From: an uncultured Bacteroidales bacterium
GTDB lineage: Bacteria; Bacteroidota; Bacteroidia; Bacteroidales; JAAYJT01
Assembly: GCA_964419945.1 (NCBI GenBank)
Contig: CAYQRU010000004.1
Coordinates: forward strand, 2,299 to 66,298
Direction of reading: 5' to 3'
DNA: 64,000 bases
Positions 1-64,000 of this stretch are shown piece by piece. The notes beneath the pieces were generated by a model. The model did no database searches. It saw only the letters and a list, made by a program, of their open reading frames with translations, and was not told the origin of the DNA. How positions within the stretch are numbered: the first letter of the stretch is position 1; each line of letters starts with the position of its first letter. Both the position numbers and the translations under genes were made by a program.

Positions 1-800
1 TAAATTTCCTGGGTAAACCTTGAAAAAGCTTTGAAATCATCAAACTGGAATGCAAGGTCAAGAAGCAGTTCAGTATTTGGGGTTTGCACAATCAAATCCC
101 TGGTGGAAATTCCATCGTGTGTAACTGTAATATCGGTACGCAGGCGGTTTAAAATAAATCCACAACTTTCAATAGCACTCAGGTGGTGCAAATGTGCAAA
201 CAGGGTATCGTTTCTATACGATAAATCGCTAAGGGTCAAATAAATATTTGAAATATCCAGGTGGTCGTAATTCATCCCACTGGAAGTGGTATCCACATTG
301 TGATTATGCAAAGAAAAAATTCCGTCTGAGACAGAAGCATTCATCAGTCTGAAATTCCAGGGTTTGGAAGCACTTTCGGTACTGTCGTGGATGGAGAAGT
401 AATCAATGATAAACTGAAAATTCATGACAGAATCCCCGGGATAGGTGACAAGGTTTATCTCAGGTTTTTCCAATGCAATTCTTCCGACTCCTATATCACG
501 AGCCTTAAGTCTCAGATCGGTCAGGCTAAATTGCAGGCGGTTGGTTCTCAGAATGGGTTTATCTCTTTTATCGTTTATACCAAGGTTAGTAATATCAATG
601 TCTAACGGGAAAACGATCCTGAGTTTTTCGATATATACTTCGGTTTTCAATTCCTGGCTGAGATAGGCAGCCGCTTTTTTTGCAAAATAGGTTTGCACCA
701 TGCCCTGCTGAATGAAAATGAAGAATGAAATCAACAGCAAGATGAGTACGAGAAAAACCCACGTTAATATCCTGAATGCTTTTTTGATAACTTTGCCCAT
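1..800 (-). CDS. TamB/AsmA-like translocation and assembly module protein, N-terminal part (runs off the window; not in the ORF track)
   Basis: Manual translation from ATG at 800 is open to position 1: MGKVIKKAFRILTWVFLVLILLLISFFIFIQQGMVQTYFAKKAAAYLSQELKTEVYIEKL...NFQFIIDYF. It has an N-terminal membrane anchor and a beta-rich body, and lies head-to-head with tsaD as tamB-like genes commonly do in Bacteroidota. Confidence 0.7.
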   Translation of the reverse strand, partial: MGKVIKKAFRILTWVFLVLILLLISFFIFIQQGMVQTYFAKKAAAYLSQELKTEVYIEKLRIVFPLDIDITNLGINDKRDKPILRTNRLQFSLTDLRLKARDIGVGRIALEKPEINLVTYPGDSVMNFQFIIDYFSIHDSTESASKPWNFRLMNASVSDGIFSLHNHNVDTTSSGMNYDHLDISNIYLTLSDLSYRNDTLFAHLHHLSAIESCGFILNRLRTDITVTHDGISTRDLIVQTPNTELLLDLAFQFDDFKAFSRFTQEI

Positions 801-826
801 TTAAACAGGAAATCAAATATTCATCA

Positions 827-1858
827 ATGGCAGTTTTAATATTAGGTATTGAATCTTCATGCGACGATACATCTGCAGCGGTGCTGGAAGGGAATATTGT
901 TCGCTCCAACATCATTGCCAATCAATCGGTTCACAAAGATTTCGGTGGAGTAGTTCCCGAACTTGCGAGCCGTGCTCATCAACAAAATATAATACCTGTT
1001 GTGGAAACTGCCTTAAAAACGGCAAAAGTAAAGAAATATGATATTCATGCGCTTGCCTTTACACGTGGTCCGGGCTTGCTCGGTTCTTTACTGGTTGGAG
1101 TTTCTTTTGCCAAAGCCTTTACGCAGGCATTGAATATTCCACTTATCGAGGTAGACCACATGCAGGCACATATTTTGGCACATTTTATCAGGAAAGAAAG
1201 CGAATCCAAACCCATGCCTTCGTTTCCGTTTTTATGCCTTACTGTCTCGGGTGGTCATACACAGATCGTTCAGGTAAATAGTTTTTCAGATATGAATGTG
1301 ATTGGCCAAACCATTGATGACGCTGCTGGTGAAGCTTTCGACAAGGCGGCAAAAATCATGGGATTGCCCTATCCTGGAGGTCCTGTGATTGACAAACTGG
1401 CAAGCAATGGCAGGGCTGATGCTTTCAGGTTTTCAAAACCAAATATTCCTGGCTTTGACTATAGTTTCAGTGGACTGAAAACCTCATTTCTCTATTTTTT
1501 GCGCGACCGGTTAAAATCTGATCCTCATTTTATTGAATCCAATAAAGCCGACCTGGCTGCCTCCATTCAGGCTGTCATTATTGAAATATTGACAGATAAA
1601 CTGATCAGGGCTTCTAAACAGACAGGTATCAGTGAAATTGCCATTGCAGGGGGCGTATCCGCGAATTCAGGTTTGAGAAAAAAAATGCTGGAATTACAGC
1701 AAAGTAATAGCTGGAATGTCTATCTTCCTGACTTTCATTACAGCACTGATAATGCCGCAATGATTGCGGTTGCAGGTTATTATAAATTTTTGAGAAAAGA
1801 ATTCAGCAGCCTCAGTGCAGTCCCTTACTCAAGAATAGGTCAGGGGAGTTGGACCTGA
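827..1858 (+). CDS. tsaD: tRNA N6-threonylcarbamoyladenosine biosynthesis protein TsaD
   Basis: ILGIESSCDDT, GGVVPELASRAH, HMQAH metal motif, SGGHT, DDAAGEAFDK, TDNAAMI. Confidence 0.97.
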   Translation: MAVLILGIESSCDDTSAAVLEGNIVRSNIIANQSVHKDFGGVVPELASRAHQQNIIPVVETALKTAKVKKYDIHALAFTRGPGLLGSLLVGVSFAKAFTQALNIPLIEVDHMQAHILAHFIRKESESKPMPSFPFLCLTVSGGHTQIVQVNSFSDMNVIGQTIDDAAGEAFDKAAKIMGLPYPGGPVIDKLASNGRADAFRFSKPNIPGFDYSFSGLKTSFLYFLRDRLKSDPHFIESNKADLAASIQAVIIEILTDKLIRASKQTGISEIAIAGGVSANSGLRKKMLELQQSNSWNVYLPDFHYSTDNAAMIAVAGYYKFLRKEFSSLSAVPYSRIGQGSWT

Positions 1859-2106
1859 GCATCGTAATTATTATAAAATAACTTCGTGTCATTTTTCTTC
1901 CCTGTTGATAAATTGCTAATAAATCCTAATTCTCTTGAATTGAAGTAAAAGATTGTGTGTTAGATATCCAAAAATGACTATCATTGCAACTTCTTAAGAA
2001 TAAATCTTTGATTTTGGCAAGATTTTGGCTTGTGATCCAGTTTCCCTATTACACAGGGTTATTCATGTAAAATTATTGATAAATAGTAACTTGTAAAAAA
2101 TCATTC

Positions 2107-2772
2107 ATGAAAAAGTACGCATATTATGTACTCCCGCCTGCAATTTTGATTGCAGCTTTTGTTTTTGTTGCATTTCAACAGGCAACAAAGCCATCTAAGG
2201 CAGATAAATACAAATCTGTAATAATAGGTAATCAGGAATGGATGACAGAAAATCTCAATGTTGACCGTTTTCGTAATGGCGATTTAATCCCTCAGGCAAA
2301 AACTGACCAGGAGTGGAAAATCTTTACGCAACAGGGAAAGCCCGCATGGTGTTTTTATGATAACAATTCCGCCAACGAATTGAAATACGGGAGAATGTAT
2401 AACTGGTTTGCAGTGAGTGACCCGCGCGGTCTGGCACCTGATGGTTGGCGAATTCCGATTGATTATGACTGGAAAGAACTTGGCAGAGCACTTGGTAGTG
2501 AAGAATTGGCCGGATATAAAATGAAATCAAAGAACGGATGGAATGAGAGTGGTAATGGCTCAAACTCAAGCAACTTTAACGGTTTACCGGGTGGCTACCG
2601 CCACTACAACGGGCAATTCAGTTCAGTGGGCGACAATGGATTCTGGTGGAGTGCCGATCTTTACGACAACGATAATGCAAACGCTTGTTATCTCAGCAAA
2701 AGCCTCGATAACTTTTATCGCAACTATTTCAATAAAGGCTACGGTTTTTCGGTTCGTTGCATTAAGGAATAG
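2107..2772 (+). CDS. Fibrobacter succinogenes major paralogous domain (FISUMP) protein with N-terminal anchor
   Basis: IGNQEWMTENLNV, YGRMYNWFAV, GLAPDGWRIP, FNGLPGGYR, GYGFSVRCIKE. Confidence 0.9.
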   Translation: MKKYAYYVLPPAILIAAFVFVAFQQATKPSKADKYKSVIIGNQEWMTENLNVDRFRNGDLIPQAKTDQEWKIFTQQGKPAWCFYDNNSANELKYGRMYNWFAVSDPRGLAPDGWRIPIDYDWKELGRALGSEELAGYKMKSKNGWNESGNGSNSSNFNGLPGGYRHYNGQFSSVGDNGFWWSADLYDNDNANACYLSKSLDNFYRNYFNKGYGFSVRCIKE

Positions 2773-5161
2773 CAATCCTGTTTTGCAGTTTGCCTGAAAA
2801 TATCAATGCCAGGCAATAAGCCAATATTGCGTTTAACATCACACAAGCATATCCGGCTTCAACAGCCAATAGTATCGCAAGCGGTGAAGCTATCACCGAA
2901 AAGCAGCCATTAATGCCCCATGCCCAGGGAACAATGTTGTTGTTACTTTCTGAAATAATCTTCAGTGCCACAGGAAATGGCATTCCCATAAAAAATGCCG
3001 GTAAGGCAATCACCACGAACGCAATGATCGTTTTATAAATTGCTGGCAATCCTATGGTTGCCTTCAGCAAAGGATTCAATCCGGAGAGTATTGCAGTAAA
3101 ACAAATCAGAATAATCAGGAATACAGGCAGCAAATTTTCCTGTGTCATGTTTCGTTTTCCCGAAATGTAACTTCCTGTGCCAGAGGCAATCATCATCATA
3201 GTGATTACCCATGAAGCCGCAATTACCGGCGTTCCAAAATAAATAATGAAGCGCTGAATAAAAATAATTTCAACGAACATGTATCCCAATCCCAAAGTTG
3301 AAAAATAGATGAGTACCGGCAGTTTCCTGTGACTTTTGGATTTTAACCTCAGCAGAGGCAACAAGATAAATAAAATTGCAAAAAATGTTACCTGTATTAA
3401 GGTAACATAAACTATCAGGTAGCCCAGTTCAAGGTAAGGAATTGTCTGACTGTTGTAAAGTGTTCGAAGCAAAGGCAGGGTATTGAGCCGTATGAAATGA
3501 TTGAAATATGGACTGTTATCTGTGGAAGGCTCAATATGAAAGCCATACTGGTCGAAGTTCATATTACTTGCGACAATAGAATCAATGAGACTGAAAAAAA
3601 ACGGATCGCTGAAGACATTGTATTTGTTGCGTTCAGTATCTGTAACTCCTGGTAATAATACCGGATCGAAATAAAGAGAATCGCAAAAAACACGAACCTC
3701 ATTTATTTGTTCTTCCTGAAGCGGTGATTTGGTAACAACAAAGGTAACAGTGCCCCAACTCTTGATCATTACAATGTGTTGCAATATCTTTGAAATGTTG
3801 TTTTCTCTTAGCATTTGAACAAGAGTTGCACAAATTTTCAGGGGAGTCTTTACAGGGTAATCAAGATACGATGATACTGTGAGGCAGCCATTGGGTTTCA
3901 GCGTATTCCACGTTTGGTTGAAACCCTCCAAAGTAAGCAAGTAATTTTCCTGCATGGCGCAGAGTCCTGAGGTGCCTCCAAATGCATCAGGAACAGGCAG
4001 AATAATTATATCATATTGATGTTTCGAAGATGCGAGCAATGTCCGTGAATCAATGGTGTGGACGCGAACGTTTTCGTGACTGTAAAGATATCCTGATTTC
4101 TCTGCCAGGTTGGTTTGCATCATACGAACGAGTGTTTTGTTGGGTTCAGACACAACTACTGCATTAGCTCCGCGGCGCAGAGCCTGGACTGCAAAATATC
4201 CGGTTCCCCCGTTGAGTACCAGTACAGAATCGGGTTTACAAATTGCGTATGGCAATGCAAACGTTGAGTAATCCGGCCATAAATTTGTATGCATATCAGG
4301 TTTGCTGACAATACCCGTAAAATCGCCATTGATAAAAACAGCTGGCAACGCAGGAACTTCGCCCTCGAAAGATAAACTGATTCCTGGCGCATAACGCATT
4401 GCTGTAGAAGTAATCACCTGGTTCAAACCAAAGATACCCGGCTTTTCGTAAATAATTTTTGCATCAGGAAGGTTCATCGCTTTACTCAGACTTTTATATT
4501 GTGAAATGTTTAATGTATAAGGAATTGTCTGGTTGATTAACACTGCGCAAATTAAGCCTGATGAAATAATAATGGCATAAGCAGGCGTAATTCTTTTTAG
4601 TAACAATAATCCGGAAGACACCAAAAGCAATGCGCATAATGATTTGGCTTCCCATGGAAACATCAAATTTAATACGGGTAATGCCAGCAATGCGCCCAAT
4701 CCTGATCCGATAAGGTTCATGAAATATAACCTGCTGATATCGGTAATATACACGGTAAAAATAATTCCGATTGCAAGGGCAGCAAAATAAAAAGGCAGGA
4801 AATATATGATCAGGTTGGTGGCAAGTTTCCAGAAATGATTGTAATCAATAAATAAAAGATACAGATCAAAGGAAAGAAGCTCTGTACCGGCAAGCCTCAG
4901 ACCTGGTTCAAGGCTGAGCCCGGATGCAAAAGCAAATATAGGTAACAGAGTGTTCTTATGTTTGGTAAGTTTATCCCTGAAAATAGAAATTGTCGTTCCT
5001 GCAGCTCCAAAACCGAGAAGGGCTATGGATATAATCATAAATGCAAAATGATGCCATTGCTCATTTGATAGGATTTGCATCAAAGTTATCTGCGAAGCTA
5101 TGACAGCGACTGAAAGTAGAACGAGTGCCAATCCGAATCGCAATGGTAAAACGGGCTTCAT
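2762..5161 (-). CDS. Multi-pass membrane protein with central spermidine-synthase-like / class I SAM-binding domain
   Basis: About 7 N-terminal TM helices, a soluble domain with VLVLNGGTG and YDIIILPVPD, a HIEPSTDNSPYF motif, and about 7 C-terminal TM helices ending WAWGINGCFSV. Confidence 0.75.
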   Translation of the reverse strand: MKPVLPLRFGLALVLLSVAVIASQITLMQILSNEQWHHFAFMIISIALLGFGAAGTTISIFRDKLTKHKNTLLPIFAFASGLSLEPGLRLAGTELLSFDLYLLFIDYNHFWKLATNLIIYFLPFYFAALAIGIIFTVYITDISRLYFMNLIGSGLGALLALPVLNLMFPWEAKSLCALLLVSSGLLLLKRITPAYAIIISSGLICAVLINQTIPYTLNISQYKSLSKAMNLPDAKIIYEKPGIFGLNQVITSTAMRYAPGISLSFEGEVPALPAVFINGDFTGIVSKPDMHTNLWPDYSTFALPYAICKPDSVLVLNGGTGYFAVQALRRGANAVVVSEPNKTLVRMMQTNLAEKSGYLYSHENVRVHTIDSRTLLASSKHQYDIIILPVPDAFGGTSGLCAMQENYLLTLEGFNQTWNTLKPNGCLTVSSYLDYPVKTPLKICATLVQMLRENNISKILQHIVMIKSWGTVTFVVTKSPLQEEQINEVRVFCDSLYFDPVLLPGVTDTERNKYNVFSDPFFFSLIDSIVASNMNFDQYGFHIEPSTDNSPYFNHFIRLNTLPLLRTLYNSQTIPYLELGYLIVYVTLIQVTFFAILFILLPLLRLKSKSHRKLPVLIYFSTLGLGYMFVEIIFIQRFIIYFGTPVIAASWVITMMMIASGTGSYISGKRNMTQENLLPVFLIILICFTAILSGLNPLLKATIGLPAIYKTIIAFVVIALPAFFMGMPFPVALKIISESNNNIVPWAWGINGCFSVIASPLAILLAVEAGYACVMLNAILAYCLALIFSGKLQNRIAIP

Positions 5162-5880
5162 GGCTTCTTTTCCTGGCTTCTGGTAAAAGGAACGAACCTC
5201 ACCGGCATCATGTTCCTTGTGAGGGTTTTACCGTTGATTTTCTCGACGAGTGTAAGTTGCTGTACCATGAATGGGGTTCCCACCGGTATGATCATCTTAC
5301 CACCTTCTTTTAATTGCGAGAGCAGGGGAGGGGGAATAAATTCGGCTGCAGCCGTGACGATTATTGCATCGAATGGTCCTGCAGCTTCCCATCCATCATA
5401 ACCATCGCCGCATCGAATATGAATATTCCTGTAATTCAGCTTGTTGAAGAGTTTTTCTGAATTTTCCGCAAGTTCCGGAATAATCTCAATGGTGTATACC
5501 TTACTCACGATTTGCGAAAGTATGGCCGCCTGATAACCTGAGCCTGTTCCAATTTCAAGCACTACATCGTCAGCTCCGGGATCCACTATTTCTGTCATAT
5601 ATGCAACAATATAAGGCTGTGAAATTGTTTGCCCGTAGCCGATGGGTAATGGATTATCACGGTAGGCATTCGAAGTTTGGGTTTGTGGTACAAATTGATG
5701 TCGCGGAACGATTCTCATGGCATCGAGGGTAGGTTCATGTCTGATTCCCCGGCTGAAAATCTGCTCGTTAACCATACGTTCCCTTTCGTTGCGGTATGCT
5801 TCGGGCTTTGACTGACCAGAAGTCATAGCCGGAAAAAATACGATCAATAACAGAATTGTTGCAGAAATAAATGGTTTCAT
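5158..5880 (-). CDS. pcm: Protein-L-isoaspartate O-methyltransferase with N-terminal signal-peptide-like extension
   Basis: VPRHQFVP, PLPIGYGQTISQPYIVAYM, VLEIGTGSGYQAAIL, GPFDAIIVTAA, QLKEGGKMIIPVG, VRFVPF. Confidence 0.92.
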   Translation of the reverse strand: MKPFISATILLLIVFFPAMTSGQSKPEAYRNERERMVNEQIFSRGIRHEPTLDAMRIVPRHQFVPQTQTSNAYRDNPLPIGYGQTISQPYIVAYMTEIVDPGADDVVLEIGTGSGYQAAILSQIVSKVYTIEIIPELAENSEKLFNKLNYRNIHIRCGDGYDGWEAAGPFDAIIVTAAAEFIPPPLLSQLKEGGKMIIPVGTPFMVQQLTLVEKINGKTLTRNMMPVRFVPFTRSQEKKP

Positions 5881-5968
5881 ATTCGCATGGTGTTGGGTTG
5901 AAACGGAAGTACGATGAGGACAAACTTACAAAAAAAACCAATTGGTGCTGTTGACACCAGATTAACAC

Positions 5969-6007
5969 AAAATAAAACCCCATTACGGTTATATGCCGTA
6001 ATGGGGT
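5969..6007 (-). terminator. Intrinsic terminator after the rpoBC-DUF3467 operon
   Basis: Perfect 12-bp stem ACCCCATTACGG/CCGTAATGGGGT with 7-nt loop, followed on the minus strand by TTTATTTT. Confidence 0.85.
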
Positions 6008-6028
6008 CACTATTGTTTTTGGAGTGAA

Positions 6029-6337
6029 TCAGGCTTGTGCTGTCGGTGCACCAAGGCTGAAAGGCAGGTTGTCAGCTTCCGACTCTTTGATCATACCATG
6101 CATGGATTCAAACTTTGCAATATTTTCTTTCAGAGCTTTCAGCAATCGTTTGGTATGTTGAGGAGTCAGAATGATCCTCGATTTTACCTTGGCTTTTGGT
6201 ATTCCGGGCATCATTTTCACAAAATCAATAATGAATTCAGATTGAGAATGTGTGATTATAGCCAGGTTTGAATATATACCTTCGGCGATTTCGTCGGAAA
6301 GTTCAATGTTAATCTGTTGATTTTTTGGAGGTTCCAT
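6029..6337 (-). CDS. DUF3467 family protein
   Basis: INIELSDEIAEGIYSNLAIITHSQSEFIIDF...VKSRIILTPQHTKRLL; the usual rpoC-downstream gene in Bacteroidota. Confidence 0.85.
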   Translation of the reverse strand: MEPPKNQQINIELSDEIAEGIYSNLAIITHSQSEFIIDFVKMMPGIPKAKVKSRIILTPQHTKRLLKALKENIAKFESMHGMIKESEADNLPFSLGAPTAQA

Positions 6338-6377
6338 TTTAATTCATATTTAAGTTACTGGCAGGGAGGTATGGCGC

Positions 6378-9300
6378 TTATTTATCGCTTTTCGATGCCA
6401 TCAGTTGTTCATATTCTTCTGTTGATCCAACAATGATGCGGTCGTACTCCCGCAGGCCTGTACCTGCCGGAATCAAATGACCCACTATTACGTTTTCTTT
6501 TAATCCTACCAGTTCGTCTCTTTTAGCGTTCACTGAAGCTGATGTCAACACCTTGGTAGTTTCCTGGAAAGAGGCAGCCGAAATCCAGCTTTTGGTTTGC
6601 AATGAAGCACGGGTGATGCCCTGAAGTACCTGACGGGCAGTTGCAGGTTTGGCATCGCGGGCTTCAACCAATGCTTTATCACGGCGCTTCAGAAGCGAAT
6701 TTTCGTCACGGAGTTTACGAGCTGTAAGAATTTGTCCTGCTTTATAATTGGCTGAGTCACCTGCATTGACAACAACTTTTTTCCCGAAAATCCAGTCGTT
6801 TTCTTCATGGAAATCGGTTTTATTCACCAACTCGCCTTCAAGGAATTTTGTATCGCCGGGATCTTCAACTTCAACCTTACGCATCATCTGCCGGACGATT
6901 ACTTCAAAGTGCTTGTCGTTGATCTTCACACCCTGAAGGCGATATACTTCCTGGACTTCATTCACGATATACTCCTGAACTTTCATTGGGCCTTTTATAG
7001 CGAGAATGTCAGCAGGAGTAATAGCTCCGTCGGAAAGGGGAGTACCTGCTTTGACATAATCGTTTTCCTGAGCGAGAATCTGCTTGGTGGTCGGTACAAG
7101 GTAACTTTTTTCTTCTCCTGTTTTTGAAGTGATTATTACTTCTCTGTTTCCGCGCTTCAATTTCTTGCCAAATGAAACAACACCATCAATTTCAGATACA
7201 ACGGCGGGATCGGAGGGATTACGCGCTTCGAATAATTCGGTGACACGTGGTAAACCTCCGGTGATGTCACCGGTTTTACCGATGGCTCTGGGAATTTTCA
7301 CCAGGATTTCTCCCGCTTTGATCTGATAACCTTCTTCCACAATAATGTGGGCTCCAACAGGAATATCATAAATCCTGAGGGGTACGTTGTCGTCCGACAT
7401 GATCCTGATGGCGGGATTCTTGGCCTTATGACGGGTTTCAATTACCACTTTGTCATGATATCCGGTTTGTTCATCAGATTCCACTTTATAAGTGACACCC
7501 TCGATGATATTGTCATAAACAATCTTACCTGAAACCTCCGATAGAATCACCGCATTGTAAGGATCCCATTCTGCAATAAGATCACCGTTAGTAATTTCAG
7601 CACCACTGCGGAAATATAGTTTTGCTCCATAAGGAATATGAGCTGATGTCAGCGGGATGCCTGTATTTTTATCAATAATACGCATTTCGGCAGAACGTCC
7701 GATCACCATATCTATCATTCTTCCATCAGAACCTTGGTATTCAACATAACGTAATTCATCAATTTCAATCGTACCATTATACCTGGATTGAATTTTTGAG
7801 GAAATGGCAATGCTGGAAGCGGTACCACCGACGTGAAAGGTTCTCAGGGTAAGCTGTGTTCCTGGTTCACCAATGGATTGTGCCGCAATCACACCTACTG
7901 CCTCTCCTTTCTGAACCATATATCCGGTGGCAAGATTTCTACCATAACACTTTGCACACACTCCCTGTTTCGATTCGCAGGTAAGAACTGAACGTATTTC
8001 AACAGATTCGATTGGGGATTCTTCGATGATACGGCAGATATTTTCAGTTAATTCTTCACCAGCAGATATGATCAATTCTCCCGTGTTGGGGTGGTGCACG
8101 TCGTGCAGGGTGACACGGCCAAGGATACGGTCATAAAGTGTTTCGACAACTTCTTCACTCTTTTTCAGCGCAGTGATCATCAAACCACGCAAAGTCCCGC
8201 AATCTTCTTCTGAAATGATCACATCCTGCGAAACATCCACAAGACGTCTTGTAAGGTATCCGGCATCGGCTGTTTTTAAAGCAGTATCTGCCAATCCTTT
8301 TCGTGCGCCGTGGGTAGAAATGAAGTACTCGAGCACGGACAGTCCTTCTTTGAAGTTTGATAATATGGGATTTTCAATAATTTCACCACCCGTTGCAGTG
8401 GATTTTTGAGGTTTGGCCATCAAACCGCGCATGCCTGAGAGCTGACGAATCTGTTCTTTGGAGCCACGGGCACCTGAATCAAGCATCATATAAACCGGAT
8501 TGAATCCTTGTTTATCTCTTACAAGTTTATCCATCAGGGTGATGGTGAGATGAGAATTGGTGTGCGACCAGACATCAATAATTTTATTATACCGCTCATT
8601 GTTGGTAATAAATCCCATGTTGTAGTTCATGAGGATTTCTTCAACTTCCTGGTTGGCTTCATCAATCAGCCTGACTTTTTCCTCCGGAACGATTACATCT
8701 CCAAGATTAAAAGAGAGACCACCTTTGAATGCCATGTAGAATCCAAGGTCTTTGATATTATCGAGAAATCTGGCAGCCTTGGCATTGTCGGTTTTCTTCA
8801 GAATATCACCGATAATATCCCTGAGGGCTTTTTTATTCAATACCTGATTGATATATCCATATTCTTTGGGGACTACCTGATTAAAAAGTACACGTCCTAC
8901 AGTAGTATCAATGATTTTATTGATAAAAGTGCCATTTTCAGGAACTTCGATTCTTGCCTTGATAAAAGCATGTAAATCAACTTTGCGTTCGTTGTAGGCA
9001 ATGATGACTTCTTCAGGAGAGTAGAAAATCATTCCCTCACCTTTCACCGGATGTTCGGGTGTGTTTTTTCGGCCTTTGGTCATGTAATAAAGACCCAGCA
9101 CCATGTCCTGCGACGGAACAGTAATTGGTGCACCATTTGCAGGATTCAGAATGTTATGGGAAGCCAGCATAAGAATCTGTGCCTCCAGAATGGCTGCATT
9201 TCCTAACGGAACATGCACTGCCATCTGGTCTCCGTCAAAGTCGGCATTAAATGCTGTACAAACCAGAGGATGCAATTGTATTGCCTTACCTTCAATCAGT

Positions 9301-10661
9301 TTAGGCTGAAATGCCTGAATACCTAACCGGTGCAGGGTCGGGGCGCGGTTCAATAATACAGGATGTCCTTTCAGTATATTTTCAAGAATATCCCATACGA
9401 CCGGATCTTTCCGATCAACAATTTTCTTTGCTGATTTGACAGTTTTGACAATTCCTCTTTCCAGCAGTTTGCGGATAATGAAAGGCTTGTAAAGTTCAGA
9501 GGCCATTTCTTTCGGAAGGCCGCACTCATAGAGTTTAAGCTCAGGTCCGACCACGATAACCGAACGGCCGGAGTAGTCAACACGCTTACCCAGCAGGTTC
9601 TGGCGGAAACGTCCTTGTTTTCCTTTCAGGCTATCGCTCAAAGATTTCAGCGCCCTGTTCGACTCTGTCTTAACTGAACTGGCCTTTCTTGAATTGTCAA
9701 ACAAAGAGTCAACGGCTTCCTGCAACATGCGTTTTTCATTGCGCATGATCACATCAGGAGCTTTGATTTCTATCAGCCTTTTCAGGCGGTTGTTTCGTAT
9801 GATCACGCGACGGTAGAGGTCGTTGAGATCGGACGTAGCAAATCGTCCACCATCCAGTGGAACCAACGGACGCAGTTCAGGTGGTATAACAGGTACTACC
9901 TTTACGATCATCCATTCGGGCCTGTTTTCAATATGGCGCTGTCCATCTCGGAAAGCTTCGAAAACCTGCAGGCGTTTGAGAATTTCCTGCTTGCGTTGTT
10001 GCGAGGTTTCTTTGTTGGCACGGTCGCGTAATTCAAAAGATTCTTTATCAAGATCGAGCCGGCCGAGAAGATCATAAAGCGCTTCAGCTCCCATCCTTGC
10101 TATGAACTTCTCAGGATCGCTGTCATCAAGATATTGATTTTCTTTGGGCAATGAATCCAGAATTTCAAAGTATTCTTCTTCGGAGAGGAAATCAAGGTAC
10201 TGGATGTTGTTGTGACGTTTTACACCAGGGTTGATCACTACATACTTCTCATAATAGATAATGGATTCAATTTTTTTTGTGGGAATTCCAAGCAGTGCTC
10301 CGATTTTATTTGGTAATGATCTGAAAAACCATATATGTGCCACAGGAACAACCAGTTGGATATGCCCCATACGTTCGCGGCGTACCTTCTTTTCGGTAAC
10401 TTCAACACCGCAACGATCGCAAACGATACCTTTGTACCTGATACGTTTGTATTTTCCACAATGACATTCCCAATCTTTTACAGGCCCGAATATTCTTTCG
10501 CAAAACAATCCATCGCGTTCAGGTTTATAAGTCCGGTAATTAATGGTTTCTGGTTTCAGCACTTCTCCACTTGATCGTTCCAGAATGTATTCAGGTGAAG
10601 AAAGGCTGATGGTAATGCTGGAAAAAGCGCTGCCTACCGTATTGTCTTTTCTAAAAGCCAT
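6378..10661 (-). CDS. rpoC: RNA polymerase beta-prime subunit
   Basis: [12 protein letters not shown] catalytic motif, zinc finger [28 protein letters not shown]. Confidence 0.99.
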
Positions 10662-10730
10662 TTTATTTTATATAAAGTAATTTGATGACTGTGTTAATAA
10701 ATACCTTGCCGGATAGGTTTTTACGGTATA

Positions 10731-13700
10731 CTAATTAAATGTTACATCGAGGCATAGTCCTCTCAGTTCATGAATCAGCACATTGAAAGATTCAGGAATT
10801 CCCGGTGTGGGCATATTCTGACCTTTCACGATAGCCTCGTAAGCTTTGGCCCTGCCAACCACATCATCGGATTTAACAGTAAGCACTTCCTGTAAAATAT
10901 TTGCTGCGCCGAAAGCTTCCAGTGCCCAGACTTCCATTTCCCCGAATCGCTGTCCACCAAATTGAGCTTTTCCGCCAAGAGGTTGCTGGGTAATAAGAGA
11001 GTATGGGCCTATTGAACGGGCGTGCATCTTGTCGTCTACCATATGATGCAGTTTCATCATATAGATGTAACCTACAGTAGCCGGTTGATCAAAACGTTCA
11101 CCGGTGCCACCATCATAAAGATATACCTGGCCGTTTTCCGGTAATCCGGCCTGGCGGAGGTATTGATTGATCTGGTCAATACTGCCACCGTCAAAGATGG
11201 GTGATGCAAACTGGAGACCCAATTTGGCTGCTGCCCAACCTAAAATGGTTTCGTATATCTGGCCCAGATTCATACGTGAAGGAACACCAAGAGGATTCAA
11301 TACAATATCCACTGGGGTTCCGTCTTCGAGGAAAGGCATATCTTCTTCACGTACAATCTTGGCAACAATTCCTTTGTTCCCGTGGCGTCCGGCCATTTTA
11401 TCGCCCACGGTAAGCTTGCGTTTCTTGGCGACATATACTTTTGCCATCTGTACAATACCATTAGGCAATTCATCACCCACAGTAGCAACAAATTTTTTGC
11501 GGTTGTAAACCCCAAGAATTTCCTTATACTGGATCACATAGTTATTGATCATGAGCTTGATCATGTCATTCTTGTCTTTGTCCGAAGTCCACCGGTTTGG
11601 ATTGACGTTGTTAAAGTCAAGTGCACTAAGCATTTTGTAGGTGAACTTAATCTTTTTTGGGATCACCAGTTCTCTGAAATTATTATAAACTCCCTGAGAT
11701 GTCTTGCCATTGAGGATCACGGTAAGCTTATCCACCAGTTTGTTTTTAAGGTCACTCATATTACGGTTAAAATCATCATCAAGGTGTTTGATGATGTCTT
11801 TATCCTTAGCTTTCGATTTTTTATCCTTGATGACCCTTGAGAAAAGCTTTTTGTCAACAACCACTCCACGCATTGATGGAGGTGCTTTGAGGGAAGCATC
11901 TTTCACATCCCCTGCTTTATCGCCAAAAATAGCACGCAGGAGTTTTTCTTCGGGAGTTGGATCGCTTTCTCCTTTAGGTGTTATCTTGCCAATCAGAATA
12001 TCGCCTTCCTTCACTTCGGCACCGATACGGATAAGCCCGTTTTCATCCAGATCTTTTGTAGCTTCCGAGCTGACATTTGGAATGTCGTTCGTTAATTCTT
12101 CTACCCCGCGTTTGGTATCACGGACTTCCAATGCAAACTCTTCGATATGCACTGACGTAAAGATATCTTCTCTCACGATACGTTCAGAGATGACAATGGC
12201 ATCTTCAAAATTGTAACCTTTCCAGGGCATGAAGGCTACCATAAGATTTCGGCCGAGAGCAAGTTCACCTTCTTTTGTAGCATAACCTTCGCAGAGCACC
12301 TGCCCTTTTTTCACTTTCATTCCTTTATGCACTACTGGCCTTAAGTTGATGCAGGTGTTTTGATTGGTTCTGGCAAATTTGGTGAGGTCATATTTTTTTA
12401 CATCATCGTCGAAACTGACAAGGCGTTCGTTTTCATCACGGGTGTAACGAATAACGATTTCTGTCGCATCAACATATTCTACCATCCCATTACCTTCGGC
12501 ATGTATCAGAACACGCGAATCGCGGGCAACAGCTTTTTCTATTCCGGTTCCCACAAGAGGTACTTCAGGATTCAACAGAGGAACAGCCTGGCGCATCATG
12601 TTTGATCCCATCAGTGCGCGGTTGGCGTCGTCATGTTCAAGGAATGGGATCAACGAAGCTGCAATGGATGCAATCTGATTTGGAGCAACGTCTATCAGGT
12701 GTAATTTTTCGCGATCAACAATAGGGTAATCAGCGAGATAACGGACTTTGACGTTTTCGTCTGCAATACGTCCATCGTCTGAAATAGGAGTGCTTGCCTG
12801 AGCAATGATTTTGTTTTCTTCTTCCTCAGCGCTCAGGTAAATCGGGGACTCCTTAAGCATAACTTTCCCTTCCAAAACCCGCTGATAGGGAGTTTCAATA
12901 AAGCCCATGCGGTTTACCTTGGCAAATACGCAAAGAGATGAAATCAACCCAATGTTTGGACCTTCCGGTGTTTCGATGGTGCAAAGACGGCCATAATGGG
13001 TATAGTGCACATCGCGTACCTCAAAGCCTGCACGTTCACGCGACAAGCCTCCGGGTCCCAATGCTGAGACCCTACGTTTATGGGTTAGCTCTGCAAGTGG
13101 ATTGGTCTGATCCATAAATTGCGAGAGCTGGTTGGTTCCAAAAAAAGAATTAATAACTGAGGATAAGGTTTTGGCATTGATCAGATCGGTTGGAGTAAAT
13201 ACCTCATTATCCCTCACATTCATACGTTCTCTGATGGTACGCGACATACGTGCCAATCCGACACCAAACTGATTATAAAGCTGTTCGCCAACAGTACGCA
13301 CCCTACGATTGCTGAGGTGGTCAATATCGTCCACCTCAGTGCGGTCGTTTATCAAACTAATCAGATATTTGATGATAGAAATAATGTCTTCCTTAGTAAG
13401 AACCCTTGTGTCAATGGGTATTTCGAGGTTAAGCTTTTTATTGATTCTGTACCGGCCAACTTCTCCAAGATCATAACGTTTATCGGAGAAGAATAGTTTT
13501 TCAATGATACCCCGCGCAGTTTCTTCATCGGGAGGTTCGGCATTGCGAAGCAAACGGTAAATGAATTCAACAGCCTCTTTTTCTGAATTGGCTGTGTCTT
13601 TCTGCATGGTATTGAAAATGATCGAATAGTCCTGAACGTTGGCACCTTCTCTGTGTATAAGAATGGTTTTAGCGCCCGATTCCACGATCATGTCAATATG

Positions 13701-14537
13701 ATTACTCTCAAGAACTGTTTCACGGTCAATGATCACCTCAGTTCTTTCGATCGAAACCACTTCGCCGGTATCTTCATCTACGAAGTCTTCGATCCATGTT
13801 TTCAAAACCCTGGCTGCCAGTTTGCTACCCACAGCTTTCTTGATGGCAGCCTTGCTAACTTTAATTTCTTCTGCAAGTTCAAATATTTCAAGGATATCAC
13901 GATCGCTTTCGTAACCGATGGCACGAAGAAGGGTGGTAACCGGTAATTTCTTTTTTCGGTCAATGTATGCATACATGACGTTGTTGATGTCCGTGGTAAA
14001 TTCCATCCACGATCCTTTGAAAGGAATAATTCGCGCAGAATATAACTGCTGCCCGTTGGCATGGAATGAAGTTCCAAAAAACACACCTGGCGACCGGTGC
14101 AACTGAGAAACCACAACACGTTCAGCACCATTGATGATGAATGTCCCCCGGGGAGTCATATAAGGAATCATACCAAGATAAACATCCTGGATAATAGTTT
14201 CAAAATCCTCGTGTTCGGGATCAGTACAATATAATTTAAGCTTAGCCTTAAGGGGAACGCTGTAGGTTAAGCCTCTTTCAATACATTCTTCGATTGAGTA
14301 GCGGGGTGGATCAATATAATAGTCCAGAAATTCGAGGACAAAATTATTTCGTGCATCTGTGATCGGAAAGTTTTCGCTGAAAACTTTGAAAAGGCCCTCA
14401 TTCATCCTGTTTTCCGGATTGGTTTCCAATTGAAAAAAATCCTGAAAGGATTTCAATTGTATGTCGAGAAAATCAGGATAATCGGCCTTTATCTGAGCAG
14501 ATGCAAAACTAATTCTTTTTGATTTTTCAGGTACCAA
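10731..14537 (-). CDS. rpoB: RNA polymerase beta subunit (TTG start)
   Basis: [52 protein letters not shown]. Confidence 0.99.
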
Positions 14538-14605
14538 GGTTGTTTGAATTTTAAGTTTGCAGCTAAATTACTTGTAAGGACGGCCCGCAATGGGAAAAGA
14601 TGCAA

Positions 14606-14643
14606 ACAGACCACTCAACCCGGGATGGGTTGAGTCGGTCTGT
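14606..14643 (-). terminator. Stable hairpin between rplL and rpoB (terminator/attenuator candidate)
   Basis: ACAGACC-ACTCAACCC/GGGTTGAGT-C-GGTCTGT, 16 bp with one bulge; only a weak U-rich tail on the minus strand. Confidence 0.55.
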
Positions 14644-14662
14644 GCGTAATGTTGGTCTGTAA

Positions 14663-15043
14663 CTATTTGATTTCGACTTCAGCGCCGGCTTCTTCCAGTT
14701 GTTTGGCCAGTGCATCGGCTTCATCCCTGGTGATGCCTTCCTTAATCGCTTTAGGAGCCGCATCAACCAATTCTTTGGCTTCTTTCAGGCCAAGGCTGGT
14801 GAGTTCTTTTACCAGTTTCACCACGGCCAGCTTCGATTGTCCGGGATGTTTCAGTATAACATCAAACTGGGTTTGTTCTTCAACTGCTGCTGCAGCATCG
14901 CCGCCAACAGGGCCAGCCATCATTACCGGAGCTGCGGCTGCCGGCTCAATACCGTATTCTTCTTTCAGAATTTTAGCCAATTCATTGACTTCTTTAACTG
15001 TTAAATTAACCAGTTGTTCTGCGAAAGCTTTCAAATCTGCCAT
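14663..15043 (-). CDS. rplL: 50S ribosomal protein L7/L12
   Basis: [44 protein letters not shown]. Confidence 0.98.
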
Positions 15044-15136
15044 TTTATTTGAGTTGTTTAATTGTTCTTAAAAGATTTTATTTATTAATTCAATTTACTA
15101 CAATTCAGCTTTTTAGCTACTGTTTCTTAAAAAATT

Positions 15137-15664
15137 TCAGCCTGCTGATTCTTTTTCAGATAAAGTTTCCAAAATGCCTGCTAATTTTGATCCGCCCGAC
15201 TGCAATGCAGAGATAACATTTCGGGCTGGTGATTGCAATAAAGCAATGAGATCGCCAACCAATTCATTCTTTGATTTGATGTTGATCAGGAAATCGATCT
15301 GGTTATCGCCAAGATATGCCATTTCTTCAATGTAAGCCGCTTTTAATATCGGTTTTGGAGCATTTTTCCTGAATTCCTTAATAAGCTTTGCGGGATCATT
15401 AGCCATTTCAGATATCATGATGGCTGTGGGCCCTGCAAGTGCGCTGTAAAGTCCTGAGAAGTCTTTTCCTGACCGCTCCATAGCTTTCTTTAAAAGGGTG
15501 TTTTTCACAACAATCATTTTGATATCTTTCTTATAGCATTGCCTGCGAAGCTGATTGGTAACTTCAACATTCAACTCAGATGTATCGGTGATGTAAAGAC
15601 AACTGATTTTTTTCAGTTGCTCAGTCAGAGATTCTATTAACTGGGTTTTTGCTTCCTTTTTCAT
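15137..15664 (-). CDS. rplJ: 50S ribosomal protein L10
   Basis: VVKNTLLKKAM, LAGPTAI, LLQSPARNVISALQ; position between rplA and rplL. Confidence 0.96.
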   Translation of the reverse strand: MKKEAKTQLIESLTEQLKKISCLYITDTSELNVEVTNQLRRQCYKKDIKMIVVKNTLLKKAMERSGKDFSGLYSALAGPTAIMISEMANDPAKLIKEFRKNAPKPILKAAYIEEMAYLGDNQIDFLINIKSKNELVGDLIALLQSPARNVISALQSGGSKLAGILETLSEKESAG

Positions 15665-15689
15665 AACTCCTTCGGTTATTGCTCGGAAA

Positions 15690-15739
15690 ATATCATATGG
15701 TTTTCCGGCTCTTTAACAAGCGGTCAACCATGATGATAT
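15690..15739 (-). promoter_or_regulatory. Putative L10-leader autoregulatory RNA
   Basis: Stem ATATCAT-C-ATGGTT/AACCAT-ATGATAT enclosing TAAAGAGCCGG, directly upstream of rplJ where L10 leaders occur. Confidence 0.5.
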
Positions 15740-16435
15740 TTACGAGGTAAATGATTTAGGATCAACATGAATACCCGGGCTCATTGTACTTGACATGAAT
15801 ACACTTTTGATGTAAGTACCTTTGGCAGCGGCGGGTTTCAACTTAACAATAGTTTGGAGTAATTCTTTTGCATTCTCCATAATCTTGGGTACCTCAAACG
15901 AAACCTTACCAATTGAAGCATGAATGATACCATATTTATCAACTTTAAAGTCAATTTTTCCGGCTTTAACCTCATTCACAGCTTTTCCAATATCCATGGT
16001 AACGGTCCCGGCTTTTGGGTTAGGCATAAGGCCACGGGGTCCTAATATTTTTCCCAGTGCGCCTATTTTGGGCATTACGGTAGGCATGGTAATAATGACA
16101 TCAACATCAGTCCATCCGGATTTGATTTTGTTGATATAATCATCGAGACCTACATAGTCAGCTCCGGCTGCTTTAGCTTCGTCTTCCTTTTCAGGAGTAC
16201 AAAGAACAAGCACTCTGACAACCTTTCCTGTGCCATGCGGCAAAGTAACGATACCTCTAACCATTTGGTTTGCTTTACGTGGATCAACGCCCAGCCGGAC
16301 ATCAAGGTCAACGGAAGCATCAAATCTGGTATAAGTGATTTCTTTTACAAGTTTTGCAGCATCAGTCAAGGAATAAAGTGCAGTCTTATCTATTTTCTTC
16401 AGAGCCTCTTTTCGTTTTTTCGTCAGTGTTGCCAT
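15740..16435 (-). CDS. rplA: 50S ribosomal protein L1
   Basis: [46 protein letters not shown]. Confidence 0.98.
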
Positions 16436-16492
16436 CTTTTCTGTTAAGTTAGCGTTTGCATAGGTTTGTTAACACATACATCTGTCCATTGG

Positions 16493-16939
16493 TCACTTGG
16501 CGCCAATAGGTGATTTACCTTTGATCGTGATTCCCATGCTGCGGGCAGTCCCTGCAACCATGCTCATTGCTGCATCCATTGTGAAGGCATTCAGGTCAGT
16601 CATTTTTGCTTCAGCAATGGCCTGAACCTGTTCCCATGTAACCGATGCTACTTTATTACGGTTAGGCTCGGCTGAGCCCTGTTTAATTTTTGCAGCTTCT
16701 AGTAACTGAACAGCGACAGGAGGGGTCTTAACAATGAATGTGAACGATTTGTCTTTGAAAACAGTGATGATCACAGGGATCAGCTTACCCATTGAATTTT
16801 GGGTACGGGCATTGAACTGTTTACAGAATTCCATGATGTTCACCCCTTTTGCCCCCAAAGCAGGCCCAACTGGAGGAGAAGGATTAGCGGCTCCGCCTTT
16901 AATCTGTAATTTAATAATTCCAGTTATTTCTTTTGCCAT
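16493..16939 (-). CDS. rplK: 50S ribosomal protein L11
   Basis: [31 protein letters not shown]. Confidence 0.98.
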
Positions 16940-17003
16940 GTTCTAATATCAGGTAAATAGGTGAGTATTAAATAAATAAATGCCTTATAAGGCAGGAAAG
17001 GTA

Positions 17004-17546
17004 CTATTCTTTCTCAACCTGCATGAAACTCAGTTCAAGGGGAGTTTTTCTTCCGAAGATCTTTACCATCACTTTCAGCCGTTTTTTCTCTTCATTGATC
17101 TCTTCGATAACACCGCTAAAACTGTTAAAAGGTCCGTCAATGACCGTAACAGTTTCACCGACAATAAACGGAATATTGAGTTCTTCACCTTTTTCTGACA
17201 TTTCATCCACTCGTCCCAGAATGCGATTCACTTCCGATGCGCGCAGTGGCTCGGCTTCTCCCTTGGTTCCAAGAAAGCCCAATACACCGGGAATATGCCT
17301 GAGAAGATGTGGTACTTCGCCGGTCCAAACGGCTTCAACCAGAATATAGCCCGGAAAGAAATTACGTTCCTTGCTGATTTTTTTCCCTTTTCTGATCTGG
17401 TAAACCTTTTCAGTGGGAATAAGAACCTGCGAAACACTATCTTTCAGTCCCAGACGATTGACTTCACTCTCGATGTATTGTTTCACTTTCTTTTCATTTC
17501 CGGTAATGGCTCGTAAAACGTACCATTTTTTTAGATCATCGCTCAT
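17004..17546 (-). CDS. nusG: Transcription termination/antitermination factor NusG
   Basis: WYVLR, FFPGYILVE, KOW motif GETVTVIDGPFNSFSG, VKIFGRKTPLELSF. Confidence 0.98.
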   Translation of the reverse strand: MSDDLKKWYVLRAITGNEKKVKQYIESEVNRLGLKDSVSQVLIPTEKVYQIRKGKKISKERNFFPGYILVEAVWTGEVPHLLRHIPGVLGFLGTKGEAEPLRASEVNRILGRVDEMSEKGEELNIPFIVGETVTVIDGPFNSFSGVIEEINEEKKRLKVMVKIFGRKTPLELSFMQVEKE

Positions 17547-17609
17547 GCTTTGTGTTGAAATTGAAAAGAATTAATACCAGGATATAATTGATGTTCAGTA
17601 ATGCACCGA

Positions 17610-17807
17610 TCAAACAAGTTTGTAAAATTGCTCAAGAACTGTTTGAAAGGATTTATCCATCAGATAAACGACTAAAGCGATTATCAGGGAAGCAACGGAT
17701 ACAACGATTGCACTACTTTGCAGCTCACTCCACGAAGGCCAGGAAACTTTGTGCATCAGCTCGTCGTAACTCTCGCTGATGTACGTTTGAAATTTAAACT
17801 TTGCCAT
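17610..17807 (-). CDS. secE: Preprotein translocase subunit SecE (start moved to ATG 17807)
   Basis: ELMHKVSWPSWSEL followed by one TM helix; between tRNA-Trp and nusG. The longer ORF-track start lies inside the tRNA. Confidence 0.93.
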   Translation of the reverse strand: MAKFKFQTYISESYDELMHKVSWPSWSELQSSAIVVSVASLIIALVVYLMDKSFQTVLEQFYKLV

Positions 17808-17822
17808 AATAACTAAATTTTG

Positions 17823-17895
17823 CACGGGTGGAGAGGCTCGAACTCCCGACACTCGGTTTTGGAGACCGATGCTCTACCAACTGAGCTACACCCGT
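17823..17895 (-). tRNA. tRNA-Trp(CCA)
   Basis: Cloverleaf ACGGGTG/CACCCGT, anticodon loop CT-CCA-AA, T-loop GTTCGAG. Confidence 0.96.
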
Positions 17896-17967
17896 TTGAA
17901 AACCATCTGTAATTGTTCGTTTTGTAAGGGTTGCTGTATAGCAACCCTTACAAAACTATTCTTATGT

Positions 17968-19155
17968 TTAATCAAGAATTTCAGTGATCTGGCCTGCTCC
18001 AACAGTACGTCCGCCTTCACGAATAGCAAAACGCAATCCCTTATTCAATGCAATTTCATGTATCAGATGAACATGTATTGTCAGGTTGTCGCCAGGCATC
18101 ACCATTTCAACTCCTTCCGGAAGAACGATTTCACCGGTAACATCAGTGGTTCTGAAGTAAAACTGCGGACGATACCTGTTGTGGAAAGGAGTGTGACGCC
18201 CACCTTCTTCCTTCTTCAAAATGTAGACCTCAGCCTTAAACTCTTTATGAGGTTTGATAGAACCTGGTTTGGCAACCACCATACCGCGACGGATAGCATC
18301 TTTATCAATGCCACGCAGCAGCAGTCCTGCATTGTCACCAGCTTCACCTTCGTCAAGAAGTTTGCGGAACATCTCAACACCAGTAACTACTGATTTCAGC
18401 TTTTCGGCACCCAATCCGATAATATCCACCGGCTCACCAACGCGTATGATACCGGTTTCAATTCTTCCGGTAGCAACCGTACCACGTCCAGTAATTGAAA
18501 AAACGTCTTCGACCGGCATCAGGAATTCTTTATCACGGTCGCGCACAGGCAGGGGAATGTAAGTATCAACTGCTGCCATGAGTTCCATTACTTTTTCAAC
18601 CCATTTGGGTTCCTTATTTAATCCGCCTAATGCTGAACCACGAATCACCGGAGCATTATCGCCATCGAAACCGTAGAACGTCAGCAAATCGCGGATTTCC
18701 ATTTCAACAAGTTCGAGAAGTTCTTCATCATCAACCAGGTCAACCTTGTTCATAAAAACAACGAGGCGAGGTACGCCAACCTGACGGGCCAAAAGGATAT
18801 GTTCGCGGGTCTGGGGCATGGGTCCATCAGTTGCAGCTACAACCAGGATAGCGCCATCCATCTGGGCAGCTCCGGTAACCATGTTCTTGATATAGTCAGC
18901 GTGACCCGGACAGTCAACGTGTGCATAATGCCTGTTTTCAGTCTGATATTCAACGTGAGCAGTATTAATGGTAATGCCTCTTTCTTTTTCTTCGGGAGCA
19001 TTATCAATAGAATCAAATGATCTGTACTCGGAAAGTCCCTTTTCAGAAAGAATGAGAGTAATCGCTGCTGTCAGCGTTGTCTTGCCGTGATCAATGTGAC
19101 CAATAGTGCCTACGTTGACGTGCGGCTTCGAACGGGTGAATTTTTCTTTTGCCAT
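17968..19155 (-). CDS. tuf: Elongation factor Tu
   Basis: [32 protein letters not shown]. Confidence 0.99.
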
Positions 19156-19213
19156 ATTGAATTATTATTACTGATTAATAAGAGAAGGTTTTACAATCAA
19201 AAAATTTAAATTG

Positions 19214-19285
19214 AGCCAATGATGAGATTTGAACTCATGACCCCTTCCTTACCAAGGAAGTGCTCTACCCCTGAGCTACATCGGC
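19214..19285 (-). tRNA. tRNA-Thr(GGT)
   Basis: GCCGATG/CATTGGC acceptor stem, anticodon loop TT-GGT-AA. Confidence 0.95.
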
Positions 19286-19294
19286 TGGTGATTG

Positions 19295-19367
19295 AGCGGA
19301 AGACGGGGTTCGAACCCGCTACCTAAAGCTTGGAAGGCTTTCGCTCTGCCAAATGAGCTACTTCCGC
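19295..19367 (-). tRNA. tRNA-Gly(TCC)
   Basis: GCGGAAG/CTTCCGC acceptor stem, anticodon loop CT-TCC-AA. Confidence 0.95.
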
Positions 19368-19379
19368 TTGTTATACCAG

Positions 19380-19461
19380 TGGGGAGAGGAGGATTCGAAC
19401 CTCCGAAGGCTTAGCCAACAGATTTACAGTCTGCCCCATTTGACCGCTCTGGTATCTCCCC
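19380..19461 (-). tRNA. tRNA-Tyr(GTA)
   Basis: GGGGAGA/TCTCCCC acceptor stem, anticodon loop CT-GTA-AA, long variable arm. Confidence 0.95.
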
Positions 19462-19483
19462 TTTTCAACAATTAAAAGAACTG

Positions 19484-19557
19484 AGCCGATAGAGGGATTC
19501 GAACCCCCGACCCGCTGATTACAAATCAGCTGCTCTGGCCAACTGAGCTACATCGGC
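19484..19557 (-). tRNA. tRNA-Thr(TGT)
   Basis: GCCGATG/TATCGGC acceptor stem, anticodon loop TT-TGT-AA. Confidence 0.95.
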
Positions 19558-19688
19558 AATTACTTTTTTCAGCAAGGTCTGTGCTTAGGCAGTAATTATC
19601 TATTTCACCAAACAGTACTGATTTCCCTGCTTTTATGCGCCAATCCCTTGTGTTGCTTATAGAAACAACATTCTGAAAAAAAGGACTG

Positions 19689-19719
19689 CAAAAGTATAAA
19701 ACATTGCTGAATCTGCAAA
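19689..19719 (-). promoter_or_regulatory. Primary-sigma promoter of the tRNA-tuf operon
   Basis: Minus strand TTTG-N19-TACTTTTG matches the Bacteroidota -33/-7 consensus. Confidence 0.75.
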
Positions 19720-19749
19720 ATATATCAAATAATTTTTTTCAGATTCTTA

Positions 19750-20046
19750 TTAACCCCTCAGTTTTTCCTTGTATTTCTTGATCTGTGAACGCAATGCCTC
19801 TACCGCATTATCAATTGCTTCTTCGAAAGTTTTGCATTGCTTCTTGGCAAAAAGATCGTTTCCGCGTACCACCAACCTTATTTCAGCTATTTTATTCTCC
19901 TGTTTGTCGTGGTTATCAAGCTTAAGTATGACTTCACTGGAAATAATTCCTTCATAAAGGCTAACCAGCTTTTCAACTTTCTCCTGAATAAAATCGTCTA
20001 ATTTCTGATCTGTCTTGAAATGAACCGATGAGATCTTTACTTTCAT
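19750..20046 (-). CDS. hpf: Ribosome hibernation promoting factor / RaiA family
   Basis: MKVKISSVHF, FIQEKVEKL, NDLFAKKQCKTFEEAID. Confidence 0.9.
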   Translation of the reverse strand: MKVKISSVHFKTDQKLDDFIQEKVEKLVSLYEGIISSEVILKLDNHDKQENKIAEIRLVVRGNDLFAKKQCKTFEEAIDNAVEALRSQIKKYKEKLRG

Positions 20047-20064
20047 AAGTGCCTCCTTTTGTTT

Positions 20065-20952
20065 TTAAGCTTTCGGATGAGCTTGTTGATAAATTCTTTT
20101 AATTCTTTCGATTGTATTATGAGTGTAAACCTGTGTAGCTGCCAGGCTGGCATGTCCCAATAACTCCTTGACTGCGTTTAGGTCAGCCCCGTTATTCAAC
20201 ATACCTGTTGCAAACGTATGCCTGATGACATGCGGACTTTTCTTTTGCTGCGTTGTGATAAGCTGCAGGTTTTGTTTGACTGTAATATATATGAGTTCCG
20301 GGTAAGCTTTTTTGCCCTTCAGTGTGGTGATCAGGAAGTCTTCGTATGCTATGGCACCAAATACTTTTTCTTTGACAGCAGTGTATTCATTGATCATTGC
20401 GAGTAATTCAGCCCCAAATGGAATCATGCGTTGTTTATTTCGCTTTCCCGTTACTGTAAGGGTCAGTGAGTTATTATCAATGTGTTTGTGCTTTAGATCT
20501 GTAAGCTCGGAAACCCGGATACCTGTGGCATAAAGTAATTCAAGTATCATTTTGGTGCGAAGTCCCCGAAAACTATTCCCAAAAACATCTGAATCAAGTA
20601 ATTGATTTACCCTTGAGGTGTCAAGAAACAACGGCAACCTACCTGGAATTTTGGGAGCAACAACTTTCTGTATTGGATTTACCTGCAGAATGTCACGTTT
20701 AACGAGAAATCTGAAAAACGATTTAAGGGTCGAAAGCTTACGGTTTACCGAACGTGGTGAATTGCCGTTACGGAGAATTTCTCCCAACCAGGAGCGGATA
20801 ATCTGACTGTCGACATCTTCAATCAGGGAAATGCCGTAGGTTGATTGTAGATAATTGCTGAATTGCTCAAGATCAGTCTGGTAGGCAATCAAAGTATGCA
20901 CTGAGTAATGCTTTTCCGCTGCGAGGTAGGTGATGAATTCTTTGGCGTGCAT
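20065..20952 (-). CDS. XerC/XerD-family tyrosine recombinase (start taken at ATG 20952)
   Basis: Catalytic residues intact: ATGIRVSEL, TGKRNKQR, HVIRHTFAT, LLGHASL, TQVYTH; sits in the conserved rpsU-xer-hpf arrangement. Confidence 0.9.
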   Translation of the reverse strand: MHAKEFITYLAAEKHYSVHTLIAYQTDLEQFSNYLQSTYGISLIEDVDSQIIRSWLGEILRNGNSPRSVNRKLSTLKSFFRFLVKRDILQVNPIQKVVAPKIPGRLPLFLDTSRVNQLLDSDVFGNSFRGLRTKMILELLYATGIRVSELTDLKHKHIDNNSLTLTVTGKRNKQRMIPFGAELLAMINEYTAVKEKVFGAIAYEDFLITTLKGKKAYPELIYITVKQNLQLITTQQKKSPHVIRHTFATGMLNNGADLNAVKELLGHASLAATQVYTHNTIERIKRIYQQAHPKA

Positions 20953-21080
20953 ATCAATACAAATATAACAAAACTCTGCTTTTAGCACCTTTCTGAAATC
21001 AGCGGCTAAAATACGGTTTTGTTTTTGTAAAAGCAAATTTTGATTCCGGAATTTGCGATAAAATGCCCGAAACGGGTAAA

Positions 21081-21275
21081 TCAGCCGTTTTCCTGTAATT
21101 GCATTTGTTGCACGTAAATGGCCTTGAGCCTTTCTTCACGCTTTTTAACGGAGGGTTTGGTAAACTTCTGCCTTTCGCGCAGTTCTCTTACAACACCTGT
21201 TTTTTCAAATTTTCTTTTGAGTTTCTTTAAGGCTTTATCAATGTTTTCGCCTTCTTTTACGGGTACAATGATCAT
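21081..21275 (-). CDS. rpsU: 30S ribosomal protein bS21
   Basis: VPVKEGENIDKALKKLKRKFEKTGVVRELRERQKFTKPSVKKR. Confidence 0.97.
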   Translation of the reverse strand: MIIVPVKEGENIDKALKKLKRKFEKTGVVRELRERQKFTKPSVKKREERLKAIYVQQMQLQENG

Positions 21276-21312
21276 AAATGCTTATACTTACTGTTTAATT
21301 TTTTTCGGGCTG

Positions 21313-21344
21313 CAAAATTATACATTCGTTTTGTAAGAAACAAA
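21313..21344 (-). promoter_or_regulatory. Primary-sigma promoter of rpsU
   Basis: Minus strand TTTG-N20-TAATTTTG. Confidence 0.65.
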
Positions 21345-21350
21345 CACCCC

Positions 21351-23534
21351 TTATAAATTATTTTTCAGAAAGTCTGTCATCGTTCTGAACAGGTGAATAC
21401 GTGTATTACCTCCATAGATTCCATGATCCCTGTTAGGATAGATCATCATTTCGAATTGTTTTTTCGATTCGATCAGAGCATCAGCCATCGCAATGGAGTT
21501 TTCAACATGTACATTATCATCAGCAGAGCCATGAACCAACAGAAGCTTTCCCTTCAGCATGTCAGTAAAATTGATGGGCGAATGATCGTCGTATCCCTGA
21601 GGATTTTCCTTAGGTGTGCGCATAAAACGTTCAGTGTAAATATTATCGTAGAATCGCCATGAAGTCACAGAAGCAACAGCAATCCCTGCGCTGAAGAAAT
21701 CACTTCCCTTAGTCATACACAGCAGAGCCATATATCCACCATAACTCCATCCAAATACACCAATACGGCTTTTGTCAACATAAGGAAGTGAACCTAAATA
21801 CTTTGCCGATTCTGTCATATCAAGTGTTTCGTATTTTCCAAGCTGCAGATAAGTCATTTTTTTAAATTCTTCTCCACGTGCCTGTGTACCACGTGTATCA
21901 ACTGATACGACTATATATCCCTGCTGTGCCAGCATTTGAAACCAAACTGCTTGCGAACGTCCCCAGGTATTGGTTACCGTTTGCGATCCGGGCCCGGCAT
22001 ACACATACATCAATACCGGATATTTTTTTTGGGGGTCAAAATCCGGAGGTTTCAGCATCCATCCGTTCAACAAAATTAATTCACTTGTGGTGAAGTTAAA
22101 GAATTCGATATCAGTAAAATTATATTCATCTAATAGGGATTTTAGCTGCGAATTGTCTTCAAGAATACGAATAACTCTTCCCGTCCTGTTGTTCACCGTG
22201 ATAACTGGTGGTTTATTGGCTGTTTGATAAGTACCAATATAAAATTCAAAACTCTTGCTGAAGATGGCTGAATTACTACCGGTATCATCTGAAAGTACTT
22301 CCTCGTCTTTACCATGGATATTGATACTGTATATTTCCCTGTTCATTGGCGAAACCCTGGCTGCCTGAAAGTAAATTCTTTCGTTTGCAGGATCAATTCC
22401 GTATAGAGCGGTTACATCCCAGTTTCCTGATGTTACAGGCCTTATCAGTTTTCCTGATATGTCACAGAGATAAATATGGTTAAAGCCACTTTGTTCACTG
22501 GTAATTAAAAAATGCTTTTTATCATTCAGAAATGTGAGATCATCTGTGATTTCAATGTAGTATTTATTCTTTTCACTATAGATTACTCTGGTTTTACCGG
22601 TGTTTGCATCGGCAATTACTATTTCAAGGTGGTTCTGATGCCGGTTTAAGCGCTGAAACGCCAGTAATGACTGATCAGGCATCCATTGAAAACGGGGCAG
22701 ATAAATATCAGATTCTTCTCCTGTGTCAACCTGAATAGTAACTCCTGATGATACATTATATATATGTATGGTAACCACAGAATTATCTTCTCCGGCTTTA
22801 GGATATCTGAATTTGTGATGATCCGGATAAAGTTCACCGTAATTCACCATCCAGAACTCCCTGACCCGGCTTTCATCAAAACGCATGAAAGCAATATATT
22901 TGCCGTCTGGCGACCAATGGAATCCTTTGGTGACAGAAAATTCTTCTTCGTATACCCAGTCGGTGGTTCCATTAATAATATTTCTTTCACGACCATCGTA
23001 TGTAATTTGTGATTCAAGGCCTGTAAGCAAATCAACTATAAACAGATTATTATTGCGCACGAATGCCACTTTTTTACCATCGGGCGAAAAATCAGCAAGT
23101 CGCTGTTTGCCATTCCCGCTGAGTGGCATCAGTTTTTGATTTGTACGATCGTAAATAAAATAAGAAGATTGGGTAGAGTGACGGTAAATGCTTTCAGTTT
23201 CGGTGGGTAACAGAATTTTGCTTTCATCTTTGCTGAAAGAGTACCCTGATAATTTCAATGGTTTTTCTGCACCTTCAGGAATAAGCATACCTTCATGAAG
23301 TATGGTTTGAACGAGTTTCCCATCCTTGTAACGATACTGGTTTACAGAATCTTTTTCTTTTACGGTATAGTGCAGGCCATCGTTCATTGATACCAATCCA
23401 TACACACCTCTGGAGTTGAATTTCCCTGATTCCCAGATATCTTCGAGTGTGATTGATTTTTTGGTTTCCTGAGCAGAGACATTGAATAACCATACAACCA
23501 GGACTGGCAGTATAAATCGTTTTGTTTGTTTCAT
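21351..23534 (-). CDS. Dipeptidyl-peptidase IV, family S9B, exported (start taken at ATG 23534)
   Basis: GWSYGG nucleophile motif, DWVYEEE, ADDNVH, HGIYGG; signal peptide ending VSA-Q. Confidence 0.93.
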   Translation of the reverse strand: MKQTKRFILPVLVVWLFNVSAQETKKSITLEDIWESGKFNSRGVYGLVSMNDGLHYTVKEKDSVNQYRYKDGKLVQTILHEGMLIPEGAEKPLKLSGYSFSKDESKILLPTETESIYRHSTQSSYFIYDRTNQKLMPLSGNGKQRLADFSPDGKKVAFVRNNNLFIVDLLTGLESQITYDGRERNIINGTTDWVYEEEFSVTKGFHWSPDGKYIAFMRFDESRVREFWMVNYGELYPDHHKFRYPKAGEDNSVVTIHIYNVSSGVTIQVDTGEESDIYLPRFQWMPDQSLLAFQRLNRHQNHLEIVIADANTGKTRVIYSEKNKYYIEITDDLTFLNDKKHFLITSEQSGFNHIYLCDISGKLIRPVTSGNWDVTALYGIDPANERIYFQAARVSPMNREIYSINIHGKDEEVLSDDTGSNSAIFSKSFEFYIGTYQTANKPPVITVNNRTGRVIRILEDNSQLKSLLDEYNFTDIEFFNFTTSELILLNGWMLKPPDFDPQKKYPVLMYVYAGPGSQTVTNTWGRSQAVWFQMLAQQGYIVVSVDTRGTQARGEEFKKMTYLQLGKYETLDMTESAKYLGSLPYVDKSRIGVFGWSYGGYMALLCMTKGSDFFSAGIAVASVTSWRFYDNIYTERFMRTPKENPQGYDDHSPINFTDMLKGKLLLVHGSADDNVHVENSIAMADALIESKKQFEMMIYPNRDHGIYGGNTRIHLFRTMTDFLKNNL

Positions 23535-23709
23535 AGTCAGAGCAGGTTTGGATTTAATAAGAAAGAATTGAATGTTTGCCAAACGTCACCCTGACAAAGA
23601 AAGTATAAATTACCATAACAGAGAACAACTTTAAACGATATGATTACTTTTGTTGGTCTTTTCTATCAGCACTTTTATTTTTACACAATAATAGCTCTCA
23701 GAAACCGGA

Positions 23710-24537
23710 ATGAGCCAGGAGATACGATATTTATTACCTTTCGAAATACCGAAGGAGGAACCCTATGTCCCAGTTTATCAAACCGGTGATTCATTGCAGA
23801 CAGATTCACTTTCCTGTACCCTGCCATGGCTGGCAACATCATCTGCGCCGGATTTTCGAACCCAACGACCAGATGCCGGTGATATTATTACTGGCAGGCA
23901 TTTCGACTGGATTACACTAATTCTGACCGGATGTTTCATACTGGTAGCTGCTGCAAAATATAATTTCCCGAAGCGGTTAGCGCAACTATTAAAAGCCAGC
24001 CTGATACCCCGGGCGGCCAATCAACTGTACCGTCAGGGAAATCCTTTTCAGGAACAGATTTCATATATACTTGGCGTCATTTACCTGCTTACTTCCTCCC
24101 TTTTCATTTTTCTTATTATTGATAAACAGGGATGGCTGCCTCCGGTATCCTACCGCTCAGAATACTTGTATGCTGTTATTGTTGTGGCTAATTCTTTTTA
24201 CTGGCTGTGTAAAGCGATGCTCATCCGTTCACTGGCACATATATTCAAAACCTACGAGGCTACAACAGGCTATTTACTTAACAACCTTATATTCAATATG
24301 ACACTTGGTGTGTTTTTACTGATAGTGTTGCCTTTCATTGTATATACAGGATCAGAGGTGCTTTTATTCATTACAATGATATTTGTTTCAATCATATTGA
24401 TATACAAAGTATTGAGAAGTGTATCTGTTGGTTTGTCCATTACTTATTTTCCTGTCTTCTATTTAATTCTTTACATTTGTATGATTGAACTTGCGCCATT
24501 GCTAATCCTTGCCAGGCTCTTTATGTCTTATTCTTAA
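23710..24537 (+). CDS. DUF4271-like membrane protein
   Basis: Multiple TM helices; C-terminal FYLILYICMIELAPLLIL typical of this Bacteroidota family. Confidence 0.7.
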   Translation: MSQEIRYLLPFEIPKEEPYVPVYQTGDSLQTDSLSCTLPWLATSSAPDFRTQRPDAGDIITGRHFDWITLILTGCFILVAAAKYNFPKRLAQLLKASLIPRAANQLYRQGNPFQEQISYILGVIYLLTSSLFIFLIIDKQGWLPPVSYRSEYLYAVIVVANSFYWLCKAMLIRSLAHIFKTYEATTGYLLNNLIFNMTLGVFLLIVLPFIVYTGSEVLLFITMIFVSIILIYKVLRSVSVGLSITYFPVFYLILYICMIELAPLLILARLFMSYS

Positions 24538-24617
24538 TATTTTACAGAGAGCTGACAAATTACAAGAAATCAGATTGATTCAAAGTAATTAACCATCTTA
24601 AACTATAATTCTCAAAA

Positions 24618-25007
24618 ATGCCGGGATTCAAAAAAAGCGAGCGACTCAGTGGCCAGATGAAGATTGAATCATTGTTTGAAGACGGAAATTCTTTCTTTGT
24701 GTATCCATTTAAGGTATTTTGGCTGACAAATAATGAAATACATGATTCTCCCGCACAAATTCTGATTAGTGTTCCCAGGAAGAAATTTAAAAATGCTGTC
24801 ACACGTAATCTTTTGAAGCGACGCATCAGGGAGATTTACCGAAAAAACAAAGCCTTGTTGTATGAGCATCTTGTTGCCAGGAAAAGGCATTGCCTCCTGG
24901 CACTGATATATACGGAACAACAGATACTCAAATCGGCTGAGCTTGAACCGAAAATAATTGTAATTTTACAGCGTTTAATGCAGGAAAATGAAAAGATTAT
25001 TGGGTAG
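24618..25007 (+). CDS. rnpA: Ribonuclease P protein component
   Basis: [33 protein letters not shown] (RNR-type motif). Confidence 0.95.
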
Positions 25008-25209
25008 TTTCTTTGTAATGCTCATCCGCTTTTATCAATATGCCATATCTCCATATCTCATGCCTTCCTGCCGGTACTCACCATCATGCTCAGAATATGG
25101 CGTTGAAGCAATCCGAAAGCATGGCCCACTTAAAGGAGGATGGCTCACCTTAAAACGCTTTCTGTCATGCAATCCCTGGGGTGGAAGCGGCTATGATCCG
25201 GTTCCCTGA
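24988..25209 (+). CDS. yidD: Membrane protein insertion efficiency factor YidD
   Basis: [42 protein letters not shown]. Confidence 0.96.
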
Positions 25210-25241
25210 CTTTTTTCAATCAGAAATCAAGAATATAAAAT

Positions 25242-26942
25242 ATGAATAGTAAAAGCAAAACATTTCATCAGAAGACTGCGGCAGGTATCATGCTGCTGGT
25301 TTTACTCATGTTGCAAACCATCGTATCAGGCCAGGCAAGAAATGATTTTGAAATTGCCAAAAACCTCGATATTTTTTCAACCCTTTACAGGACACTGAAC
25401 GCAAATTATGTTGACGACCTGAAGCATGGGAAATTATTTGAAACGGCCATTGTATCAATGCTTGAATCGCTTGATCCGTATACCAATTACATCCCTGAAT
25501 CACAGCGTGAAGACTACTTGTTCATGACCACCGGGCAATATGGAGGAATTGGTGCTATTATTCAGCAACGTGGGGATTATGTGATCATCAGCGAACCTTA
25601 CCAAGGAGCTCCTGCCCAAAAGGCAGGATTGATAGCAGGTGATAAAATACTGGAAATCAACGGACATTCGGCAAAGAACAAAACCGTTTCGGATGTTAGT
25701 GCAATTCTGAAAGGACAACCTGGAACTGACCTAAATGTCTTAATTGAAAGAGTGAATAAAAATGAGCCCATCCTGATTTCAATAACACGCGAAAATGTAA
25801 AGGTTGACGATATTCCATACTACGGACTGCTTGAGCATGATATCGCTTACATTAATCTTTCAGGATTTACTCAAACTGCGTCCGCAGAGTTCAAAAAGGC
25901 TTTTAAAGATCTTGTTGCCAAAGCGGAACTGAAAGGCCTGATTATTGACCTGCGTGGCAACGGTGGTGGATTGCTTACTGAAGCTGTTGAAATTGTTGGC
26001 ATGTTTATCCCACAGGGCGAAATTGTGGTTAGCACAAAAGGCAAACTCAGTGAGTCGAACCGGGTTCATAAAACAACCTCTCAACCACATAACCTGGATA
26101 TTCCGATTGCTGTCCTGGTTGACAATAACTCTGCCTCGGCTTCTGAAATTGTTGCAGGAGCATTTCAGGATCTCGACAGAGCTGTGATTATCGGGCAAAG
26201 AACCCTGGGTAAAGGATTGGTTCAGAATGTAATACCGCTTACTTACAATACAAGCCTGAAGGTAACCGTCGCTAAATACTATATTCCCAGTGGCCGTTGC
26301 ATTCAGGCCATTGATTATTTTCATGAAGATGAAAACGGCGAACCAATCGTCATCCCAGATTCTCTGAAAACGGCGTTTACAACCCGCAATGGCAGGACTG
26401 TTTTCGAATCTGCCGGCATTGAACCTGATATCATGATCGAACCGCGTTCCTTCGGAAGCATCACACGTGCTCTGATCTCGAATTATCTGATTTTTGATTT
26501 CGCGAACCAATATTATATCAAAAACAAGGAGATTGCTACAGCCGAAGAATTTGAGATCACTGAGCAGATTTATGAAGAATTTAAAGATTATGTTTCAAAA
26601 AATAAAGTGGAGTATAAGACCTCTGCAGAAAATGCATTGGATCAATTGAAGCAATCAATCAGTAAGGAAACGGATGACAGCAAAACACGGGAAATGATTC
26701 TTGGAATTGAACAGGAAATAGCTTCAGTAAAGGAGAAAGATTTAATTACTTATCAAACTGAGATCAGGCAGATGCTGCTTTCGGAGATTGTTTCGCGGTA
26801 CTACTTCCAACGGGGAAGGGTGGTTTCAACGCTGCCTAAGGACAGGTCAGTGAAGAAAGCACTGGAAGTTTTGCACGACCGGGAGCAATACCAGAATGCC
26901 ACTGGAAATGGTTCAAACCCAACCATTAAAGACAAAGGCTGA
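25242..26942 (+). CDS. C-terminal processing protease, family S41 (PDZ plus catalytic domain)
   Basis: LDPYT, GIGA PDZ loop, IIDLRGNGGG, SASASEIVAG, GKGLVQ. Confidence 0.93.
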   Translation: MNSKSKTFHQKTAAGIMLLVLLMLQTIVSGQARNDFEIAKNLDIFSTLYRTLNANYVDDLKHGKLFETAIVSMLESLDPYTNYIPESQREDYLFMTTGQYGGIGAIIQQRGDYVIISEPYQGAPAQKAGLIAGDKILEINGHSAKNKTVSDVSAILKGQPGTDLNVLIERVNKNEPILISITRENVKVDDIPYYGLLEHDIAYINLSGFTQTASAEFKKAFKDLVAKAELKGLIIDLRGNGGGLLTEAVEIVGMFIPQGEIVVSTKGKLSESNRVHKTTSQPHNLDIPIAVLVDNNSASASEIVAGAFQDLDRAVIIGQRTLGKGLVQNVIPLTYNTSLKVTVAKYYIPSGRCIQAIDYFHEDENGEPIVIPDSLKTAFTTRNGRTVFESAGIEPDIMIEPRSFGSITRALISNYLIFDFANQYYIKNKEIATAEEFEITEQIYEEFKDYVSKNKVEYKTSAENALDQLKQSISKETDDSKTREMILGIEQEIASVKEKDLITYQTEIRQMLLSEIVSRYYFQRGRVVSTLPKDRSVKKALEVLHDREQYQNATGNGSNPTIKDKG

Positions 26943-26998
26943 AAGCGTCAACCTGAAACAGATCATACCGGTATTCGGATCACAGAAATAGCAAATGA

Positions 26999-27487
26999 AT
27001 GAAAGATAGTACTTTTAAGATAAAAATTACCGAGTTCGACCGAAGCAGCGACCTTCCTGCATCTGACCAGGATTTGGTTCATCTGGCTTTTAAAGCTGCC
27101 CGGAAAGCCTACTCACCTTACTCAGGCTTTGCTGTAGGAGCAGCGTTACGCCTTGCCAACGGAGTGCTTGTTTCGGGTAACAACCAGGAAAACGCAGCTT
27201 ATCCTTCAGGGCTTTGTGCCGAGCGTGTGGCCATGTTTTATGCAGCTTCACAATACCCCGGAATAGCCATTGAATCAATTGCTATCGTCGCACAGGATGG
27301 CAATGCCGACCTGAAGGAGCCGGTTACCCCATGTGGTGCCTGTCGTCAGGTGATGGTGGAGTACGAACAATTGCATCAGATTGACTTACGGGTGATACTT
27401 GCCACGGAATCAGGTAAGTGCATTGTTGTGGATGGCATGGAGAATCTGTTACCTCTGGCATTTCTTAAGAAATATCTGTCGAAATAG
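26999..27487 (+). CDS. cdd: Cytidine deaminase
   Basis: AYSPYSGFAVGAA, NQENAAYPSGLCAER, PCGACRQ zinc motif. Confidence 0.93.
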   Translation: MKDSTFKIKITEFDRSSDLPASDQDLVHLAFKAARKAYSPYSGFAVGAALRLANGVLVSGNNQENAAYPSGLCAERVAMFYAASQYPGIAIESIAIVAQDGNADLKEPVTPCGACRQVMVEYEQLHQIDLRVILATESGKCIVVDGMENLLPLAFLKKYLSK

Positions 27488-27610
27488 GCAGGAGGTTCAG
27501 TACAGCAGATGTTTCATGCAATTGCTGTACTTTTGGCTCCCAAACCCAGACAGAGGGTTGTAGATGAAGTATTTTTTTTTGATAAACATTCTGCTAAAAG
27601 CAATAATTTT

Positions 27611-28492
27611 ATGAAAACCATCCTTGGACAAACCAGTCTTGTTATTACGCTCACCATGATAAGCACTTTTCTTTTTGCTGAGAAACCTGCATACATGCTT
27701 TACGAGGCCAACGGTAAGCCCGTCAAATACTCAAGACTCCTCAAGGATGCCAGGTATGCCGATATCATCCTGTTTGGAGAACTGCACAACAATCCCATCT
27801 GCCATTGGCTGCAACTTGAACTAACCAGGGATATGTATTTGCAGTCGGGTGAGAGACTGATCCTGGGTGCGGAAATGTTTGAAAGCGACAATGCATTGAT
27901 TTTGAGTGAGTATATTACCAATAAGATCAGAACACGCAATTTTGAAGCTGAAGCCAAATTGTGGCCAAATTATAAAACGGATTACAAACCGCTGGTAGAA
28001 TTTGCCCGTGAAAAAGGTATACCTTTCGTAGCAACAAATGTTCCACGGCGCTATGCTGCTGCAGTGAACAGCGGTGGTTTTGAAGCGCTTGAAATCCTTT
28101 CAGAGGAAGCCAGATCGCTCATTGCTCCGCTTCCCGTGGTTTTTGACCCCGAATTACCGCAGTACAAAAAAATGGCCTCGATGATGGGCGGTCAGATGGG
28201 TGATCACAGCAACATTAACATTGTGAAAGCACAGGCGCTGAAAGATGCCACCATGGCACATTTCATTCTGGAAAATTTCGTACCGGGAAAGGTTTTTCTG
28301 CACTTTCACGGCAGTTTCCATACTGATTTCTATGAAGGAATCGTGTGGTACCTGCGGCAGCGGAATCCCTCGCTCAGGATTATCACCATCAGCAGTACGG
28401 AACTCGGTAATATCAGCGATTTCCCTGAAGAACAAAAAGGAGCAGCCGATTATATCATCGCTACACCTGACACAATGACCAAAACCCATTGA
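27611..28492 (+). CDS. ChaN-like (heme/cofactor-binding) exported protein (start taken at ATG 27611)
   Basis: ADIILFGELHNNP, EMFE, FVATNVPRR, AQALKDATMA, HFHGSFH; a TACTTTTG -7 element lies upstream of this start. Confidence 0.75.
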   Translation: MKTILGQTSLVITLTMISTFLFAEKPAYMLYEANGKPVKYSRLLKDARYADIILFGELHNNPICHWLQLELTRDMYLQSGERLILGAEMFESDNALILSEYITNKIRTRNFEAEAKLWPNYKTDYKPLVEFAREKGIPFVATNVPRRYAAAVNSGGFEALEILSEEARSLIAPLPVVFDPELPQYKKMASMMGGQMGDHSNINIVKAQALKDATMAHFILENFVPGKVFLHFHGSFHTDFYEGIVWYLRQRNPSLRIITISSTELGNISDFPEEQKGAADYIIATPDTMTKTH

Positions 28493-28754
28493 TCCATTGA
28501 CGATGCCGGGGATTTTTCCGGGCTGCAGCAAAGGTAAGTTATCCCGGTTGCAGCGTTTTCTTTGAGCAGCTTGCATACCGTTGTAAGCAACAAAATCCTA
28601 TTTTTGTTCTCCTAAGCCATGCTGTTACTGATCCCCATGTCAAAAACCCTCATCACCCAGTAATACAACCTTTTTGACAAAGTCATTAGAGTTTATTGCA
28701 TTTAAATGGAAAGGCCTGATTAAAATGAAATTCATAATCTTCCTGGTATATTTC

Positions 28755-28874
28755 AATAAATTCAACACCTGCCACTTCGCCGATTACAAGGCAAAAGTAA
28801 TTGACCTGCTGAAACGGGTTTGTACGGTGAGCGTGGAGACGGTGAGGATAGAGGGGGAGATGGAGAATGCTTGA
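28755..28874 (+). pseudogene. C-terminal remnant of a type ISP restriction-modification enzyme
   Basis: NKFNTCHFADYKAKVIDLLKRVCTVSVETVRIEGEM resembles the type ISP C-terminus (recalled pattern FNTYRFADYKEKVIDLL.RVT.VSVET); there is no upstream helicase or MTase coding sequence. Confidence 0.6.
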
Positions 28875-29108
28875 TCAAACTTACACGCTTTGCCACACAT
28901 ACTCGTAGGAAATATCATAGTCCTATTGCGGTTTCATCCAATACTCCCTGAAATCCAAGGCTAACTTTTATAAGAAAACCCCAAAGATGATCCGACCAAT
29001 CCCGGAAGTTCCGGATCAACATTTTGATGCGCAGTTGGTACACTTTTCAATGCCGGGATTATCACAGATACTGCCCACATTTATTATTCCCGCCCGCTCC
29101 TGAAGGGT

Positions 29109-31508
29109 TCATGGCAGGCGGTCAGGAGTCCATGTTTCTTTACGATCAGTCTGGGATAATCCGTATCCCATTCTCAAAAAGATCAACCTTCCCGGGTTTT
29201 CATTGAGATTGTCGTCAATATACTTCACGTCGAAGATATTATCAATTTGCAGCGATGCGGTGAAGTGTTTCCTGAAGGTCTTGTCAAACCGTATGTTGAT
29301 GATCATATACTCATCGAAACGGTCGGCAAAAAAATACTCTGTATCCCTGGTATTCCATTCATTGATCCAGGTTTTGCCATGAAACTTTGCCAGCACAGAA
29401 GTACTAAAGTATTTTTGCTGCCACCTTATACCACCCGATAATTTATGGGTAGGAAGGTCAGTCAGATATTTCCCTGTCAGCACAGAATCAACAGTAATAT
29501 CTTTCACGTTGTGCCTGATAATCTTAGCTTTTGTAAAAGTGTAGTTGCCAAAACAGGAAAGATCTTCTGTAATGTCAAACCTGATCTCGGTTTCCATACC
29601 GCTGATCCCAACCCGCCCGATATTACTTCTGGAAATTATCGGAGCACGTCTGTAGCCCATATTCACGGTGTCGCCGGTGCTGGTGAAGTACATAAAATCT
29701 TCGCCTATACTATGAAACAGCGAAGCAGTAAGCAGCAGACTATTCCTGACCAAAACATCGCTTCCAAGTTCAAACGCATCAATCAGTTCAGGTTTCAGTC
29801 CTGGATTAGCAATGGCAAAGGTACCCCTTCTGTTTGCGGTACGGCTCAGGTCATCGAGTACCGGGGACCTGAATCCCCTCGCATAAGAAACAAAGATCCT
29901 TGAATTGTCAGCATAATTGAAGCGTAGTGAGAGACGGGGCGACAACGCATCCCAGCTTTTCATGGGCAGGTTGTGTGTTTCATAATTTTTGTAAAAGGCA
30001 ATCGAATAGGAAGGAAAATCAATGGAGAAATGCGCGTCGCTGAAACGGGCGTAATCGTATCTGATTCCGGCATTTAATGCCAGCTTGTTCTTCAGGATCA
30101 CAAACTCGTCCTGGAGGTATACGGCCATGATATCAAGCTTGCCGGAATTTTTAATTATGTCAGTAGAAGTGAAATAGACATCCCGGCCATCTACGGAACC
30201 TGATTTACCGCTCAATCCCGCACTGATTTTGTGTCTGCTGAATCTGTACAGGTCAAAATCCAGGTTCACACCCACATCTTTTCTGGTAGCATCTGCTTCG
30301 TAAAGTTTGTATTCTCCTTCGTTCATGTACTCGTACACCCTGAAATATTTCTCAGTGTTGTTATATATATTCAATTGCCATTTCAGTTGCTTATACATTC
30401 CGCGGTATTTCGTCATCAGAAACAAGGTCTGATGCCGGGAGAAGGCCCCGAAATCATCGAAAACTTTCACCCCGTTCCCGCGTTTGTCATGAAAATACTG
30501 CGCATGAAGTTCCACCTCGTGGTTATCGCCATAATCAAAACCTGTCTTCAATGCTGTGGCATATTCCTCAAGGTAAGCAGGTACAAGAATAGTATCTTCT
30601 TTGGTATGAAATACTTCGGGTGTGGTGATGTAACCATCACTATGTCGCGTATTGGCTGTAAGATCCCAGAAGAATGGCAATTCTCCCTTACCCGTTTTTT
30701 GTGTACCCGAAAATCTTAGATCACCACTAATAGTATTCAGGCTGCCATATTCCAGGTTAATTTCTCCTCCGGGTTTTTCTGAAGGTCGTCTGGTTCTGAT
30801 CTCTATCACACCTCCCATGGCGCTGCTACCGTATTTGGCAGGACCGGGACCTTTGATCACATGTATCTCTTCCAGGTTGTTTTTCTGTAATGCATTCCAG
30901 TTAACCGAACCTCCGTCAGCTTTATTGAGGGGCATTCCATCCATGACCACCAGCGTACGGCTTTGATCATTGGCTGGCATTCCACGCATGGAAACGACTG
31001 CTCTGCTTGAGAAGATACCTGTAGTGCTGCTGCTAATAACTCCTGAAGTAAAATCGAGCATCTGGCTGATGCTTATGGTAGGGGATGTTGTAATTTCCTG
31101 TAGGTCAATTGTGTGAATCCTCTGTGGCTGCTGTAAATGCATCTGAACCTTGTGTGCAATGATCTCAACAGGATCAGCCACAAAAACAGTGTCTTCGAGT
31201 AAGATAGTTACAAAATTTCTTTGCCCGGGTTTTACCTCCACATTGACTTCTTTCTTCTGATAGCCTATATGACTTACAACAACATCATAACTACCAGCAC
31301 CCAGTCCGGAAATGATGAAATTTCCTTCGGCGTCAGATGTACTCCCGGCTTTCCGGTATTTGATGATTATGTTGGCTCCGTTCACAACCTGTCCGGATGA
31401 TGCCGAAATCACTTTTCCATGCAATGATTCCTGCCTGGATTGAGCAAACGAATCAACCCAAAGCATATGAATGATCAACAGGAATAATACAAACTGTATT
31501 TTAACCAT
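29109..31508 (-). CDS. TonB-dependent receptor (non-SusC, BtuB/CirA-like) with carboxypeptidase-regulatory-like N-terminal domain
   Basis: Signal peptide; GKVISASSGQVVNGANII N-domain; plug motifs SMRGM, TLVVMDGMPL, IHVIKGPGPAKYGSSAMGGVI; barrel motifs NPGLKPE, QIDNIFD. Confidence 0.92.
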   Translation of the reverse strand: MVKIQFVLFLLIIHMLWVDSFAQSRQESLHGKVISASSGQVVNGANIIIKYRKAGSTSDAEGNFIISGLGAGSYDVVVSHIGYQKKEVNVEVKPGQRNFVTILLEDTVFVADPVEIIAHKVQMHLQQPQRIHTIDLQEITTSPTISISQMLDFTSGVISSSTTGIFSSRAVVSMRGMPANDQSRTLVVMDGMPLNKADGGSVNWNALQKNNLEEIHVIKGPGPAKYGSSAMGGVIEIRTRRPSEKPGGEINLEYGSLNTISGDLRFSGTQKTGKGELPFFWDLTANTRHSDGYITTPEVFHTKEDTILVPAYLEEYATALKTGFDYGDNHEVELHAQYFHDKRGNGVKVFDDFGAFSRHQTLFLMTKYRGMYKQLKWQLNIYNNTEKYFRVYEYMNEGEYKLYEADATRKDVGVNLDFDLYRFSRHKISAGLSGKSGSVDGRDVYFTSTDIIKNSGKLDIMAVYLQDEFVILKNKLALNAGIRYDYARFSDAHFSIDFPSYSIAFYKNYETHNLPMKSWDALSPRLSLRFNYADNSRIFVSYARGFRSPVLDDLSRTANRRGTFAIANPGLKPELIDAFELGSDVLVRNSLLLTASLFHSIGEDFMYFTSTGDTVNMGYRRAPIISRSNIGRVGISGMETEIRFDITEDLSCFGNYTFTKAKIIRHNVKDITVDSVLTGKYLTDLPTHKLSGGIRWQQKYFSTSVLAKFHGKTWINEWNTRDTEYFFADRFDEYMIINIRFDKTFRKHFTASLQIDNIFDVKYIDDNLNENPGRLIFLRMGYGLSQTDRKETWTPDRLP

Positions 31509-31531
31509 TGCTATAGAGACTTCCGGAAATA

Positions 31532-32446
31532 TTACTGTTGGATTTTAATGTCCAGTTCCATAAAGCCGTTGTCTGTATTATCATTATGTAAGACTTTAAT
31601 CAGACCCAGTTTTCCGGAAGCTGTCTTAAAAGGTATGATCTTTCCTTCGGTGGCCCATTTGAACTTTTTCTTTCCCCATACTTCGTTGTAGGAGAGGATG
31701 AGAAGGCTATCGTTCTGGGCGGCATCAAATGCTTCGGCAGCAATGGGTGCGCCGTCCACGCTGATATCCCACAGGGTGTAATTACGTGTTTGCCAGGTCA
31801 TGATTGTTGGATAAAAATTTTTCGCATCATCGCTGAAATTATCCATTTCGCCGGGTGACGACAATGTGGGTCCCGGGGGATTATCTTCATTTTTGAAATA
31901 ACAAAGCATATCAACGGCTTGCTGAAACAAATGCGCGGAGTCGACACCGTAAACTTTTCCGGTGGCAGGAATCAAAAACTGCCCGTAATCAGTATTGTTT
32001 TGGAATCCAAGCCTGACAGAGGGGAGATAATAAATCCCTCCAAATAATGAATTGGGGTCTTTATGCACTACAAGACTGATTTCTGCGCTCAGCCTTTCTC
32101 TGTCCATCACTGCAAATAACCAGGTAACGACAGGTTCGACATTCTGAAAAAACGATTTTTCCACATCAACATAAGTAGCATAAAGTGCCGTATCCATTAC
32201 CACCACCGTGTTCCCATCTGCCAGTTTCTTTTTAATGGTGAAGTTGGTGATATGGCTGTCGTCACTGCGTGCCTGAATACCAAAGAAAAGACTATGCCCA
32301 ACTGCAACAGTATCATTGTTTTGTGTATAATATGCACCTGTCTTGAAATTGATTACCGGTGGTTTGTATTTCTTTTCTTTCCTGCAACCCAGAACGATGC
32401 ATACTGCAAGGATAAGGCACCAATATTGAAAAAGTCGCTGATTCAT
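31532..32446 (-). CDS. Uncharacterised surface lipoprotein
   Basis: Lipobox IVLG-C followed by RKEKK; C-terminal IPFKTASGKLGLIKV motif seen in Bacteroidota surface lipoproteins; 23 bp from the TBDR gene. Confidence 0.7.
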   Translation of the reverse strand: MNQRLFQYWCLILAVCIVLGCRKEKKYKPPVINFKTGAYYTQNNDTVAVGHSLFFGIQARSDDSHITNFTIKKKLADGNTVVVMDTALYATYVDVEKSFFQNVEPVVTWLFAVMDRERLSAEISLVVHKDPNSLFGGIYYLPSVRLGFQNNTDYGQFLIPATGKVYGVDSAHLFQQAVDMLCYFKNEDNPPGPTLSSPGEMDNFSDDAKNFYPTIMTWQTRNYTLWDISVDGAPIAAEAFDAAQNDSLLILSYNEVWGKKKFKWATEGKIIPFKTASGKLGLIKVLHNDNTDNGFMELDIKIQQ

Positions 32447-32559
32447 GAGGGTTCGATTTGTTGATTAATCAGTAATTAATAAACATTGACAGATTCTTCA
32501 ATTATCTGAAAATGAATGATTTGTTATATCATACATGCTTTGAAAGGATCTGGATGGCA

Positions 32560-33438
32560 TTATCTTACCACTGTCTTGATTGACTTTAGATGGCCATCTT
32601 TTCCAACGCAATTTACAAAGTACACACCGGGCAGGTAATTGTCAATGACCAATTCTTTCATTTCATTGATATTTTTCTCGAAAACAAGCCCACCCCTGGT
32701 ATCATAGATTTTTATACTGGTGGTATTCATCAGATTTTTGATTGCAAAAGTGCCAATGGCAGGATTAGGATATACAACAGGTTCATAAGATTGTTCAATT
32801 TCCCTGATCCCGGTAATGGCTTCACCAGTGATGATAATATTATCTATCAATGTGCTTCCGCCGGGTTGTATGGGATTATTGTTAATATCCAGATTGGATG
32901 CCAATATCCATCTGATGGAAATATTGCTGTTAAGGTTTTCACATTCTGCGGGAAGACTGATGCCATCAACAAATCCATTTTCCCAACTGTCGGTGCATAT
33001 AACGGTTGAGAGTTCATTCCATGGTGATGACCCCGATAATTTATATTGTATTTTAAAGTCTCTTGGGCCTGGTGTTCCGGTTTCTGATTTTTGCCTGCTG
33101 TAAAGCTTAATATTTTTATACCCCGGTGTACGGAATTTCACCATCCAGTAGATGGAATCAGCACCATCGTTCCATCCGGTTGTCTTGGCACATTTATCAG
33201 TACCTCCGTCAAAACCGTTGGCCGTGTAATCAATCTCAAGCTCGAAATAGGAGGGAGTACCGAATGTTCCATATTCACATGACAGGAAGCGGTTCACATT
33301 GGTTGGGATAGCCACATCAGGAAACTCATCTGCAGAATTTTCCGGAAAGATCCATCCCGCGATTGTGTCCTGTGCCAGCATGTTTGCTGAGATCAGCAAT
33401 AAAGCAAGCATTCCTGTGAGCGTCATTTTTCTTTTCAT
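32560..33438 (-). CDS. T9SS type A sorting domain protein with beta-rich N-terminal domain
   Basis: Sec signal (MLA-Q); CTD with VYPNPA, IKIYDTRG, LPGVYFV and terminal KTVVR. Confidence 0.85.
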   Translation of the reverse strand: MKRKMTLTGMLALLLISANMLAQDTIAGWIFPENSADEFPDVAIPTNVNRFLSCEYGTFGTPSYFELEIDYTANGFDGGTDKCAKTTGWNDGADSIYWMVKFRTPGYKNIKLYSRQKSETGTPGPRDFKIQYKLSGSSPWNELSTVICTDSWENGFVDGISLPAECENLNSNISIRWILASNLDINNNPIQPGGSTLIDNIIITGEAITGIREIEQSYEPVVYPNPAIGTFAIKNLMNTTSIKIYDTRGGLVFEKNINEMKELVIDNYLPGVYFVNCVGKDGHLKSIKTVVR

Positions 33439-33528
33439 AGCATTTCATTTTTAGGTTAATGATTTGAAATAGAATAATTTACTTCATTATCAAGCAATTT
33501 GTGTTGCTCAGAAATTTTCAGTTTCAAC

Positions 33529-33553
33529 CCGTTATGTAAAATTTGCATAACGG
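33529..33553. promoter_or_regulatory. Palindromic operator candidate 1 (ModE-box-like)
   Basis: CCGTTATG-TAAAATTTG-CATAACGG: perfect 8-bp inverted repeat, no U tract on either side, 90 bp upstream of the T9SS-LP-TBDR genes. Confidence 0.6.
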
Positions 33554-33565
33554 TAATTAAAAAAT

Positions 33566-33940
33566 TTATTCGACAATTTTGTTCAGATCATCCATCATTT
33601 TATTGAAATGACTGAGAATGCCTGGTTCAATTTCTTCATAGAGTTTATCAAAAAACTGAACGATTTTTTCTCCTTTGGGTGTAAGCAAAGTCTCTCCGCC
33701 TTTTTTACCTCCCCTTTGTTTGTCAATTAGCTTGAATCCAAGGCGTTCTTCAATATTTTTCAGGTTTTGCCAGGTTTGCCGGTAGCTATAGCCCATGATG
33801 CCAACGGCTGCTTTGAGTGAACCTGTTTCTTTTATCGCTTTGAGTAGTCTCCACTTTCCTTCACCCAGTACACTGATTGAAGCATCCGTTTCGATCCAGA
33901 ACTTATACCGAAGGTGCAGTTGCTGTGGCTTTGGACTCAT
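33566..33940 (-). CDS. ModE-type winged-helix transcriptional regulator (N-terminal domain only; start taken at ATG 33940)
   Basis: LGEGKWRLLKAIKETGSLKAAVGIMGYSYRQTW...QRGGKKGGETLLTPKG matches the ModE DNA-binding domain; no TOBE/molbindin domains. Confidence 0.85.
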   Translation of the reverse strand: MSPKPQQLHLRYKFWIETDASISVLGEGKWRLLKAIKETGSLKAAVGIMGYSYRQTWQNLKNIEERLGFKLIDKQRGGKKGGETLLTPKGEKIVQFFDKLYEEIEPGILSHFNKMMDDLNKIVE

Positions 33941-34087
33941 CTCAATTATTTTTTCACATATTTTTGACAAAGAAACGGGCTGCAACCCTTGTTCAATGCA
34001 GAATCTTTCTATTCAATACGCAATGGATTGATTTTACACATATTTCTCATCAAACAAATTTACAGAATATAAAATTGTTGCATCTTT

Positions 34088-34112
34088 GCGAAATGCAAAA
34101 TTAACATAACGG
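34088..34112 (+). promoter_or_regulatory. Operator candidate 2 (related to site 1)
   Basis: GCGAAATGCAAAATTAACATAACGG matches the reverse complement of site 1 at 20 of 25 positions; it overlaps the end of a CATCTTTG -7-like element, 18 bp before the ATG at 34131. Confidence 0.55.
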
Positions 34113-34130
34113 TTCAAATCTACACATGTC

Positions 34131-35210
34131 ATGACAAAAAAAATGTTATTTTCAATTGCTGCGGTACTGCTGATCTTTGTGCTCGCAGCACAGAAATTTA
34201 TGTCAGAAACCAATTCCGATGCAATCAGCGGCGCAACAAAACCCATGGCAACGGACGGTAACAGTTTGTTTCACAAGACAAAGGAAGTAAGCCTGAAATC
34301 CGGATCGCTTGAGATAGAAGGCGAGGTGCAGTTGCCCGGGAAAGTTGACTTTGATAAATTATACAAAAGGGAAGTATTTATAAAAGAAGCGCTGTTCGAC
34401 AAAACATCAGGCATTGACTTTATCGGTGCATACCGTTATCGGGGTTACTCTCTTTTCGATATATTACATCCATTTATACACCATAAAAAGAACATTGAAA
34501 TATTCCGTCCTGCCATTGATCTTTATGTGATCATTGAAAATTCTGCCGGTGATAATGTTGTATTTAGCTGGTCTGAGATTTTTCATACCAACAATCCTCA
34601 CCAGGTGATGATTGCCACTGAAATGGCACCGGTTGTTCCCTATCGCAAAGAAGTCAGCTACATCACAGGCGATACCTGGAAAGTTGTAGCTTCAAACGAT
34701 TTATTCGCATACCGTGTACTGGTTGATCCCGTTAAGATTGTTGTCCGTTCATTCGACAGGAAAGACTATCCCATAAACAGGGAACTTGATCCGCTTTACA
34801 GTCCTGAAGTGCATGTGCTGCTTCATGAAACCACAATTCTGGACATTAATCCCATTGAGGATGAAAGTAAATACGTCCGGTATTATTCAAGCTTTTACGG
34901 TATGGGTATGGGATATCATCCGGCTAAATATTTTCAGGGACCTACACTTAAAAGCATACTGGAGAATTCTGTTGATCTGTTTGATCCCGGACTGATCCGT
35001 CATGGATTGGTATGTTTTGCAGGCGTGGATGGCTACAGGACTATATTTAGTTTCAGTGAGTTATTCAACCGTACCGACCAGGTATTCGCGATTCTTGCCG
35101 TTGCTGATGATCCAAATGATGGAGGTTTTTACAGGATTTTCCATCCTGCTGAGTTTTATGCCGACCGCTCGGTCAAATCGTTGACTGAGATTTATATGTT
35201 TACACATTAA
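34131..35210 (+). CDS. Exported protein with DxxSGAT motif and two molybdopterin-oxidoreductase-like (MsrP/SO) folds
   Basis: Hydrophobic N-terminus; DAISGAT at aa 30-36; repeat 1 SLEIEGEV..YRGYSLFDIL..GDNVVFSWSEI; repeat 2 FQGPTLKSIL..GVDGYRTIFSFSEL..GGFYRIFHP..DRSVKSLTEI. Confidence 0.6.
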   Translation: MTKKMLFSIAAVLLIFVLAAQKFMSETNSDAISGATKPMATDGNSLFHKTKEVSLKSGSLEIEGEVQLPGKVDFDKLYKREVFIKEALFDKTSGIDFIGAYRYRGYSLFDILHPFIHHKKNIEIFRPAIDLYVIIENSAGDNVVFSWSEIFHTNNPHQVMIATEMAPVVPYRKEVSYITGDTWKVVASNDLFAYRVLVDPVKIVVRSFDRKDYPINRELDPLYSPEVHVLLHETTILDINPIEDESKYVRYYSSFYGMGMGYHPAKYFQGPTLKSILENSVDLFDPGLIRHGLVCFAGVDGYRTIFSFSELFNRTDQVFAILAVADDPNDGGFYRIFHPAEFYADRSVKSLTEIYMFTH

Positions 35211-35477
35211 TCCACCATGAGTTAGCATTCGGAAGTTCGGGGTCAACAGTTAGTCAGCTTGAAACCTGAGTGAGTGTGCAATGCCACCATAAGAAAAGTA
35301 CATGCCTCAAAACTGTTAACTGCCTGTAGAGACTGCCTTTTTCTGGATATTCCTGCTATTTGATACTGCAGTCAGGATCATTCTGAACGGCATCTTTATA
35401 AAATTTGTATTTTCGTGGCTGAAATTCACTTCAGGCTCCGAATACTTATTTTAAACCCTGAAACATAACACTCAGAC

Positions 35478-36800
35478 ATGCAAATACTGGAAGAATTGAA
35501 AAAACTGCTTCACTTTTTTAAGCTCGATGCAGAACTGGAAAATCATGATATCATTCATGAAGAGATCAGGAAAGGGATCATCTTCAAAGGCACGAATCTA
35601 TGGGTATTGATGTTTGCCATCATTGTTGCATCAGTGGGTTTAAACATGAACTCAACTGCTGTTATTATCGGCGCTATGTTGATCTCTCCGCTGATGGGGC
35701 CAATCAATGGCATGGGCTACAGTATTGCCACGTATAATTTTGATCTTTTCCGTCAATCACTGAAGAATTTCAATTTTGCAGTAATTGCAAGCCTTTTCGC
35801 ATCTACTGTGTATTTTGCATTGAGTCCTATTTCGACCGCACATTCAGAATTACTTGCCCGCACCAGTCCAACCATCTACGATGTACTAATCGCATTGTTT
35901 GGAGGGCTGGCAGGGATTGTTGCCATCAGCAGCCGTTTGAAGGGAAATGTGATACCCGGCGTGGCTATTGCAACCGCATTGATGCCTCCACTTTGCACTG
36001 CAGGATATGGCCTGGCGACTTTCCAGTTTAATTATTTTTTTGGAGCGGTCTACCTGTTTACCATTAACACAATTTTCATTGCTTTTGCATCTGTTTGGGT
36101 TTCACAGATACTTAAGTTTCCGATACGGGGCGCTATCGAAGAAAGGCGCAAGAAGAAGATTAACAGTACTATTACAGCCATCATCACAGTAGTTCTGCTG
36201 CCGAGTATTTATTTTGGTTACCAGCTTACCCAGCAGGAAAAATTTTTTCAGAGCGCTAGTAAATATGTTTCTAATGTCAGCCTGCATGAAGGGAATTACC
36301 TTTTAAACTATTCGATTGATCCTAAAACAAAGAATATCATATTGGTTTACGGTGGTAATCTTCTGAATGAAAAACAGAAAGATGCTATTGCCGATAAATC
36401 AAAGGATTTTGACCTTAAAGATGCAAATATCACAGTGGAGCAGGGACTGACATTTGGTGATTTAAATGAAAAAGCAGGAGAAGTATTCCGTTTGCAGGAG
36501 CAGATCAATCTGTTACATATTGCTTTGGATCAGCGTGTGGCTGAAATTGACAGCATCAGGCAAAGAGACGCTTTTGGAAGTGTAATCCTTGGAGAAATTA
36601 GCGCGCTTTTTCCACAGGTTGCTGGTTGTTCATATTCTGACACCTATGTGTTTCACGATACCTTAACATCTCCACTGAAGACTTCGGTTGTGATTTTGTC
36701 ACTTGACAGGAAAGGACTATCATCAGAGGAAAAACAACGAATCGGGCTTTGGCTCAAAAAAAGACTGACTGGCGAGAGTGTGAAAGTAATTTTCGAATGA
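35478..36800 (+). CDS. DUF389 / TIGR00341-family membrane protein
   Basis: VASVGLNMNSTAVIIGAMLISPLMGPI, PGVAIATALMPPLCTAG. Confidence 0.9.
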   Translation: MQILEELKKLLHFFKLDAELENHDIIHEEIRKGIIFKGTNLWVLMFAIIVASVGLNMNSTAVIIGAMLISPLMGPINGMGYSIATYNFDLFRQSLKNFNFAVIASLFASTVYFALSPISTAHSELLARTSPTIYDVLIALFGGLAGIVAISSRLKGNVIPGVAIATALMPPLCTAGYGLATFQFNYFFGAVYLFTINTIFIAFASVWVSQILKFPIRGAIEERRKKKINSTITAIITVVLLPSIYFGYQLTQQEKFFQSASKYVSNVSLHEGNYLLNYSIDPKTKNIILVYGGNLLNEKQKDAIADKSKDFDLKDANITVEQGLTFGDLNEKAGEVFRLQEQINLLHIALDQRVAEIDSIRQRDAFGSVILGEISALFPQVAGCSYSDTYVFHDTLTSPLKTSVVILSLDRKGLSSEEKQRIGLWLKKRLTGESVKVIFE

Positions 36801-36845
36801 TTTGAAATTACTTGTTTAGAGAAAAATGTAACGGTGTCAGGATTT

Positions 36846-38609
36846 CTATAGCTGAACCAGAAAAACTTCCTTTTTCCCGTTTCTAATTATTTCAACAATA
36901 ACAGTTTCACCAGTGTTCAGACTATTCAGTCTGGCCATGAATTCGTATATGTTTTCTACCTGCAATCCATTCATTCCGATAATTATATCGCCTTTTTGAA
37001 TTCCTGCCCTTGCAGCAGGACCATCCTGCCGGACACCATCTACACCAAGTCCCTGCCGGGCAGAAGCAATGTCTGGTATTATTCCTAAGGTAACTTTATA
37101 ACCACGCCCCATACCTCTGCGCATCATTGTACCGCTCTCAGCAAAGGTAAGCTCTTCATCTCGGTTTGCAAGATGCTTACTGAGAGCATGAACGAACTCA
37201 CAAATGCTTTTATGACCATCCATATTGAGTTTTTCCCAGGAGTCATCAGGTGTGTGATAATCCTCATGTGCACCGGTAGTGATAAACAGCACCGGTATTG
37301 AAGCTGAGTAGAATGAGGCATGGTCAGAAGGGCCATATCCATCGGGCTGCCGGTTGATTTTAAAAGGATAATCAGGCTCCAGAAGCGTAAGAATTTCATT
37401 CATTTCCTTTGCTGTTCCTGTCCCTCCAACCGTAAGAGACATATCTTCTTTCAACCTTCCTATCATATCAAGGTTAATCATTGCTTTGATCTGTCCGGGA
37501 GCAAACGGAGCATGATCAATGAAGTATTTTGATCCGATCAATCCCATTTCTTCTGCGCCAAAAGCAATGAATATGATAGATCGTTTGTTATCAAAGCGTT
37601 CTGAAGAAAATGTCGTTGCCAGTTCGAGCAATGCGGCAATGCCAGAGGCATTATCATCAGCGCCATAATGGATGGCCAATGTATCTGGCATTCGCGATCC
37701 GGAGCCTGTTCCGCCCATTCCAAGATGATCGTAATGTGCTCCAATCACGATGTATTCTTCATTGAGATGCCGGTGGTTTCCGGGAAGTTTGGCAACCACA
37801 TTCTGTGTATTGACCCTTACATATTCCAGACTAACTTTGGCTTCGACCTGGGTGAAAGTCTCGAAAGAAAACGGTTGCATTGATGCCTGGAGCTCTTTTT
37901 CAAGATCTTCCAATTTAAAACCTCTTCCTGAAATAAGGTGATTTGCCAATTTGCGTGTAATATTTAGAACAGGTAATCCTGAATCAGACGCATTCTTATC
38001 GTAATAAGCAGGCATAAGCTTATCCTCTTTGTCAAGAGAGGTTCCTTTCACAAGTAGCAACCCAATTGCACCACGGTCGCGGGCATTAATGGCTTTCATC
38101 CTGTCTGATGCATGTGCGATAAAATCACTTTTCGGGTTTTCTGGTTCCGGATCACCGACAAGAGCGAGTATCCATTTTCCGTTTACATCAGAATTGGCAT
38201 AGTCATCCCACCGGCCAGGCATGACAATACCATAACCGGCAAAAAATACCTGTCCTTTGGCAGTTGCATTTGCTGAAAAAGATAATGGAACAAAATCAAC
38301 TTCCACCGAAGTTTCAAAATCTTCGGTCAAAAGATAATTTTCTCCTGCATACTTTACACCTGTTACGACATCAAACGACTGAAATCCATTGTCGAACATT
38401 AGCTTTAAACCGCTTTCAGCAAAATGATCCCTGATATAAGCAGCAGCAAATTTGTCGCCTTCAGTTCCGGGATACCTGCCCTGCAATTGTTCACTGCTCA
38501 GATATTGAATATGATGAAGCGATCGTTCACTTTTAAATGTCTGCGGGTAAAGCTGCAATGTCATTCCTGAAAACAGAATGACAGCCACTATGCTACGAAT
38601 CATAGACAT
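36846..38609 (-). CDS. M28 family zinc aminopeptidase with PA and C-terminal PDZ domains
   Basis: IGAHYDHLG, GADDNASG, GAEEMG, NLDMIGR, SDHASF, DYHTP; PDZ LGIIPD..GPAARAGIQKGD. Confidence 0.92.
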   Translation of the reverse strand: MSMIRSIVAVILFSGMTLQLYPQTFKSERSLHHIQYLSSEQLQGRYPGTEGDKFAAAYIRDHFAESGLKLMFDNGFQSFDVVTGVKYAGENYLLTEDFETSVEVDFVPLSFSANATAKGQVFFAGYGIVMPGRWDDYANSDVNGKWILALVGDPEPENPKSDFIAHASDRMKAINARDRGAIGLLLVKGTSLDKEDKLMPAYYDKNASDSGLPVLNITRKLANHLISGRGFKLEDLEKELQASMQPFSFETFTQVEAKVSLEYVRVNTQNVVAKLPGNHRHLNEEYIVIGAHYDHLGMGGTGSGSRMPDTLAIHYGADDNASGIAALLELATTFSSERFDNKRSIIFIAFGAEEMGLIGSKYFIDHAPFAPGQIKAMINLDMIGRLKEDMSLTVGGTGTAKEMNEILTLLEPDYPFKINRQPDGYGPSDHASFYSASIPVLFITTGAHEDYHTPDDSWEKLNMDGHKSICEFVHALSKHLANRDEELTFAESGTMMRRGMGRGYKVTLGIIPDIASARQGLGVDGVRQDGPAARAGIQKGDIIIGMNGLQVENIYEFMARLNSLNTGETVIVEIIRNGKKEVFLVQL

Positions 38610-38615
38610 ATACCT

Positions 38616-39134
38616 TTATAATAAATTGAAATCCTTTTTCAGGATACTTGCCCATTCCTCTATTCTCTGAAGAGTAAGTCCGGGCTGAGAATCGTCATCA
38701 ATGGCAAGACCAACAAATTTACCATCCTTTTCGGCTGATGAGAAATAGTAATCATACCCTTCTACCGGCCAGGCGCCAACAACCATTGATTTATCGGGCA
38801 GGCGGCAATAGATAGTGCCCATGCCATCCACAAAACTCTCCGGGTAAAGCTTCTGGTCGCCAAGACCGAACAAAGCTACTTTCTTACCTTTGAAATTGAT
38901 TTCAACAAGGTTATCAATAAACAATTCCCAGTCCCGGTGCATATCCCCGATTCCCCACGCCGATGTACCGAGTATCAGGTAGTCATATTTCTCAATGTCC
39001 TGTGGTTTTGCGTTTGCAATGTTGTGTATATCAACATTCGGCTTACCAAGTGTATCCCTTATCAGGGATGCTACTTTATGCGTGCTGCCTTTTGTGCTTC
39101 CGCCATAGAATAGTCCAATCGTTGCCATCTTCAT
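38616..39134 (-). CDS. Long-chain flavodoxin
   Basis: IGLFYG, LILGTSAWGIG, VALFGLGDQ..YPESFVDGMG, FVGLAIDDD. Confidence 0.92.
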   Translation of the reverse strand: MKMATIGLFYGGSTKGSTHKVASLIRDTLGKPNVDIHNIANAKPQDIEKYDYLILGTSAWGIGDMHRDWELFIDNLVEINFKGKKVALFGLGDQKLYPESFVDGMGTIYCRLPDKSMVVGAWPVEGYDYYFSSAEKDGKFVGLAIDDDSQPGLTLQRIEEWASILKKDFNLL

Positions 39135-39248
39135 AAATGTTTTTAATTATACGCTAAATTAACGCGGATTATTGTTTCAATGTTCAACTGCAGAAGTCTG
39201 GCAGAGAACTGTAAGTTAACAATTTTTAAGATTTTGAAAACATCCTGA

Positions 39249-39276
39249 TGTAACAAATAAACCTGTCAGGCGTCTT
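39249..39276 (+). promoter_or_regulatory. ECF sigma-type promoter candidate
   Basis: TGTAAC-N16-CGTCTT upstream of the ORF at 39470. Confidence 0.55.
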
Positions 39277-39469
39277 ATATTTGTTAAATTGATATGCTGA
39301 TTATCCTTCAACGTTCACTTTCGTACACAAGTTTTGCTGAATTGAACACATCCACATCCCATAAATCAATAAACTATAAACCAAGTAACACAATATCAGA
39401 TAAATACCAAAATGGCATGCTTTTAGTCCTCTTTAGTCATCAATTAATCTTAACTCAAATATATATACA

Positions 39470-39910
39470 ATGAAAACCCAAACACTCCACCCCAGCCAGG
39501 GAATAAAAATTCCCCTCATCGTTGTCCTTTTTGTTATGTTCTTTGCAATGACCGGCTTTAATGGCTATGCATCTGACTTTGTTTTCCCCGTACCTGAAGA
39601 AGAAAAGCCAGTAAATGATATTCCATTTGATACCCATGAAATAGCTGTAAACTATTTATTTGAACAAGCTACGGCTGGTCTTGAGGTACCTGCCGAAAGT
39701 TATGTTGATGATATTCCTTTTGAAACTGCTGTGGTGGTTGCTAAACTCAATGATAAGAAAGCATCACAGGATAATCACAACATCAGCGATCTGCTTCCTG
39801 AAGATGTAATGGATCACCTGAATAACCTGGCAAAAGCAGGTCTTATTTCGATCATAATTATATTGAGTGCAAGTGTTTTGGGCTTTTTATATTTTTCCTA
39901 TGTGTATTGA
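39470..39910 (+). CDS. Hypothetical exported, C-terminally anchored protein with two acidic DIPF[DE]T repeats
   Basis: Signal-like N-terminus; repeats EEKPVNDIPFDT and AESYVDDIPFET; C-terminal hydrophobic helix. Confidence 0.7.
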   Translation: MKTQTLHPSQGIKIPLIVVLFVMFFAMTGFNGYASDFVFPVPEEEKPVNDIPFDTHEIAVNYLFEQATAGLEVPAESYVDDIPFETAVVVAKLNDKKASQDNHNISDLLPEDVMDHLNNLAKAGLISIIIILSASVLGFLYFSYVY

Positions 39911-40055
39911 GCAATTCCAGATTTTAAAGCAAAACATTTAAGGTAGCCTTTTAGTTAGAAATGGTTGAATACCACTGCCTGTCGCTGTAAACTCATAAAC
40001 ACGACAGGCAGTTTCTTTGTTACTTTTCAATAGATACCGTTTCTGCAGGGAAATC

Positions 40056-40634
40056 CTAATAGTTTTCAGCCTTGATTTCAAAATACGCCCTTGAGTGGTT
40101 ACAGGCCGGGCAATTGGCAAGTGCTTTTGTGCTTTCATGCTCAAAGCCACATTTACGACATACCCAGGTAACTTTTTCCGTGCGTTCGAATACTTTTCCT
40201 TCTTCAATATTCTTCAGCAGTTTCAGGTATCTTTTTTCATGCTGAATTTCTACTTTGGCAATGGAACGGAAAAGCGTAGCAATCTTTGTGAAGCCTTCTT
40301 CCTGAGCAATTTCTGCAAATTCCGGATAGAGTACTGACCATTCTTCATTCTCACCTTCGGCCGCAGCTTTCAGATTTTCAGCCGTTGTGCCGATACGCCC
40401 TGCAGGGTAAGATGCCGTAATTTCTACCATACCTCCTTCGAGGAATTCAAAGAACCGCTTGGCGTGGATTTCTTCATGCCCGGCAGTTTCCATGAATAGC
40501 GCTGAAATTTGCTCATAACCTTCCTGTTTTGCAGTTTTTGCAAAGAAAGTGTACCGATTCTTAGCTTGCGATTCGCCTGCGAAGGCTTTCAGCAGGTTTT
40601 GTTCAGTCCTGGTTCCTATAACACTTTTTTCCAT
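40056..40634 (-). CDS. rbr: Rubrerythrin
   Basis: AFAGESQA..Y, EEIHA, EGENEE..Y, EIQHE di-iron ligands; C-terminal CRKC..CPAC rubredoxin site. Confidence 0.96.
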   Translation of the reverse strand: MEKSVIGTRTEQNLLKAFAGESQAKNRYTFFAKTAKQEGYEQISALFMETAGHEEIHAKRFFEFLEGGMVEITASYPAGRIGTTAENLKAAAEGENEEWSVLYPEFAEIAQEEGFTKIATLFRSIAKVEIQHEKRYLKLLKNIEEGKVFERTEKVTWVCRKCGFEHESTKALANCPACNHSRAYFEIKAENY

Positions 40635-40729
40635 AAGAGTTTTATTAATAAGATTGTTGAATGATTTGATTTTTTAATATGCAGATACGAATGATGTTCA
40701 TAGCTTTCTTCATGAGAGTATGTGGTTGA

Positions 40730-42250
40730 TCATCCGGGATAATAAATTCCAGCACCAGGCCCCAGTGGTAGGTTTAGTAAAGTCCAGGCTATCAGCAATA
40801 ATGACCACCCAATGGTAAGAATAATGGTATATGGCAGCATAGTTGAAATCATGGTGCCGATTCCTACTTTGGGTTCGTATTTTTCAAAATAAACAATTAT
40901 CAGTGCAAAGAAACTCATCATCGGAGAAATGATATTGGTAACGCTGTCGCCAATCCTGAACACTGCCTGGGAAAGTTCCGGTGAATAACCAAGCAACATG
41001 AACATGGGGATAAAGACTGGTCCAAGGATTGCCCATTTCGCTGAGGCGCTTCCCATAAATAGATTAATAAACCCTGACAACAGGATAAAAAGCAAAAGCA
41101 AGGGTACCATACCAATATCAATTTTTTGCAGAAATGCCGCTCCTTCTATGGCAATGATCAGTCCCAGGTTACTCCAACGGAAATAAGCTACAAATTGTGC
41201 GGCGAAAAAAACAAGTACCAAAAATGCTGCAAGTGTTTTGAAGCTGCTTACCATTCCTTTAACTACATCGGAATCGCTTTTATAGGTGCGGGTAACAAAT
41301 CCGTATACGATACCCATACTTGCGGCCATGAGGAATAAAAATGAGATAAATCCATCCAGCAGGGGTGAATGAAGGATTGAATTGTTGGGTCCTCTCAAGA
41401 TTCCATTTTCTGGTATTAATCCAACAAGAATGATAACAAACCATATCAGGATGGTTAGCAAAACATAGCGTAATCCTTTTTTTTCAATGGCAGTAAGTTT
41501 TTCTAGAGGTTCTACGGCAACATTTCCTTTATAGGTTCCCAAACGCGGTTCAATAAATTTATTGGTTGTCCAGGTGCAGATAAATGATATCAGTATAGCT
41601 GATGATGCCATAAAATAGTAATTTGCAGTAGGCATCACATAATAGTCCGGATCAATGATATGTGCTGCTTCAGTAGATAAGCCTGCCAGCAGCGGATCAA
41701 TAGTTCCGATAAAAAGATTAGCACTGAAACCTCCGGAGACGCCTGCAAACGCAGCCGCCATACCGGCAATTGGATGTCGCCCCACAGAATGGAAAATGAT
41801 CCCGCTCAGAGGAATTATGAGCACATATCCGAGATCAGAAGCAGTATTGCTGAGGATACCTGCCAGTACAATAACAAAAGTGAGAAGATGACCCGGGGAC
41901 TTTTGAACCAATAACCTTATAGCTGCACTGATTAACCCGCTGCCTTCGGCAATTCCTATTCCCAGTAGAGCCACCATAACAATACCAAGTGGAGCAAAAC
42001 TGGTATAATTCTTCACCATGTTCAAAACGATCATGTGAAATCCTTCTTTCGAAACCAGGTTGATTACGCTTATACGTTCGCCTGTTGCAGGATGAATATC
42101 TGACCAGTTGAGCCAATGCCCGATCAGGGAAAAGAGCAACGTCAACAATGCCAATATGCCAAACAAACTTGCAGGATGAGGCAGAGCGTTTCCGCCTTTT
42201 TCAATCATGTTCAGAAAACGGTTCATCAGCGAAATGCGTTGCTTTGTCAT
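40730..42250 (-). CDS. AbgT-family transporter
   Basis: EKGGNALPHP, GRHPIAG..AAFAGVSGGFSAN, SASAKWA, RIGDSVTNIISPM. Confidence 0.93.
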   Translation of the reverse strand: MTKQRISLMNRFLNMIEKGGNALPHPASLFGILALLTLLFSLIGHWLNWSDIHPATGERISVINLVSKEGFHMIVLNMVKNYTSFAPLGIVMVALLGIGIAEGSGLISAAIRLLVQKSPGHLLTFVIVLAGILSNTASDLGYVLIIPLSGIIFHSVGRHPIAGMAAAFAGVSGGFSANLFIGTIDPLLAGLSTEAAHIIDPDYYVMPTANYYFMASSAILISFICTWTTNKFIEPRLGTYKGNVAVEPLEKLTAIEKKGLRYVLLTILIWFVIILVGLIPENGILRGPNNSILHSPLLDGFISFLFLMAASMGIVYGFVTRTYKSDSDVVKGMVSSFKTLAAFLVLVFFAAQFVAYFRWSNLGLIIAIEGAAFLQKIDIGMVPLLLLFILLSGFINLFMGSASAKWAILGPVFIPMFMLLGYSPELSQAVFRIGDSVTNIISPMMSFFALIIVYFEKYEPKVGIGTMISTMLPYTIILTIGWSLLLIAWTLLNLPLGPGAGIYYPG

Positions 42251-42716
42251 GTGGTCATGGTTAAAGAATGACTAAATCAGGCATCAAAAATATAAAATTT
42301 AGCATATGTGAGCATACTACACTGTAAAACACTCAAAAGTAACATGGTTGCTTCTATAGGGGACCAGGGGTTTTCGATATGGATTTCATCTTATTTTTTT
42401 CCGTCGTCTAAAAACGGGCGGATTTTATTACTTCTTTTTTTTAACTGTCTTGTTTTTGACACTTGTCATGATTGAGGCGGCTATATGATATATAGTCTGG
42501 CTGGAAAGCCTGCTGAGTTTGAACAGTGATTCCACTCCGAAAAGTACTGGTACTATATTTGACCAAAAAGATACCGTAGTATAGTTTTCACATGGTTGTT
42601 AATCAGTCGTTTAAACTAAGTGACTTCAATGTGAACAATGTGTTGATGGGATTCAGAGTGCTTTTTGGAGCGGAATAAACAGATATTGAAAAAAGTAGTG
42701 ATCCGGTCCAGTTTTT

Positions 42717-44675
42717 CTACTCTGCTGTTAACTCGTTGTCAATGAGTCTTTTATTGTACTGCTGGATAAAACCTTTGAGCAGGTTTTCCATCCTGATCTG
42801 GTAATTAACGGGCGGATTGAGCTTATCGTTGGTAAGCAGGGGATCGGACTTAAAATTATAGGCTTTGGTCATTTTTTGTCCATCGAAGTAAATTAAGTAA
42901 TCATCCATGGTCATCAGGTAGTGCGAATTGAAATAATGCAGGGTGTAACTGGTTGTTTCAGGATCAAAAACATTCCTGCCAAAGGCTACGAAAGGTTTAT
43001 CAAAATTCAGATAGCCAAGAACGGAAGGAAGAATATCAATTTGTTGGGCTGCATCTTCCCGGATGCCCTTCAGTCTGCCATCAGGAATGTGAAAAAACAG
43101 AGGAACTGCAAATGCGCCCAGATTGGTCTGATATTCAGGAATAAATGTCCGATTAGGATGATCGGCTGTGAAAATGAATATTGTATTTTCAAACCAATCC
43201 ATTTTGCTGATAGTTTCAAAATACTTTCTGAGTGCATTATCAGTGTAGCCTGCGCATTCATGCATGGGGTGGATACCCTTGGGGAAAACATCCTTGTACT
43301 GTTCGGGTAAATTATAAGGATGATGAGAGGTGGTAGTAAAGATAGCAGTGCAGAATGGTTGCGGAAATTCATTGGTTTTGTTAGCCCAGAACTGCAAAAA
43401 TTCTTCATCCCAGATTCCCCAGTAACCGTCAAAATCGCTGTTGTTTCCATACTCACTCATGCCATAATATTCCCGGAAACCTGCTATTTTGGTAAAGGCC
43501 AGTAAACCCATCGATCCATTTGGCGCTCCGTGGAAGAATGATGTATGATATCCTTTTTGTTGCAACAACGAGCCGATGCTGTTGATTTTATTGGATGTAT
43601 ATTTCGTAAGCACATAGGGTTCAACCATCATGGGGACAGAAGCGAGCACCGATGGCAGAACATCAATAGATTTGCGGCCGTTCGAAAATGAATGTCTGAA
43701 CATCAGGCTGTTGTCAATGATAGAGTCAAGAAAGGGAGTGTAACCGGTATAGTTCCCTTTTTCAATCAGGTGCTGATTGTACCTGCTGATATACTCGCGT
43801 CCCATACTTTCAATGATGATGATAACAACATTCATAGGTTTGAATTCTTCATCATTTTTTGGAACATGAACCGGGTTAAAAGCTTGTTGAAGTTGTTCCT
43901 GGCTCATAAAGTAATCCTTATATTCAAGTGTTTTTTTACCGATTGTCCGGTAAATAGCAAACGGAGTATTAAGTACAATGGCGATTTCGTTCGGATTCTC
44001 AACAAACTGGCCTGCATTGCTCAGGGTGATAGGCCTTGTACTATGCCGGAACCCTCCACGCAGTCCTGCCACTATGAATACGCTGAAAAACGAAAGGATT
44101 ATCAATCCGGTAGCGAAAAACAACAGATGTTCACGAAATGAATGTGGACGGACATAATTGACCGGTTTCCTGTAAGCCCAGGTAAGAAAAATGATTAACA
44201 CAATGAAAATGAGCAGCAGATACCAATATTCAGTAAAAAATTGTATTGAGAGGCTCATAATATTCCCTTCGTTGCTGAACTCGCTGAATATGCTTGCTGT
44301 TGTGCGCCTGAATGAAAATTTGTAGTAAGCGATATCAGCACTGTTAGCAACCAGGGCAATACCGTTGGTCACCAGGAATAATATTTTAAATACCGACTGA
44401 TATGTCTTGTTATATCTGAAAGAGAAGGGCAGAAGAGTTGCCAGGATATACAGCAGGTTGGTATAAAGAATCGCTGAGGTATCGAAATAAAGCCCTCCAA
44501 GCATCATGTGCATCATTTCCGGAAAGGTAACTCCGGGGAACAATGAAATGTTAAATATGTAAAATGCTATTCGTGTCAGACTGAACGTCAGGTAGATCAG
44601 AAAAAGGTTGTAGATCAGTACTAAATAAGTATTCCTAAGTTTTAGGGAAGAAAAATATCTTAACAGGAAATGCAT
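42717..44675 (-). CDS. LTA-synthase (LtaS)-family / sulfatase-like membrane phosphotransferase
   Basis: About 5 N-terminal TM helices, NVVIIIIESM, TPFLDS, TTTSHHPY, IFIFTADH, QQIDILPS. Confidence 0.88.
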   Translation of the reverse strand: MHFLLRYFSSLKLRNTYLVLIYNLFLIYLTFSLTRIAFYIFNISLFPGVTFPEMMHMMLGGLYFDTSAILYTNLLYILATLLPFSFRYNKTYQSVFKILFLVTNGIALVANSADIAYYKFSFRRTTASIFSEFSNEGNIMSLSIQFFTEYWYLLLIFIVLIIFLTWAYRKPVNYVRPHSFREHLLFFATGLIILSFFSVFIVAGLRGGFRHSTRPITLSNAGQFVENPNEIAIVLNTPFAIYRTIGKKTLEYKDYFMSQEQLQQAFNPVHVPKNDEEFKPMNVVIIIIESMGREYISRYNQHLIEKGNYTGYTPFLDSIIDNSLMFRHSFSNGRKSIDVLPSVLASVPMMVEPYVLTKYTSNKINSIGSLLQQKGYHTSFFHGAPNGSMGLLAFTKIAGFREYYGMSEYGNNSDFDGYWGIWDEEFLQFWANKTNEFPQPFCTAIFTTTSHHPYNLPEQYKDVFPKGIHPMHECAGYTDNALRKYFETISKMDWFENTIFIFTADHPNRTFIPEYQTNLGAFAVPLFFHIPDGRLKGIREDAAQQIDILPSVLGYLNFDKPFVAFGRNVFDPETTSYTLHYFNSHYLMTMDDYLIYFDGQKMTKAYNFKSDPLLTNDKLNPPVNYQIRMENLLKGFIQQYNKRLIDNELTAE

Positions 44676-44797
44676 ATTTTTTTGGTGGCAAAATTAGCGT
44701 ATTTCCTTTAAAGCAATGGTATTGGAGACACATCAGTTAATTATGATATAACTTTGCATTTTTAACTATTCGAATAATTTTCCTGATCGGATCCACG

Positions 44798-45682
44798 ATG
44801 TCTAAGCAAAAGATACTTTTCATTATCAATCCTTCCTCAGGAAGTAGTTTCACGCGTAAACATTTATTGGGGAAAAACATTTTGGAATATTTGGATAACA
44901 ATGTTTACTTACCTGAAGTATATTACTCAACAAGCCCTCAGAATGTGGAGGAGGCCTGCCTGAAGGCAGTAGCTTCCGGTGTTGAAACCATAGTGGCGGC
45001 AGGAGGAGACGGTTCAGTAAACCTGGTCGCACGCACTCTTACGGGAACCGGTACAGTGCTAGGCATTATTCCTGCAGGTTCGGGAAACGGACTGGCACAT
45101 CATTTAAAAATACCTTTAAACATCAGGGAAGCAGTCAATATCATCAACAGACGTAAGACCGCCATCATTGATTCAGTTTTTGTAAACGATAAAAGTTTTT
45201 TTAGTATTGCCGGAGTAGGATTCGATGCTTTGGTGGCCAGGGAATATAGCAGGTCGAAATTACGGGGATTTTTACCCTACTTTAAAATTGTAGCTTCCCG
45301 GTATCCTTTTTATAAACCAAAAAATTATGAATTGAACATTGATGGAACCAGGATTGAACGGAGGGCTTTGTTTGTCGTTTTTGCCAATTCCGGGCAATTT
45401 GGCTACAATACCATGATAGCGCCCAATGCGCAACTCAGTGATGGCCTGATGGATGTTTGTATAGCCCGAAAAGTACCGCTGATCAGGGTCCCATTTCTGG
45501 TGCATCATTTGTTTAACGGAACAATTGACCATTCCGAATATATTGAGATTTTCAAAGCCCGCCATGTTGAAGTGAAAAGGAAAAGGAACAGGCGAATAAA
45601 CCTGGATGGTGAATCCGTCAAGCTGACTAAAAACCTGGTAGTTAAAGTGAATCCGGGTTCTTTGAGAGTGATTATTCCATAA
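44798..45682 (+). CDS. Diacylglycerol/lipid kinase (DgkB/YegS family)
   Basis: IINPSSG, AAGGDGSV, GIIPAGSGNGLAH, AGVGFDA, NSGQFG, NLDGE. Confidence 0.92.
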   Translation: MSKQKILFIINPSSGSSFTRKHLLGKNILEYLDNNVYLPEVYYSTSPQNVEEACLKAVASGVETIVAAGGDGSVNLVARTLTGTGTVLGIIPAGSGNGLAHHLKIPLNIREAVNIINRRKTAIIDSVFVNDKSFFSIAGVGFDALVAREYSRSKLRGFLPYFKIVASRYPFYKPKNYELNIDGTRIERRALFVVFANSGQFGYNTMIAPNAQLSDGLMDVCIARKVPLIRVPFLVHHLFNGTIDHSEYIEIFKARHVEVKRKRNRRINLDGESVKLTKNLVVKVNPGSLRVIIP

Positions 45683-46070
45683 TTTGTATAGGTTCATTCT
45701 TTTTTTTGTCATCCAGATAAATCATCCGGGTGTAAGCTGTTGTCAGATCAGAACAGAAATTAATTCTCACCACTTTGCTTGGTTACTTGATCTCCGGTTT
45801 TATCCCCAACTGCCAAACCACCATTTCGGAATATGGTCGTCAAAACGCTCTTCACTGATTGTATAAGCTGAAATGTTGGAACCACTAATTCCTGCTACCG
45901 GATCATATTCATACGTGTAGTCGTAGAGGACAGGGCTGGCAAAGAACTATATTTTCTCTGTAATGACGGTACTGAATATCATCCTGAATTCGCTGATCAA
46001 TCCCGTAGAAAATAAGGATTAACGGATTGCCTGAATGCAATTCTTTGTCTGATTTGCCTGTAATATTTGA

Positions 46071-47084
46071 CTATTGGCTTGACTCCCGTATTTTTATTGT
46101 GCATTCAAATATCCTTGTGCGTGGGTGAATTTCTTTATCAGGATTTTCAATACGCTGGATCAGCAATTGAACGCTTTCCTTGCCAATTTCATAGCCTTTT
46201 TGTTCAATGGTTGTCAGGGTTGGGCTGACAATCGAAGCGATCGGATCATCTCCAAAACCGGCGATGGCTATACGTTGAGGCACCTGAATACCATTCGACC
46301 GGAGTAATTGCAGGGCTGCAATTGCGGTGAAATCATTCACGGCAAAAATAGCATCAATTCTGTTTGACAGCCGGAGTATATCGTCCTGCAATTTCAATAC
46401 CTGATATGCTGTGTCGCAAGGTAATATCAAATGTTCGTTAAATTCGATTCCATGTTCATGAAGTGCCTGGCGGTAGCCTCTGAGACGTTCTTTGCCAACC
46501 AACATATGCGATGGTGCAGCCAGGTGCAAAATCCGGTGACGCTTTTGATTGATCAGGTGGGAAACCAATGCCCTTGATCCTTCATAATCATTTGCAACCA
46601 CCCGGTCGGTGGCCAGCTCTTCGCAAATGCGATCGAAAAATACAATTGGAACACCCTGTTCAATAACTTTTTTAAAATGACTTGTATCAAATGTGTTCTT
46701 ACCCATTGATACAAGAATTCCATCTACACGGTGATCAAGCAGTGCCATGAGGTTGATGGCTTCGCGTTCCTCGTTTTCATTTGATTGGCAGATCATAACA
46801 CGGTAACCACCTGCATAGGCGAGTTCCTCGATTCCGCTGATCACTGAAGAAAAAAAATGGTGGGCAATTTCGGGAATAATAAGTCCAATAGTCCTGGATG
46901 ATTTCTGTCTTAATCCCGAAGCAAGTATATTTGGCCTGTAATTTACCTCCTTTGCATATTTCTGTATTATTTGTCGTGTTTCAAGGCTGATGTCCGGATG
47001 GTTTTTCAATGCACGCGAAACTGTTGAAGCCGATACTCCCAATGCTTTCGCCATATCATTGATGGAAACCAGGTGCGATTTCAT
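46071..47084 (-). CDS. LacI-family regulator (MalR-like) of the starch locus (start taken at ATG 47084)
   Basis: SINDMAKALGVSASTVSRAL HTH, YRPNILASGLR, FAVNDFTA, LTTIEQ. Confidence 0.93.
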   Translation of the reverse strand: MKSHLVSINDMAKALGVSASTVSRALKNHPDISLETRQIIQKYAKEVNYRPNILASGLRQKSSRTIGLIIPEIAHHFFSSVISGIEELAYAGGYRVMICQSNENEEREAINLMALLDHRVDGILVSMGKNTFDTSHFKKVIEQGVPIVFFDRICEELATDRVVANDYEGSRALVSHLINQKRHRILHLAAPSHMLVGKERLRGYRQALHEHGIEFNEHLILPCDTAYQVLKLQDDILRLSNRIDAIFAVNDFTAIAALQLLRSNGIQVPQRIAIAGFGDDPIASIVSPTLTTIEQKGYEIGKESVQLLIQRIENPDKEIHPRTRIFECTIKIRESSQ

Positions 47085-47171
47085 ATCATCTGTTTGTACT
47101 GCTTCGTAACTTTTCTTTAAATGCCAAAAGTAATTAAAAATCAATTCAGGTAATCAATAAAAAAATTGAAT

Positions 47172-47185
47172 TGCAAACGATTGCG
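47172..47185. promoter_or_regulatory. LacI-type operator candidate
   Basis: TGCAAACGATTGCG fits TGnAAnCGnTTnCA at all but the last base; lies between the divergent lacI and susC. Confidence 0.65.
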
Positions 47186-47226
47186 GGCATTTTAACAATG
47201 GAAATAAAAAAATCTGGTATATTATA

Positions 47227-47257
47227 TTTGGGATTTACTGAAGATTAGCTAATTTTG
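47227..47257 (+). promoter_or_regulatory. Primary-sigma promoter for the susC operon
   Basis: TTTG-N19-TAATTTTG. Confidence 0.65.
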
Positions 47258-47372
47258 CGACCTTTAGAAAAAAAGTTGGTTTTAGTTAATGAAACTATCT
47301 GATTGTTAGATCACTGTTTACAGAATTCAGGTGTCCATAAATGGTTTTTTTATGTTTAACCAATAAACTCAA

Positions 47373-47450
47373 ATGATTATGATGTATCAAAGGCGTTATT
47401 TCAAAAAATCGAAGAAGTTTAAAAGCCGCGACACACCCGGTTCTCCGTGA
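47373..47450 (+). CDS. Candidate 25-aa leader peptide (uORF) in the susC leader
   Basis: MIMMYQRRYFKKSKKFKSRDTPGSP; preceded by an A-rich Bacteroidota-type initiation region (TTTAACCAATAAACTCAA). Confidence 0.35.
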   Translation: MIMMYQRRYFKKSKKFKSRDTPGSP

Positions 47451-47565
47451 AATAAGCACACACCGGAACCGACAAGGGGCCTGCCCCGTAAAAACATTTC
47501 GATCCGGATTTCTACAATTTATACTATTTGTTTAATAATCAATTAATTCTAACCAAAATCAGAAT

Positions 47566-50523
47566 ATGAAGAAGCATTTAATAATTTTGCGACCTCTGTT
47601 TCTCCTTCTGCCGTTTTTGTTTGTCTTTCACGCCTATGGACAGGAAGTAACGGTTACAGGGAAAGTTACAGATGCCAGCGACGGAAGTATCATGCCTTTT
47701 GTTACCGTTGCTGTACTTAACACTTCTATCGGAACCGTAACTGACATGAATGGATTTTATTCCATTAAAGTTAATAGAGGTTCTGTATTATCTTTTTCTT
47801 TTATCGGATATTATACCCAGGAGGTTCTTATCCAGGATCAGACAAATATTGACATTGCACTTGTTTCAAGCACAACCGCACTTGATGAAATTGTCGTTAT
47901 CGGTTACGGTGTTGTTAAGAAGAGTGATGCAACGGGTTCAATTTCAACAGTCAGTTCAAAGGATTTCAATCGCGGTGCAATTACAACCCCACAGGAACTT
48001 TTAATGGGTAAAACTGCGGGTGTTGTTATCACCTCGTCGGGTGGAGCACCCGGAAGCGGATCAACCATCCGGATTCGTGGCGGTTCCTCGCTGAATGCAT
48101 CCAACGATCCGTTGATCATTATCGATGGTGTTCCTATTGACAACAAGAATGTGGCAGGAAGTTCGAACCTGCTTTCGATGATCAATCCTAATGATATTGA
48201 ATCATTTACTGTTCTCAAAGATGCATCAGCCACGGCTATATACGGATCAAGGGCATCGAATGGAGTGATCATCATAACCACCAAAAAAGCTGCTGCCGAC
48301 GCACCTCTTACCTTGAGCTACAATGGAAGTGCCGCATTATCATCAGCCGTTGAATTCTTGGACGTTTATTCCGGCGACCAGATGCGTGAAATTGCTTTCC
48401 AGAAAAGAGAACTTTTCGGAGCTGATAGTTATTTGAAACTTGGTTCAGAAAATACAAATTGGCAAAAAGAGATTTTCAGAACTGCCATGACACAGGATCA
48501 TAACATTGGAGTAAACGGAGCATTTAAGAGTGTACCTTACAGGGTTTCACTGGGATACACCGACCAGGAAGGAATCCTTGAAAATACCGATATGCAAAGA
48601 TTTACAGGTGCAATCAATCTTAATCCTGCATTTTTGAATAATACATTGAGAGTCAATGTGAATGCAAAAGGAATGAACACAAAGCATAACTTTGGGGATG
48701 ATGGTGCAGTTGGATCTGCTGTGAGGATGAGTCCAACCCGGCCGGTTTTTGATGGTAATCCAGCATCCTCCGGATATTTCCAATGGCAGAATTATGACGC
48801 CAATCTTGGGACCCCTAATCCTGTTCAACAGGCCATGGCTGTGGACAATACATCTACCGTGAACCGTTTCCTTGGTAATATCCAATTCGATTATCAATTG
48901 CCTTTCTTAACCGGTATGCGTGCAAATCTGAATATGGCTACAGACATTGCCAACAGTGATGGTATCAACAACCGCCCTGTTACCACACCATCAGTTCTCA
49001 CCAGTCCTTTGTGGGGAAGACGTTCTGATTACAGTGCAAAAAATACCAATAACCTACTGGATTTTTATCTGAATTATGTGAAAGACCTTTCCTCTGTCAA
49101 CAGCAGGATTGATGCAACAGCCGGATACTCCTGGCAGTATTTCAAGGTAGAAGGTGACAGATATACACGTGGATGGACTGCACAGGGACATCCCTATCAG
49201 AAAACAGACAGTGTTGAATATATTGATGAACTTTACCTGGTTTCATTCTTTGGTCGTTTAAATTATGTGTTTGCCGATAAATACATGCTCACACTTACCT
49301 TGCGCAACGATGGATCATCGCGATTCTCAGAGGACAACCGTTGGGGGCTTTTTCCTGCAGCAGCTTTAGCCTGGAGGATTAATGAAGAATCATTTATGAA
49401 GAATTTTACCAACCTTTCTGACCTTAAACTGCGATTGGGATGGGGGGTTACCGGACAGCAGGATGTTGGCTCCTATTATCCTTACATGGCTACGTATCAA
49501 ACATCAGTTGAAGGATATTACTACATCATTGATGGAGACACAATCCCAACCCTCAGACCGAAGGCATATGATCCGGATATTAAGTGGGAAGAAACTACTA
49601 CACAAAATATCGGGCTGGATTTTGGATTTTATAACAACCGTATTTCGGGTTCTATTGACCTGTATAAACGTGTAACCGATGATTTGCTTAATGAAGTGAC
49701 CATTCCCACCGGAAGTAATTTCTCTAACCGGCTCCTTACAAATGTGGGAAGCCTTGAAAACAAGGGTGTGGAACTTTCTCTGAATCTGATTCCTGTGTCA
49801 CAGCAGGACATGTCGCTCAATCTGGGATTCAACCTTACTTACAACGAAAATAAGATCACGAAACTTCTTTTATCCGACGATCCCGACTATCCCGGTATTC
49901 TCTACGGCGATGCATTTACCGGCCAGAACCAGGTAACAAGGGTAGGATATCCTGCCTACTCATTTTTCGTAAACAGACAGGTATATGATGTCAATGGAAA
50001 TCCCATCGAAGGTTTGTACGTTGATTTGAGTGGAGATGGTGGTACAGTCGGTGGCGACAATGCCGATAAATACATCTATAAAAAACCCTCACCCGATTAC
50101 CTGATTGGTTTTTCTTTCCGCTTCAACTACAAAAATTTTGATATTGCAGCTTCTACCCGTGCAAGCATTGGTAACTATGTATACAATGCTGTTGCTTCTG
50201 GCTCATCATACGATCAGATGTACCAGATCGGCTACTGGCGCAATATGCCAACATCTCTGGGTGAAACCAACTTTGTGAAAAGGCAGTTTACCAGCGATTA
50301 TTTCGTGGAAAATGGTTCGTTTTTTAAGGTTGACAATCTGAGCCTCGGCTATAACTTTGACAACATCTATAAAAAGATGAATGCCCGTGTGAGTTTCACC
50401 ATCCAAAATATGTTGACCATCACCAAATATAGTGGCCTTGATCCTGAAGTCAGCAGTGGAATTGATAATAACTTTTATCCCCGGCCCCGTACTTTCATGT
50501 TAGGTGTAAGCCTTAATTATTAA
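47566..50523 (+). CDS. susC: SusC/RagA-family TonB-dependent transporter
   Basis: LDEIVVIGYG, DPLIIIDGVP, LKDASATAIYGSRASNGVIIITTK, C-terminal YPRPRTFMLGVSLNY. Confidence 0.97.
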   Translation: MKKHLIILRPLFLLLPFLFVFHAYGQEVTVTGKVTDASDGSIMPFVTVAVLNTSIGTVTDMNGFYSIKVNRGSVLSFSFIGYYTQEVLIQDQTNIDIALVSSTTALDEIVVIGYGVVKKSDATGSISTVSSKDFNRGAITTPQELLMGKTAGVVITSSGGAPGSGSTIRIRGGSSLNASNDPLIIIDGVPIDNKNVAGSSNLLSMINPNDIESFTVLKDASATAIYGSRASNGVIIITTKKAAADAPLTLSYNGSAALSSAVEFLDVYSGDQMREIAFQKRELFGADSYLKLGSENTNWQKEIFRTAMTQDHNIGVNGAFKSVPYRVSLGYTDQEGILENTDMQRFTGAINLNPAFLNNTLRVNVNAKGMNTKHNFGDDGAVGSAVRMSPTRPVFDGNPASSGYFQWQNYDANLGTPNPVQQAMAVDNTSTVNRFLGNIQFDYQLPFLTGMRANLNMATDIANSDGINNRPVTTPSVLTSPLWGRRSDYSAKNTNNLLDFYLNYVKDLSSVNSRIDATAGYSWQYFKVEGDRYTRGWTAQGHPYQKTDSVEYIDELYLVSFFGRLNYVFADKYMLTLTLRNDGSSRFSEDNRWGLFPAAALAWRINEESFMKNFTNLSDLKLRLGWGVTGQQDVGSYYPYMATYQTSVEGYYYIIDGDTIPTLRPKAYDPDIKWEETTTQNIGLDFGFYNNRISGSIDLYKRVTDDLLNEVTIPTGSNFSNRLLTNVGSLENKGVELSLNLIPVSQQDMSLNLGFNLTYNENKITKLLLSDDPDYPGILYGDAFTGQNQVTRVGYPAYSFFVNRQVYDVNGNPIEGLYVDLSGDGGTVGGDNADKYIYKKPSPDYLIGFSFRFNYKNFDIAASTRASIGNYVYNAVASGSSYDQMYQIGYWRNMPTSLGETNFVKRQFTSDYFVENGSFFKVDNLSLGYNFDNIYKKMNARVSFTIQNMLTITKYSGLDPEVSSGIDNNFYPRPRTFMLGVSLNY

Positions 50524-50538
50524 TCTTTAAAACACATC

Positions 50539-52179
50539 ATGATTATGAAAAGAAATATATTTATCCTCGGGGTTCTACTATCGCTTGTGATGGTAACCTC
50601 CTGCGTGAAAGACCTCGATGTAACTCCAAAGGATCCGTTCACGATACTCTCAGGCAACCTTAACGATGATCCGGAATATCTTAAACAGGTTTTAGGAAAG
50701 ATTTATACCAGTTTTATTATTTCCGGTCAGAGTGACAATTCACCTGATATCATCGCTCCCGACAATAATTTTTTCACTACCATGAGGGCGCTGTGGAATC
50801 TTCAGGAACTGCCAACCGACGAGGCCATCTGTGCCTGGGGTGATGTAGGTATTGCCGACCTGAACACGCAAACCTGGAGCCCTGCAAATCCTTTTCTCAC
50901 TGCTGTGTATCAGCGTTTGGGATTAAGTATCACCTACGCTAACGAATTCATTAAGTTTACCAATGGAAATGCTGATCCTGCCGTTGCCCGTTACAATGCT
51001 GAAGCTCGTTTTCTGAGAGCATTAGCTTATTACTGGTATCTGGATTTGTTCGGAAATCCACCGTTTACTACTGAAGCTGACGGAGTTGGAAAGTTTTTTC
51101 CAAAACAGTTAGATGAAAACTTTGCAACAGCGCGCACAAAACTTTTCCATTTTATCGTATCCGAGTTGCATGATATTGAAAATAAACTGGGTGAACCGGG
51201 ATTCTCTTACCCCCAGGCCGACAAGGGAGCTGCATGGATGCTGCTCTCGAGGTTATACCTGAACGCTGAAGTATTTACGGGCACTGCCAAATGGGACAGT
51301 TGCAAGATATATACTGACAAGGTCGTCAACAGCGGTGCCTATTCTCTGGATCCTGATTACAGGAAGAATTTCAGTGCCGATAATGGCCGACATGAAGGTA
51401 ATAACGAAATGATCTTTGCCTGGGCACAGGATGGTACTTACATTCAAGGTTATGTAGGCACTACTTTCATTATAGAATCTAGCAGCGACGCAGTTTACCT
51501 CAGAGCTGAAGATTTTCATGGTCTTACTTCCAATACAAACTGGAACGGAAACCGTGCAACCAAACAGTTCCTGAACACCATGATTGATACAATTGCTACC
51601 TATGGCAATATCCCGGTGCCCTGGGACAATGATCCGTTTTTCACCCAAAGCAATGACAACCGTGTGTATCTCAGGGTAAAGAAAAGCCCCGACATCCCAA
51701 GTGCATCCTCAAGTGGCGACTATGGAATTGGTGTTTATAAATTTACTGCAAAGAACGCCGATGGCAACTTTGTCGGACCTAATCCTGCATTTGCCAATAC
51801 CGATTTTCCTATTTTCCGCTATGCAGATGCACTGCTTATGCGTGCTGAAGCCAATTTCAGGCTGAATGCCCCTGCCAGTGCAGTGGACGATATCAACCTG
51901 ATCAGACGCCGTGCATACGGAAACCTTTCCGGAGATATTACTACCGCTCAACTGAATGAGGATTTTCTGCTTAAGGAACGTGCCAGGGAATTTTATTATG
52001 AAGGGCAAAGACGTACGGACCTGGTTCGTTTTGGCCAGTTTACCAGTGGTACCTACACCTGGGCATGGAAAGGTGGAGTATTTAATGGCACTCAAACAAG
52101 CAATCATCTGAATGTGTATCCTATCCCTGCAGAAGAAGTAGCAGCTAATCCCAACATTAATCAAAATCCTGGTTATTAA
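50539..52179 (+). CDS. susD: SusD/RagB-family lipoprotein (starch-type)
   Basis: Lipobox VTS-C, LQELPTDEA, EARFLRALAYY..DLFGNPP, RYADALLMRAEA, ERAREFYYEG.RRTDLVRFG, NQNPGY. Confidence 0.95.
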   Translation: MIMKRNIFILGVLLSLVMVTSCVKDLDVTPKDPFTILSGNLNDDPEYLKQVLGKIYTSFIISGQSDNSPDIIAPDNNFFTTMRALWNLQELPTDEAICAWGDVGIADLNTQTWSPANPFLTAVYQRLGLSITYANEFIKFTNGNADPAVARYNAEARFLRALAYYWYLDLFGNPPFTTEADGVGKFFPKQLDENFATARTKLFHFIVSELHDIENKLGEPGFSYPQADKGAAWMLLSRLYLNAEVFTGTAKWDSCKIYTDKVVNSGAYSLDPDYRKNFSADNGRHEGNNEMIFAWAQDGTYIQGYVGTTFIIESSSDAVYLRAEDFHGLTSNTNWNGNRATKQFLNTMIDTIATYGNIPVPWDNDPFFTQSNDNRVYLRVKKSPDIPSASSSGDYGIGVYKFTAKNADGNFVGPNPAFANTDFPIFRYADALLMRAEANFRLNAPASAVDDINLIRRRAYGNLSGDITTAQLNEDFLLKERAREFYYEGQRRTDLVRFGQFTSGTYTWAWKGGVFNGTQTSNHLNVYPIPAEEVAANPNINQNPGY

Positions 52180-52198
52180 TATTTAAATACTGTCAACA

Positions 52199-53224
52199 AT
52201 GAAAGATAGAATATTTTTATTCCTCAGTCTGGTGGGCTTGATCGCAGTTTTGTCTGGTTGTGAAAAAGACGAGACAAGAGTTGTCATGTCAGCGAATCCT
52301 GTGCCACCTTCGATAAAGACTCTTCCTGACCTGAACCTGCAGAGGGTTAACGGGGCACAAACCATATTCTTTACCGGTACACCTGTTGATCCTGGCTTTC
52401 AGGCTTCAGCCACTTATTTCCTCGAAGTAGACATCGCCGGTACCAATTTTGATGATGCACTTGTACTTTATTCCGGTGTGTCGGTTGATACAATCAGGTT
52501 TACAATAAGTGATTTGAATGGACTGCTGCTTCGTAAGTTTACACCGGACCAAATCATATCTGCTGATTTTCGTATCAGGTCTCTGTTGGTTGTTGATGCC
52601 GGGACTGGTGCATTAGGGACCAGCACACACCCGCTCGAATACATTTCGGCAACGCAAACTGCTAACATCAATGCTTACGGATTGCCGAGGCTCAATCTTA
52701 TCAATTCAGGAATGGATCAGAAAATTGAGTCAGCTCTCGGCGATGGTGCTTATTTTGGGTATGTGAAGCTTGATGTCACCAAACCATTTACATTACATGA
52801 TCCGGATGCAAATATTACTTACGGTGCCGATGGAACTGCACTTGCAGTGAACGGTGCAGGTATTGTACCTCCAGGAACCGGATGGCACGAGTTATCGGTG
52901 AACACTGTTGCCCTGACTTACAACATGAGCGCTTATATGATAGGCCTTGTTGGATCGGCCACACCAAACGGATGGAACACACCGGATCAAAAGATGGATT
53001 ATAATCCTCAAAATGGTACATGGTATATCACAATTGACCTGATTGTCGGTGAAATTAAATTCCGCAAAAACGATGGCTGGGCATGGAATCTGGGAGGCAC
53101 TCCTGACAATCTTGTGGGTGACGGTGCAAATATCCCTATTCCGGAAGCCGGCAATTATACAATTGTTCTGACAATTACTGACGACCCAGGAAAAAAGGGC
53201 ACATGCACAATTAAAAAGAATTAA
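52199..53224 (+). CDS. SusE-like starch-binding outer-membrane lipoprotein
   Basis: Lipobox LSG-C, N-terminal SusE-type domain, GLVGSATPNGW and EIKFRKNDGWAWNLGG modules. Confidence 0.85.
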   Translation: MKDRIFLFLSLVGLIAVLSGCEKDETRVVMSANPVPPSIKTLPDLNLQRVNGAQTIFFTGTPVDPGFQASATYFLEVDIAGTNFDDALVLYSGVSVDTIRFTISDLNGLLLRKFTPDQIISADFRIRSLLVVDAGTGALGTSTHPLEYISATQTANINAYGLPRLNLINSGMDQKIESALGDGAYFGYVKLDVTKPFTLHDPDANITYGADGTALAVNGAGIVPPGTGWHELSVNTVALTYNMSAYMIGLVGSATPNGWNTPDQKMDYNPQNGTWYITIDLIVGEIKFRKNDGWAWNLGGTPDNLVGDGANIPIPEAGNYTIVLTITDDPGKKGTCTIKKN

Positions 53225-53321
53225 TTAACCGACATTAAGATTCTATGTATCTGCTAACGATCAAATAATGCACATTGAATCTTTTTAGCTATATTTTCGA
53301 AATCAATAAACATTAATCATT

Positions 53322-54869
53322 ATGAAAAGACTATCATTTCTGATAACATTTTCAGTCTTCATTGCAGCAACCATCTTTGTGGTTTCCTGCACCAAGGACA
53401 TCTCGGACGAAAGATTGGATCCGAAGCTTTCTACCTCGCAGGTTTATGATGTTACATCTGACGCAGCCACTGTTGTCGGTTTTATTGTTGCCAGCGGCGA
53501 TGGTTTCACTGAAAAAGGTGTTTGCTATCATACAGATACACTTCCCACCATCAATGATAATAAAGTTGTATACTCTGAGACAGATGCTTCCGCAACCTTC
53601 ATTGTTACCATCAGTGGACTGGATTACGCAACAAAGTACCACGTCAGGGCATATGCCTCATCTGCCAGCGGTACGCTTTACGGGGAAAGTTATACCTTTA
53701 CCACGTTACCGGTACTTGCCTCTATCACAACTGCACCGGTAACCGATATCCAGGGAACCACAGCCACAACAGGTGGTGAAGTCACCAATGAAGGAGGTGC
53801 TGATGTTACGGCTAAGGGCGTTTGCTACAGCGAAAATCCAAATCCAACCCTAAACGACAACTATACCAACGATGGTTCAGGAATTGGTGCCTTTACCAGC
53901 AACCTGACCGGATTATCCGGTTTGACCAAATACTATGTCAGGGCTTATGCAAAAAACAGTGCCGGAACAGCTTATGGACCACAGATAGAATTTACCACCC
54001 TGGTGTCTATACGAACATGGTATGTGCCCGGCGATTATGTTGAAGCCAGTTATCCGGGTTCAGGCCTTGCAAACTGGAGCCCGGACAAATCACCTATGAT
54101 TATGAGTTCAGAAGCTAATCCCAACAATCTGGAAGGTTATGTGCATATGGCCAATGCCTCAAATCAGTGGAAACTAACTGATGGACCAAGCTGGGATGTG
54201 AATTACGGTAGTTCAAATGGCAGTACGCTCGAACCGGGTGGAGCAAACATAGTTTCACCAGCTGGCTATTACAAAATAACTGCTAATGCCACTGAACTCA
54301 CCTACACCGCTGTTCCGCTAGTCTGGGGTGTGATTGGCAGTGCCACTCCCGGTGGTTGGGGTAGCGAAACCCAACTTGCCTACGATCCTCAATCAAGAAC
54401 ATGGCGGGGTGGTGTTAGCATGACTGTTGCCGAGTTCAAGTTCAGAGCACACGATTGGGCTTACAACTATGGAGCACCAGCAGGCAGCAATCTGTTGGTA
54501 CATGATGGACCCAATATCGCTATCAGTGTGGCTGCTGATTATTATTTTATACTAGATTTAAGCACCCCTCACAATTATACATACAGCGCCAACCGTTGGG
54601 GTCTCATCGGTAGCGCTACTCCCGGTGGATGGAGCTCAGATCAGGATATGACCTGGGATGCAGTTAACGGCTGCATGTCTGTCACCGTTGATCTTGTTGT
54701 GGGTGAAATTAAATTCAGAGCAAACGATGATTGGGCTGTTAACCTTGGTGGTGATGTGAATAATTTGACCGCAGGTGGCGCGAATATTCCTATCGTCGAA
54801 GCTGGTAGTTATACAATAAAACTGTTCCTGGTTGGCGATGCAGGAACCTGCACAATTGTCAAAAATTAA
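53322..54869 (+). CDS. SusF-like lipoprotein: two FN3-like repeats plus SusE/F-type carbohydrate-binding modules
   Basis: Lipobox VVS-C; repeats EKGVCY..YHVRAYA and AKGVCY..YYVRAYA; WGVIGSATPGGW, WGLIGSATPGGW, KFRANDDWAVNLG. Confidence 0.82.
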   Translation: MKRLSFLITFSVFIAATIFVVSCTKDISDERLDPKLSTSQVYDVTSDAATVVGFIVASGDGFTEKGVCYHTDTLPTINDNKVVYSETDASATFIVTISGLDYATKYHVRAYASSASGTLYGESYTFTTLPVLASITTAPVTDIQGTTATTGGEVTNEGGADVTAKGVCYSENPNPTLNDNYTNDGSGIGAFTSNLTGLSGLTKYYVRAYAKNSAGTAYGPQIEFTTLVSIRTWYVPGDYVEASYPGSGLANWSPDKSPMIMSSEANPNNLEGYVHMANASNQWKLTDGPSWDVNYGSSNGSTLEPGGANIVSPAGYYKITANATELTYTAVPLVWGVIGSATPGGWGSETQLAYDPQSRTWRGGVSMTVAEFKFRAHDWAYNYGAPAGSNLLVHDGPNIAISVAADYYFILDLSTPHNYTYSANRWGLIGSATPGGWSSDQDMTWDAVNGCMSVTVDLVVGEIKFRANDDWAVNLGGDVNNLTAGGANIPIVEAGSYTIKLFLVGDAGTCTIVKN

Positions 54870-54889
54870 ATGAGAAGCGTTTAAACCTG

Positions 54890-54926
54890 AAAAAGTGGCT
54901 GAACATTCAGATTCAGCCACTTTTTT
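54890..54926 (+). terminator. Intrinsic (probably bidirectional) terminator after susF-like
   Basis: AAAAAGTGGCTGAA-loop-TTCAGCCACTTTTTT. Confidence 0.88.
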
Positions 54927-54975
54927 AGTTTAATTCGGATGCCTTTAAATTTGTTAATTCAAAAATCCAAATGTT

Positions 54976-56814
54976 ATGAGCAGGCTATTTTTATTCGTAT
55001 GTGTTCTTACAATGGCTTCATGCAAGCCAACCACAAAGCACCTGGATATTACCCAGCCCCCGGCCTGGGCAAAAGATGTGATTTGGTATCAGATTTTTGT
55101 TGAACGCTTTCATAATGGAGATCCCGGTAATGACCCAACCATCAACACGCTTTCCACACCGAGTGCTTCATTTCCTGTGCCTGATGACTGGCAGATTACA
55201 CCCTGGTCCTGGAATTGGTATTCGAAAGAGCCCTGGGCAGAAAAAACCGGACGTGAACTGAGGGAAACATCCCAACACCGGCGTTATGGCGGTGATTTGC
55301 AGGGAGTACTGGACAAACTGGATTATCTCAGCGAACTTGGTATCACAGCCATCTATTTCAATCCCCTTAATGATGCTCCGTCATTGCATAAATATGATGC
55401 CCGAAATTACCATCATATTGACGTGAATTTTGGTCCTGACCCGGAGGGCGATATGAAAATCATTGCTATGGAAAATCCCCGGGATCCTTCTACCTGGCAG
55501 TGGACTTCAGCTGACAGGTTGTTTCTGGAGCTTGTGAACGAATGCCATAGACGCAATATCCGCGTCATTATAGATTATTCATGGAATCATACGGGTGTCC
55601 TTTTCTGGGCATGGCAGGATATTCTCAACAACCAGCAGGCATCACCCTATAGGGATTGGTATGAAATTATTGGTTTTGATAATCCCGAAACACCGGAAAA
55701 TGAATTCGCGTACAAAGGTTGGCTGAATATCATGAGCTTACCTGAATTTAAGAAAATTGATCTGTTGGGTGACAGAATCCATGGTTTGCCTTTCGAAGGA
55801 AATCTGCATCCGGACGTAAAGTCACATATTTTTGATGTTACCCGCCGATGGCTGGCACCCGATGGCGACATTTCCAGGGGCATTGACGGCTATCGTCTTG
55901 ATGTGGCCGATCAGATTCCGATGGGTTTCTGGAGAGATTACCGTGAATTTGTAAAATCAGTCAATCCAGAGGCTTACCTGGTCGGTGAGATTTGGTGGTC
56001 GCACTGGCCGGATGATTTTATGGACCCAGCGCCTTATACCAATGGTGATATTTTTGATGCCGTAATGTTTTATCATGCTTACCGTCCTGCAAGAGGTTTT
56101 TTTGCTCAGGGTGAACCGACATACAGCGCGGTTGAACTTGCTGAAAGCCTTCAGACAGAATGGAACCGGCTCAAAGAACCCTTCCGTTATGCCATGATGA
56201 ATGTGAACGCCACCCACGACAGTCCACGTTTGCTGACCTGCTTTGCCAACCGTGGAAAATATAAATATCATGCAAATCCCTATGAGGATCCCGTATACAT
56301 GACCGGAAAACCAGATGAAGAATCTTACAAACGGGTGCAGCTTTATCTTATACACCAGTTTACCATTATCGGAGCCCCTCATATCTGGAATGGTGACGAA
56401 ATGGGCATGTGGGGAGGTGACGATCCTGATTGCCGCAAACCTTTGTGGTGGCCTGAAATAAAGCATGATCCCGAAACAAGAACCAATATCCGGCCGGACA
56501 CAAGATCCTATGACGAAGTCATGTTTAACCAGGAGCACTATGAATTTTACAAAAAATTGATCCGCATGAGAAAAGAAAATCCTGTTCTGACTGATGGGAA
56601 AATAGAATTTCAACCTGCGGAAGGTAGTCATCTCGTATACCGCCGCTTTAATGATCAGGAAAGTATTTTCATGCTCTTTAACCTTGGTACTGAGGCGTTT
56701 CATTATACATTGTCCGGATCAAAAACTTATTTGGACCTTTTAACAAATCATGAGATCCATAGCCAGGAAGTTGTGATTGCTCCTTTGTCAGCGTTGGTAT
56801 TGAAGCTTTACTAA
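54976..56814 (+). CDS. GH13 neopullulanase/cyclomaltodextrinase-like lipoprotein
   Basis: WYQIFVERF, YGGDLQG, IDYSWNHTG, GYRLDVAD, VGEIW, THDSPR catalytic regions; lipobox MAS-C. Confidence 0.93.
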   Translation: MSRLFLFVCVLTMASCKPTTKHLDITQPPAWAKDVIWYQIFVERFHNGDPGNDPTINTLSTPSASFPVPDDWQITPWSWNWYSKEPWAEKTGRELRETSQHRRYGGDLQGVLDKLDYLSELGITAIYFNPLNDAPSLHKYDARNYHHIDVNFGPDPEGDMKIIAMENPRDPSTWQWTSADRLFLELVNECHRRNIRVIIDYSWNHTGVLFWAWQDILNNQQASPYRDWYEIIGFDNPETPENEFAYKGWLNIMSLPEFKKIDLLGDRIHGLPFEGNLHPDVKSHIFDVTRRWLAPDGDISRGIDGYRLDVADQIPMGFWRDYREFVKSVNPEAYLVGEIWWSHWPDDFMDPAPYTNGDIFDAVMFYHAYRPARGFFAQGEPTYSAVELAESLQTEWNRLKEPFRYAMMNVNATHDSPRLLTCFANRGKYKYHANPYEDPVYMTGKPDEESYKRVQLYLIHQFTIIGAPHIWNGDEMGMWGGDDPDCRKPLWWPEIKHDPETRTNIRPDTRSYDEVMFNQEHYEFYKKLIRMRKENPVLTDGKIEFQPAEGSHLVYRRFNDQESIFMLFNLGTEAFHYTLSGSKTYLDLLTNHEIHSQEVVIAPLSALVLKLY

Positions 56815-56830
56815 CATAATCCATTGCAAT

Positions 56831-57739
56831 ATGATGCGTTATTTTACTCTCGTGGTTCTTATTTTATTGATCATACTTGACTCATGCTCAATTGTTTGTA
56901 AGGATGAAAAAGGAACACTGACACGGTTACAGGATTTTACTCCCCGGTCTGTTGAAAACCGGTTTATTAATGTTTGGACCCCACCCTGTTATGAAACGGA
57001 AACCGGAAAAAAGTATCCTGTTCTTTATATGCACGACGGCCAGAACCTGTTCAGTAAGGAAACTGCTTACGCAGGAGAAGAATGGGAGGTGGATGAAACT
57101 GTGACCCGACTGATCAGAGAAGGGAAAATCCCTGCATGTATTGTAGTTGGCATCTGGAACACGTCTTTAAGATTTACTGAATATGCCCCGTATAAGCCTT
57201 ATTTATTAATGAAGGAAGAAACGAGGAAGTCTTTGAAAGATGAATTCAGATTTGAATCAGAACCTCTGAGCGATGAATACATAACATTTATTGTACATGA
57301 GCTCAAGCCTTACATGGATAGAAACTTTAGGACTTTACCCGGCCGTGAACACACATTCATTGCCGGCTCAAGCATGGGAGGACTGATCTCACTGTATGCC
57401 ATTTCGGAATATCCTCGAATTTTCGGAGGAGCAGCTTGTTTATCAACTCACTGGCCTTTCAGGCTGAAAGAAAACAGTAATGAGTTTACCCATGCTTTTG
57501 TCAGCTATCTTGAACCCCGGTTAAACAACCTGAAAGGATCAAAACTTTACTTTGACTACGGCACCGCTACACTTGATGCCTGGTATGAAGAGCACCAGGT
57601 CATTATTGACAGTTTGTTTACAACCAACGGTTTTGATACAAGAAATTTCAGTTCCCGGAAATTTGAAGGACATGAACACAGCGAAAAATCATGGAGGCAA
57701 CGTTTCGATCAGCCACTTATTTTTCTATTGGGTTTTTAG
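56831..57739 (+). CDS. Alpha/beta-hydrolase, putative esterase family
   Basis: YPVLYMHDGQNLF, GSSMGG nucleophile, LYFDYG, GHEHSEKSW. Confidence 0.88.
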   Translation: MMRYFTLVVLILLIILDSCSIVCKDEKGTLTRLQDFTPRSVENRFINVWTPPCYETETGKKYPVLYMHDGQNLFSKETAYAGEEWEVDETVTRLIREGKIPACIVVGIWNTSLRFTEYAPYKPYLLMKEETRKSLKDEFRFESEPLSDEYITFIVHELKPYMDRNFRTLPGREHTFIAGSSMGGLISLYAISEYPRIFGGAACLSTHWPFRLKENSNEFTHAFVSYLEPRLNNLKGSKLYFDYGTATLDAWYEEHQVIIDSLFTTNGFDTRNFSSRKFEGHEHSEKSWRQRFDQPLIFLLGF

Positions 57740-59117
57740 CAGGCTTATAATAAATACGGTATTCCCAGGGTTGCATTGATACATGCTCATTGCGCCTGAA
57801 ATTTATTTGTTCATTGGAAAATACAGTTGAGTATTTTCCTTTGAACAAGTCTCCTTCAAGCACCGTTTCTACGGCTGTGGATGAAAGGTTGAGTATGGTA
57901 AACACTCTTGCATGATCTTTTTCGCGCATGAAGGCATATATTTTATCATCCGCTCCGGTATGAACCCTGGTGTAAGATCCGCCATGTATCCCGTTCCACA
58001 GTGAAGGATTATTATGTTTCAGCATAAACAATTCCCGGTAAAAATTTTCAAGCGGAATCTCAGTCCAGTCAATTTCATCCTTTTCAAAAAACTCAAGCAT
58101 TTTATCCATAGCTGCTTCCTGCCCGCTGTAAACCAAAGGCATACCCGGTATGGTTGCGCTAAGCACAGCGAAAGTTTGCACCCCGTCTCCCAACCGTGTA
58201 TATTCAGTGCCAGCCCACGAATTTTCATCATGGTTTGAGGTAAACTGCATCATATAGGCTTCGCGCGGAAACTTTTCCATGGTGGCCACAACCATCGAAT
58301 CTATATGGTTGGCATTGTTTTCTCCTTTGGCTATCCTGTTCATGACATGGTGCATACCCCATGCGTACGACATGTCAAATGCCTGCTCATGAAGTACAGG
58401 TTCCTCGGCTTCGGCCAGCATAAACACTGGTTTAATGATCTCAAGCTCTTTGCGTGCACGGTTCCAGAATTCAGTGGGAACCAGAAAAGCCACGTCACAC
58501 CGGTAGCCGTCAATATCAGTTTCCTGAACCCAGAATTTCAGTGCATTGATCATATACTCCCAAAGCTCCGGAACATCATAGTTGAGATCAACCACATCTG
58601 ACCAGTCAAAAGGAGATATCATGTTTCCAAGGGAATCTTTTGTGTACCATTCGGGTTTGTCAGACACAAGATGATTATCCCAGGCCGTATGGTTGGCTAC
58701 CCAATCGAGGATTACATACATTCCTAGTTTGTGCGCTTCAGCCACAAGTTCCTTAAAATCCTGCAAAGTTCCAAATTCCGGATTCACGGCCATATAATCT
58801 TTCACTGAATAGTAACTGCCCAATGTGCCTTTGCGGTTTAATTCTCCAATAGGCGTGACGGGCATCAGCCAGAGTATATTAACACCCATTGCTTTCAGGC
58901 GCGGCAAATGGTTGCGGAATGCATTGAATGTTCCTTCCTTCGTATATTGCCTTATATTCACTTCATAGATATTGGCGTTGGCGCTCCATGATGGATTCTT
59001 TACATGACCTGAAGGCGTCAGGGTTTCCGTTTGAGGTGTTTTTGGCTGTTCGCAGCAGATCAATAATGCTATCATGGTAAACGGAAGAACTGAAAAATGA
59101 AGGATGCTGTTTTTCAT
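57717..59117 (-). CDS. GH13 alpha-amylase family lipoprotein (start taken at ATG 59117)
   Basis: IYEVNIRQY, LDWVANHTAWD, GYRCDVA, MLAEAE, SNHDEN; lipobox LIC-C. Confidence 0.92.
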   Translation of the reverse strand: MKNSILHFSVLPFTMIALLICCEQPKTPQTETLTPSGHVKNPSWSANANIYEVNIRQYTKEGTFNAFRNHLPRLKAMGVNILWLMPVTPIGELNRKGTLGSYYSVKDYMAVNPEFGTLQDFKELVAEAHKLGMYVILDWVANHTAWDNHLVSDKPEWYTKDSLGNMISPFDWSDVVDLNYDVPELWEYMINALKFWVQETDIDGYRCDVAFLVPTEFWNRARKELEIIKPVFMLAEAEEPVLHEQAFDMSYAWGMHHVMNRIAKGENNANHIDSMVVATMEKFPREAYMMQFTSNHDENSWAGTEYTRLGDGVQTFAVLSATIPGMPLVYSGQEAAMDKMLEFFEKDEIDWTEIPLENFYRELFMLKHNNPSLWNGIHGGSYTRVHTGADDKIYAFMREKDHARVFTILNLSSTAVETVLEGDLFKGKYSTVFSNEQINFRRNEHVSMQPWEYRIYYKPAKNPIEK

Positions 59118-59350
59118 CTTAATGGTATTAATCATAATCAACAAAAATAGAGTAAATTTTTCATTACTCAGGATTTTCGGTATGAGTATGGATGCTACGA
59201 ATCTTGAATATGCATTCACTAATATATAATATATTGATTATCAAATAATAAGAATACATGATAAATATTTGGATTGTGAAAAATATTTATTTGTGGAAAT
59301 GATTCAAAAATAGTCCTGTGTTGTACCTTTGCACCATTTATGAGAGGATA

Positions 59351-59962
59351 ATGACCACGTCCTATTCACATAAGATTACATTGTTTTTGCTGGCAGGGTT
59401 GTCTGTTTGGTTTAGCGCATGTAACCAGCGTGATTTGTCTACCAAAACTGATGCTCTGGTTTTTAACATAGACAGTACTTTGTTATCTGAATTCCCTGTA
59501 ACTGACTCATCATTGAAAATAGCCATATATCCGCCAAAAAACTGGATACCATCTGAAAATATTACCCATCAATTCTCTAAAGCCGGATTGGCTGTTGGAG
59601 AGATAATGCCAGCTCATTTTTTTATTAATATGATTGACTCTTCTTCAATGATCATAACCGAATTCAGCGATCTTTCAGATGAAGATCTTTCCATCATGCG
59701 GATTGATTTTACCAGGATTTTTAACAAAAATAGCTTGTGGAATGAGATTCATCATACTGAATTCTTTTGCAACCAGTTCAAAGCTGATCAGTTTTTAATG
59801 TTCAATGACCAGATGGTCAATTTTAAACTTATACTCACAAGCGAAGCGCCTGTATTTGAAGGCAGAAAGATCGCTCTCGATTATTATCTGCCCCGAAACA
59901 GTTATATAAAAAATATACGGTCTGTTGAATCTTCTGTCGGTTCTTTATCATTAATCAATTAA
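59351..59962 (+). CDS. Hypothetical lipoprotein
   Basis: ORF-track protein with start moved to ATG 59351; lipobox FSA-C; no family recognised. Confidence 0.6.
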   Translation: MTTSYSHKITLFLLAGLSVWFSACNQRDLSTKTDALVFNIDSTLLSEFPVTDSSLKIAIYPPKNWIPSENITHQFSKAGLAVGEIMPAHFFINMIDSSSMIITEFSDLSDEDLSIMRIDFTRIFNKNSLWNEIHHTEFFCNQFKADQFLMFNDQMVNFKLILTSEAPVFEGRKIALDYYLPRNSYIKNIRSVESSVGSLSLIN

Positions 59963-59979
59963 TTAAAAATCATTTAGTT

Positions 59980-60279
59980 ATGAAAAAAATGAAATCAATA
60001 CTCCTAGTGGCCATGTTTGCAATAACTATGGCTTTATCATCGTGTTATACTCTTCATCACACTGTGGGAGAAGGCGCCAAAGGCAGCCAGGTTACTACGC
60101 AAAGGCAATGGTACGTGCTCTGGGGTCTTGTTCCCATCAATAATGTTGATACCAAGGCGATGGCAGGCAACGCAAAAGATTATACCATCACATCTGAAGT
60201 TACATTTATTGATTACGTAATCACCGCTTTTACTTCCGCCATTACTGTTGTTGTCCAGACTGTGCAGGTTCAGAAGTAA
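59980..60279 (+). CDS. Bor/Iss-family lipoprotein
   Basis: Lipobox LSS-C, QWYVLWGLVPI, terminal beta-strand. Confidence 0.75.
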   Translation: MKKMKSILLVAMFAITMALSSCYTLHHTVGEGAKGSQVTTQRQWYVLWGLVPINNVDTKAMAGNAKDYTITSEVTFIDYVITAFTSAITVVVQTVQVQK

Positions 60280-60316
60280 GGCCTTATTCAGGAAGAAGAT
60301 ACAGACTTTAAAATTT

Positions 60317-60367
60317 GCGGCAGTTTTACCTGCACTCATCCGGCAGGGGAATTGCCGCTTTTTGTTT
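60317..60367 (+). terminator. Intrinsic terminator after the Bor-like gene
   Basis: GCGGCAGTT..CCTGC/GCAGG..AATTGCCGC followed by TTTTTGTTT. Confidence 0.75.
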
Positions 60368-60413
60368 ACTTTTGAGCCTTCATAATATTGTTTAACTAAA
60401 TCCTGATTACCAG

Positions 60414-60869
60414 ATGGAAAAGTTCAGATCGGTGAATGAAATTCTTGATTTCGCTATACAGCAGGAACAAAACGCTGTGGATTTTTATACAGAATTATCA
60501 GTAAATGCAATCAATGCAGAAATGAAGGTTACATTCCTTCAATTTGCCAAAGAAGAAATGGGTCATAAAGCCCGGCTTATAAATATAAAAGAAACAGGTA
60601 TCATGGAAAACTCTTCCGAAAAAGTAACGGATCTGAAGATTGCCGACTTCGTTGTAAGAACAAATCCTTCGCCATCTATGAGTTATGAAGAAGCGCTCGT
60701 GCTGGCAATGAAACGTGAAAAAGCCGCATTCAAACTTTATTTAAAACTCGCCGAACGTACTGATAACCAAGATTTAAGCTTACTTTTTCAATCACTGGCC
60801 ATGGAAGAGTCTAAGCATAAACTTCGCTTCGAACTCGAATACGACCAATATGTGCTGAGGGAAAATTAA
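60414..60869 (+). CDS. Ferritin-like di-iron protein (rubrerythrin family, no rubredoxin domain)
   Basis: AIQQEQNAVDFY, EEMGH, AMKREKAAFKLY, EESKH. Confidence 0.88.
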   Translation: MEKFRSVNEILDFAIQQEQNAVDFYTELSVNAINAEMKVTFLQFAKEEMGHKARLINIKETGIMENSSEKVTDLKIADFVVRTNPSPSMSYEEALVLAMKREKAAFKLYLKLAERTDNQDLSLLFQSLAMEESKHKLRFELEYDQYVLREN

Positions 60870-61107
60870 CTTCAGGATGTTACAGGAGGAAATTCAGGAA
60901 TCATTTGATGAATGCCATTCATCATCTCATTTTGTTTGCCTGTCATATACCAATCAATAAACCACTATCCGGAGAGTTTCTGATCAAAAACAAGCTAATT
61001 TCCCGGTTCGATATAGATTCAGGAAACTTTTTTTAATCAATTTGCCAACACTAACCATCAACCATTTCCCGTTTTGATGGAATATAAAATAGGAGATAGA
61101 GAATCTG

Positions 61108-63171
61108 ATGCTTTTTTCCAATCCGTTCATGCTTTGGGGGCTGCTTGCCATATCGGTTCCCATCATCATACACCTGTTCAACCTTCAGCGATATAAAAAG
61201 GTCTATTTCACCAATGTGCGCTTTCTGCAGCAGTTGCAGCAGCAATCACGGCGACAATCGGTACTGAGGCACTGGCTGGCATTGTTGTTTCGCATATTTG
61301 CCATCATTTTCCTCGTGCTTGCTTTTGCCAAACCTTTTATTTCTTCTACACAAGGCACCAGTTCAGAAGCTGAAGGTGTTGCCAGCATATATATTGACAA
61401 CTCATTCAGTATGGAAACCGAGGGTCGTAATGGTATGTTGGTTGATGAAGCTGTAAGCAAAGCAAGGGACATTGCTGCACATCATTCCCGCTCTGATAAA
61501 TTCAACCTGCTTACCAGTGATTTCCTTGGGATTCACCAACGTCTGTATGCCAGCGATGAACTTGGTACCTTTCTCAATGAGATTGAAACAGGCCCTTCAA
61601 TAAAAACCCTGCCCGACATTTTGTCAAGGCAATATGATATATTGAATCGGGAACATATACCAGACAAGACTGTTTACCTGATCTCTGATTTTCAGCGCAA
61701 CGGTTCGGAATTTGATGGATTTTTACCCGACACCAACATTCGTCATTTCATGGTACGCCTTGAACCCTTGCGTTTTTCAAATCTTAGCATAGACTCCTGC
61801 TGGTTCGATTTACCCGCCCAACAACCAGGACAGGTAGCCCAGCTATATGTGAAAGTGACGAACTACAGCGACAGCCCCAGGGAAAAAATTCCCGTAAAAC
61901 TGATCATTAATGGTTCTCAGCGTGCGTTGACCTCTTTCGACATAGAAGCCGGCCTCAGCGTTACTTCAGTAATGCCCTTTACAATTCGTGAAACGGGTAC
62001 TCATCAGGGCTTTATCGAATTGAGCGACTATCCGATCACTTTTGACGACCGGCTATATTTTTCATTCAATGTTTTATCGCAGATCAATGTGCTTCATATT
62101 TTCGATCAGGATTCCGGGCCATATCTGCGTGCCCTGTTTGGTTCTGATACTTTGTTCAAATTTTTGGAAATCAATTCGAAAAAGTTAAATTATGCCGACC
62201 TGCAACATCAGGAACTAATTATTCTGAATGGCCTGACGGGTATTTCCAGTGGGCTGGCCAACGAGCTTAACCGTTTTGTTGAAAATGGTGGAAGCCTTTT
62301 CATAATTCCGGCAGAAAAGATGGAAAAGGAATCATACTCAATGTGGTTGCAATCGTTAAACACCGTGATGTTTTCCGAAACAGATACCACAAGGCTACGT
62401 GTGTCAGACCTTAATCTGTTGCATCCATTGTTTAAAGATGTTTTTGAAGCTCAGTCTGGGGGCCGGCCACCTATTACAACACAAACGGATTTGCCCTTCG
62501 TGAGCCAGCATTTCAGAATGATTTTTCCTCCCCGTAAAGATATCCAAACCCTGATCAGCCTTAAAAATTCTGCTCCCTTTCTGATTGCTGACCGCTATGG
62601 AGAAGGTATTGTTTATGTGAGCGCTTCTCCGCTTGAATTGCAGTCTACCACTTTCCCGGTGCATGCGATTTTTGTCCCTGTGCTTTACAGAATGGCTTTG
62701 CTGAGCACACCACGTCAACACCTTTACAACCTTGTCGGAACCCAGGAATCAGTGAATATCGGGAATATCAATCCAGGCAGCAGCCAGGTATTCAGACTGT
62801 CTGATGCCGACGGACAATTTTCATTCATCCCGGGACATCGTATCGTGAATTACAGCACTCATTTATTCGCACTGGACGTTCTGAAAAAAGCTGGCAATTA
62901 TTATCTGACTGCCGGTGCGGACACATTGCTTGTGCTGGCATTCAATTACGACCGACGCGAGTCTGTACCGGATTATTTAAGCGAAGATGACCTGTATGCA
63001 ATGGCTGAGAATGCCGGAATCACTAATTTTGCCGTCATCAGCGAAAGCGAAAGGCCCGTGGGACAGGTAATCAGTGAATTGAGCAGGGGCAGACAGTTGT
63101 GGAAATACTTCATCATTGTTGCACTGGCTTTTCTCCTGGCTGAAACAGTGGTCCTACGGTTTTTGCCCTGA
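61108..63171 (+). CDS. BatA / N-terminal double-transmembrane and vWA domain protein
   Basis: MLFSNPFMLWGLLAISVPIIIHLFN, LAFAKP, YIDNSFSM MIDAS-like motif, LISDFQ, C-terminal LWKYFIIVALAFLLAE. Confidence 0.85.
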   Translation: MLFSNPFMLWGLLAISVPIIIHLFNLQRYKKVYFTNVRFLQQLQQQSRRQSVLRHWLALLFRIFAIIFLVLAFAKPFISSTQGTSSEAEGVASIYIDNSFSMETEGRNGMLVDEAVSKARDIAAHHSRSDKFNLLTSDFLGIHQRLYASDELGTFLNEIETGPSIKTLPDILSRQYDILNREHIPDKTVYLISDFQRNGSEFDGFLPDTNIRHFMVRLEPLRFSNLSIDSCWFDLPAQQPGQVAQLYVKVTNYSDSPREKIPVKLIINGSQRALTSFDIEAGLSVTSVMPFTIRETGTHQGFIELSDYPITFDDRLYFSFNVLSQINVLHIFDQDSGPYLRALFGSDTLFKFLEINSKKLNYADLQHQELIILNGLTGISSGLANELNRFVENGGSLFIIPAEKMEKESYSMWLQSLNTVMFSETDTTRLRVSDLNLLHPLFKDVFEAQSGGRPPITTQTDLPFVSQHFRMIFPPRKDIQTLISLKNSAPFLIADRYGEGIVYVSASPLELQSTTFPVHAIFVPVLYRMALLSTPRQHLYNLVGTQESVNIGNINPGSSQVFRLSDADGQFSFIPGHRIVNYSTHLFALDVLKKAGNYYLTAGADTLLVLAFNYDRRESVPDYLSEDDLYAMAENAGITNFAVISESERPVGQVISELSRGRQLWKYFIIVALAFLLAETVVLRFLP

Positions 63172-63179
63172 TATCATTG

Positions 63180-64000
63180 ATGATGGAAGAAAATTTTGAA
63201 TTCATACCCGATGAAGTTACCAATGCTGATGAGCTATCCGGCGAACAGCATGAACTGCACCGCATCACTCCGTTGACGGGTATGTATGAGAATTGGTTTC
63301 TGGATTATGCTTCGTATGTAATCCTCGAACGAGCCGTACCTGAATTGCTGGATGGATTGAAACCTGTGCAGCGTCGCTTGCTCCATGCCATGTATGAACT
63401 AGAAGACGGACGTTACAACAAGGTGGCAAACATCATTGGCCATACCATGAAATACCACCCCCATGGCGATGCTTCGATTGGAGATGCACTGGTGCAGATG
63501 GGTCAGAAAGATCTGATGATTGACACTCAGGGTAACTGGGGCAATGTGCTTACCGGAGACAGTGCCGCCGCCCCGCGATACATCGAAGCGCGACTTTCTA
63601 AGTTTGCTCTTGAAGTCGCCTTCCATCCCAAAAATACGACGTGGAAACCTTCGTACGATGGCAGAAATCAGGAGCCAATTACCCTGCCGGTCAAATTTCC
63701 TCTGTTGCTGGCAAGCGGAGTGGAAGGAATTGCGGTAGGACTTGCTTCAAAAATCCTTCCGCACAATTTTATCGAATTGATTGAGGCCTCTGTAAAAATC
63801 CTACAGGGTAAAGATTTTGAGATATTTCCGGATTTTCCTACGGGGGGTCTTGCTGATTTCTCAAAATACAACAAAGGCCTCAGGGGCGGAAAAGTGAGGG
63901 TGAGAGCCAGAATCAGCAAAGTGGATAAAAAAACCCTTGCCATCTCGGAAATACCTTTTGGAACCACCACCGGCACATTGATTGACAGCATCATTGCCGC
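63180..64000 (+). CDS. parC: DNA topoisomerase IV subunit A (partial, runs off the window; not in the ORF track)
   Basis: Manual translation: MYENWFLDYASYVILERAVP..DGLKPVQRRLLHAM..YHPHGDASI..AAPRYIEARLS. Confidence 0.92.
   Translation, partial: MMEENFEFIPDEVTNADELSGEQHELHRITPLTGMYENWFLDYASYVILERAVPELLDGLKPVQRRLLHAMYELEDGRYNKVANIIGHTMKYHPHGDASIGDALVQMGQKDLMIDTQGNWGNVLTGDSAAAPRYIEARLSKFALEVAFHPKNTTWKPSYDGRNQEPITLPVKFPLLLASGVEGIAVGLASKILPHNFIELIEASVKILQGKDFEIFPDFPTGGLADFSKYNKGLRGGKVRVRARISKVDKKTLAISEIPFGTTTGTLIDSIIA

Follow-up and report, generated by a model that had tools for sequence, protein, structure and literature searches.

The operators of ModE, the Mo-boxes, are normally bound more tightly by the protein when it carries molybdate. 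The box of Escherichia coli ModE has the consensus ATCGNTATATA-N6-TATATANCGAT (PMC545781). The box of the archaeon Methanosarcina acetivorans, RTTATGT-N8-RCATAAY, is bound by recombinant ModE in EMSA, and the binding in vitro is independent of molybdate (PMC12327845). Short proteins with the ModE N-terminal domain alone include the Agrobacterium protein 2IJL, which is 135 residues long, and the DNA-binding-domain-only ModE proteins of Desulfovibrio (PMC545781). A search of the literature for a ModE motif or regulon in Bacteroidota, or for a TonB-dependent receptor for molybdenum or tungsten, returned nothing relevant. The passage of molybdate and tungstate oxyanions through the outer membrane is poorly understood.

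The window analyzed here, a 64,000-nucleotide stretch of the genome of an uncultured Bacteroidales bacterium, contains two related sites that flank the gene of a ModE-like regulator (Table 1). Site 1 is a perfect 8-N9-8 palindrome at positions 33529–33553, CCGTTATG-TAAAATTTG-CATAACGG, with a 23-base core that reads CGTTATG-N9-CATAACG without a mismatch. It is located 91 nucleotides 5' of the start codon of an operon encoding a T9SS cargo protein, a lipoprotein, and a TonB-dependent receptor. Site 2, GCGAAATGCAAAATTAACATAACGG, occupies positions 34088–34112 and shares 20 of its 25 bases with the reverse complement of site 1; the mismatches are at positions 1, 4, 5, 13, and 16. Rereading of the window reproduced the two sequences and the degree of identity given in the first-pass annotation. 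The tails that follow the sites, GGTTGAAA or GTTCAAA, had also been listed there as a shared feature, G(G)TT[GC]AAA; the tail is present at both sites but is not conserved at orthologous sites, and is probably incidental.

Table 1 Features of the regulator locus (positions in the window; the sites, the operon, and the fold are predicted)
Feature	Position	Strand	Basis or remark
124-residue regulator, ModE-type N-terminal winged-HTH domain only	33566–33940	−	TIGR00637, PF00126, phmmer
Site 1 (predicted class T operator)	33530–33552	−	reads CGTTATGCAAATTTTACATAACG on the minus strand
T6 run	33559–33564	−	spaced exactly 6 nt from site 1; may be a promoter element or a bending tract
Predicted target operon	29109–33438	−	Pfam, NCBIfam; synteny with the regulator
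T9SS-sorted 292-residue protein	32560–33438	−	Pfam/NCBIfam
304-residue lipoprotein	31532–32446	−	Pfam/NCBIfam
799-residue TonB-dependent receptor	29109–31508	−	Pfam/NCBIfam
−7-type promoter box of the 359-residue protein gene	34081–34088	+	CATCTTTG; directly abuts site 2
Site 2 (predicted class P operator)	34089–34111	+	reads CGAAATGCAAAATTAACATAACG; ATG of the 359-residue protein gene 19 nt on
359-residue exported protein, predicted sulfite-oxidase/PruR pterin-binding fold	34131–35210	+	AF2 and Foldseek

The regulator scores 70 bits on the ModE profile TIGR00637, which is under the cut-off of 98.5, and 32 bits on PF00126, which is above the cut-off of that family. Its best phmmer match in the PDB is 2IJL with an E-value of 2e-9, followed by the N-terminal domain of E. 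coli ModE (1B9M) with 6.5e-7. Both alignments span residues 25–105 and include a conserved SY[RK]xxW helix. Judged from these matches, the DNA-binding domain is homologous to that of ModE, although it falls outside the curated TIGR00637 threshold. The C-terminal Mop/TOBE domains of full-length ModE are absent from the 124-residue protein according to Pfam and NCBIfam profiles, and no separate Mop protein is encoded in the genome, in which the sole TOBE match is a WtpC-like ATPase. The regulator is present as a single copy in the genome and presumably binds both sites.

The sites share with the Mo-boxes of E. coli and other proteobacteria the organization of an inverted repeat with outer CGnTAT and ATAnCG arms and an AT-rich center. 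The proteobacterial box overlaps the promoter of uptake genes and is read by a winged HTH of the ModE type, and a comparable arrangement is predicted for the sites in the window. However, the proteobacterial box is 24 bp long, whereas the sites in the window span 23 bp, and the inner triplet is GCA/TGC in the window instead of ATA/TAT in E. coli. Furthermore, the regulator from the window has no Mop domains, and it would act on a TonB-receptor operon and a PruR-fold gene rather than on modABC. The half-sites GTTATG and CATAAC are identical to those of the M. acetivorans box, and ModE of M. acetivorans is encoded beside a WtpABC-related transporter. By contrast, the gap between TTATG and CATAA is 10 nucleotides in the archaeal box and 9 in the window, and the archaeal protein has retained a single Mop domain and regulates the genes of nitrogenase. 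The likeness to ModE boxes, with a longer spacing in the latter, had been pointed out in the first-pass annotation, and it agrees with the published consensus sequences; the E. coli and archaeal boxes are one base longer in the center (PMC545781, PMC12327845). The short ModE proteins of Agrobacterium and Desulfovibrio resemble the regulator in length and in consisting of the ModE N-terminal domain alone. They differ in being located at modABC loci, and the sites predicted for Desulfovibrio, CGGTCACG-N14-CGTGACCG, are unrelated to those in the window (PMC545781). The sites of the window contain the (C)GTTAT(G)...(C)ATAAC(G) inverted repeat that characterizes Mo-box half-sites. The 24-bp span is replaced by one of 23 bp, with 9 nucleotides between the arms, in the window and in most of its clade, and is present in loci L053, L055, L057, L025, L026, L027, and L029. 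The two sites are very probably a 23-bp variant of the ModE box, which would be read by a ModE N-domain protein that has no sensor.

Homologues of the regulator were drawn from related genomes (16 of 41) and from public metagenome-assembled genomes (39 loci). The latter belong to uncultured Bacteroidales, and some carry the label Lentimicrobiaceae or Sphingobacteriia. A weight matrix, applied iteratively, gathered 59 sites with the consensus CG-w-n-a-TG-c-a-(w5)-t-g-CA-t-n-w-CG, in which C1, G2, T6, and G7 of one half and C17, A18, C22, and G23 of the other are nearly invariant. The relative entropy is 1.2–1.3 bits per position within the site and 0.1–0.2 bits in the flanks. Throughout the 327 kb of locus sequence, all matches scoring 17 bits or more fall in two places. 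Class P, with 26 distinct sites, is positioned directly 5' of the homologue of the gene for the 359-residue protein, and class T, with 29 distinct sites including seven tandem pairs, directly 5' of the TonB-receptor operon.

The presence of the motif upstream of orthologous operons was one check set by the first-pass annotation, and the motif was found there: the 23-bp form precedes the gene of the 359-residue protein, the TonB-receptor operon, or both in 28 of the 34 orthologous loci, defined as those with a regulator identity of at least 56%. Three more loci (L053, L055, and L057) have a 24-bp version, CGnnnTG-N10-CAnnnCG, and L039 and L048, from which the target genes are missing, are without a site. 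Class P orthologues of site 2 occur in 25 further loci. Class T orthologues of site 1 occupy the same place in 19 loci, and in three others they are found at the relocated operon promoter. In these three (L058, L059, and L061), inversion makes the receptor operon converge on the regulator; the site is located at the operon promoter about 4 kb from the regulator, the 3' end of which is without a site.

Regulator homologues from more distant Bacteroidota, with 33–41% identity, are accompanied by a perfect CGTTAT-N12-ATAACG in L026, L027, and L029 and by the N11 form in L028. All four sites are placed between the gene of the regulator homologue and that of a 650-residue TonB receptor. The occurrence of perfect sites beside both genes in distant homologues indicates that the site and the regulator travel together. 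The arms without the center, CGWTATG-N9-CATAWCG, were rejected as an informative pattern, because they are found in 24 of the 301 genomes of the order, compared with about 22 for the reversed control. The only arms-only matches that adjoin homologues of the regulator or the receptor are those with an AT-rich center. Specificity requires an AT-rich center of the TGCA type.

Within the window, the 23-bp core pattern has one match without mismatches, and site 2 is the sole other match with up to two mismatches. The 3.87-Mb draft genome contains one perfect match to the arms pattern and ten matches with two mismatches, one of which is site 2. The weight matrix assigns 32.8 bits to site 1 and 30.6 bits to site 2. 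A leave-out matrix built from 51 sites from other genomes, with the window and its two nearest relatives excluded, gives them 32.0 and 29.9 bits, which are ranks 1 and 2 in the genome. The third-ranked match reaches 16.8 bits with the leave-out matrix, and shuffled genomes top out at 14.5–17.9 bits. Weak matches of 13–17 bits at C37:7822, C7:187, and C2:43717 were rejected because they lie within the shuffled range and beside unrelated genes. The one at C7:187–209, of 15 bits, is located 3 nucleotides past a −7-like box, TACCTTTG, ahead of a 544-residue open reading frame; it is probably a chance match, although its geometry recalls class P. As defined by the motif in this 95% complete assembly, in which the wtpA promoter is truncated, the regulon consists of two transcription units only, both of them local. 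No further site was found near the start of the regulator gene, and autoregulation in this genome is thus unsupported.

The primary sigma factor of Bacteroidota recognizes a −7 element with the consensus TAnnTTTG (PMC7366714). The TTTG of this element ends at C1 of the site, forming a TTTG/CG junction with no intervening nucleotide, in 19 of the 26 class P sites, and one nucleotide earlier in three more. A −7-like element abutting site 2, in the geometry expected of a repressor, had been noted in the window, and it proves to be a recurrent arrangement of the class. A conserved TTGCA, at positions 34078–34082 in the window, is found just 5' of the TTTG in most class P promoters (tTGCAnnTTTG/CG); it resembles the inner portion of a half-site and may represent a third contact or an extended −7 box specific to the clade. 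The sites of class T, including those of L033–L063, have neither an abutting TTTG nor a clear −7 box. Instead, a run of five to nine T residues ends exactly 6 nucleotides before C1 in 21 of 29 sites, second members of tandem pairs included. This rigid module differs from the TTTG/CG geometry and is a candidate −7 variant, bending tract, or other element. A scan for sigma-70-type promoters and terminators identified nothing above shuffled sequences. Repression is less certain at site 1 than at site 2.

Taken together, the two sites are likely to be cognate operators of the adjacent ModE N-domain protein, acting in the circuit outlined here. This was the reading of the first-pass annotation, and comparative genomics supports it through the conservation of the sites, their following of the promoter, the abutment of the −7 box, and the lack of covariation between the arms. 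The regulator dimer would read a pair of inverted CG-w-n-a-TG half-sites, in which the invariant CG and TG bases are one helical turn apart across the dyad. Since site 2 begins right after the −7 box of the PruR-fold gene, a dimer bound there would extend over approximately the start site and the initial 20 nucleotides and so repress the gene. ModE covers the start region likewise at modA. Site 1 with its upstream T-run would control the operon of the T9SS cargo protein, lipoprotein, and TonB receptor. A sufficient supply of the metal would most likely shut off this putative outer-membrane module for acquiring tungstate or molybdate, or pterin-bound molybdenum or tungsten. We infer binding and repression from the sequence, conservation, and placement of the sites and from the homology of the DNA-binding domain; that metal sufficiency is the signal for shut-off is most likely by analogy to ModE and from the company of WtpA, WtpBC, and MoaA/MoeA in relatives.

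The position of site 1, 13 nucleotides past the stop codon of the regulator, and its 8-bp stem, which can fold with −9.6 kcal/mol, are features that an intrinsic terminator or an RNA hairpin ending the regulator transcript would have, with the likeness to site 2 being incidental. This explanation is very improbable, because site 1 is not followed by a U-run, the gene of the 359-residue protein is preceded by the same motif, and the motif follows the receptor promoter when the operon is inverted. Watson–Crick pairs at the variable arm positions are no more frequent than would be expected from independently varying arms; in class T, for instance, their numbers were 16 versus 14.4 expected for positions 3/21, 15 versus 14.8 for 4/20, and 19 versus 18.3 for 5/19. 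Site 1 of the window is the only class T site in which nine of nine pairs are complementary. Among the orthologous sites, the minimum free energy varies between 0 and −16 kcal/mol, and several of the sites are unable to fold (0 to −2.5 kcal/mol). The conserved stable stem and the U-run of an intrinsic terminator are both absent. The absence of covariation between the arms and the lack of conservation of hairpin stability argue for site 1 as a protein-binding site rather than a terminator. A chance resemblance of the two sites, or their origin as copies of a dispersed repeat without a regulatory role, is less probable still. AT-rich intergenic DNA is rich in imperfect palindromes, and the arms-only pattern occurs at a random rate across the order; however, the genome contains two copies only, both far above the shuffled maximum, and their orthologous positions are held in about 30 loci with diverged flanks, which refutes this reading.

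It is harder to dismiss, but still unlikely, that the sites are genuine operators bound by another transcription factor, or that the ModE N-domain protein activates instead of represses. The T-run at a fixed distance of 6 nucleotides in class T, in the place of a clear −7 box, is compatible with this, and E. coli ModE is also able to activate (PMC12327845). By contrast, the half-sites equal those of ModE boxes, and across clades the motif is found together with the regulator gene, its spacing shifting along with the divergence of the regulator. In addition, the position of site 2 directly 3' of the −7 box is a poor one for an activator. The assignment of the sites as operators of the neighboring regulator is preferred.

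The gene of the 359-residue protein is divergent from that of the regulator, and its product has no match at the sequence level in Pfam or the PDB. The AF2 model of the protein has a pLDDT of 84. The best Foldseek matches of the model are sulfite dehydrogenase 2BLF, with an E-value of 7e-5, and the PruR entries 7KOM, 7KP2, and 7KOS, all with a probability of 1.00; the TM scores normalized to the target are 0.62–0.65 for 7KOM and 7KP2. Synteny between the receptor operon and the regulator is found in loci L018–L023, L025, L031, and L033–L063.

WtpA and WtpBC are components of the tungstate-type ABC transporter. In locus L023 of a genome from the same genus (G003, positions 1187–8198), one strand carries, in this order, an AOR-like gene for a 717-residue protein, a 24-bp site, the regulator (38% identity), WtpA with 304 bits on TIGR03730, which is above the cut-off, another 24-bp site, the TonB receptor, and the PruR-fold gene. 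Through this cassette, the module is directly connected with a tungstate-type binding protein and a putative tungstoenzyme. L025 has a 24-bp site followed by the receptor, the PruR-fold gene, WtpB, WtpC, and the regulator, whereas L024 has a site upstream of the regulator, which is at the head of MoaA and MoeA. The genome that contains the window encodes WtpA at C51:47–1024 (TIGR03730, 307 bits), 46 nucleotides from the contig end, with its promoter outside the assembly. WtpB- and WtpC-like genes are located 10 kb from WtpA at C51:11273–13115 and have no operator. The link to the metal rests on the relatives, because wtpBC of this genome lack a site and the wtpA promoter is cut by the contig end. 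An Rfam search over positions 28500–37000 identified no riboswitch or other RNA family. The TonB-receptor operon and the pterin-fold protein are most likely under tungsten or molybdenum control.

A wider interpretation, to which we give slightly less than even confidence, is that these loci represent a ModE regulon without a sensor domain that is widespread in uncultured Bacteroidales and present in other Bacteroidota. The core of the regulon would not be an ABC importer but an outer-membrane module composed of a TonB-dependent receptor, a surface lipoprotein or T9SS cargo, and a periplasmic protein with the PruR/sulfite-oxidase fold, and the module would provide a new active route for tungsten or molybdenum, possibly in pterin-bound form, across the outer membrane. 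If this is true, the module would be an undescribed means of actively importing these metals, and the metal would signal to the regulator through an undescribed mechanism. Taken as an operator prediction alone, the result is of an expected kind. The motif offers a cis-element that is precise and open to testing for a regulator family without a recognizable sensor domain, and it links a family of TonB-dependent receptors and a pterin-fold protein to putative tungsten or molybdenum control in Bacteroidota. The defined operator may enable regulon mapping in hundreds of uncultured genomes.

The architecture of the sites varies among the relatives. Tandem operator modules, each composed of a T-run and a site, are located before the receptor gene, 50–145 nucleotides past the regulator stop, in seven loci (L035, L036, L037, L038, L041, L042, and L049), which suggests cooperative binding or tandem promoters. 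Sites of 24 bp with N10 instead of N9 between TG and CA are found at L053:2948–2971, L055:4850–4873, L057:5582–5605, and L025:4134–4157. Because the 24-bp version occurs inside one regulator clade, the dimer may tolerate, or co-evolve with, a change of 1 bp in the spacing. A further cassette, at L022:5358–8021 and L031:2254–4837, consists of the regulator, a 251–255-residue protein without annotation (MxxxIGIDDTDN...), a 184–200-residue protein, a lipoprotein, and a TonB receptor, and its sites are of the GGTTATG-N10-CATATCG type.

Follow-up and report, generated by a model that had tools for sequence, protein, structure and literature searches.

Within the window, i.e., the whole 64-kb stretch of DNA that was analysed, the target gene is divergent from a small regulator gene, and a palindrome is placed between the two start sites. 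Three further genes lie on the strand of the regulator. The features of the locus were as follows.

29109..31508, reverse strand: TonB-dependent receptor with a CarboxypepD_reg N-terminal domain (Pfam/NCBIfam)
31532..32446, reverse strand: 304-aa lipoprotein of a recurrent partner family (25 loci, 48 ORFs), with no Pfam or NCBIfam match
32560..33438, reverse strand: 292-aa protein with a T9SS C-terminal sorting domain, a partner conserved only locally (8 loci)
33566..33985, reverse strand: ModE-N-terminal-type small winged-HTH regulator, divergent (PF00126; TIGR00637, E = 1.7e-19)
34085..34099 (extended, 34078-34100), no strand: palindrome TTTGC-N5-GCAAA, candidate operator of the divergent promoter
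34131..35210 including the stop codon, forward strand: target ORF, predicted exported tandem PruR/SUOX-like protein of 359 aa

The regulator was matched by E. coli ModE and has no Mop/TOBE domain. The neighbourhood of the family was surveyed in 86 loci with unbiased clustering of the neighbours, and HTH genes were counted over 77 loci. A divergent ModE-type HTH gene was found upstream of the target gene in 35/77 loci, and about half of the loci had no HTH gene. A homologous TonB-dependent receptor was located within 5 kb of the target gene in 52/86 loci. The palindrome is approximately 46 nt 5' of the target start codon. Its exact copies numbered 18 in 1.36 Mb of loci, 13 of them at the 5' end of a target gene. 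A second palindrome, ATTTA-N9-TAAAT, is a further candidate site for the ModE-like protein. The Rfam search, which covered the window and four loci, returned only tRNAs, and no Moco riboswitch or other RNA was detected. The target gene and the ModE-type regulator are proposed to be a dedicated divergent pair within a W/Mo acquisition locus.

The best match of the receptor was TonB-hemin, below the curated cutoff. A haem link was considered and rejected; ChaN was found in only three closely related loci, and the receptor scored under every curated cutoff.

Tungstate and molybdate are usually taken up by an ABC transporter (Mod, Wtp, or Tup) with ModE and Mop, and this uptake is normally free of redox chemistry. 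Genes of this kind were found among the neighbours of the target family. The WtpA-type SBPs exceeded the curated cutoff (TIGR03730, 278-296 bits vs 242.75), and a WtpB-like permease and a Mop protein were also present. In L048, L054, and L066, the genes were in the operonic order SBP-permease-ATPase-target with gaps of 17-33 bp, and in L043, L053, and L086 the operonic order was target-permease-ATPase. One fusion of the target module to WtpA was found (P0141), CbiF-like fusions occur in the wider family, and remote relatives adjoin TonB-dependent receptor, ExbBD-TonB, FmdE, SBP_bac_11, and TOBE genes. The window has no wtpABC in its own 64 kb, so its W/Mo link is drawn from the ModE-like regulator, the receptor, and the orthologues. 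Computationally, the family is associated in genomes with W/Mo uptake genes, and the target is quite likely an accessory protein of W/Mo acquisition. The earlier note on this DNA had suggested that an imported metal is handled here, and this idea fits the ModE-like regulator, the TonB-dependent receptor, WtpABC, Mop, and the WtpA fusion.

For the target protein, 242 homologues were found. The features of the protein, all on the forward strand, were assigned as follows.

34131..34199, forward strand: N-terminal Sec-type signal or anchor, residues 1-23, read from the sequence
34218..34238, forward strand: DAISGAT, ApbE-type motif D-x-x-[ST]-G-A-[ST], residues 30-36, with Thr36 as the predicted FMN acceptor
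34284..34760, forward strand: repeat 1, a degenerate SUOX-like domain, approximately residues 52-210 (hhalign, MsrP alignment, and PF00174 matches of relatives)
34782..35207, forward strand: repeat 2, a PruR-like truncated SUOX domain, residues 218-359 (AF2 domain model and Foldseek)
34899..34919, forward strand: GMGMGYH, a Gly-rich loop, residues 257-263, at the site equivalent to the SUOX beta-hairpin that bears the Mo-ligating Cys
35013..35015, forward strand: Cys295, the sole Cys of the protein (sequence and alignments)
35028..35039, forward strand: D300-G301-Y302-R303, a near-universal superfamily motif (alignments)

In Pfam (E ≤ 1) and NCBIfam searches, the target protein itself had zero matches, PF00174 and FMN_bind (PF04205) included. 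No meaningful match came from PDB sequence searches, whether the query was the target protein or a profile of the family or of repeat 2.

The N-terminus MTKKMLFSIAAVLLIFVLAAQKF is hydrophobic, and by direct reading it is a signal or anchor of the Sec type that lacks an RR motif, in agreement with the earlier note. The RR pair of the Tat-exported SUOX enzymes is missing from MTKKMLFSIAAVLL... at the target N-terminus. In the homologues, the N-termini are Sec/SPII lipoprotein signals. The lipobox Cys (C21 column) is conserved at 90% or more in the close-homologue alignment and is missing from the copy in this window. Among the motif-bearing locus copies, a Cys is placed 5-9 residues ahead of the ApbE motif in 61/73, and no such preceding Cys was found in 12/73, the window copy among them. 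The target family is predicted to be usually lipid-anchored, and the window copy appears to have a signal or anchor without the lipobox Cys. From the family signal peptide and lipobox, the protein is predicted to reside at an extracytosolic site that periplasmic ApbE can reach.

The two internal repeats proposed earlier were borne out by profile comparison. In hhalign, the N and C repeats were aligned with a probability of 99.3% (E = 1.6e-20, 136 columns), and plain BLASTP of half against half was weak (22% identity, 76 aa, E = 0.003). At the profile level, the evidence for an internal duplication is decisive. PF00174 (Oxidored_molyb), i.e., the SO-family Moco domain, was matched by 38/89 full-length remote relatives (best E = 3.5e-13), and these matches fall on both halves of the protein.

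The AF2 model of the full-length protein had a pLDDT of 87 and a pTM of 0.82. Foldseek with this model gave spurious matches alone (TM 0.1-0.2), so repeat 2 had to be split out. Modelled alone (pLDDT 83), repeat 2 was matched to the PruR structures 7KOM, 7KP2, and 7KOS (probability 1.00, with TM 0.61-0.64 at the best E of 4.7e-6; over all three structures, E = 4.7e-6 to 8.5e-4 and TM 0.55-0.64) and, ranked lower, to SoxC (2XTS; probability 0.93, TMq 0.55). The N-repeat profile aligns with MsrP residues 113-174, and the remote-group profile touches SorA (E = 0.011) and YedY (E = 0.88), both weakly. A chain of sequence similarity leading through MsrP to PruR was sought and not reached, and no sequence similarity to PruR was detectable. 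The SO-like fold suggested earlier is upheld by the repeat-2 model and by the PF00174 matches of the relatives, but not by any PF00174 match of the target itself. PruR is a nearer analogue of the target than MsrP. By modelling and profile comparison, the target protein is identified as two predicted truncated SUOX-fold domains of the PruR type.

In repeat 1, MsrP Cys146 faces a non-Cys loop (approximately T92-G94). The repeat-2 counterpart, by register, is the GMGMGYH loop, in which G257, M258, G259, M260, G261, and H263 are conserved; the superfamily form of the loop is GxGxGxHG. The 359-aa ORF with a single Cys is real, and this Cys is C295 in LVCFAG. It had been described as lying away from the Mo-ligand position, which agrees with the non-Cys loops opposite Cys146. 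As a correction to the earlier note, which dismissed this Cys, C295 is invariant within the close clade, though it is unconserved in the superfamily at large. As judged from these alignments, the Mo-ligating Cys has evidently been lost from both domains, and domains that have lost it cannot be Moco enzymes.

The invariance of C295 in the close clade and the distant homology to PF00174 would fit a genuine Moco enzyme of the MsrP or sulfite oxidase type, with Cys295 as an alternative Mo ligand. However, C295 is located in the strand preceding D-G-Y, outside the ligand hairpin, and is absent from more distant members, even those bearing the ApbE motif. The Tat signal is missing, the fold is of the truncated PruR type, and the target scores nothing against PF00174. 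A Moco enzyme is therefore highly improbable. Cys295 was also ruled out as a universal catalytic residue, because it is unconserved beyond the close clade.

In PruR, the pterin is contacted by N/D102 and Y104 (PMC11194511, PMC13259868). The D-G-Y-R motif of the target resembles this pair and may be the equivalent of N/D102-x-Y104, as a likeness of motifs rather than a residue-level alignment. Repeat 1 has A-G-D-N at the site of D-G-Y-R, and D-G-Y-R and R...DR.VK are retained by the second domain only. These residues would correspond to the pterin pocket.

A PruR-like pterin sensor was considered on these grounds. Such a protein would bind excreted or periplasmic pterin and relay the redox state of the pterin to a partner, on the pattern of PruR-DcpA. 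The W/Mo genes would then be a sign that the status of Moco or pterin is sensed. PruR is the top structural match, the D-G-Y motif resembles the N/D-x-Y contact, and the target is likewise periplasmic and has no Mo-ligating Cys. However, no DcpA-type, DTB-type, or other sensor partner recurs in the 86 loci by unbiased neighbour clustering, and the HTH regulator encoded next to the target is cytoplasmic. The target is operonic with ABC transporter genes, and its tandem architecture and flavin tag differ from PruR. The pterin sensor is regarded as quite improbable.

SUOX is a Moco-binding fold, and the SUOX-type R...DR.VK motifs are kept in repeat 2. The target could accordingly be imagined to carry or salvage, in the periplasm, molybdopterin, Moco, or Wco that enters via the TonB-dependent receptor, with the flavin keeping the pterin reduced. 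The receptor with its lipoproteins is comparable to vitamin-scavenging loci. However, the deep cleft that Moco needs is missing from PruR-type truncated domains (PMC11194511), and the tight WtpABC linkage and the WtpA fusion favour a free oxyanion. Moreover, no Moco-related gene was recurrent near the target across the 86 loci. Moco salvage is also regarded as quite improbable.

The DAISGAT motif, noted earlier at residues 30-36 (nt 34218-34238), was confirmed at this place. It is kept in 117/120 close homologues, usually 5-9 residues past the lipobox Cys, and recurs in the distant branches P0141, P0148, P0152, and P0224. D30, G34, and A35 never vary, and S or T occupies positions 33 and 36. 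The motif was found in 74/88 family ORFs vs 1/1144 neighbouring ORFs of the same loci. No residues beyond the motif itself co-vary with SGAT. DAISGAT is an exact match to the published 7-residue minimal ApbE motif, a motif that ApbE modifies best when it lies at an unstructured terminus (PMC12052999). In the AF2 model, residues 24-46, which include the motif, form a disordered tether (pLDDT <50). Because a perfect ApbE recognition motif is carried on a flexible tether, the mature protein most likely bears covalent FMN at Thr36, and flavinylation in vivo is predicted as probable.

Bacteroidota commonly encode NQR/RNF together with ApbE. In the 64-kb window, apbE was searched with an E. coli ApbE seed and was absent, and within 10 kb of the target it was found in 1/86 loci, 6.6 kb away. 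No electron-donor gene (NapH-like, PepSY, MsrQ, DsbD, or other membrane donors) recurs across the 86 loci. A NapH-like Fer4_5 gene was seen in L001 as an isolated case. The motif-less relatives L086, P0131, and P0202 share the same W/Mo context, so the flavin is dispensable for the core function of the module.

The context of these relatives, together with the missing apbE linkage and the missing conserved electron donor, would suit a non-redox role in binding and hand-over. The tandem module would bind a W/Mo oxyanion or a pterin or metallophore complex and pass it to WtpA, and the S/T-G-A-S/T segment would be an anion-binding or docking loop rather than a flavin site. Numerous invariant Arg, Lys, and His residues and the WtpA fusion are also in line with this. 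However, the ApbE consensus is matched at all seven positions, the leading Asp included. The motif is specific to the family and sits in a disordered tether rather than in a folded pocket. Hand-over without redox chemistry is considered rather unlikely.

The best explanation overall, at slightly better than even confidence, is a flavinylated PruR-type tandem protein that aids W/Mo acquisition. The reading given in the earlier note is supported. The target, which has no name, is probably a flavinylated accessory protein of W/Mo acquisition, and the family context suggests an undescribed flavin-dependent step in this process. The locus would be comprised of the TonB-dependent receptor, surface or periplasmic lipoproteins, WtpABC, Mop, and the target. 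Under W/Mo limitation, the periplasmic target would work at a point between the receptor in the outer membrane and WtpA. The tethered flavin, as a benzo-pteridine, could plausibly dock in the vestigial pterin cleft and would process the incoming W/Mo species by redox chemistry or release them. The free oxyanion would then be bound by WtpA. Both the docking of the flavin and the redox or release step are tentative. In its most specific form, the proposal is a Moco-free SUOX-fold covalent flavoprotein with FMN in the pterin cleft, performing an obligatory periplasmic redox step in the TonB-dependent W/Mo acquisition of anaerobes. Ahead of the hand-over to WtpA, this step could remove sulfur oxidatively from thiotungstate or thiomolybdate, or free the metal reductively from a metallophore; this complete form is speculative and unlikely.

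Sediments and digesters are the habitat of anaerobic Bacteroidales, and sulfide restricts metal availability there; the target family bears on the W/Mo homeostasis of these organisms. Perlabentimonas gracilis is a cultured host of the family, which is also carried by OY781436.1. If the complete form of the proposal is true, W/Mo uptake would gain its first described redox enzyme and its first described TonB-dependent route. If the protein is flavinylated, it would represent a new structural class of ApbE substrate on a new fold. The family would also be an example of a Moco-binding fold reused without Moco.

Compared with known systems, the target shares loci and operons, and the one natural WtpA fusion, with WtpABC/ModABC, ModE, and Mop. 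To our knowledge, the described Mod, Wtp, and Tup systems have no accessory SUOX-fold protein, flavoprotein, or TonB-dependent outer-membrane step, and none was found for these systems in the literature searched.

The known ApbE substrates are FMN_bind (NqrC, RnfG, PplA), NqrB/RnfD, DUF2271, DUF3570, Flavodoxin_4, and FMN reductase. Like them, the target is predicted to be extracytosolic and has the D-x-x-[ST]-G-A-[ST] motif. However, its fold is unrelated to every class in this list. Its motif is in an N-terminal tether, after the lipobox in the family, whereas the motif of the listed substrates is inside a folded FMN-binding domain. Iron transporters co-localise with flavinylated proteins, DUF2271 and FMN_bind substrates among them, which were proposed to be assimilatory reductases (PMC8238504). 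The metal associated with the target is W/Mo, not Fe, and no apbE or transmembrane electron-transfer gene is linked to it.

With the MsrP/YedY-type SUOX enzymes (PF00174), the target has distant homology and periplasmic location in common. Unlike these enzymes, it is truncated and duplicated and has no Mo-ligating Cys, Tat signal, or MsrQ-like partner.

PruR of Agrobacterium, Vibrio, and Klebsiella (7KOS, 7KOM, 7KP2), a periplasmic pterin-binding protein, is the closest counterpart. The truncated SUOX fold, export, and the missing Mo-ligating Cys are common to both, and repeat 2 of the target has PruR as its best structural match. In PruR, the pterin is sandwiched by Y104 and W160, and PW replaces the Cys, whereas the target has GMGMGYH at this site. 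PruR is a single domain of approximately 170 aa, whereas the target has 359 aa, a tandem duplication, and an ApbE tag. The PruR operon is found in Proteobacteria with DcpA/DTB sensors, which have a WX7E periplasmic domain, whereas MAGs of the anaerobic Bacteroidales type carry the target family, next to genes for ModE-like regulators, TonB-dependent receptors, and WtpABC. The target family would be the first tandem, non-proteobacterial, and non-signalling variant of the PruR type.

The target ORF encodes a protein of 359 aa, and the rival ORFs overlapping it in other frames were short and unsupported.

34131-35210, forward strand: target ORF, 359 aa
34218-34238, forward strand (residues 30-36): DAISGAT, ApbE-type motif
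34899-34919, forward strand (residues 257-263): GMGMGYH, Gly/Met-rich loop with the superfamily pattern GxGxGxHG, at the position of the SUOX Mo-ligating Cys hairpin

The N-terminus, MTKKMLFSIAAVLLIFVLAAQKF, is hydrophobic, i.e., a Sec-type signal or anchor, and has no twin-arginine motif. The sole Cys is C295 in LVCFAG. The earlier note had listed one Cys, DAISGAT at residues 30-36 and no RR motif, and all three were borne out by the ORF. In the window copy (34131-34199) and in the copies of loci L010 and L011, LAAQKF or LTAQKF replaces the lipobox, e.g., LQSC of most homologues. This lineage is probably soluble or held by an uncleaved signal sequence rather than lipidated.

The protein matched no Pfam or NCBIfam family even at E <= 1, and the PDB sequence search gave no match. 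In a collection of 5.8 billion proteins, 242 homologues of about 355-365 aa were found, all unnamed or "hypothetical", and the named sources were Bacteroidales or Bacteroidota MAGs. A scan of GTDB species representatives gave 80 loci, nearly all from uncultured Bacteroidales, Lentimicrobiaceae, Prolixibacteraceae, Rikenellaceae, Tenuifilaceae or Saprospiraceae, with Perlabentimonas gracilis as the single cultured species. Among 1.84 billion cluster representatives, a profile search found 309 relatives. PF00174 (Oxidored_molyb), the SO-family Moco-binding domain, was matched individually by 38 of 89 full-length representatives (best E = 3.5e-13). Both halves of the module are matched, and the family is therefore classed by sequence as a SUOX-superfamily branch that is divergent and duplicated, below the Pfam detection limit in its clade. 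In 15 of the 89 representatives (P0202, P0200, P0211, P0222 and others; locus L092, 8001-9758), a C-terminal CbiF-like precorrin methylase domain (PDB 4E16, E = 2.4e-21) is fused to the tandem module; these members have signal-like N-termini despite the methylase domain.

The two internal repeats claimed earlier were weak in plain BLASTP of half against half (22% identity, 76 aa, E = 0.003) but unambiguous at the profile level. With profiles built from 89 superfamily members, hhalign aligned the N-terminal and C-terminal repeats over 136 columns (probability 99.3%, E = 1.6e-20). The AlphaFold2 model, made from a 42-sequence alignment, showed two domains with confidence (pLDDT 87, pTM 0.82), and its sole disordered part was residues 24-46, including DAISGAT. 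The whole model gave only noise in Foldseek against the PDB. Repeat 2 modelled alone (residues 218-359, pLDDT 83) matched 7KOM best (E = 4.7e-6, TM 0.61/0.64), followed by 7KP2 and 7KOS, each with a probability of 1.00. These three are the PruR "putative pterin-binding proteins". SoxC of SoxCD (2XTS) also matched, with a probability of 0.93. The SO/MsrP-like fold of the earlier note thus stands as a SUOX-type fold, by PF00174 in the relatives and by Foldseek for repeat 2, but the analogy to PruR is more precise than that to MsrP.

PruR has a truncated SUOX fold, is periplasmic and lacks the Mo-ligating Cys (PMC11194511). Its pterin ring is sandwiched by Y104, which SUOX enzymes conserve, and W160, and is hydrogen-bonded by N102 (PMC11194511); Asp replaces N102 in some PruR groups (PMC13259868). 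In the target family, D300-G301-Y302-R303 is near-universal. This segment is suggested to correspond to the N/D-x-Y element of PruR; a residue-level alignment to PruR was sought and none was obtained. Repeat 1 shows A-G-D/E-N at the D-G-Y-R site, and therefore the stacking Tyr is kept in repeat 2 only. A PruR-like pterin sensor is a rival explanation.

For the Mo ligand, MsrP of E. coli K-12 was aligned to the superfamily profiles of both repeats. The N-repeat profile matched 62 residues (MsrP 113-174, 14.6 bits), with the Mo ligand Cys146 facing a non-Cys loop at about T92-G94 of the target protein. The C-repeat profile matched the W-x-G-x-x-L segment only (MsrP 156-173, -1.7 bits), by itself not significant; this register places Cys146 on F-Y-G-M-G-M-G-Y-H (residues 255-263), a conserved loop rich in Gly. 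The model gives the GMGMGYH loop a low pLDDT, and this loop may bind a ligand. C295 sits in the strand just preceding D-G-Y. It is invariant in 42 aligned close homologues and missing in more distant motif-bearing members, e.g., P0126 and P0127, and is read from these alignments as a clade-level feature. Cys146 faces non-Cys loops and C295 lies elsewhere; therefore the earlier note was right that the protein lacks the canonical Mo ligand. A true Moco enzyme is an unlikely rival explanation. What computation shows here is a tandem protein of the PruR/SUOX type that is exported and has no Mo ligand.

ApbE recognizes D-x-x-[S/T]-G-A-[S/T]; seven residues suffice, and N- or C-terminal tags are flavinylated best (PMC12052999). 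In the alignment, D30, G34 and A35 were invariant, A31 was conserved in at least 90%, and positions 33 and 36 were always S or T. The conservation of SGAT, which had been proposed as a check, was found in 117 of 120 close homologues (D-x-x-[ST]-G-[AS]-[ST] within the first 80 residues); of the remaining three, two had Pro for Ala and one was a fragment. The strict motif was present in 74/88 family ORFs vs 1/1144 neighbouring ORFs of the 86 loci. It usually starts 5-9 residues past the lipobox Cys, and 12 motif-bearing copies, including that of the window, have a signal or anchor without this Cys. P0141, P0148, P0152 and P0224, all from divergent branches, carry the motif as well; in many remote relatives a plain gap stands at its place. 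No residues co-varying with it were found, which counts against flavinylation. By computation, the flexible N-terminal tether bears an ApbE-type tag that is conserved and highly specific.

No apbE was found in the 64-kb window, and an ApbE gene lay within 10 kb of the family gene in 1 of 86 loci. Since ApbE also serves NQR and RNF, both common in Bacteroidota, this missing linkage is weak counter-evidence to flavinylation. The single ApbE homologue found near any family gene was in an Aminicenantes MAG (L088; L081-L088 region), about 6.6 kb downstream. Because the family gene of L088 has no SGAT motif, this proximity is probably coincidental. Judged from the motif, the target protein is likely to bear covalent FMN.

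The target gene adjoins a cluster of regulator, receptor and lipoprotein genes.

27509-28492, forward strand: ChaN haem-binding-type lipoprotein
29109-31508: TonB-dependent receptor, beyond the winged-HTH, T9SS-sorted protein and lipoprotein genes
31532-32446, reverse strand: unannotated lipoprotein, 304 aa, no Pfam or NCBIfam match
32560-33438, reverse strand: T9SS-sorted protein, 292 aa
33566-33985, divergent from the target: ModE N-terminal-type winged-HTH protein, 139 aa (PF00126; TIGR00637, E = 1.7e-19)
34085-34099, extended 34078-34100: TTTGC-N5-GCAAA palindrome, some 40-50 nt before the target start

Among the 77 loci with sufficient sequence, 35 had the ModE-like gene directly upstream, each time divergent; in four more loci it was convergent downstream. 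A homologous TonB-dependent receptor was within 5 kb of the target in 52/86 loci. The 304-aa lipoprotein family was found in 25/86, often as two paralogues adjoining the receptor, and may capture its substrate. The ChaN-type lipoprotein and the T9SS-sorted protein flanking the receptor cluster probably do not belong to the core of the system, because they are conserved in the closest loci only (3 and 8, respectively).

Among the 86 loci, substrate-binding protein genes were found in 18, ModB- and ModC-like genes in about eight, and a small TOBE protein gene directly downstream of the target in four. By NCBIfam typing, the binding proteins were WtpA (TIGR03730, 278-296 bits vs cutoff 242.75), the permease was nearest WtpB, and the TOBE protein was Mop (81 bits vs 55). 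The gene order was binding protein-permease-ATPase-target in L048, L054 and L066, with an ATPase-target gap of 17-33 bp. Permease and ATPase genes directly follow the target in L043, L053 and L086, and the binding protein gene follows at +9 bp in L052. In P0141 (L096, 2205-4076), the module with lipobox and DAFSGST is naturally fused to a WtpA tungstate/molybdate-binding domain (288 bits). The W/Mo association reaches beyond the flavin-tagged clade: motif-less L086 lies within a WtpB/C/A-type cluster, a TOBE gene follows motif-less P0131, and the very remote CbiF-like fusion P0202 neighbours a TonB-dependent receptor, ExbB-ExbD-TonB, FmdE and two SBP_bac_11 genes. No wtpABC was found in the window, and no riboswitch was found in the window or in four loci. 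The target gene is, computationally, embedded in loci of ModE-like regulators, TonB-dependent receptors, WtpABC and Mop. A Moco/MPT salvage carrier is a further rival explanation.

In L001 (1-5678), two PQQ_2 beta-propeller proteins, a NapH-like Fer4_5 protein and a further ferredoxin-like protein are encoded past the WtpA gene. Proteins of the NapH-like type are known electron conduits associated with flavinylation; one was near the family gene in this locus only. Elsewhere in the window, a 799-aa ORF (2762-5161, reverse strand; no Pfam match at E <= 1e-4) adjoins a Fib_succ_major-domain protein and a PCMT methyltransferase. Five tRNA genes surround EF-Tu at 17823-21036 with an adjoining tyrosine recombinase/integrase gene (20065-21036), which could mark an integration hotspot or be an XerC/D-like housekeeping gene.

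The divergent promoter regions share two recurrent palindromes. TTTGC-N5-GCAAA, frequently extended to roughly TGCAATTTTGC-N5-GCAAAATTGCA, was located 34-58 nt before the target start codon and was present, with at most one mismatch, in 14/39 HTH-containing loci vs 4/41 others. The extended form was also found in L010, L011, L065, L077 and others. ATTTA-N9-TAAAT, which occurs in other loci, was present in 17/39 vs 4/41. Both could serve as operators for the divergent ModE-like regulator. TTTGC-N5-GCAAA overlaps a possible Bacteroidetes -33 TTTG element. Of its 18 exact copies in 1.36 Mb of loci, 13 were at the 5' end of the target gene, and therefore regulator and target look like a dedicated pair. 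Going by ModE homology only, the effector would be W/Mo, possibly via Mop.

It is quite likely that the target protein works in W/Mo acquisition. More tentatively, the tethered flavin might act in a redox or release step between the TonB-dependent receptor and WtpA, possibly with its isoalloxazine docked in repeat 2, in what is left of the pterin cleft. A binding or hand-over protein without redox function is a rival to this flavin step; unbiased neighbour clustering of the 86 loci found no recurrent electron-transfer partner. The interpretation of the earlier note, i.e., a non-catalytic protein with covalent FMN, is supported within the reach of computation.

In the literature searched, the family was undescribed and no TonB-dependent or flavin-dependent W/Mo uptake route was found. 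New here are the domain architecture, the predicted ApbE substrate class and the unreported tie to tungstate/molybdate uptake. Known ApbE substrate classes are FMN_bind, NqrB/RnfD, DUF2271, DUF3570, Flavodoxin_4 and FMN reductase (PMC8238504, PMC11334425), and the SUOX/PruR-type fold is not among them; less prevalent substrates are still to be identified (PMC8238504). The nearest precedent is the flavinylated proteins that co-localise with iron transporters, which were interpreted as assimilatory reduction (PMC8238504).
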